Shown in pieces: positions 1 to 32,783 of a stretch of 32,783 nt of DNA. The notes under the pieces were generated by a model. The model made no database searches, was not told the DNA's origin, and was given only the letters and a program-made list of their open reading frames with translations. The stretch is from Octopus bimaculoides. Taxonomy: Eukaryota. The first letter of the stretch is position 1, and every line of letters starts with the position of its first letter. Where the stretch lies: assembly GCF_001194135.2 (NCBI RefSeq), contig NC_069005.1, positions 24,549,404 through 24,582,186 of the forward strand. Reading direction: 5' to 3'. The position numbers and the translations under genes are program-made.

Positions 1-40
1 ATTCACTCCTTTGGCTGATTAAGCCATAGCTTCGTTTTAT

Positions 41-150
41 TTGCTTTTTTCATTTTAAATTTGCTTTTTTCATTTTAAATTTGCTTTTTTCATTTTCTTT
101 TTTTCTTCTTCGTTTTATTTGCTTTTTTCTTTTTAAATTTGCTGTTTTAC
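41..150. repeat. 20-bp tandem repeat TTGCTTTTTTCATTTTAAAT (about 3 copies plus decayed copies), followed by a short CCCTAA run at ~150-165
   Basis: Direct reading of the sequence. Confidence 0.8.
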
Positions 151-233
151 CCTAACCCTAACCCTATCACCGATAGAATTGTTTCAGAATCGTTTGTTTA
201 TGTAGTCGGCACTTAATGTATATCGGCTGAATG

Positions 234-250
234 GACGTCAGTGATTGGTT
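234..250. promoter_or_regulatory. Adjacent CRE-like (TGACGTCC on minus, 7/8) and CCAAT-box (ATTGG) motifs
   Basis: GGACGTCAGTGATTGGTT; motif match only, with no transcript evidence. Confidence 0.25.
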
Positions 251-1156
251 GAAATTACAGAAATACGACAACTTTAACATGGAATAACTTAGGGATTTTT
301 TTTTTAGAGAAGACTAAGAGAAAAAAATGTTTTATATGACACATTCTACCAGTGTTCCAAGTTTCAAAGTGTTTCGTTAATGAAAAATGTGGCCCCGTTT
401 TAAAAAAGATCCTAAAATAGGGATAGGACAATAAATATGGAAAGAAATCTGAGAGGAACGGCAATAACAGTAACAAATGAAGTTCAATCAATAGAAATGC
501 ATATGCAGTTATTGTTAATATTGATTACAGAATGTTAAATGATTTTTATAAAACATTTGTTGTTGAAACGATCGTAACGGGTAATAAATATGATACTAAC
601 ATCTTCATTCTTTTATTCATTATACGTTATGCTTTGCAGTTGATGTAAATCTAGATTTTCGGTTTATGTGGAAAATTTTCTTTTATCGTCCATACATTTT
701 TTGTTAATCAGGATTCGTATAAGTGCCAAAATAATTACCTGGATTTCACACACCCCTCTTCACATATGATATGCGTATAAATCTGTATGTATGTATTGTG
801 TATGTATGTGTGTGTGTATTTTAGAAGTGGAAAAGCCAATAGAAATATGTACGAATATGTATACATATACATGTACATGCGTTTATACTGTACCTATATC
901 TGAAAATAAACTCAGATATTTTATAACAGAGCGGCTAAAACACAGAGAAACCGTTTTACTGGTTTTATTCAGTCTACAGTACTATTTATCAGACTCGGTA
1001 GAACATCCGACAAACCATCTACCTCATTTTATTATGATCGTTTGTGTTATGAGATCAAATTCCACTTTGCTTTTCCTTCATCCTTGGAAATGAATTAAAC
1101 TGTCATGCAATCTCGGTGGATGAAACTGGCTCTTAAAGTGATGAATTGGTGGAGTG

Positions 1157-1392
1157 TCATGCATCATTTGTTAGGTCAACATTGCCTTTCACATTTGCAG
1201 AGTTGACAAATAAGGTACCCTCCAGGCAATGAGGATCTGTTTCTATTGAATCGGCTGCGTTATTTTTTGAGAAGGTCCCATTCAAGATGTTCTCACTCAG
1301 AGTATCCCTTTCAGACAGCAAACTCTTCTTGCAACCATACCAATATTCTACTGAAGAATTTAAACTGATGCACGTCAGACCGAGATGTGAAA
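1157..1392 (-). other. Candidate terminal exon of an unidentified antisense transcript
   Basis: Strong minus-strand acceptor (TTCTTTTTCTTCTTTATTTTTGTTCTGTGCAG) immediately before 1392. One frame is open to TGA at 1157 (SHLGLTCISLNSSVEYWYGCKK...DLTNDA*). Minus-strand AATAAA at ~965-970. I recognise no homology. Confidence 0.3.
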
Positions 1393-3365
1393 CTGCACAG
1401 AACAAAAATAAAGAAGAAAAAGAAACGTTTATTCTTTGATTCCTCGTTGCTATGTGTTACGAATATCAGTATGAAATTTGGATACACGAAGGCTTTTCAA
1501 TAGCTTGTAATGAGATTCGAATTCACCTGATTCATTGTTACTTGACAATTCATCGGGATTCACGTGTATGCATACATGCATATGTACACACACACACACA
1601 CACACGTATGTCATTATTCAGTTTATTTCAAGATTTCTTGCCAATAGAGAAAGAACCGGTTTCTAACCTGTATGTATGTATGCATGCATGTAACTGAATG
1701 CATACGTGTATGTATGGACACATACATACACACACTGTATTGATATGCTAGGAATTTAGTGAGAAAAAAACAGCTACCAATATGCAAATGAGTTTTGTCT
1801 AGACACCGCATACTAATTTACACTTTAATAAGTAGCTTTACGTTACAATTATTTTAACGTCTAGAGAAGTGGGGTGGGAGTAAGCGGATCTTGATGATAT
1901 AAGTAAAAATGAAACTTGCTGATGATCATTCTAAGCAGCCGAAATGGCCCTTGCTGTGGTTAATTTCACAGCTAGACATACCGACATGTCTCTGAATATT
2001 TATTTATAGGTAATCTAGTAATCATCTGTATCAGCATTGTCAGGCTGCTTTTGGATTTACTTGTGTTCTACAACTGAAAATATGTGTGCATTCTCATCTG
2101 ACTTCCTTATAATTTGTCGAATGAGAAGAAATCTTCTGCTCGTATGTATTTTATTATCTTTACACCTAAGAGATACCATCCTTCTCAACCAAGCATTATT
2201 TTTGTCTGGCTATATGTGTATTTCTGATAATCATAAACGACGTGTATAAAATTAAATTAAACAACAATTAACTTCATTACGTGACTAATTAAAGGGGACA
2301 CAGATTATGTTTCTGCTTGTGCAATTAGTCTCAGTTAATATGTTTGGTTTACATTTTATAAAATGAAGATGCTTTCATGCTAAGGAGGAGGGTGGTTACA
2401 GTTGCAACTCAATTTAAAACTATTTCTGTTAAATAATTTTCTGTATTAGTGATTTATTGGGAAGTGCTTATTGTAGTGAAGTAATCTTTAGCAATATTAT
2501 ACTGAAGGTTTCAGAGAAAATGTAGTTGAAAAAGATAATATCTTATCAACAAATGAATTATATATGTTATAATAACGACCGAAGAAAACTAAATGTTTTA
2601 TGACAAATTTATTTCGTAAACAGAAATAATTTAACAAAAGAATTTTTCTTTCAAAACAAACTGAAAAAAGCAAAATCCTTTAATCAAATGGATGTTAAAA
2701 CCATGGACATGTATTTCTTGATTATGGGGCTACTATTTCTAAATGTTGACGAAGGGGAATTAAATGTTACAGGCAAAAATATTAATTAGAAGCAAACCAT
2801 GGAAGAGCTTAAAATGCGAAACTTGGAATCAGATATTGAAGATATTTAGTGAGTGGTGTGATTGTAAGTGTAGTGGGTGTAATTTGTTTGGTGAAGTAGC
2901 ACTATTTCTGATGGTAGCAGTAATTGGTGGTTGGTTGAGAATATAGTCATGTAGATGGTATTTCTTGTATGTTGGATGACCACTGCGAGAAGTAACGGAG
3001 TAGTGGTATAAGGGAGAGAGTTATCAAACGTGTAGAGTTTAGTGTGCAGAAAGTATATTTCGTTGGATTGCCAACTGTTTAGCATAATCACCATGAAAAT
3101 ATAACCGAAAAGCTGAATACCATTTAAAACAGATTTGAAATATAAGTTTGAGATATTGATGGGGGAAAAAAAAACGAAAGAAAAATTAATGACGAAAGCG
3201 GCAGGAAGAAATAATAAATTCGTAATTTTCAGATGTTAAAAACGGGAATGACTGCAACAAAAAAAAGGGGCATACCCTGCACGCACGCAAGGATAAAATA
3301 AAATTTAATTTAATAAATATATTCCCAGACGAATTCATATTTTAACAAAATTACATCAAGAGTTA

Positions 3366-3602
3366 TTTACCCTGCTTATTTTTTTATGCATGTGTAACAA
3401 AGAAAACAGCATTAAGATTCACCCGTCCACCATTTTTGAAGACAATCAAACTAAAATTTAATGAGTTCGAACCACTTATCCAATGAGTATTTCTGCCAAA
3501 TTTGGTGAAAATCCGTTCAACCGTTTTCCAGTAATTTTGCAAACACACAGACAAACACGAGCGACTACAATATCCTGCTTTCGCTTACGCGAGCAGGGTA
3601 AA
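3366..3602. mobile_element. Short non-autonomous DNA element with 11-bp inverted termini and a 3' hairpin (HINE/Helentron-like or MITE)
   Basis: TTTACCCTGCT (3366-3376) and AGCAGGGTAAA (3592-3602) are perfect inverted repeats. A 3' stem-loop CCTGCttTCGC-TTAC-GCGAGCAGG lies at 3574-3597, preceded by a short ACAC/AGAC-type tract. Confidence 0.55.
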
Positions 3603-6236
3603 CGAAAAATAGAAAAACAGCCCTGATAGAAAAAACGGAATGAAGGAATGAAATATTGATTCGATATAGAAATATAAATTGTAATTTTCAGCCAATTAAA
3701 ATGGGAAATTAATTTGAGTTTCGAATTAACGAATTGGCGGGAGTGACAATCGCTTTCTGACCATGCACTGCGACAAAAGCTCGGAACACCTGAGGGAACA
3801 GAAGTTTACTTTATGTAGTGATATACGTACATAGCATATGTCAGTAGACATATGCTATGTGCCAAATTCAATTCACATCTACCAAATTCAATTCACACGG
3901 TATTGGTAAACCTGAGGCTACGGCAGAAAATTTATTGAAACTTATGTACTACGGGATCGAACACAGAACCACACAGTTAGTTCTGTATTCGATGTTTGCA
4001 CCCAATGAAACAATAAAAACAATAACTAACTGTTAAATATATAAACTGGGCAGTTACCAAGTTAATGAAAGTAACACCATTAATATTTACTGGTTCGATA
4101 CTCGTCTCTTTGCTGATGGTAAGATGGTAAAATTAAAAAAATTTTTTTGTTAATCTAAAATGCTTCTTTTAAAATCAAGGTATATATTCTGTTTAAATAC
4201 AAAAGGTCTTTGAAAGAATTAGAAAGTTCTTAGCTTTCTATTTTCATTTTCAGAAAAACAAATTTTATATTAGGTGCCGTATAACTGGATAAATTATTGA
4301 AATTTACGTTGTCAATTCCGCAAAGGTTTAATATATTGTATTTACATACTTTTAACTGAAAACATGTATGTTAAAGATATTTAATATTCTGCAAATTCAT
4401 TATATACATTCTACAATATTTACATTTATTTAGATGACTTCTCTATAAATATCATTCTTAGTCAGATTTCTATTTTAATCATTATATGAGTCTTTCTGGC
4501 TGATTTGAGAGAAATTTAGATATGTTATTTGTTCATATTAAATTTTTCACATGAATAACTATGTGTGTGTGTGTGTGTTAGTAATATTTGGAGCTGACGA
4601 TGTTAGGGGGGAAATTTTTATAATAATAGTCCTGATATTAATGCAACGTTTCGGTAAAATATCTTTACCAAAACTTCTTATGCACAAAAAGTGCTAAATT
4701 GTAAATCTCGTTGAATTATTTTTTTATTCACGATACGGAATGTTTTCGTAATTTTTGTTTCTCAAATTTCATATTTGTATATATATATACAAATATTTAA
4801 GTTAAGAGAAATATCTTATTTACTTTACAAACGATAGAATTGACTTTTGAATTTACAGACGGTTCTTGTAAAATAGCTTACCTATCCTCCTCAAAAGTAA
4901 GTGGCTTCAAGAGATGGCAGAAGCTGTATTCAATAAATCAAAGTACATTTACAACTTCAACAACTTTTTTCTACTAGTTGAAAGCTGTAGTTAATCTGTT
5001 ATTTTTATTATCTTTCTCTTTCTTCTCCCTAACTTCATCTTTTGCCTTTCATCACATAATCTATTTTTGTATATGAGAATGAAATATTCATGGACATTTT
5101 TTTTTTCGGTAGCTTGCAAACAAAAAATAAACTTTAACCAAAAATAAACATAAACCTTATTTTTCCTTACGCTGCGCACATGAATTCAATAAATAAATTG
5201 AATAAACTCACTATTTTTATTTCGTTTCTCCAAATAAATTACTTGAAAATCATTCTGATCCGAAGATAGCATGGGACGGACAGAGAATCGCATATTTTAT
5301 GTTACATATTTATGTTTCTTTCAAATCACATTTTATTTCATTCTTCTTATATTACAACTGGAAGACAATGTTAAACTATTATTGGATGTATCTAATTCAA
5401 TTCTTACTGTTTGTAAAACTGTGATTTTAAATGATAACAGTGAAGCAAAGGCGTTTTCATAAATGCTCACTGTGGGACCCTGTCTCTCACTATAAATATC
5501 TGTACATTTCTTTCTCTATCGACAAAATATCTCTCTGGACTGGCACTCTCTCAAAGGGAACAACTATGGAATACTTCATATTTGCATAAGTGGGACTTAT
5601 GTTAATATGAACTATATCATATATTTACATCCGCTTGGGAGTATCATTTATTTAAAACTCTCATTAAGTCATTAATAACACTCATTAAAATAGAAATCGA
5701 TTAGACATTTTCTCTGAGATTGTATAATTATCTTCTTGAAGATTCGATAGCCTGTAAAGGATATGTAATATAGAACTTAATTGTAAGCAGTGACTACATT
5801 TACATTTGAAAGAAACCAATTGCAAACAGTTTTAATTGTAAGACACTACCTTAAGAGACAGAAAGGGAGAAGCAGAAGCAGAAATCTTGTGATAATATAA
5901 TTCTACTCAAGCAAGCAATTCTATAGAATTGAATAATATTGTTGTTTTCTTTCCTCTTTCACATCTGTTTACATTTAATGTCTAAGAGTTCTGAAAATTG
6001 CCGCCAACCTCATCCAGAGCTTATCAAGAAATAATAAAATTCTTGCCGTTTCGCTGGTCGTTTCTTTGCTTTTGAGAAACAGATCAATATTTAAACAAGA
6101 TCCAAGAATTTTGATAGTAAACAAGGAATTTATTGTGTCAATCCTTGATAAAGTGCTTAATTCTATTTATCTAATTTAAATCTTCTTGTTAATCTTTCGT
6201 ACATTTTTTTTATTTCTTTTTTTTTTCTTTTTTCAG

Positions 6237-7522
6237 TTCGATTTGAGAATGAAGAAGCTGAACTTGCAAAGTTTGTAGACTTCCTTAAAACCTCATATCC
6301 AGACGAGTTCAAATCTTTTAAAGGAAAAAGTTTTGAATCAGTGTTTTCAAAGCTCAGAGAAAGTATGGCTCTGCATAAAGTATTTCCAAATACAGAAGAT
6401 TCCACAAAAGTGTCAACGACAAATGGGAACTGCACATGTGACACGACCGCCACCACGCAGCGTCACACGGAACGGCGCCATTTACATAACTCAAATGATC
6501 ACGTGACGCTTATCAGTGCCTTTAAGAATGATGGGACTGCAAACAACCTAGCAGTTTCAAGAACTACAACGCCCTCTACGGGCAAAAAGCAAAACCTCAC
6601 ACATCAAAAATACAAAGTTAATAACAATAACAAAAACACAAATAAACACAGTAAAACAAACACTAACAGTAAAGACATTAACAATAGTAGTAGTAGTCAT
6701 ATTTATACAAGTAGTAATAGTCATAAAAACAGTAGTAGTAGTAGTAGTAGTCATAATAATATTAATAACGCTAGTAGCGAAAGCAATAGTAGTTTTAGTA
6801 TTATTAGTAACGATATCAGTGATATTGTTACTACAATTAGTAGTAGTAGTAGTGGTAGTACGACTGATAGTAACAGTGGTATTTCTATTAACAGTAGCAA
6901 TACTACTATTATTATTGAAAATAGTAGCAATAGTAGTACTAATAGTAGTATTACTAGTGTTAATAGTAGTGATATTAGTAGTAGTGATAGTAATGATAAT
7001 AATAATTATGATGATGATAATTTTAATTATAATATTAATAATAACATTATTAGCATAACAAAACCTTCTATGATTACAAGGGAAGCAATGAAAAGTCCAC
7101 GGGACGTTACAATGAAAGAAGCACAACGACAGAAAACAGTGGAACGCAAATACAGCGACACCAGATACTATGCGAAGGGAGCAGACAACAGAACAGTAAC
7201 TAAGGATTTACCCCAAAACACTAGGATCAAACCGGGTTCACCGCACATCAGTGGATACGATGATTCTAAGAAAGCGCGATTACAAACAGAAGAAAATAAA
7301 CTGCATTCTGGGAATGTGTCGGAACCTCCTTTGTTTGTGTTACATATAAACAACATCAAGGAAAGTTTTTATCTGTTCGGCCATTACGTTGGCAAGGAGA
7401 ATGACAGTCGGGATTACAGGAAGGAGGCTCAGTACTACGAAGATGAGTATGAACGGGTACACCACATCTCCCAGGGAATACATATAGGGAGCATTGTCAT
7501 ACTCTTTATTATGGTGCTTGAG
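6237..7522 (+). CDS. Large internal coding exon of a probable voltage-sensor-domain protein (Hv1/HVCN1- or TMEM266-like): long low-complexity loop followed by most of a putative S2 helix
   Basis: Strong acceptor (long T-rich tract then tttcag, ending 6236) and donor AG|gtaaga at 7522/7523. The frame is open for 428 codons: (x)TT-RFENEEAELAKFVDFLKTSYPDEF...ERVHHISQGIHIGSIVILFIMVLE. The last 15 aa align without gaps to the human HVCN1 S2 helix as I recall it (FHYMSITILVFFMME; H, S, I, I, L, E shared). No other exon was found, so the family call rests on one helix. Confidence 0.7.
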
Positions 7523-7819
7523 GTAAGAGATATGTTCTGTTCTATATATTTTATTTTTTGTATTAATCAGTCAATTTAATCCCATGTAATCTGGATTTAA
7601 GATCTCAGCTGTGTAATAATTATATATCGTAAAGGATAATGACATCCAAAAAAATAATTAAAACAATCAAGAAAACAAACTAATTAATTTTACGCTGCAA
7701 CCAAGAAGTAGAAGTCAACGCTTTGAAGTATGGTCATTCGTCGAGAAGAAAGGACTGAAAATGCGAAACATGCTGGAGAAGTTTACAGCGTAAAATTAAT
7801 TATTACATTGTGTACTTAA

Positions 7820-8112
7820 CCCATTACCTATCAGTGATCTCATATGAGATCACTTAAAAATTACAAATTTCGTAATTATCTGTCAATATTTACACATATC
7901 TAACCTTTTTGCTATATCTACTCGGTATATTTCTCTGATATTCAAATGAGGTTTGCTAATTTTTCACCCAATATCTCGCTTATTTCTATTTAAAATGTTA
8001 TTTTGAAATGTTATTTTGATCATACCAGCGTGTTTCTAAGGCTGTTTTATGCTAGAAATCAAAGTTTCATAAAAAAAAAATTCCAGTTAATAGAATTATG
8101 GGAGGTAATGGG
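7820..8112. mobile_element. piggyBac-like MITE with TTAA target-site duplication
   Basis: TTAA-CCCATTACCT (7816-7829) and AGGTAATGGG-TTAA (8103-8116) are perfect inverted repeats. CCC...GGG ends flanked by TTAA are the piggyBac signature. Confidence 0.75.
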
Positions 8113-8523
8113 TTAATTCTTTGTGTCTGATTCTGAAATATGTTTGGTAGTTATTACAACATCACTGGCTAGCAGTAAATGAGTAACAAAAGTGACCGAG
8201 TAAAGAGGTAAAAAAAAACTTTGGTAAGTCAAGTCGACGAGTAGTTTTGCTCCCTACTATCATTTCATTTCATTTACGACTGTCGCTATTATTGTTGTTA
8301 TGACCATTTCTCTACGGAAATGCAAGAAGAAATTCACAATATCTTATTTGATCGTTTTCTACTAAACAGTACAAACCCTGTTCGCTACCTGTTTAACGAA
8401 TCATTATCCGTAGTTTCGCGAGTAGGTCCGAGAAACAGATAGGGATTTTGCAGGCTATCATTTCCTCTTCCCATTAAGTTATTAGGATTGCTTGCATTAT
8501 CATTTGTTTCTGATGTGGGTTTT

Positions 8524-8557
<34 letters not shown>

Positions 8558-8559
<2 letters not shown>

Positions 8560-8683
8560 AAGGTTGTCCACAAAGTCTTTACATGGAGTAAATAAAATTA
8601 TAACATAAACAATTAAATATAAGAAATAATAATTTCTTAAAGTATGTGTTAATCCCCATGTACCAGACTTTGTGGACACCCTG
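8558..8683. mobile_element. Tc1/mariner-type MITE
   Basis: Imperfect ~28-bp TIRs CAAAGGTTGTCCACAAAGTCTTTACATGG and CCATGTACCAGACTTTGTGGACACCCTG, flanked by TA on both sides within TA runs. Confidence 0.75.
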
Positions 8684-10818
8684 TATATATATTTTTGTGT
8701 ATGAATCTATCTATCTGTCTGTTTGTCCATGTCTCTGTCTATCTGTCTCTCTCTCTCTCTCTCTCTAATATATATATATAATACACAAACATACATACAA
8801 ACACGCATGAATATTTTTAGTTTCAGTCAAAGCAATGCATCATATAAAAAATAATACAAATTGATGGTTTGTATTTATACCATCGAGTTGTTTAATTACT
8901 TCTTGACTTAAAAACAAAACAATTAAAACAATTATCTACATCAGACAATGCTTCATACAAACTATATTATTCTAATATATGTATATATAAGCATACATAC
9001 AAACATACATATATATATATATATATACATAGACAGTCTGTCATACCGGCCATGATGAAATACCACAAGGTATAGAAAATACGTATTCGCCTTTATATAT
9101 TTATATATTTAATCCTTTATATTGAACACTCAATATTTCATATATTCAATAAGACATATTCCATATATTCAATAAGACATTCAATACTCCATTTCATTGT
9201 ACTATCCATCTTTTTTTATATTATATATTCCATATTCTATATCCCACATTAATTTTACAAGAATATAAATAAAAAAAACATAAAAAACAGAGAGTTGGAA
9301 CTCTTTTAAATAAAATTACATATATATAGATATATATATATACACATATATACATATTCAGTGGGAGTCTGTCACTCTGTTTCTTTCGTCAGTTCTCATT
9401 TCTCTTCATTTGTGTTGTTGCACTTTTAAAAATACTGAGCACACATACCATATCTCCAAAATATCTGCTGCTTCCTGTCTCGCGGGAGAAAACAGTTAAA
9501 ATAATTTATACAAATTGACAAGGACATTCCAGTTGATAGAATGCTAAGTTAACGATTTACAATTAGACAGTATTTTTCCTCAAATAGACATAAATAAACA
9601 TCATAGTTCATTTACTCTTCCATCATAATTCTAAGTCGTTTTATAACGACACGAAGCCTAGAATAATTAAGAATTATTTCTGATTCTGCGTTTAGGAATA
9701 CGTGCTAAATAAGTAAAAGGAATACATGCTAAATAATCTACCAAAAATATTTCGTGTTGTTTACTAGAAACTAACTTCCATTACATCTCCTTTGCTCTTC
9801 ATTGATACCCTTTGGGTTTTGTACGTTATTAAGGAATTTATTTCCATTCCATTTCCTCCTTCAAGAATATGTCTCAATGGTTGGGAAAAATTGAAATAAT
9901 TTGGTTTTGAAGAAAAGAAAAAAAAAAACAGACAGCTTTGTATCAGAAAATATGAGAATGAAAAATGAGATTTTTTTTTAATATTTGATGAAGATGAAGG
10001 GTATGACCCAATCTATGGCCTCTTGTGTCTGGTGGGAGATAAGAAAGAAATTATCTTATCTACAGACCGGTAACAAAGTTTAAATGGTTACAATACATAG
10101 AAAAGAATCTTCTGGAGGTACTATAGAGACACTTTAACTCTCTAGATGAGGAGGGGTCTTACTGAGGAGTTTCCACCAAATCTTATAAAGCCTCACCAAT
10201 TCGTGGCCACGACAGAAGATACCCCTGGGAAAATATCTCTGTCTATGTACAGTTCCATTTATACTGTTTGTAATCAGTACAGCTTTTAACTTTTGTATCG
10301 GTTTGTGTTCATATCTTTTTTCCGTGTGGTTTGAGATCAGAAAAAAGTTGGTCATAAGTTAATATATTTATACATAGATACACACACACATTCAACCATT
10401 ATAATGTTAATGACCGTTTATGTTGAGTAGCCTTTTGGAAGCGGTGTCCGTAGACAGCCCTCCATAGGTGCCCATAGACATCCATAGGTATAGGCTGTTT
10501 GGCAACTGCCCACTTACTGAACGGATGGCTGAAGTATCACGTATAGGTGCCGGCTGTGTATTGCGTATCGATCCTCGGAAAAAAAAATATTTCGAATATA
10601 TTTGAACTCGGAACGCAAAGCGTCGTAACTAAATGTTGTTATCTTATCCGGTTAATAAATACGATTACAATTGATCAGACAAAAATTACAGCACACCGCA
10701 GGTGTGGATACCTGCGGTGTGCTGTAATTGTTTTTGACTCATGTATTGTGAACCTCTTTTGTACATGTTTTGCCTGCTGATACCTGCTGGGTGCCTGTTG
10801 TTTGCTCTTGTGTGTGCC

Positions 10819-10918
10819 NNNNNNNNNNNNNNNNNNNNNNNNNNNNNNNNNNNNNNNNNNNNNNNNNNNNNNNNNNNNNNNNNNNNNNNNNNNNNNNNNN
10901 NNNNNNNNNNNNNNNNNN
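10819..10918. other. Assembly gap (100 N)
   Basis: N run. Confidence 1.
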
Positions 10919-11108
10919 TATATATATATATATATACATATATACGACAGGTTTCTTTCAGTTTCCGTTTACCAAATCTATTTGCAAGGCTTCGGTCGGC
11001 CTGGGGCTATAGTAGACAAGACTTTTCCAAGATGCCACGCAGTGAGACTGAACCCTGAGTCATATGGTTGGGAAGCAACCTCCTTATCACACTGCTGCGC
11101 CTGCGCCT
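10919..11108 (-). mobile_element. tRNA-derived SINE, family A (3' end runs into the gap)
   Basis: Reverse-complement match to the copy at 26101-26307 (GGCGCAG..GTG head; GGGCCGACC..AGCCTTG..GATTTGGTAAACGGAAACTGAAAGAA body). Confidence 0.85.
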
Positions 11109-11789
11109 CTAATGGCCTTTGACAACGTCATGAACATCTACCGTTACTACTTTTCTAACATATTCAATAGTAACACTTAATATTAAAAGGTGACATTTCT
11201 TAGTTATTCATTTGTGCTTGGCATATTTCCTTGATAAGTCGCGTTCATTATAATTAACTTCTTTACAGCAATTTACCGATGGAGTGGCCATGTGATCACT
11301 TGACCTGTTAGAAATTGCTAAATTTCGTTCAAATCGTGCCCAGCCGTCTCAAATAATATAAAATCACGTTAGATAATATTAATGTGGTTCTATGTAAAAG
11401 AATGATTACAAGAAATATTTATACTCAAGTGTTCCAACCGTAACCATCCTGTCTTTTTTTCTTTATATGTATTAGAGACGACATAGTCCAATTTGTTCGT
11501 TCTTCTGTGGTGATAACGTTTACTTGTGCGTATTCGCTGACTTTCCCCCCAAGTCCAGCGGCCGCTTAAGTGTTCTGGCCGTATTGGAAATATTTCCTTG
11601 TGTTTGTTGTTTATAGGTTTGAAGGGTGTCTATTGATTATCCTATCTACAGGGGTGGCTACAGAAAATACAAGAACAGAGTTCCTTGGACATATCCAAAT
11701 CCTTGGGTCTTTTGATGTAAGTCCTCTGGGGGTTTTTTTCTAGTCTGGAGGAAGGGGCTGACGTCATGACCCTTGCAGGCTCTCGGAGA

Positions 11790-12890
11790 TCGAGTCTGTT
11801 ATAGTCAATTTTTGCAGGAAAGTCATAAGCAGAGAGAGGATTCCACAGAGACGAGGTTCTGGGGATGAAGAACTGGTTCTAGGTGTTAGTGCGAGGTCCA
11901 AGGGTGGGTTAGTGACACGAGTAGTGAGAATACGAGACCAGCCATTCCCGATGCATAGAGGCCATTATAAACGCGATAGAAAAACGGAGAAGAGACAGCA
12001 TGTCTGTGTACTTGAGGCGGGAGCATGTCTGTAAATGATTGGATATAAATCAGACAGTTTAATCTAAGATTTCTTCGTGCATCGAAGCAATACCGTTGCA
12101 GGTGTTGGAGCAGTTCTCCGTTGTGGGCTACACTTGAGTTTTATAGAATGTCAGCAGCTAATGAAAGCTGAAATTTCTTCTGGTCTTGAAGAGAAGAGTC
12201 AATCTGTAAAATACTACCCTAGCTTTGCTTAGAATGTGCTTTCACTAGGAGAGTTCCTTGGTGATAGTAACGGCCTACATATGGAGCGATCGTGAAGATT
12301 CTAGCTAAGTGCCATTCCTGTTTGGGGATATATGGAGCTAGGCGTTTTCTTGATACGGGTAGTACTTGCGGGGTTTTTTTTCTTCTTTTTATTAAAAGAA
12401 CCAGCATTGGCATATCCCATGATGGATGCTTTCAAGTTCTCCTTTCATGAAATCAATGCAATTTTGGAGTGTGATGTGAGTTGGTGACGCATTGTTGGAG
12501 AAAATTAAGGAGAAATTAAGCGTTGTGTTATCTGGACGTTATTGGATATAGCAGAACAAAACCGAACCCTGGAGAACACCAGAGCGGATCAAGAGTTTGG
12601 CAGAACTTTACCATGCCGCATTAGTGCGATCTGATAGGACGTCACCGAGTCAGAATATGAGAGATGGGTGGAGACCGTAAGCGGGAAGTGTTGGTAAGAG
12701 ATCTGCATGCTAGACACGACCAAAAGGTTTGCTGATATTTTGAGCAACAATACTACTTTCGCCGAACTATTCTGAAGCGTGATATCATTGGTGAGTGACA
12801 TAAGAGAGTAGGCTACCAGTGGAACTGTCTCTGTGGAAGCTGTATTGATGGTCACTAAAAAGAGAAAGAAATTCGAAGTGTTGGGGAACA
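11790..12890 (-). mobile_element. 5'-truncated, degenerate LINE (CR1/L2/Jockey-type reverse transcriptase remnant)
   Basis: Minus-strand translation with stops and frameshifts gives RT-like blocks: SDHQYSFHRDSSTGSLL (QYGFR motif), VAQNISKPFGRV*H (ALDISKAFDRVWH-like), SGVLQGSVL (12557-12583; GVPQGS motif), FYKTQV*PTTENCS (~12108-12146), FFYRVYNG and FIPRTSSLWN (11840-11869). Confidence 0.85.
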
Positions 12891-13138
12891 CTATTGTTAT
12901 TGTTTATCCTCATTACTTTATATGTTAGAGATATGTTAGAAATGAGAGACTGAAGTGTTTAGTGAGTATAAGAACAATTTCTGGGGTTCAATGTTTGAGT
13001 GTAATGGAAGAGACAATGTCAGGAAAGACGGCCTTGTTGCTTTGAAAAACTTGTTTGCAGTTCAGGATTATTCTAGCCCTATTGTTATTTCTACTATATA
13101 CTATGGCTGTCATGTAATTTCCTTGCGGCGGTTCATGC

Positions 13139-13618
13139 AGCTATATGCCCTGTGCTTATGGAAGTTACATGCCCTGTAATTCAGGCAGCTATATGCCCTG
13201 TGATTCATGTAGCTATATGCCTTGTAATTCAGGCAGTTATATGCCCTGTAATTCAGGCAGTTATATGCCCTGTGATTCAGGCAGCTATATGCCCTGTGAT
13301 TCATGTAGCTATATGCCCTGTGATTCATGTAGCTATATGCCCTGTGGTTCATGTAGCTATATGCCCTGTGCTTATGGCAGTTACATGCCCTGTGATTCAT
13401 GTAGCTATATGCCCTGTAATTCAGGCAGCTATATGCCCTGTAATTCAGGCAGCTATATGCCTTGTGGTGCATGTAGCTATATGCCCTGTGATTCATGTAG
13501 CTATATGCCCTGTAATTCAGGCAGCTATATGCCCTGTGATTCATGCAACCATATGTTCTGTAATTCAGACAGCTATATGTTCTGTGATTCACGCGGCTAT
13601 ATGCCATGTGATTCATGA
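13139..13618 (+). repeat. Minisatellite, 20 copies of a 24-bp unit (consensus AGCTATATGCCCTGTRATTCAKGY); open as SYMPC(D/N)S(C/G) repeats
   Basis: I read the units individually: 20 x 24 = 480 bp with no indels, and the last three are diverged. ORFs of 157-170 aa are open in two + frames and one - frame. Confidence 0.95.
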
Positions 13619-14237
13619 TTCATGCAATCATATGTCCTGCGAGTCTGGCAACTATATATCCTGAAATATCTGTCTAACGTCTGAAAATTTCTGTTTATGT
13701 CACTCAAGTTTTTGGCTTTATAAAAATAACGGAGTACAACTTTATTTAATTATCACCACACTTGAATCGAAATGAGAAACGCATTGCTGAACGTCTCTTA
13801 ACTCAATAAAACAAAAACCAGAAAAAGCAACTCAAAAGACAAAAATGTAATACAAAGTCTATACATATTTTTATATCTTTTCTTATATTTGCTGCAAAAT
13901 ATGTTGATCTCAAATCTCAAATTACCATAATTACAGCTCTATGCGAGTTTTGTTAATGTTTAATGTTCTGTTTTTTTTTTTTTTTTTTTTTTTCGCTGTG
14001 AGCAATATGTGTAAGAGGAAACTGTACATTCTCCATACTTTACGTTGAGTTCTTTGAAGTGTAGAGTTCGTTGTCTTCAGTGCGTTTGGCTTTAGGGGGG
14101 GAACCAATTTCCGTGTAAACTCTTAGGATCAGGTTTCATATTGCTGCGCCAATTCTCGTTTAATCTCATATTTATACACACATTTATATCTATGAGTGTG
14201 TGTGCTTGTATGTATGTGAATGAGTATATTAAACATG

Positions 14238-14297
<60 letters not shown>

Positions 14298-14640
14298 TAT
14301 GCACAACTGGTAAAAACACACAAAAGACAAGGTTAAACAGCAAATAAACGTATATTATCCCTCATCAGCTATCTCGCTAAGATTACGCAGTTTCGACACA
14401 CTTTGGCGACAGCTGCCAGTCATTTTCTCCCTGCACAGCGTTTCTCGTCACACGTGATAGCTGTAGGCGAAAATAAGATGATAATTGTCTAAAAGTTGCT
14501 TGCGTAAGACACTTCCTTACCGGTTCTTTAGGTAAGAACAACAACAACAACAAAAAAACACATGAATAAGAACACCAAGTCATGAAACAGTTTTATGGAT
14601 TGAATCATCGGTTTTAAGCAAATTACGCTTTGACCTTTTA

Positions 14641-14880
14641 CTTGCTTCAGTCATTGGACTGCAGCCATGCTGAGGCACCACCTTGAAGGCTTTTAAGTTG
14701 AACAAATCAAGCTCAGTACTTATTTGATTGATCGTTCTTTTACCGAACTGCTAAGTTATGGAGATGTAAACAAAACAATACCGGTTGTGTGGAAGTGGTA
14801 GGGGACAGATACAAACGCAAGGACCCGTGCTCCAACATGGCCTCAGTCCATTGACTGAAACAAATGATAAAAGGTAAAAG
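14641..14880. mobile_element. Family A SINE tail fragments: a minus-strand piece (~14641-14820) followed by a plus-strand piece (~14827-14880)
   Basis: Both pieces match the tail of the 21061-21400 copy (GTGCTCCAGCATGGCCGCAGTCAAATGACTGAAAC), in opposite orientations. Confidence 0.7.
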
Positions 14881-15814
14881 ATGTGTGTGCGTACGTGTGT
14901 GTGCGTGTGCGTGTGTGTATGTCTGTGCTTGTGTGTGCATATGTACAGATCGACTGACTGACAGATAGATAGATAGATTGATAGATAGATGAGATTTTTC
15001 CAAGCCTGTAAGGTCTGGCTAAGTCAAAATGGCTTTTTTTATTCTTCCTTTCCACTTGGAGAGTTTAAATGTAGTTATAAAAATGTCCCTCTGTTGAAAT
15101 GTAATTTCATTAAATTTCTATATCTTTCTGCAGCTGAGGATTGCTCTGCATTTTACATTTGATGTAATGTTCACATTGCTTAAATAGGTGGAGTCGCATG
15201 AAACGATCGTACTGCATTAACTTTGGATATCCTTGTTGCTTATTTTGATTTTAGATAGATAGATAGATAGATAGATAGACAGATGACGGTTCCACACAGT
15301 TCCCATCAACCAAATTCACTCACAATATATTAGTCTGTCCGAAGCTAAGGTGCCGTGCAGCATGCATTAAATACATTTTTTCTTGTTTTGCACTTGTAAT
15401 CGTAAACATAGAATAGCTTAATATATCACCAGGAAATCTTAAATAATTATCTTTTTAACTTCAGCAGGAGAAATATACCAAATTTCTTCTCCTAAACCTA
15501 CTTTTGCGTAACAAGAAAAATCAGAATTAGGCTAGAAATGATTATTTTATAAATCTTGCATGGAAGCTTTGACTTTTTATGTCTCCTTCCCCGATGAAGA
15601 AGATCTTAAGAATACAGAAAGAAAATTAGATCGCACACACAGACTGACAGAAACTGTAGGAGATAGAGACAAACATAAAATCAAATATGTCGGCAAGAGT
15701 ATTACGAAAGAATTAGATTTATAATTATTTAATCACTATGATATAATTATTTTGAATAAATATATAGTCTGGTATATAAATTAATTGTAATTATAAACAA
15801 ATAAAGTGGGAATT

Positions 15815-15919
15815 GAATCAATCAGAAAAGGCTAAATAAGATAAAGATAACTGAGATAGCTGAAAATAGAAATATCTGAGAACAAGACACATATATGCAC
15901 AAGTACTATGATGTGACAG

Positions 15920-15964
<45 letters not shown>

Positions 15965-16001
15965 TGAGTGTGTGTGTATGTATATATATGTGTGTGCGCG
16001 C

Positions 16002-16038
<37 letters not shown>

Positions 16039-16230
16039 CACACTCATGCACACATATATAAAAATACACATACATGCGCATGCAGACTCATTACACTCAC
16101 CGTACAGATACATATGCGGAGGCATACTCACATTGCTCATAAATACACACACACTCATCACACACGCTCATCACACGCGCTCACACGCTCATACAGACAC
16201 TCACACCGAAACACACTCGCACACACAAAG
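15815..16230. repeat. Compound (TA)n/(TG)n/(CA)n microsatellite cluster
   Basis: Direct reading; it accounts for the YIYI/HTHT pseudo-ORFs. Confidence 0.9.
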
Positions 16231-16774
16231 AAGGTAATATATGCTAATTTAAGAACCTAAGTGATTGTGGAAATGAATGAGAATTTAATGAGATTAAATA
16301 GGTGCGTTAATCATGGTTCTATGATTAAGAAGTTCAATTCACAAACGTGTAGTTTCGAGTTCAATGTCATTACACGCCTTCTGCTATGACTTCATGTAAA
16401 TCAATAACTTGCTAGTGAAATTTCATAAAAAGTATTTGCACGGAAGTTCATTGTGTGAGCTTGGTGCATGTATGTGTGTGTCTGTCTGTCTGTGTGTGTG
16501 CGTGTGTTTGAACGTATGTATGTGCGTATATCGCTGCTTTCTTCCAAGGAATCTAGTGCTCTTAGCTTAGTTTTTCCTTGGGGCTGGCCAGATTGGAGCA
16601 ATATCGAGTATAACCAGCCGAAATTGCAAAGATAATCTGGAACTCGACTGAGGAAAGAAAACTCCGAATGACTCATCCTTGTTTTCATTGTATTGCCTGT
16701 CTGGATGTTTTGTTGTCCCTTTTTTGCATCACCGAACTGTCTGGATGTTTTGCGTTCTTATCCTATTTTTGTAT

Positions 16775-16826
<52 letters not shown>

Positions 16827-17778
16827 NNNNNNNNNNNNNNNNNNNNNNNNNNNNNNNNNNNNNNNNNNNNNNNNNNNNNNNNNNNNNNNNNNNNNNNNNN
16901 NNNNNNNNNNNNNNNNNNNNNNNNNNNNNNNNNNNNNNNNNNNNNNNNNNNNNNNNNNNNNNNNNNNNNNNNNNNNNNNNNNNNNNNNNNNNNNNNNNNN
17001 NNNNNNNNNNNNNNNNNNNNNNNNNNNNNNNNNNNNNNNNNNNNNNNNNNNNNNNNNNNNNNNNNNNNNNNNNNNNNNNNNNNNNNNNNNNNNNNNNNNN
17101 NNNNNNNNNNNNNNNNNNNNNNNNNNNNNNNNNNNNNNNNNNNNNNNNNNNNNNNNNNNNNNNNNNNNNNNNNNNNNNNNNNNNNNNNNNNNNNNNNNNN
17201 NNNNNNNNNNNNNNNNNNNNNNNNNNNNNNNNNNNNNNNNNNNNNNNNNNNNNNNNNNNNNNNNNNNNNNNNNNNNNNNNNNNNNNNNNNNNNNNNNNNN
17301 NNNNNNNNNNNNNNNNNNNNNNNNNNNNNNNNNNNNNNNNNNNNNNNNNNNNNNNNNNNNNNNNNNNNNNNNNNNNNNNNNNNNNNNNNNNNNNNNNNNN
17401 NNNNNNNNNNNNNNNNNNNNNNNNNNNNNNNNNNNNNNNNNNNNNNNNNNNNNNNNNNNNNNNNNNNNNNNNNNNNNNNNNNNNNNNNNNNNNNNNNNNN
17501 NNNNNNNNNNNNNNNNNNNNNNNNNNNNNNNNNNNNNNNNNNNNNNNNNNNNNNNNNNNNNNNNNNNNNNNNNNNNNNNNNNNNNNNNNNNNNNNNNNNN
17601 NNNNNNNNNNNNNNNNNNNNNNNNNNNNNNNNNNNNNNNNNNNNNNNNNNNNNNNNNNNNNNNNNNNNNNNNNNNNNNNNNNNNNNNNNNNNNNNNNNNN
17701 NNNNNNNNNNNNNNNNNNNNNNNNNNNNNNNNNNNNNNNNNNNNNNNNNNNNNNNNNNNNNNNNNNNNNNNNNNNNNN
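16827..17778. other. Assembly gap
   Basis: N run after (TA)n. Confidence 1.
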
Positions 17779-17850
17779 ATCTTTGAAGATAACAGAAATG
17801 CCAAATCAACGGCATAGACTTCCCTATACAAACAGCTTAGTAAAGAAGTG

Positions 17851-18237
17851 GAGGCGCAATGGCCCAGTGGTTAGGGCAGCGGACTCGCGGTCATAGGATC
17901 GCGGTTTCGATTCCAAGACCGGGCGTTGTGAGTGTTCATTGAGCGAAAACACCTAAACGCTCCACGAGGCTCCGGCAGGGGTTGGTGGCGAACCTTGTTG
18001 TACTCTTTCACCACAACTTTCTCTCACTCTTACTTCCTGTTTCTGTTGTGCCTGTAATTCAAAGGGTCAGCCTTGTCACACTGTGTCACGTTGAACATCC
18101 CCGAGAACTACGTTAAGGGTACACGTGTCTGTGGAGTGCTCAGCCACTTGCATGTTAATTTCACGAGCAGGCTGTTCTGTTGATCGGATCAACTGGAACC
18201 CTCGACGTCGCAACCGACGGAGTGCCAACAACAACAA
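17851..18237 (+). mobile_element. tRNA-derived SINE, family B
   Basis: tRNA-like head GGCGCAATGGCCCAGTGGTTAGGGC...GGTTTCGATTCC and an (AAC)n tail. Near-TSD TAGTAAAGAA (17838) vs TAGCAAAGAA (18238). Homologous to 22918-23305 in reverse. Confidence 0.9.
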
Positions 18238-18702
18238 TAGCAAAGAAACTTAAGCTGTTGGTGATGTTTAACCATGGGTTAGACTTAATCCAAAAACCTA
18301 TGACCAAAGGCGATCCATCAGACCTATGATCAGTGGTGTTCCAATCGTGACCATGCTGTATTTTATTCAGACATTGTATATCTAATTTTCCAATCTAAGA
18401 TTACATTATCTAATGTGTCCTTCGTTGTTGCTGCTGTTTAATTTCAGATCAGAGTTGGAGAACAAATATGTCTGTATATGTTATAAACCCAATATGGAAA
18501 ATATTGGCTGAACGGATGGTGTTACTGGTAGATGCCTTCTGGCAGAAGACTATGTATCGAACAGTGAATTCGCATTGGTTATGCGCAGAAATAATTGTGT
18601 AAATGGCGGTGTGAGAGGAAGAGTGTATATGAAAGCGAAGGAGAGACTGAGAGAGCACTGAGAATGTAGATATTAGTAGCGATTCATGCGATACTAACAT
18701 AA

Positions 18703-18832
18703 TCCTTTCTACTATAAGCACAAGGCCTGAAATTCGGGGGAGGGGACTAGTCGATTACATCGACCCTAATGTTTTACTGGTACTTAATTTATCAATCCTG
18801 AAAAGATGAAAGGCAAAGTCGACCTCGAATGG
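18703..18832 (-). mobile_element. SINE family C, 3' fragment
   Basis: Reverse-complement match to the 3' half of 25193-25407 (GTCGACTTTGCCTTTCAT...TAAATTAAGTACCAG). Confidence 0.8.
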
Positions 18833-18900
18833 AACAATCAAAATATACACAAAAAAGAACCCAAACAATGTTGTTTTCCCCAAAAAGTGCTTTTGTACAT

Positions 18901-19157
18901 CAGAGTTCTTCGACCATTTTTTTACTATAGGCCCTTTTGACCCTTATTTTACTCGGGTAGGGCCTCGTAGCCATTCAGCCTTTAAAAAAAACATCCTGTT
19001 AAATTTTTATGATTAAATACTTAGAAATTCTATAAGAAAAAAAGCTGCTAAAATGTTTTGTGTATTGTAGAAGTATAACCAATTTATTACAGTTAGATTT
19101 TAACAAAATCTTGAATGGACTCCCAAGGGCCATATGGACCCACGTTGAGTGCCACTG
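18901..19157. mobile_element. Possible old hAT-type MITE
   Basis: Ends CAGAGTTCTTCGAC and GTTGAGTGCCACTG resemble degenerate CAGTGG-type TIRs. The flanks TTGTACAT and ACGTACAT could be a decayed 8-bp TSD (6/8). Confidence 0.35.
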
Positions 19158-19477
19158 ACGTACATCACAGAATATGATTTACCTATGCATATTTACTCAT
19201 GACTTTACTGTATTGGTAACTTTGAAATCCACTGCGTCAATCTCATACCGTAATCTAGATGACTTTACGTTAGTAAATATTTTTTTTCATTATTCATAAG
19301 ACAATATATATTTCTTTTAACTTTGGTAATTGAAAAATTAGGGAAGCGGTACGGATTAATTTTGAACATCTCGGTTAGTAGAGGTCTTGTGATTTCTTCA
19401 CAGATATTTTTTTATAGGTTCATAACGAAACTAACTATATATATTTAAGATATGTTGTATATAGTCGACATTTACAC

Positions 19478-19520
<43 letters not shown>

Positions 19521-19629
19521 GGCAAGAATGGTAAGAATGAAAGACGACACCATTTTAAGCATAGACTTGAGACAAAAAGAGAGAAGGTACTTACTTTCAT
19601 GTACCTTTGAAAAAAAAAAAAGCCTGAGG

Positions 19630-19713
19630 NNNNNNNNNNNNNNNNNNNNNNNNNNNNNNNNNNNNNNNNNNNNNNNNNNNNNNNNNNNNNNNNNNNNNNN
19701 NNNNNNNNNNNNN
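19630..19713. other. Assembly gap
   Basis: N run. Confidence 1.
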
Positions 19714-20100
19714 TCTTCCCGCGATCCCTTTTGATCGTAGTCCCCACCTTTTTTTTCCGCGATCCCTTTTGATCGAAATTATCCCCCCCCCCCAAAGAAA
19801 AGCTCTACTTTGTAATTTATCCATTTTCTCTATTTAGCCCTGTGTGGCTATAATAAAAAGATATCTATCTATCTATCTATATCTATCTATCTATCTAGCT
19901 ATCTTCTCTCCCTCTCTCAATCTCTCTTTACGTGTGTGTGTGTATGTGTGTGTGACAAACAGTGCTGCAACAGTTTATCTACCGTTGTTGTCGTTTATGT
20001 TTAGCCTTAGTTCAGGCGAGACAAACGACATTCTAATCTTGACCATATTGTCTTTTGTGGCAGCGTGTTATTTGTCCTATTGCATTTATGCCTGCTCTGA

Positions 20101-20325
20101 GGAGGTAAGCTGGTAGAATCGTTAACATGTCGGGCGAAATGCTTAGCGGCATTTCATTTCGTCTTTACGTTCTGAATTCAAATTCCGCCGCGGTCGATTT
20201 TGCTTTTCATCTTTTCGGTGAAGGTGGATAAAACAAGTACCAGTTGAGTCCTAGGTTCGATTGTAACCAAGTAGCCCTCTTCCCCGAAATTGCTGGCACT
20301 GTGCCAAAATTTGAAATCAATATAT
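20101..20325 (+). mobile_element. SINE family C, diverged copy
   Basis: Colinear with 25193-25407 (GCTGGxAGAA..GGGCGAAATGCTT..GTTCTGAxTTCAAATT..GTCGAxTTTGC). Confidence 0.85.
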
Positions 20326-21060
20326 GTCTGCTCTCCGAATTAATCACTGTAATAGTGTAATGAAATCTTTTGGTGCAGTCAATCAATCCACATAGAGATA
20401 GATATACCCATCTTATTCTTGTGGCTGTTATTGTCTTACATTATGATTTAATCCTAACAGAAAACCTCTACATGCTCACTTGACTTACTAGAAATAGCAG
20501 CCAAAACTTTCACAGATCACACTACTGTCTTTAAAAATTTGCTTGGTCAGACTGGATTATGTAGTTTTAGATACTCTACGTGTAAATGATGGTGTAGTCA
20601 TGGCTGTAACGGCTTTGAGCATGGATCTACTGGACCGAGACTGGGGAAGGGTGAAACAACAACAACAATAACACCAACAATAGCAACAACAACTGTGCAT
20701 TAGAGATGACTGTGTTCTTTTGAACTGAAATCTTATTTTCCTTCTCCAATGGTTTCTACCACACACATACGCACATACAGATATGTTCACATACATACAT
20801 ACATACTCGCACGTATACACATAAAGAACCAGGCTACGTACATACATAAATGCATATACACATAGATGCATATACACATAGATGCTTATACACATCCATA
20901 CACACGTACATAGGTTAATACATATATACACAACATAAACGATATCGCGATTTGTTTGTTCTATATAAAACATTCCATTTAAGCATTGCTTACATGTAAT
21001 TGATGGTTTACAAATTGGCTACATGTATGTGTGTATATGTATATATATTTGTGTGTCATC

Positions 21061-21154
21061 TAGGGCAAGTGTCTTCTACTATAGCCTCGGGCCGACCAAA
21101 GCCTTGTGAGTGGATTTCGTAGACGGAAACTGAAAGAAGCTCGTCGTATATATG

Positions 21155-21185
<31 letters not shown>

Positions 21186-21400
21186 TTGTGTGTCTGTGTT
21201 TGTCCCCCTAGCATTGCTTGACAACCGATGCTGGTGTGTTCATGTCCCCGTTATCTAGCGGTTCGGCAAAAGAGACCGATAGAATAAGTACTAGGCTTAC
21301 AAAGAATAAGTCCCGGGGTCGATTTGCTCGACTAAAGGCGGTGCTCCAGCATGGCCGCAGTCAAATGACTGAAACAGGTAAAAGAGTAAAAGAGAGTAAG
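21061..21400 (+). mobile_element. SINE family A, 5'-truncated, with internal (TA)/(TG) microsatellite and tail
   Basis: GGGCAAGTGTCTTCTACTATAGCCTCGGGCCGACCAAAGCCTTGTGAGTGGATTT matches 26181-26260 closely. Confidence 0.85.
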
Positions 21401-21544
21401 AGTGTATGTATGTAGGTAGGTAGGTAGGTAGGTAGGTATGTATGCATGTATGTATAAGTGGTTGGATAGATGGAAGGATAGATATAATATATATATATAT
21501 ATACGCACGCACACACAAAATGTTCCCACATATTTTGCAATACT

Positions 21545-21777
21545 TACAAGTGGGTACTGAAAAGTTCCTGGCTATAATGGTAACACAAAAGACCTGGCTG
21601 GAGGTGCAACGCTCCGAATTTTTTTTTTTTTTTTTTTACAGGACTTAGAAAAACTGAAGGACCACTGCAATACGTTTGTGAATCTAAGAGGGGAATATGC
21701 TTAATAAAATCATAATTTACTGATCCGCGAGTATTTTCTTTTACCCTAAGTCAGGAATTTTTCACCACACCTTCGTA
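21545..21777 (+). mobile_element. Internally deleted mariner element
   Basis: TA-bounded imperfect TIRs (TACAAGTGGGTACTGAAAAGTTCCTGGCT vs reverse complement of the right end TACGAAGGTGTGGTGAAAAATTCCTGACT, about 21/29). The interior encodes QDLEKLKDHCNTFVNLRGEYA*, resembling the mariner transposase C-terminus (GIxKLxxRWxKCxxxxGDY). Confidence 0.7.
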
Positions 21778-21779
21778 CA

Positions 21780-22500
21780 TATTACAAAAATTTCTACGTT
21801 TAGAAATATTTTGCACACTTTTACACTTCATGTTTAAAAATTCTTTACACGTATTTACATTATACGAATAGTTTCTATGCTACTAAATTGCTTAAAAATA
21901 AATGTTTACAAATTATTTACACATATTTACATTAAAAATGTATGTATGTTTACAAATTGCATATATATATTTGCATTATTTACAAACGTGGGTAATTTTA
22001 CAAATTAATTTCATTTGTATATATTATTATGAGTTGTACTCAAATATTTACATTTTTACAATATAAATATTTTGGAACAATTTGTCAATCTATGTATTTT
22101 TATAAATTGATTAAAAGTACATTTATTATTTACAAATAATGTATGTTTGCATCTCGTTTACACACACTTATATATGGCTTACAGATGTATGTACGTTTAG
22201 AAATTGTTTATACATATTTACATTGTTTATACATATTTACATTATTTACAAATGAATTTACGTTTCAAAATTGTTTACAACTGGTATTATGATTATAAAT
22301 AAATTCCAAATATTTATGCCATTTAGATGTAGTATATAGTTTATAAGTTGTTTACAAATTATTGCATATTTACAAAACGTTAAAAATGGACGTATGTTTA
22401 AAAATAATTTACAAATATATGCATTGTTCAGAAAGGCTTGTATGTTTACAAATTGTTTACAAATGTAAGCATTGTATATATTTTAATGAAAGTTTAAGCG
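21780..22500. repeat. Decayed AT-rich satellite/low-complexity tract built on TTTACA(A/C)AT motifs
   Basis: More than 20 recurrences of TTTACA, with ATTGTTTACA/ATTATTTACA variants at irregular spacing. Confidence 0.7.
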
Positions 22501-22917
22501 ATCAGTGTTCATACAGAAAGGGTACTCAATCAGCTGATTTGAACACAATGCAAACTAAACACCTTACACTGCTTTTATTTTCGGATGCCTTAAGGTCTTA
22601 CTCTCCCAGGTTTTGAATTGCCATCGATACTTCCGTACTTTTACTTTTCTTCTAAGTGGAGGTGTTGGCCCTTTGCAAATTCATTTTTACCTGACTTCAA
22701 TCCATGGGATGCCCTAACAGGAGCTGGCACAAGTCATTGAGGGGTCATTGAGGCATACAAGCCACGACTCTGCAACAAAGGTTCGACCCTGTGGTGACAT
22801 TGCTTACAGTTGAGTAATGCCATTATAAAAGCTTACATTTAATCTGAACAGCCATAACTTCAACCCTTACAGGTCTGGGAACAACTGCAAAGATTATGCA
22901 TTCTATCTCTTTGAGTA

Positions 22918-23305
22918 TGTGCGTGTTGGCACTCCATCGCTTACGACGTCGAGGGTTCCGGTTGATCCGATCAACGGAACAGCCTACTCGTGAAATTAAC
23001 GTGCAAGTGGCTGAGCACTCCACACAGTCGTGTAACCTTAACGTAGTTCTCGGGGATATTCAGCGTGACACTGTGTGACAAGGCTGAACCTTTGAATTAC
23101 AATTACAACAGAAACAGGAAGTAAGAGTGAGAGAAAGTTGTGGTGAAAGAGTACAGCAGGGTTCACCACCATCCCGTGCCAGAGCCTCGTGGAACTTTAG
23201 GTGTTTTCGCTCAATAAACACTCACAACACCCGGTCTGGGAATCGAAACCACAATCCTATAACCGCGAGTCCGCTGCCCTAACCACTGAGCCATTGCGCC
23301 TCCAC
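22918..23305 (-). mobile_element. tRNA-derived SINE, family B, full length with TSD
   Basis: Reverse complement of 17851-18237, with a 12-bp direct repeat TCTCTTTGAGTA at 22906-22917 and 23306-23317. Confidence 0.9.
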
Positions 23306-25192
23306 TCTCTTTGAGTAACATATGAAGAAAAACACAGTTAAATCGATCTGTTGAACGTTGTGTGACTTAGTTTCGGATGTGACAGTGTTTGATGCAGTGG
23401 AGTGGCTGATTGTGAGGGGGAGTGGTGCTTCGCTCCAGGTGACACTTTTAGTAGAGCAGCACATTGGGGTCAATTGTATAAACCGTTTTTTAAGCTCGTT
23501 TGTGGCCTGGGGTGGACGGGAAACTCAAGGGCTGCCCCAGGCTGCACACACTCCAGCTACGCCACTGGCTAGATATGTCAGTGAAGTCTTCCTCAAATCA
23601 AAAAACTATATTGTCTTAAAATAACAGTCATGGCACATTGGATAATTTAGTGGTGAACATGTCTGAATAAAAGATTGGATGGTCATGGTTGGAACGGTTT
23701 TTACCAGAACTAAAATGCGGATAAACAACGACAGCAATAACAATAACAGTAATTTAAGCAATGTTGGAAATATGAATAATACGACTTTACAACTATTAAG
23801 TTTGGTGTCTTAGTGTTTGAATATAGTAAAACATTAATATATGGAAAACGATAGAAAAAGAATAACGAAATTTATTTTGACACATTTGCGAATCTTACAA
23901 TCTTTCAATGATAATTCTCCTCCTATGATGTAGCATTGATCGATATTGATCGATTAATAGTATCGATTTCAGCAATCCTTTCGTACATTCCATCGTCGAT
24001 ATTTCAGCTTTATCTCATCTACTAATATTGATTATTGCTAGTCGTACAACTAAATATTCGCTATACTTCACATCATACAAACCTCTCCTCACTTCTTTAC
24101 TCTGTTGTCTTCCGTTGCTCTGCAGTATTCAATCTCAGACTCCTCTACGCTCTGAGTTCAAAATCCAACTGTGCTTCATGTACATTTAATTCTCAATGGT
24201 TAAAAACGAACGAACCAATCATAGACTGAAGAATCCTTATATTCTGCATACCCTTGTTTTTTTTTTTGAGAGGTCTATTACATCATGTCCTTCAAAGTTA
24301 ACAGTACCAGCGATTTCTGCTGCTTTTCACTGTGACCGTTGAATCTAACGCCATTATCCAATCTCCCTTAAAGCAGAAGCAACATTCAGATTTGTGAGTT
24401 CTTCTTCAGCTGTAGATCACTTGCTTGAAGAAACATGATAATCAAAAGTGCCAATTGGTCATATCGACTTCAATGCCTCACCAGTATCTAATTTTTGCAA
24501 CCCAACATAGATAAAAAGCGAACTTGATCACTTGATCACAACAAAACATTTTCTCTATTTTTTTTTCCAGTACTCTTATAATTCTACCAATCGACCACCT
24601 TAAATATCATTAATATTATTATTTTATTATACTCCCTATTCAAAGGATTATACTCATTGTCTAAAAAAACATTATGAATTGAAGCATAATGTTCAAAATA
24701 ATTGCGATTTGTTTTCTGTAGTTTCATTGTGGTTATTCACAGTAATGCTAAATAGCTCTCTACTGAGTACATTATTTCGTTATTTTATACCTTGCAGGAA
24801 ATTTGTTCTATTGTGAAGTATTTTTTAGTTGAATATCTTGTTTTTAATATTGATTTCATACTATAGATGGGTTCTGTTATATTCCTAAATAAACAAATTC
24901 AATGTTTTCTGTGACGGGTGGGAAATGTCAACTTGTGTTGTGTGAAGGCCAAGCCATGGGGGCAGGTTAGGTCCTGTCTTTGATTGTCTTTTGTGAACGG
25001 TGTGTTACTGCATTGTCTGCATCTTCTTTTAGATTATGGGGTGAGCTACAATCCTGGTTAGGTCCAATGAAATGTAAGTCATTATAATGACACGATCCTG
25101 TGCAGAATATTTAGTATAAAGGTTGAGGTTTCGTACTAACGAGGTCCTGTGTAGAACATATTTTTGGGGCGAGGGAATTTAATACATTGATA

Positions 25193-25407
25193 AGGCGGCG
25201 AGCTGGCAGAAACGTTAGTACGCCGGGCGAAATGCTTGACGGTATTTCGTCTGTCTTTGCGTTCTGAGTTCAAATTCTGCCGTGGTCGACTTTGCCTTTC
25301 ATTCTTTCGGGGTCGATAAATTAAGTACCAGTTGCGTCCTGTGGTCGATCTAATCGACTGGTACCCTCCCCAAAAATTTCGGGCCTTGTGTCTAGAGTAG
25401 AAAAGAA
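25193..25407 (+). mobile_element. SINE family C, full length with perfect 14-bp TSD
   Basis: TTAATACATTGATA occurs at 25179-25192 and 25408-25421. The body is homologous to the copies at 20101, 18703 and 27670. Confidence 0.9.
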
Positions 25408-25772
25408 TTAATACATTGATAGACTTCCTAGAAAGTGATTAGTGAATGATAGAGTAATGTTTCAGCAATGACTCAGCTTTATAAAACCTCGCTATACGCA
25501 ACTGAAACAGCATTAAATTTATATCACCATCTGTGTGTTATACTAAATGTATACTCACCTGCTTAGACGAAATCCGCGCCTCGATATATTGCAAATTTCC
25601 GCAATGACAGTGAATGTGTTATTCACTGTCTTCTATAGATCGAGGCACGAATTTCGGAGAACATATTATGCCAAATATTTGATTGGAATTTGGCTATACA
25701 TGGATTTACATGGACTACTAAACATTGGTTAACCGTTATGCTATCACATTTGAAATATCAATTTTTCAATGC

Positions 25773-25803
<31 letters not shown>

Positions 25804-26100
25804 CATACATACATACATACATACGAGAGCAAAAGAAATTGATGCTGATTCTCCAAATCCAATCTATTAGTGGCTCAGTTAAGATTTGTAAGACATTCCA
25901 AAGATTCGCTATCGAAGATTCTTTATGTGCATTGATGCACACACCTGCATGCATGCGTCGACAGCTCAGCCAACACAACAACTCAATCACATTTACAAAC
26001 ACCGGGAACTCTTTTAATTCAAAAACTCTTTGTTAGCGTCCTGCTTGAACTCTCTCTCTCTCTCAAGAACTAATATGAAACTCATAGAAAATTCATACAT

Positions 26101-26276
26101 AGGCGCAGGAGTGGCTCTGTGGTAAGTAGCTTGCTTACCACCCTCGTGGTTCCGGGTTCATTTCCACTGCGTGGCACCTTGGGCAAGTGCCTTCTACTAT
26201 AGCCTAGGGCCGACCAAAGCCTTGTGAGTGGATTTGGTAGACGGAAACTGAAAGAAGCCCGTTGTATATATGTGTG

Positions 26277-26307
<31 letters not shown>
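26101..26307 (+). mobile_element. tRNA-derived SINE, family A (3' end runs into the gap)
   Basis: Head GGCGCAGGAGTGGCTCTGTGGTAAG...GGTTCCGGGTTCATTTCC (A/B-box-like); homologous to at least four other copies in the window. Confidence 0.9.
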
Positions 26308-26994
26308 NNNNNNNNNNNNNNNNNNNNNNNNNNNNNNNNNNNNNNNNNNNNNNNNNNNNNNNNNNNNNNNNNNNNNNNNNNNNNNNNNNNNNNNNNNNNN
26401 NNNNNNNNNNNNNNNNNNNNNNNNNNNNNNNNNNNNNNNNNNNNNNNNNNNNNNNNNNNNNNNNNNNNNNNNNNNNNNNNNNNNNNNNNNNNNNNNNNNN
26501 NNNNNNNNNNNNNNNNNNNNNNNNNNNNNNNNNNNNNNNNNNNNNNNNNNNNNNNNNNNNNNNNNNNNNNNNNNNNNNNNNNNNNNNNNNNNNNNNNNNN
26601 NNNNNNNNNNNNNNNNNNNNNNNNNNNNNNNNNNNNNNNNNNNNNNNNNNNNNNNNNNNNNNNNNNNNNNNNNNNNNNNNNNNNNNNNNNNNNNNNNNNN
26701 NNNNNNNNNNNNNNNNNNNNNNNNNNNNNNNNNNNNNNNNNNNNNNNNNNNNNNNNNNNNNNNNNNNNNNNNNNNNNNNNNNNNNNNNNNNNNNNNNNNN
26801 NNNNNNNNNNNNNNNNNNNNNNNNNNNNNNNNNNNNNNNNNNNNNNNNNNNNNNNNNNNNNNNNNNNNNNNNNNNNNNNNNNNNNNNNNNNNNNNNNNNN
26901 NNNNNNNNNNNNNNNNNNNNNNNNNNNNNNNNNNNNNNNNNNNNNNNNNNNNNNNNNNNNNNNNNNNNNNNNNNNNNNNNNNNNNNNNNNNNNN
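26308..26994. other. Assembly gap
   Basis: N run between (TA)n and (CA)n. Confidence 1.
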
Positions 26995-27048
<54 letters not shown>

Positions 27049-27229
27049 AGCAATGAACTAGTTGAGCAACCAACACCGCATTGGTGGATCGATAGTGTAT
27101 TTTAATACGAACTCAATTGTTTCATGAAATTATTTAACCTTAGTTTAAATAATACTGGTATTCACCGAATTTGTCTCATTGAGTGATACCAAATCGCCCC
27201 AAGTGTCAGTAGCATTTAGTATACGTGTG

Positions 27230-27495
27230 TACATTGTTTACATTATTTACATTTGACGGATATATGTCCTCATCTTGTTTGTTGTTAACACAACGTTTCG
27301 GCTGATGTACCCTCCAAGCCTTCATCAGGTGTCTTCAGGAAATTTTGAACCTGGGTTCTCACTTCTAAGGTATACTTCGATGTTGTTGTTGTTGTTATTA
27401 TTATTATTATTATTATTGTTCATGTCACTGCTTGGAATAGAACACGGATTCTTGGGGTTAGTAGCTTGCGCCCTTAACCACTACGCCATATACTC
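27230..27495 (-). mobile_element. tRNA-derived SINE of a further family
   Basis: Minus strand reads GGCGTAGTGGTTAAGGGCGCAAGCTACTAACCCCAAG...GTGTTCTATTCC (tRNA-like), followed by an (AAT)n(AAC)n tract and a body. Confidence 0.65.
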
Positions 27496-27586
27496 GTGGG
27501 TATGCATATAAAAGTTTCCGTCCTGGAATTTCAATAGTCATTGGAGTTTCTTAAGTTCTTTGAAAAGTAAATTATATATAAATATA

Positions 27587-27637
<51 letters not shown>

Positions 27638-27669
27638 GCACGTACACATACACACTCACACGCATGTTT

Positions 27670-27790
27670 TTCTTTATTTCCCACAAGAGGCTAAACATAG
27701 AGGGGACAAACAAGGGCAGACAAAGAGTTTCAGTGCGTAAGTGGTACTTATCTAATCGACCCCCAAAAGGATGAAAGGCAAAGTCGACCA
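27670..27790 (-). mobile_element. SINE family C fragment
   Basis: AAAAGGATGAAAGGCAAAGTCGACC is the reverse complement of the family C core. Confidence 0.7.
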
Positions 27791-28195
27791 TACATACATA
27801 CATACATATGTATACTCTGTGTGTGTGTGTGTTAATCCGATTTTTTGTTGAAACAGTTGCTGCTGTGTCTTAGAAAATACATTTTGCTAATAAGAAACAT
27901 ACGCGCTGGTTTTATTTCACTTCTTCTTATAATTATTAGTCAGCTATTCAACCAATTAACCAATTAACTAAGCGATTGCTTTGCTTGATTGATGCCACTG
28001 ATATGCTCGTGAATGGTAAGGAAAGGTGCTGACAAACCTGTTAACTGAGTGATTGGTCAAAACATAAATCATGTAGTTGATTGGTGAATTGATTAATCTG
28101 TTAGCTATTCAACCAACATTAATTATAAAAGAAAAAATAGAACCAGTATTCACGTTTCTAATAAGAAAAATTACTTCACCAACATTTAACAGCAC

Positions 28196-28229
<34 letters not shown>

Positions 28230-28387
28230 ACAAAGAATGGAGTGAATATGTATATATGTGTATATGGGTATATGTTTAGAAGGAGTGTGCGAATATGTAT
28301 ATATAAGTATTTCTGTACATCGAGAAAAAAGGAGGCAGTCAGAATTTTTGATAATTCTTTATTATTAACGCTTTCGTTCGTTTATAG

Positions 28388-28583
28388 TATGTATGTATGT
28401 ATGCATGTATGTATGTATGTATGTATCTGTTTATCTATCTATCTATCTGTCTGTCTGTCTCTCTTCCTCTGTCTCTTTTCTCTCTCTGTCTCTCTCTCTT
28501 TTTCTCTTTCTCTTCTCTCTCTCTCTTTCTCTCGCTCTCTCTCTCTCTCTCTCTCTGTGTGCGTGTGTGCGTGCGTGCGTGTG

Positions 28584-28631
<48 letters not shown>

Positions 28632-28668
28632 TGTGTGTGTGTGTGTGCGTGTGCGTGCGCGCGCGCTT
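28388..28668. repeat. Compound microsatellite (TATG)n-(TATC)n-(TC)n-(GCGT)n-(GT)n
   Basis: Direct reading. Confidence 0.95.
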
Positions 28669-29632
28669 GATTGTTTGCTTGTTTCTTTGTTTGTTATATC
28701 ACTGTTGGCAAAGCTATCACACTGATGCGCTTCCATTGCACTGTTGTAGCTTCCGAATGATGCCATCGCGCTCCTTAGATGAGCAAGCGAACATTCCCCT
28801 TGGACAGAACGCCTGTCTGCCGCGGGATTACTCGTTTACAGCTGCCGTTGGATTTCGTTGATTTCCGTTTCAATGATGTTGTTATCATGTGACAAATGAT
28901 GCGATCTATTTCTTTGGAGCTTGATGTACTTGGCTTAAACTGTATGAAACTCAGTTGAGATGTTAGAAATGAACTGAAAAATTCAACTGGATCGAAAAAC
29001 AAACCAAGGGTTTTTAATGTACTTTCAATAAGTACAAATGTTGTGTGGACTGAGGATTCTGCATTCTTCACGATTCAGCTTATTAAACTAATTTGGACTA
29101 GTTTGTTACTGATAAGGATTATCACTTATATAATCAAGATTATACCGAAAGTTTTCAGAGATTATTGCTCATACACTTCAACAATTCCATGCGGACATTA
29201 TTCACCGCGAGGCTACTTAATTGAAAATACCACTGAAGGGGAGGGGGGGTCACTTTACTTTTGCCAACTGTTGTGCATATATGCGTGCAGGCACACACAC
29301 ACACACACATTCATATATATATATATATATACTCGTATATTCATCGTTCTTGTATCTGGCTTGTAAGATTCTTTATGTGAATTCGCTTCGCGTGTCGAAA
29401 CAAGTTTTGTTGCATCTAGAGGGTGTTAATAATATTAGCATAATGGAGCATAATGACTCCCCCTAGACACAACAATATATACATGTGTGTGTATGTGTAT
29501 GTATGTGTGAATACATGTATGGAGGTACGTATGTATGTATGTATGTATATATGGGAGGATATACAAAAAATAACAACAGACGAGGACAGGTGGTGTAAAT
29601 AACAAAAGTATATATTAGTATGACGCTCGGGA

Positions 29633-29663
<31 letters not shown>

Positions 29664-29749
29664 AATAATAATCAGGTACTCAGATGTCTGGATGGTTGTA
29701 TATGCAGACACACACACACACACCAACACAAAGACACTCACACCTACAA

Positions 29750-29796
<47 letters not shown>

Positions 29797-29880
29797 TCTC
29801 TCTCTCACTTTCCCTCCATTCCTGACCCTCTCTTACTATCCTCTATATCTCTCTCTCCACCCCTACACATTCAATAATAC

Positions 29881-30683
29881 NNNNNNNNNNNNNNNNNNNN
29901 NNNNNNNNNNNNNNNNNNNNNNNNNNNNNNNNNNNNNNNNNNNNNNNNNNNNNNNNNNNNNNNNNNNNNNNNNNNNNNNNNNNNNNNNNNNNNNNNNNNN
30001 NNNNNNNNNNNNNNNNNNNNNNNNNNNNNNNNNNNNNNNNNNNNNNNNNNNNNNNNNNNNNNNNNNNNNNNNNNNNNNNNNNNNNNNNNNNNNNNNNNNN
30101 NNNNNNNNNNNNNNNNNNNNNNNNNNNNNNNNNNNNNNNNNNNNNNNNNNNNNNNNNNNNNNNNNNNNNNNNNNNNNNNNNNNNNNNNNNNNNNNNNNNN
30201 NNNNNNNNNNNNNNNNNNNNNNNNNNNNNNNNNNNNNNNNNNNNNNNNNNNNNNNNNNNNNNNNNNNNNNNNNNNNNNNNNNNNNNNNNNNNNNNNNNNN
30301 NNNNNNNNNNNNNNNNNNNNNNNNNNNNNNNNNNNNNNNNNNNNNNNNNNNNNNNNNNNNNNNNNNNNNNNNNNNNNNNNNNNNNNNNNNNNNNNNNNNN
30401 NNNNNNNNNNNNNNNNNNNNNNNNNNNNNNNNNNNNNNNNNNNNNNNNNNNNNNNNNNNNNNNNNNNNNNNNNNNNNNNNNNNNNNNNNNNNNNNNNNNN
30501 NNNNNNNNNNNNNNNNNNNNNNNNNNNNNNNNNNNNNNNNNNNNNNNNNNNNNNNNNNNNNNNNNNNNNNNNNNNNNNNNNNNNNNNNNNNNNNNNNNNN
30601 NNNNNNNNNNNNNNNNNNNNNNNNNNNNNNNNNNNNNNNNNNNNNNNNNNNNNNNNNNNNNNNNNNNNNNNNNNNNNNNNNNN
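29881..30683. other. Assembly gap
   Basis: N run. Confidence 1.
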
Positions 30684-30700
30684 AACTGAATATATATACA

Positions 30701-30852
30701 TTCAGTTTCCGTCTACCAAATCCACTCACAAGGCTTTGGTCGGCCCTAGGCTATAGTAGAAGACACTTGCCCAAGGTGCCACGCAGTGAGACTGAACCCA
30801 GAACCATGTGGTTGGGAAGCAAGCTACTTACCCCACAGCCACTCCTGCACCT
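30701..30852 (-). mobile_element. tRNA-derived SINE, family A
   Basis: Close reverse-complement match to 26101-26260. Confidence 0.9.
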
Positions 30853-31286
30853 ATATATGTTTATATATATTCATTTAAAATATATAGATGCCTATAATAG
30901 GACATCTAACCCGCTAGAAAGAGCAGCAAAAAACTCTAAACCACAAAATTAGGGATAATTTCAAAAGGGAATGGAAAATAAAAACATTTACCAATCTGAA
31001 AGAAATTTCTAATGATAAAATGTTTATATATAAGTATATATATACTTATATATAGACATACATACACAGCTGCATATATGTATAAGAATACACACATAGG
31101 TGTGCACTTACACACGTATATATACACACAAGCACGTTATATGAATGTGTGTGTGTGTGTGTGCGTGTATGAATGTGTGTTCCAAAACTTGTAACATCTT
31201 TGGATTCCATGTATTAAATATTCTACGTTCAAAGATATTGAGACCATACGATTGTGAATTGCCTCCTTAATCCCTGTATTAGACTC

Positions 31287-32232
<946 letters not shown>

Positions 32233-32253
32233 GATCGGTCTGCACACACACAC

Positions 32254-32412
32254 CGGCTTCTTGGAGTTTCCGCCTACCGAATCCACTCACAAGACTTTGG
32301 TTGGTCGGGTCTCTAGTAGAAGGCACTTGTCCAAGGTTCCAGGCTGTGGGAGTGAACCTGGAACCATGTGGTTGGGCAGAAAACTTCTTATCACACACCC
32401 ACGCCTGTACCT
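32254..32412 (-). mobile_element. tRNA-derived SINE, family A (diverged)
   Basis: Colinear with 30701-30852 (AATCCACTCACAAG..TAGTAGAAG.CACTTG.CCAAGG..GAACCATGTGGTTGGG). Confidence 0.85.
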
Positions 32413-32484
32413 ACATATGTGTGTGTGTATTCTTTTATTCTTCTGTACGTTTCAGCCCGAAGACTGTGGCCATGTTATATATAT

Positions 32485-32516
<32 letters not shown>

Positions 32517-32783
32517 AGATATGCAGGGCAGGGAATCGTCAATTAGTAATAAAATTAATAATTAACAATTTTGCCGGGTAGCTCAGTATGAAAAACCCTT
32601 TTCGGTAAAAATCATTTATAATCATAAATATATAGGGATTGACAGTAACCTGCTTCTCCAACATACTGAGAATTCAGAAATAGCAGCCAAAGAACTACTG
32701 ATTCCAAAACTACAAATTATTACTCTAAATTGATAGCGATATTTTTGATACACACAGAACAATATATGTGTGTGTGTATATAT

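What the first reader, a model, noticed from the sequence alone, without database searches (positions are those of the whole stretch)
6237..7522. Probable Hv1/TMEM266-like voltage-sensor protein with a ~400-residue glycosylated loop encoded by a single exon
Seen: a spliceable 1286-nt exon, open throughout, hydrophilic for ~410 aa and ending in IHIGSIVILFIMVLE at a phase-0 donor. I count about 15-16 N-x-S/T sequons (NCT, NLT, many NSS, NAS, NTT, NRT, NVS, NDS). Established: in Hv1 the S2 helix carries a His near its outer end (human H140, Zn2+ binding) and an acidic residue at its inner end, and the human S1-S2 linker is only a few residues long. Molluscs are reported to have several Hv paralogues. 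Inference: everything upstream of the helix is an extracellular S1-S2 loop tens of times longer than in vertebrates, mucin-like and heavily glycosylated. An HH pair just before S2 may retune Zn2+ or pH sensing. This could be a cephalopod-specific proton channel or voltage-sensor variant with a large ectodomain.
Basis: partly seen in the sequence, partly recalled or inferred. Interest (0 to 1): 0.75.

Follow-up and report, generated by a model that had tools for sequence, protein, structure and literature searches.

The report
Octopus proton-channel exon with giant loop

Summary
Window 6237-7522 (+) is one 1286-nt exon, and RNA contigs from at least five runs match these ends exactly.

The mRNA joins it upstream to ...LMVDLQAIRF, the end of helix S1. 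Downstream it joins to TFVKLCCMRV, the rest of S2. A spliced protein on record for the same gene (P0001) supplies S1: VVVECICVLAELMVDL.

Orthologues occur in gastropods and bivalves, including Aplysia LOC101852977. They share both ends of the loop and carry S3 and an S4 reading LLLPWRVVRIVNSF. A profile of the family hits human Hv1 (5OQK, E=1.4e-23) as two stretches, S1 and S2-S4. The insertion therefore sits between S1 and S2.

Four points need correcting:
- The gene is not cephalopod-specific.
- The family was published in 2022-23 as the "unconventional" HV3 type (AcHv3, 299-residue loop).
- S1 carries Glu, not Asp, and orthologue S4 lacks the first arginine.
- The 16 sequons are no more than the composition predicts.

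The loop has two conserved, probably folded end modules around an (AGT)n/(AAT)n-derived disordered core. Octopus S3-S4 could not be retrieved.

The parts
6200..6236 (+). Polypyrimidine tract and AG acceptor (AG at 6235-6236)
   Evidence: Sequence. RNA contigs begin matching exactly at 6237. Genomic single-exon ORFs of other molluscs read '..V|RFENEE', which places the AG|TT acceptor at the same position and phase.
6237..7522 (+). Coding exon: last two bases of a Phe codon plus 428 codons. It encodes the whole S1-S2 linker and the outer two thirds of S2.
6239..6442 (+). Loop module A (aa 1-68): RFENEEAELAKFVDFLKTSYPDEF..SFESVFSKLRESMA, ending in the Cys cluster N-C-T-C (6428-6439).
   Evidence: Aligns 44% identical to Aplysia XM_013090418 and to all orthologues. 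AF2 predicts helices 2-19, 21-24 and 32-42 with pLDDT 75-91. A CxC(xC) cluster is present in every orthologue.
6599..7063 (+). Lineage-specific low-complexity core (aa 121-275; 63% Ser+Asn+Thr), built from (AGT)n, (AAT)n and (ATT)n.
   Evidence: 43 of its 49 Ser codons are AGT. Orthologues with 193-204-residue loops have nothing here. AF2 pLDDT is below 50. There is an in-frame TAGTAG indel, and six differences from the window are all nonsynonymous (five in organism B, one in an organism A run). It holds 11 of the 16 sequons.
6990..7085 (+). 96-nt GT..AG stretch removed as an intron in the protein model on record (P0001) but retained in the RNA contigs.
   Evidence: P0001 lacks SNDNNNYDD...ITREA. 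X1 rec1 and X4 rec17 cross it without a gap.
7322..7474 (+). Loop module B (aa 362-412): a beta hairpin LFVLHINNIKESFYLFGH, the conserved sequon N388-D-S (7400-7408), then a helix YRKEAQYYEDEYERVHHISQ that runs on into S2.
   Evidence: Alignment to 14 orthologues and BLASTP against Aplysia, E=2e-5. AF2 predicts strands 365-371 and 376-382 and a helix 393-427 with pLDDT 81-88. The only differences from the window in aa 275-319 are synonymous: two in organism B and one in an organism A run.
7475..7522 (+). Outer part of S2: GIHIGSIVILFIMVLE. His415 (7481-7483) matches hHv1 H140, Met425 (7511-7513) matches F150, and Glu428 (7520-7522) matches E153.
   Evidence: Residue correspondence comes from the profile-to-5OQK alignment. 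The mRNA continues TFVKLCCMRV, like the orthologues' TFIKLFCVG.
7523..7524 (+). GT donor, phase 0.
   Evidence: Genomic single-exon ORFs of other molluscs read 'MVLE|V..', which places the donor at the same position.

Best explanation
Window 6237-7522 is an internal coding exon of an octopus gene for an Hv-family, pore-less four-helix voltage-sensor channel. The gene belongs to the mollusc 'unconventional' HV3-type group and is the orthologue of Aplysia LOC101852977.

What the exon encodes. It begins right after S1 (...VVVECICVLAELMVDLQAIRF|). It encodes the entire extracellular S1-S2 linker of about 413 residues. It ends in the middle of S2, at the Glu that corresponds to hHv1 E153.

Structure of the linker:
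- A conserved helical module A continues the S1 helix outward and ends in a Cys cluster.
- A disordered Ser/Asn-rich core grew by expansion of AGT and AAT trinucleotide repeats. It is free to vary in length and sequence.
- A conserved module B consists of a beta hairpin, one conserved N-glycosylation sequon, and a helix that continues into S2.

Shown here: the exon and its use in mRNA, its splice partners, the orthology, the placement of the insertion between S1 and S2, and the modular conservation.

Inferred: the protein is a proton-selective conductance, probably weakly voltage-dependent or leaky like AcHv3. The reasons are that the first S4 arginine is missing in all orthologues and the S2 Phe150 position is Met. 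Also inferred: modules A and B pack together on top of the voltage sensor, while the core is a glycosylated, unstructured excursion.
For: Splicing: RNA contigs end exactly at 6237 and 7522. Their continuations translate to LMVDLQAIRF and TFVKLCCMRV. Up to 486 nt lie upstream and 792 nt downstream.

Same-gene protein: P0001 (99% identical, UniParc UPI00071E2900) supplies S1, SRPVLILVCALVVVECICVLAELMVDLQAIRF.

Orthology: BLASTP against Aplysia XM_013090418 gives two collinear matches. One covers the S1 end plus module A (44% identity, E=1e-6). The other covers module B plus S2 (E=2e-5), both at a nominal database size of 1e8. The orthogroup HMM scores the octopus S1+exon+10 aa at 187.8 bits, above every paralogue even though the octopus piece lacks S3-S4.

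Full-length orthologues in Haliotis, Solemya, Mya, Mactra, Elysia, Physella and Batillaria carry KFEVFDAF..FLDSRWYETGKDATTILVLLLPWRVVRIVNSF.

Family placement: the profile against the PDB finds human Hv1 5OQK (1.4e-23) and the mouse Hv1 chimera 3WKV (7.6e-20). Each match is split into S1 and S2-S4.

Conserved gene structure: in Solemya the loop is also one exon, followed by a tiny exon and then an S3-S4 exon. Genomic ORFs from other molluscs share both splice positions.

Structure prediction: AF2 gives structured ends and a disordered middle.

Literature: AcHv3 has a 299-residue S1-S2 loop, an xPWRxxR S4 and a proton-selective leak (PMC10911540). [quoted passage not shown]
Against: Octopus S3 and S4 were not seen. 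Neither flanking exon is in the window, and no cephalopod full-length protein came up in the protein search.

Pfam finds no domain in the orthologues at E<=1. The structure comparison of the Haliotis model with the PDB was not significant; the best hits are voltage-sensor channels at E about 0.5.

No member of this particular orthogroup has been recorded electrophysiologically. It departs from canonical Hv at three functional positions: Asp to Glu in S1, Phe150 to Met in S2, and the first S4 arginine missing. Proton conduction is therefore by analogy only.

Glycosylation and the outside location of the loop follow from topology and one conserved sequon, not from data.

The between-species substitution contrast rests on about 10 differences.
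Confidence: 0.88

Rival explanations
1. The protein is a non-conducting voltage sensor of the TMEM266/C15orf27 kind rather than a proton channel. The fold and large loop are the same, but there is no proton permeation.
For: The orthogroup HMM scores the Lingula 'C15orf27 homolog' (130.9 bits) about as high as AcHv3 (124.4) and above Hv1 proteins (72-94). That Lingula protein also has a long S1-S2 loop and an S2 reading HISSIVILGIFLVE. The orthogroup lacks the first S4 arginine and Phe150.
Against: S1 keeps an acidic filter residue (Glu) and S4 keeps the Hv-typical Trp in all orthologues. According to PMC10377628, Asp112 was identified as the filter precisely because C15orf27 differs there, and Glu supports selectivity in EtHv1. 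AcHv3, with the same LPWRxxR S4, conducts protons (PMC10911540). The only significant solved-structure matches are Hv1.
Confidence: 0.2
2. The hydrophobic end of the exon is a lone membrane helix of an unrelated protein, and the 410 hydrophilic residues are a cytoplasmic or secreted low-complexity region.
For: Pfam finds nothing in the exon. The first protein search with the last 156 residues found nothing. The charged, Ser/Asn-rich composition looks like an intracellular disordered region.
Against: The mRNA joins the exon to an S1 end and to the rest of S2. P0001 has S1. Orthologues have S1-S4. The profile hits Hv1 structures.
Confidence: 0.02
3. The low-complexity middle is not part of the protein: it is removed as one or more small introns, so the real loop is much shorter.
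For: The protein model on record (P0001) removes 96 nt (6990-7085) with GT..AG ends. Short-read contigs break up between 6879 and 6990 in some runs.
Against: Contigs X1 rec1 and X4 rec17 cover 6237-7522 without a gap, and X14 covers 6237-7428 with only in-frame indels. No supported joint matching 6989>7086 is listed. The removed piece would be only 32 of about 155 core residues. The break-ups fit repeat polymorphism.
Confidence: 0.07

Closest known systems
Aplysia californica LOC101852977 (XM_013090418), one of seven putative Aplysia HV genes listed in the supplement of PMC10377628
   Same: Orthologue. It shares the S1 end AELMVDLQGIKF, the loop start RFENELEEIKRFV..YP, the loop end VFVLEINNVIDSF..NDT..EYRKIY..LHFISLSILSVMVLETAVKLFC, a poly-Ser run in the loop, and a Glu at the S1 filter position.
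   Different: The Aplysia loop is longer, at roughly 590-600 residues against 413. Its low-complexity part has a different sequence. It is uncharacterised too.
AcHv3 (Aplysia, XM_005094218), the characterised 'unconventional' HV3 channel (PMC10911540)
   Same: A very large S1-S2 loop (299 residues). S4 without the first arginine and with Pro before Trp, as in the orthologues of the octopus gene. A helix motif FVxxIxKKYPDEV at the start of the loop. A long C-terminus.
   Different: It is a paralogue, not an orthologue (124 bits against 681 for XM_013090418). AcHv3 has Asp in S1, lacks the VFVLEINN hairpin module, and has a much longer C-terminus (535 residues).
Human Hv1 (HVCN1; PDB 5OQK, 3WKV)
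   Same: S1 and S2-S4 align. The equivalents of H140, S143, E153, K157 and R162 are present in the octopus S2 (GIHIGS...MVLETFVKLCCMR).
   Different: The human S1-S2 linker is about 10 residues. Human Hv1 has Asp112 where the octopus has Glu, Phe150 where it has Met, and RxWRxxR where the orthologues have LPWRxxR.
TMEM266 / C15orf27 and its lophotrochozoan homologues (e.g. Lingula XM_013530614)
   Same: A pore-less voltage-sensor protein. The Lingula homologue has a loop of roughly 200 residues and a very similar outer S2. Its HMM score is similar to that of AcHv3.
   Different: The octopus protein keeps an acidic S1 filter residue, and its orthologues keep the S4 Trp. TMEM266 is reported as non-conducting (PMC10377628, citing Papp et al. 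2019).

Membership tests
Hv (voltage-gated proton channel) superfamily | Four-helix voltage-sensor domain with no pore domain, alignable to Hv1 | tested here: met
   The orthogroup profile hits human Hv1 5OQK at E=1.4e-23 and 3WKV at 7.6e-20, each as S1 plus S2-S4. The next hit is a Cav3 sensor at 3.5e-4. For the octopus gene itself only S1 (P0001) and the first 26 residues of S2 were seen.
Hv superfamily | Acidic selectivity-filter residue in mid-S1 (Asp112 in hHv1) | tested here: met
   Octopus S1 reads LVVVECICVLAELMVDL, against hHv1 LVVLDALLVLAELILDL. The residue is Glu, not Asp. A natural Glu filter is proton-selective in EtHv1 (PMC10377628).
Hv superfamily | S4 signature RxWRxxR | not testable with these tools
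   The octopus S4 exon is not in the window, and no cephalopod protein was returned. In all orthologues S4 reads LLLPWRVVRIVNSF: Trp, R2 and R3 are present and R1 is absent.
Hv superfamily | S2 His at the outer end (H140) and Glu at the inner end (E153) | tested here: met
   His415 and Glu428 of the exon.
Hv superfamily | Conserved S2 Phe of the hydrophobic plug (F150) | tested here: not met
   The position is Met425 in the octopus. It is Met in nearly all aligned orthologues (Leu in three exon-ORF hits, P0007, P0010 and P0012).
Mollusc unconventional HV3-type channels (AcHv3-like) | [quoted passage not shown] | tested here: met
   413 residues lie between the S1 end and the S2 His. Orthologues have 193-579.
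Mollusc unconventional HV3-type channels (AcHv3-like) | xPWRxxR in S4 | not testable with these tools
   Met in every orthologue. The octopus S4 was not retrieved.
Mollusc unconventional HV3-type channels (AcHv3-like) | Large intracellular C-terminus with a coiled coil after S4 | tested here: inconclusive
   Orthologues have about 230-300 residues after S4, and in the Haliotis model the S4 helix runs on to residue 406. For the octopus, 792 nt of mRNA follow the exon, but their sequence could not be read.
TMEM266 / C15orf27 | No acidic residue at the Hv1 Asp112 position; non-conducting sensor | tested here: not met
   The octopus and all orthologues have Glu there. The criterion is taken from PMC10377628 section 3.1. 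No human TMEM266 sequence was compared directly.

The most novel reading that the evidence does not exclude
Modules A and B of the loop (helices, a CxC cluster, a beta hairpin, one conserved glycan site and a conserved His two to three turns above the Zn2+-binding His) form a small folded ectodomain on top of the voltage sensor. This ectodomain is conserved across molluscs and would act as an extracellular sensor, for metal, pH or a ligand, that sets proton flux. The published description of such loops as lacking organisation would then be incomplete. In the octopus the ectodomain carries a repeat-derived, length-polymorphic glycosylated brush.
Probability: 0.25. Interest if true: 0.55.

Novelty: new member of a known kind. 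Interest (0 to 1): 0.35.

Why it matters
The result confirms that a reader with only the raw sequence correctly recognised half a transmembrane helix as Hv1 S2, and it places the exon in a family that is still barely studied.

Only AcHv3 has been recorded from the large-loop group. The orthogroup found here combines a Glu filter, Met at the Phe150 position, LPWRxxR in S4 and a conserved TFEVTTQVTYL tail. It is present from protobranch bivalves to the octopus and has no functional data.

Two small results go beyond the papers I read:
- The S1-S2 loop has two conserved, probably structured end modules, always encoded with the outer S2 on one exon with fixed splice sites.
- All the length variation (193 to about 590 residues) is packed between those modules. 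In the octopus it arose from trinucleotide-repeat expansion.

This gives clean deletion constructs for asking what the loop does.

Tried and rejected
- Pfam on the exon gave only noise, and Pfam on orthologues gave nothing.
- The word-indexed protein search with the last 156 residues found nothing. The exhaustive HMMER search was needed.
- Exact and fuzzy searches for the 30-nt splice partners in the window found nothing. The neighbouring exons lie beyond the window or in N-gaps.
- A six-frame scan for an S4-like R..R..R exon and tblastn of all orthologues found no other exon of the gene in the window.
- The octopus pieces alone against the PDB gave a best hit to the mouse Hv1 chimera S1, but at E=0.14, which is not significant.
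- The Foldseek search of the Haliotis model against the PDB had no significant match. The top hits were all voltage-sensor channels.
- No gene producing P0004 is on record.
- Rfam and tRNA scans of the window were empty.
- Excess sequons as evidence of selection for glycosylation: rejected, because shuffles give as many.
- The HH pair as a conserved feature: rejected, because only the first His recurs.

Full report
**Observation**

The window is AT-rich eukaryotic DNA with microsatellites and six N-gaps. At 6200-6236 there is a long pyrimidine tract ending in AG. The exon runs 6237-7522 and is followed by GTAAGA.

The reading frame starts at 6239. The two bases 6237-6238 finish a codon begun upstream, 428 codons are open, and the donor is phase 0 after GAG. 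At the window's base composition an open run of this length has a probability of 3.5e-14. It is 2.6e-9 if the repeat-derived middle is ignored.

Kyte-Doolittle windows above 1.0 occur only from residue 406 on. Shuffling the residues gives 13.3 +/- 2.9 for the whole exon and 17.4 +/- 3.0 within three segments. The number is therefore a consequence of Asn/Ser richness and is not a signal.

**Transcription and splicing**

Thirteen runs labelled RNA from one organism and one from a second organism hold the exon. Assembled RNA contigs match the genome exactly from 6237 to 7522 and then continue into sequence that is not adjacent in the genome:
- X1 rec1 (2203 nt)
- X4 rec17 (2564 nt)
- X2 rec9/13, X3 rec17/18 and X5 rec25/31

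A DNA run (X15) runs straight through both borders.

The 30 letters upstream...AATTGATGGTCGATTTGCAGGCAATACGTT, read in frame as LMVDLQAIRF. The 30 letters downstream, ACGTTTGTTAAACTGTGTTGCATGAGAGTG, read as TFVKLCCMRV. Up to 486 nt of mRNA lie upstream. In three runs exactly 792 nt lie downstream.

Neither neighbouring exon is in the window. The evidence is exact and fuzzy searches, a six-frame scan for R..R..R and tblastn of all relatives. The flanking introns therefore exceed 6.2 kb and probably 25 kb, unless the exons sit in gaps.

**Relatives**

Pfam and a word-indexed search with the last 156 residues found nothing. The exhaustive HMMER search with the exon found 12 proteins.

P0001 is the same gene, spliced. 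It is 99% identical and its only source is UniParc UPI00071E2900. It supplies the upstream part...ICRSKTLKSLHSRPVLILVCALVVVECICVLAELMVDLQAIRF|RFENEE.... This agrees with the RNA junction.

Eight hits are single ORFs from genomic contigs of other molluscs. They begin '..V|RFENEE' and end 'MVLE|V..'. These are the same exon read through an AG|TT acceptor and a GAG|GT donor at identical positions.

A second search with the Haliotis protein P0004 returned full-length relatives from Haliotis, Solemya, Mya, Mactra, Dreissena, Elysia, Plakobranchus, Pomacea, Biomphalaria and Batillaria. Several are named 'voltage-gated hydrogen channel 1' by their sources. All of them have:
- S1 ..VV[VI]EC.CV..ELMVDLQGI[KR]F
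- the loop start RFENEE
- S2 ..MV[LI]ET..KL.C
- S3 KFEVFDAFIV..SFALDF[VI]FLD
- S4 TTILVLLLPWRVVRIVNSF
- a tail TFE[VF]TTQV[TS]YL

An HMM of eight orthologues scores the octopus S1+exon+10 residues at 187.8 bits. That is above every full-length paralogue, although the octopus piece lacks S3-S4.

In the Solemya genome the loop is likewise one exon. It is followed 11 kb later by a tiny exon of about 20 codons, then by the S3-S4 exon.

**Family**

A profile of 21 relatives searched against all PDB sequences finds human Hv1 (5OQK, E=1.4e-23) and the mouse Hv1 chimera (3WKV, 7.6e-20). Each match comes as two stretches, S1 and S2-S4. The next hit is a Cav3.2 sensor at 3.5e-4. The large insertion therefore lies exactly between S1 and S2 of an Hv-type sensor.

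In that alignment the exon residues correspond to human Hv1 as follows:

| Exon residue | hHv1 position |
|---|---|
| His415 | H140 |
| Ser418 | S143 |
| Met425 | F150 |
| Glu428 | E153 |

The spliced continuation supplies the equivalents of K157 and R162.

**Literature**

Chaves et al. (PMC10911540) described three Aplysia proton channels. AcHv3 has 980 residues and a 299-residue S1-S2 loop said to lack obvious organisation. Its S4 lacks the first arginine and has Pro before Trp. It shows a proton-selective leak with very weak voltage dependence.

The review PMC10377628 calls this the unconventional HV3 family. [quoted passage not shown]

Its supplement prints Aplysia XM_013090418 (LOC101852977). 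BLASTP of the octopus piece against it gives two collinear matches: the S1 end plus loop start (44% identity, E=1e-6) and the loop end plus S2 (E=2e-5). No other Aplysia paralogue matches at E<=10.

I found no paper on this orthogroup or on the octopus gene.

**Anatomy of the loop**

Aligning the orthologues shows two conserved modules.

Module A is RFENEExExxxFVxxLxxxYPxxFxxFxGxxxExxxxxL followed by a CxC(xC) cluster. In the octopus it is aa 1-68, ending NCTC.

Module B is [VI]FV[LF]E[IV]NNxK[ED]SF[FY]L...N[DG][ST]...Y..EY.[KR][IV]H..S..[IL]H. In the octopus it is aa 362-412.
- The sequon in B (octopus N388-D-S) recurs at or beside the same alignment position in most orthologues.

Between A and B the length runs from about 60 residues in the shortest orthologues (total loop 193-204 residues) to several hundred. 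Total loop length is 413 in the octopus, 579 in Physella and about 590-600 in Aplysia.

The octopus excess is the core, aa 121-275. It is 63% Ser+Asn+Thr, and 43 of its 49 Ser codons are AGT, with many AAT and ATT codons. It is therefore expanded trinucleotide repeats.

AlphaFold2 on the exon with 11 relatives gives:
- helices 2-19, 21-24 and 32-42, with pLDDT 75-91
- nothing confident across most of 45-360
- a beta hairpin at 365-371 and 376-382, with pLDDT about 65
- one helix 393-427, with pLDDT 81-88, that continues into S2

The Haliotis model shows the S1 helix continuing into module A. Both models are low in overall confidence, and the PDB fold search was not significant.

Comparison between runs supports the same picture. 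The second organism's contig (X14) differs from the window by five nonsynonymous changes in aa 52-231 and by two synonymous changes at aa 275 and 280. One organism A run (X4) adds a further nonsynonymous change at aa 224 and a synonymous one at aa 319. X14 also carries an in-frame TAGTAG insertion. The numbers are small, but the direction fits a free core and a constrained module B.

**Mechanism**

What is shown:
- The exon is used as annotated here.
- It links S1 to S2 of an Hv-type sensor.
- The architecture and splice sites are conserved across molluscs.

What is inferred:
- With the N-terminus inside, the loop is extracellular or lumenal.
- The protein conducts protons, because it keeps an acidic S1 filter, the S4 Trp, and R2 and R3.
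- It probably gates weakly or leaks like AcHv3, because R1 is missing in all orthologues and the plug Phe is Met.
- Modules A and B probably pack on top of the sensor, and the core is a disordered, possibly glycosylated excursion.

The main rival, at about 0.2, is a non-conducting TMEM266-like sensor.

**Verdict**

It is not new in kind and it is not cephalopod-specific. I rate it a new member of a known kind, with interest 0.35.

The downstream exons are outside the window, and the tools did not let me read more than 30 nt beyond the splice.

Noticed in passing
window 10919-11133, 30701-30877, 32311-32437 (+); 21050-21183, 26094-26301 (-): Five copies of a ~130-190-nt dispersed repeat, 72-93% alike. 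Each abuts a TA, CA or TC microsatellite, and most abut an assembly gap. It looks like a SINE-like element with a microsatellite tail. There is no tRNA or Rfam match.
   Followed up: partly
window 7784-8147: The stretch just downstream of the exon, inside the intron, has RNA contig depth in the thousands and many variant letters in every run. It is an expressed dispersed repeat, not part of this gene's mRNA.
   Followed up: no
window 17847-18246 and 22908-23306: An inverted pair of ~400 nt, 89-94% complementary, 4.7 kb apart (I1 and I13). It could be two copies of a transposable element or the ends of one.
   Followed up: no
window 13132-13615: A 24-nt minisatellite of 20 copies, 83% matches, open in several frames on both strands.
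   Followed up: no
window 6990-7085: The protein model on record for this gene (P0001) removes this 96-nt GT..AG piece of the repeat core as an intron. The RNA contigs keep it. It is probably a gene-prediction artefact.
   Followed up: partly
orthologues P0004, P0014, P0015, P0018 (C-termini): The orthogroup ends in a conserved TFE[VF]TTQV[TS][YH]L, which looks like a PDZ-binding tail. Haliotis has at least five annotated isoforms of 506-601 residues.
   Followed up: no
window 6680-6990, within the exon: The repeat core is length-polymorphic. There is an in-frame TAGTAG insertion after 6684 in organism B, and contigs break into short alternative pieces between 6879 and 6990 in several runs of organism A.
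   Followed up: partly
supplement of PMC10377628 (Lingula XM_013530614, Eisenia GIUK01058977, Dendrobeania sequences): The helix motif at the start of the loop (..[FL]V..[LI]...[YF]P..[FL]...) also occurs in AcHv3 and in large-loop Hv/C15orf27-like proteins of brachiopods, annelids and bryozoans. That part of the insertion may therefore predate molluscs.
   Followed up: no
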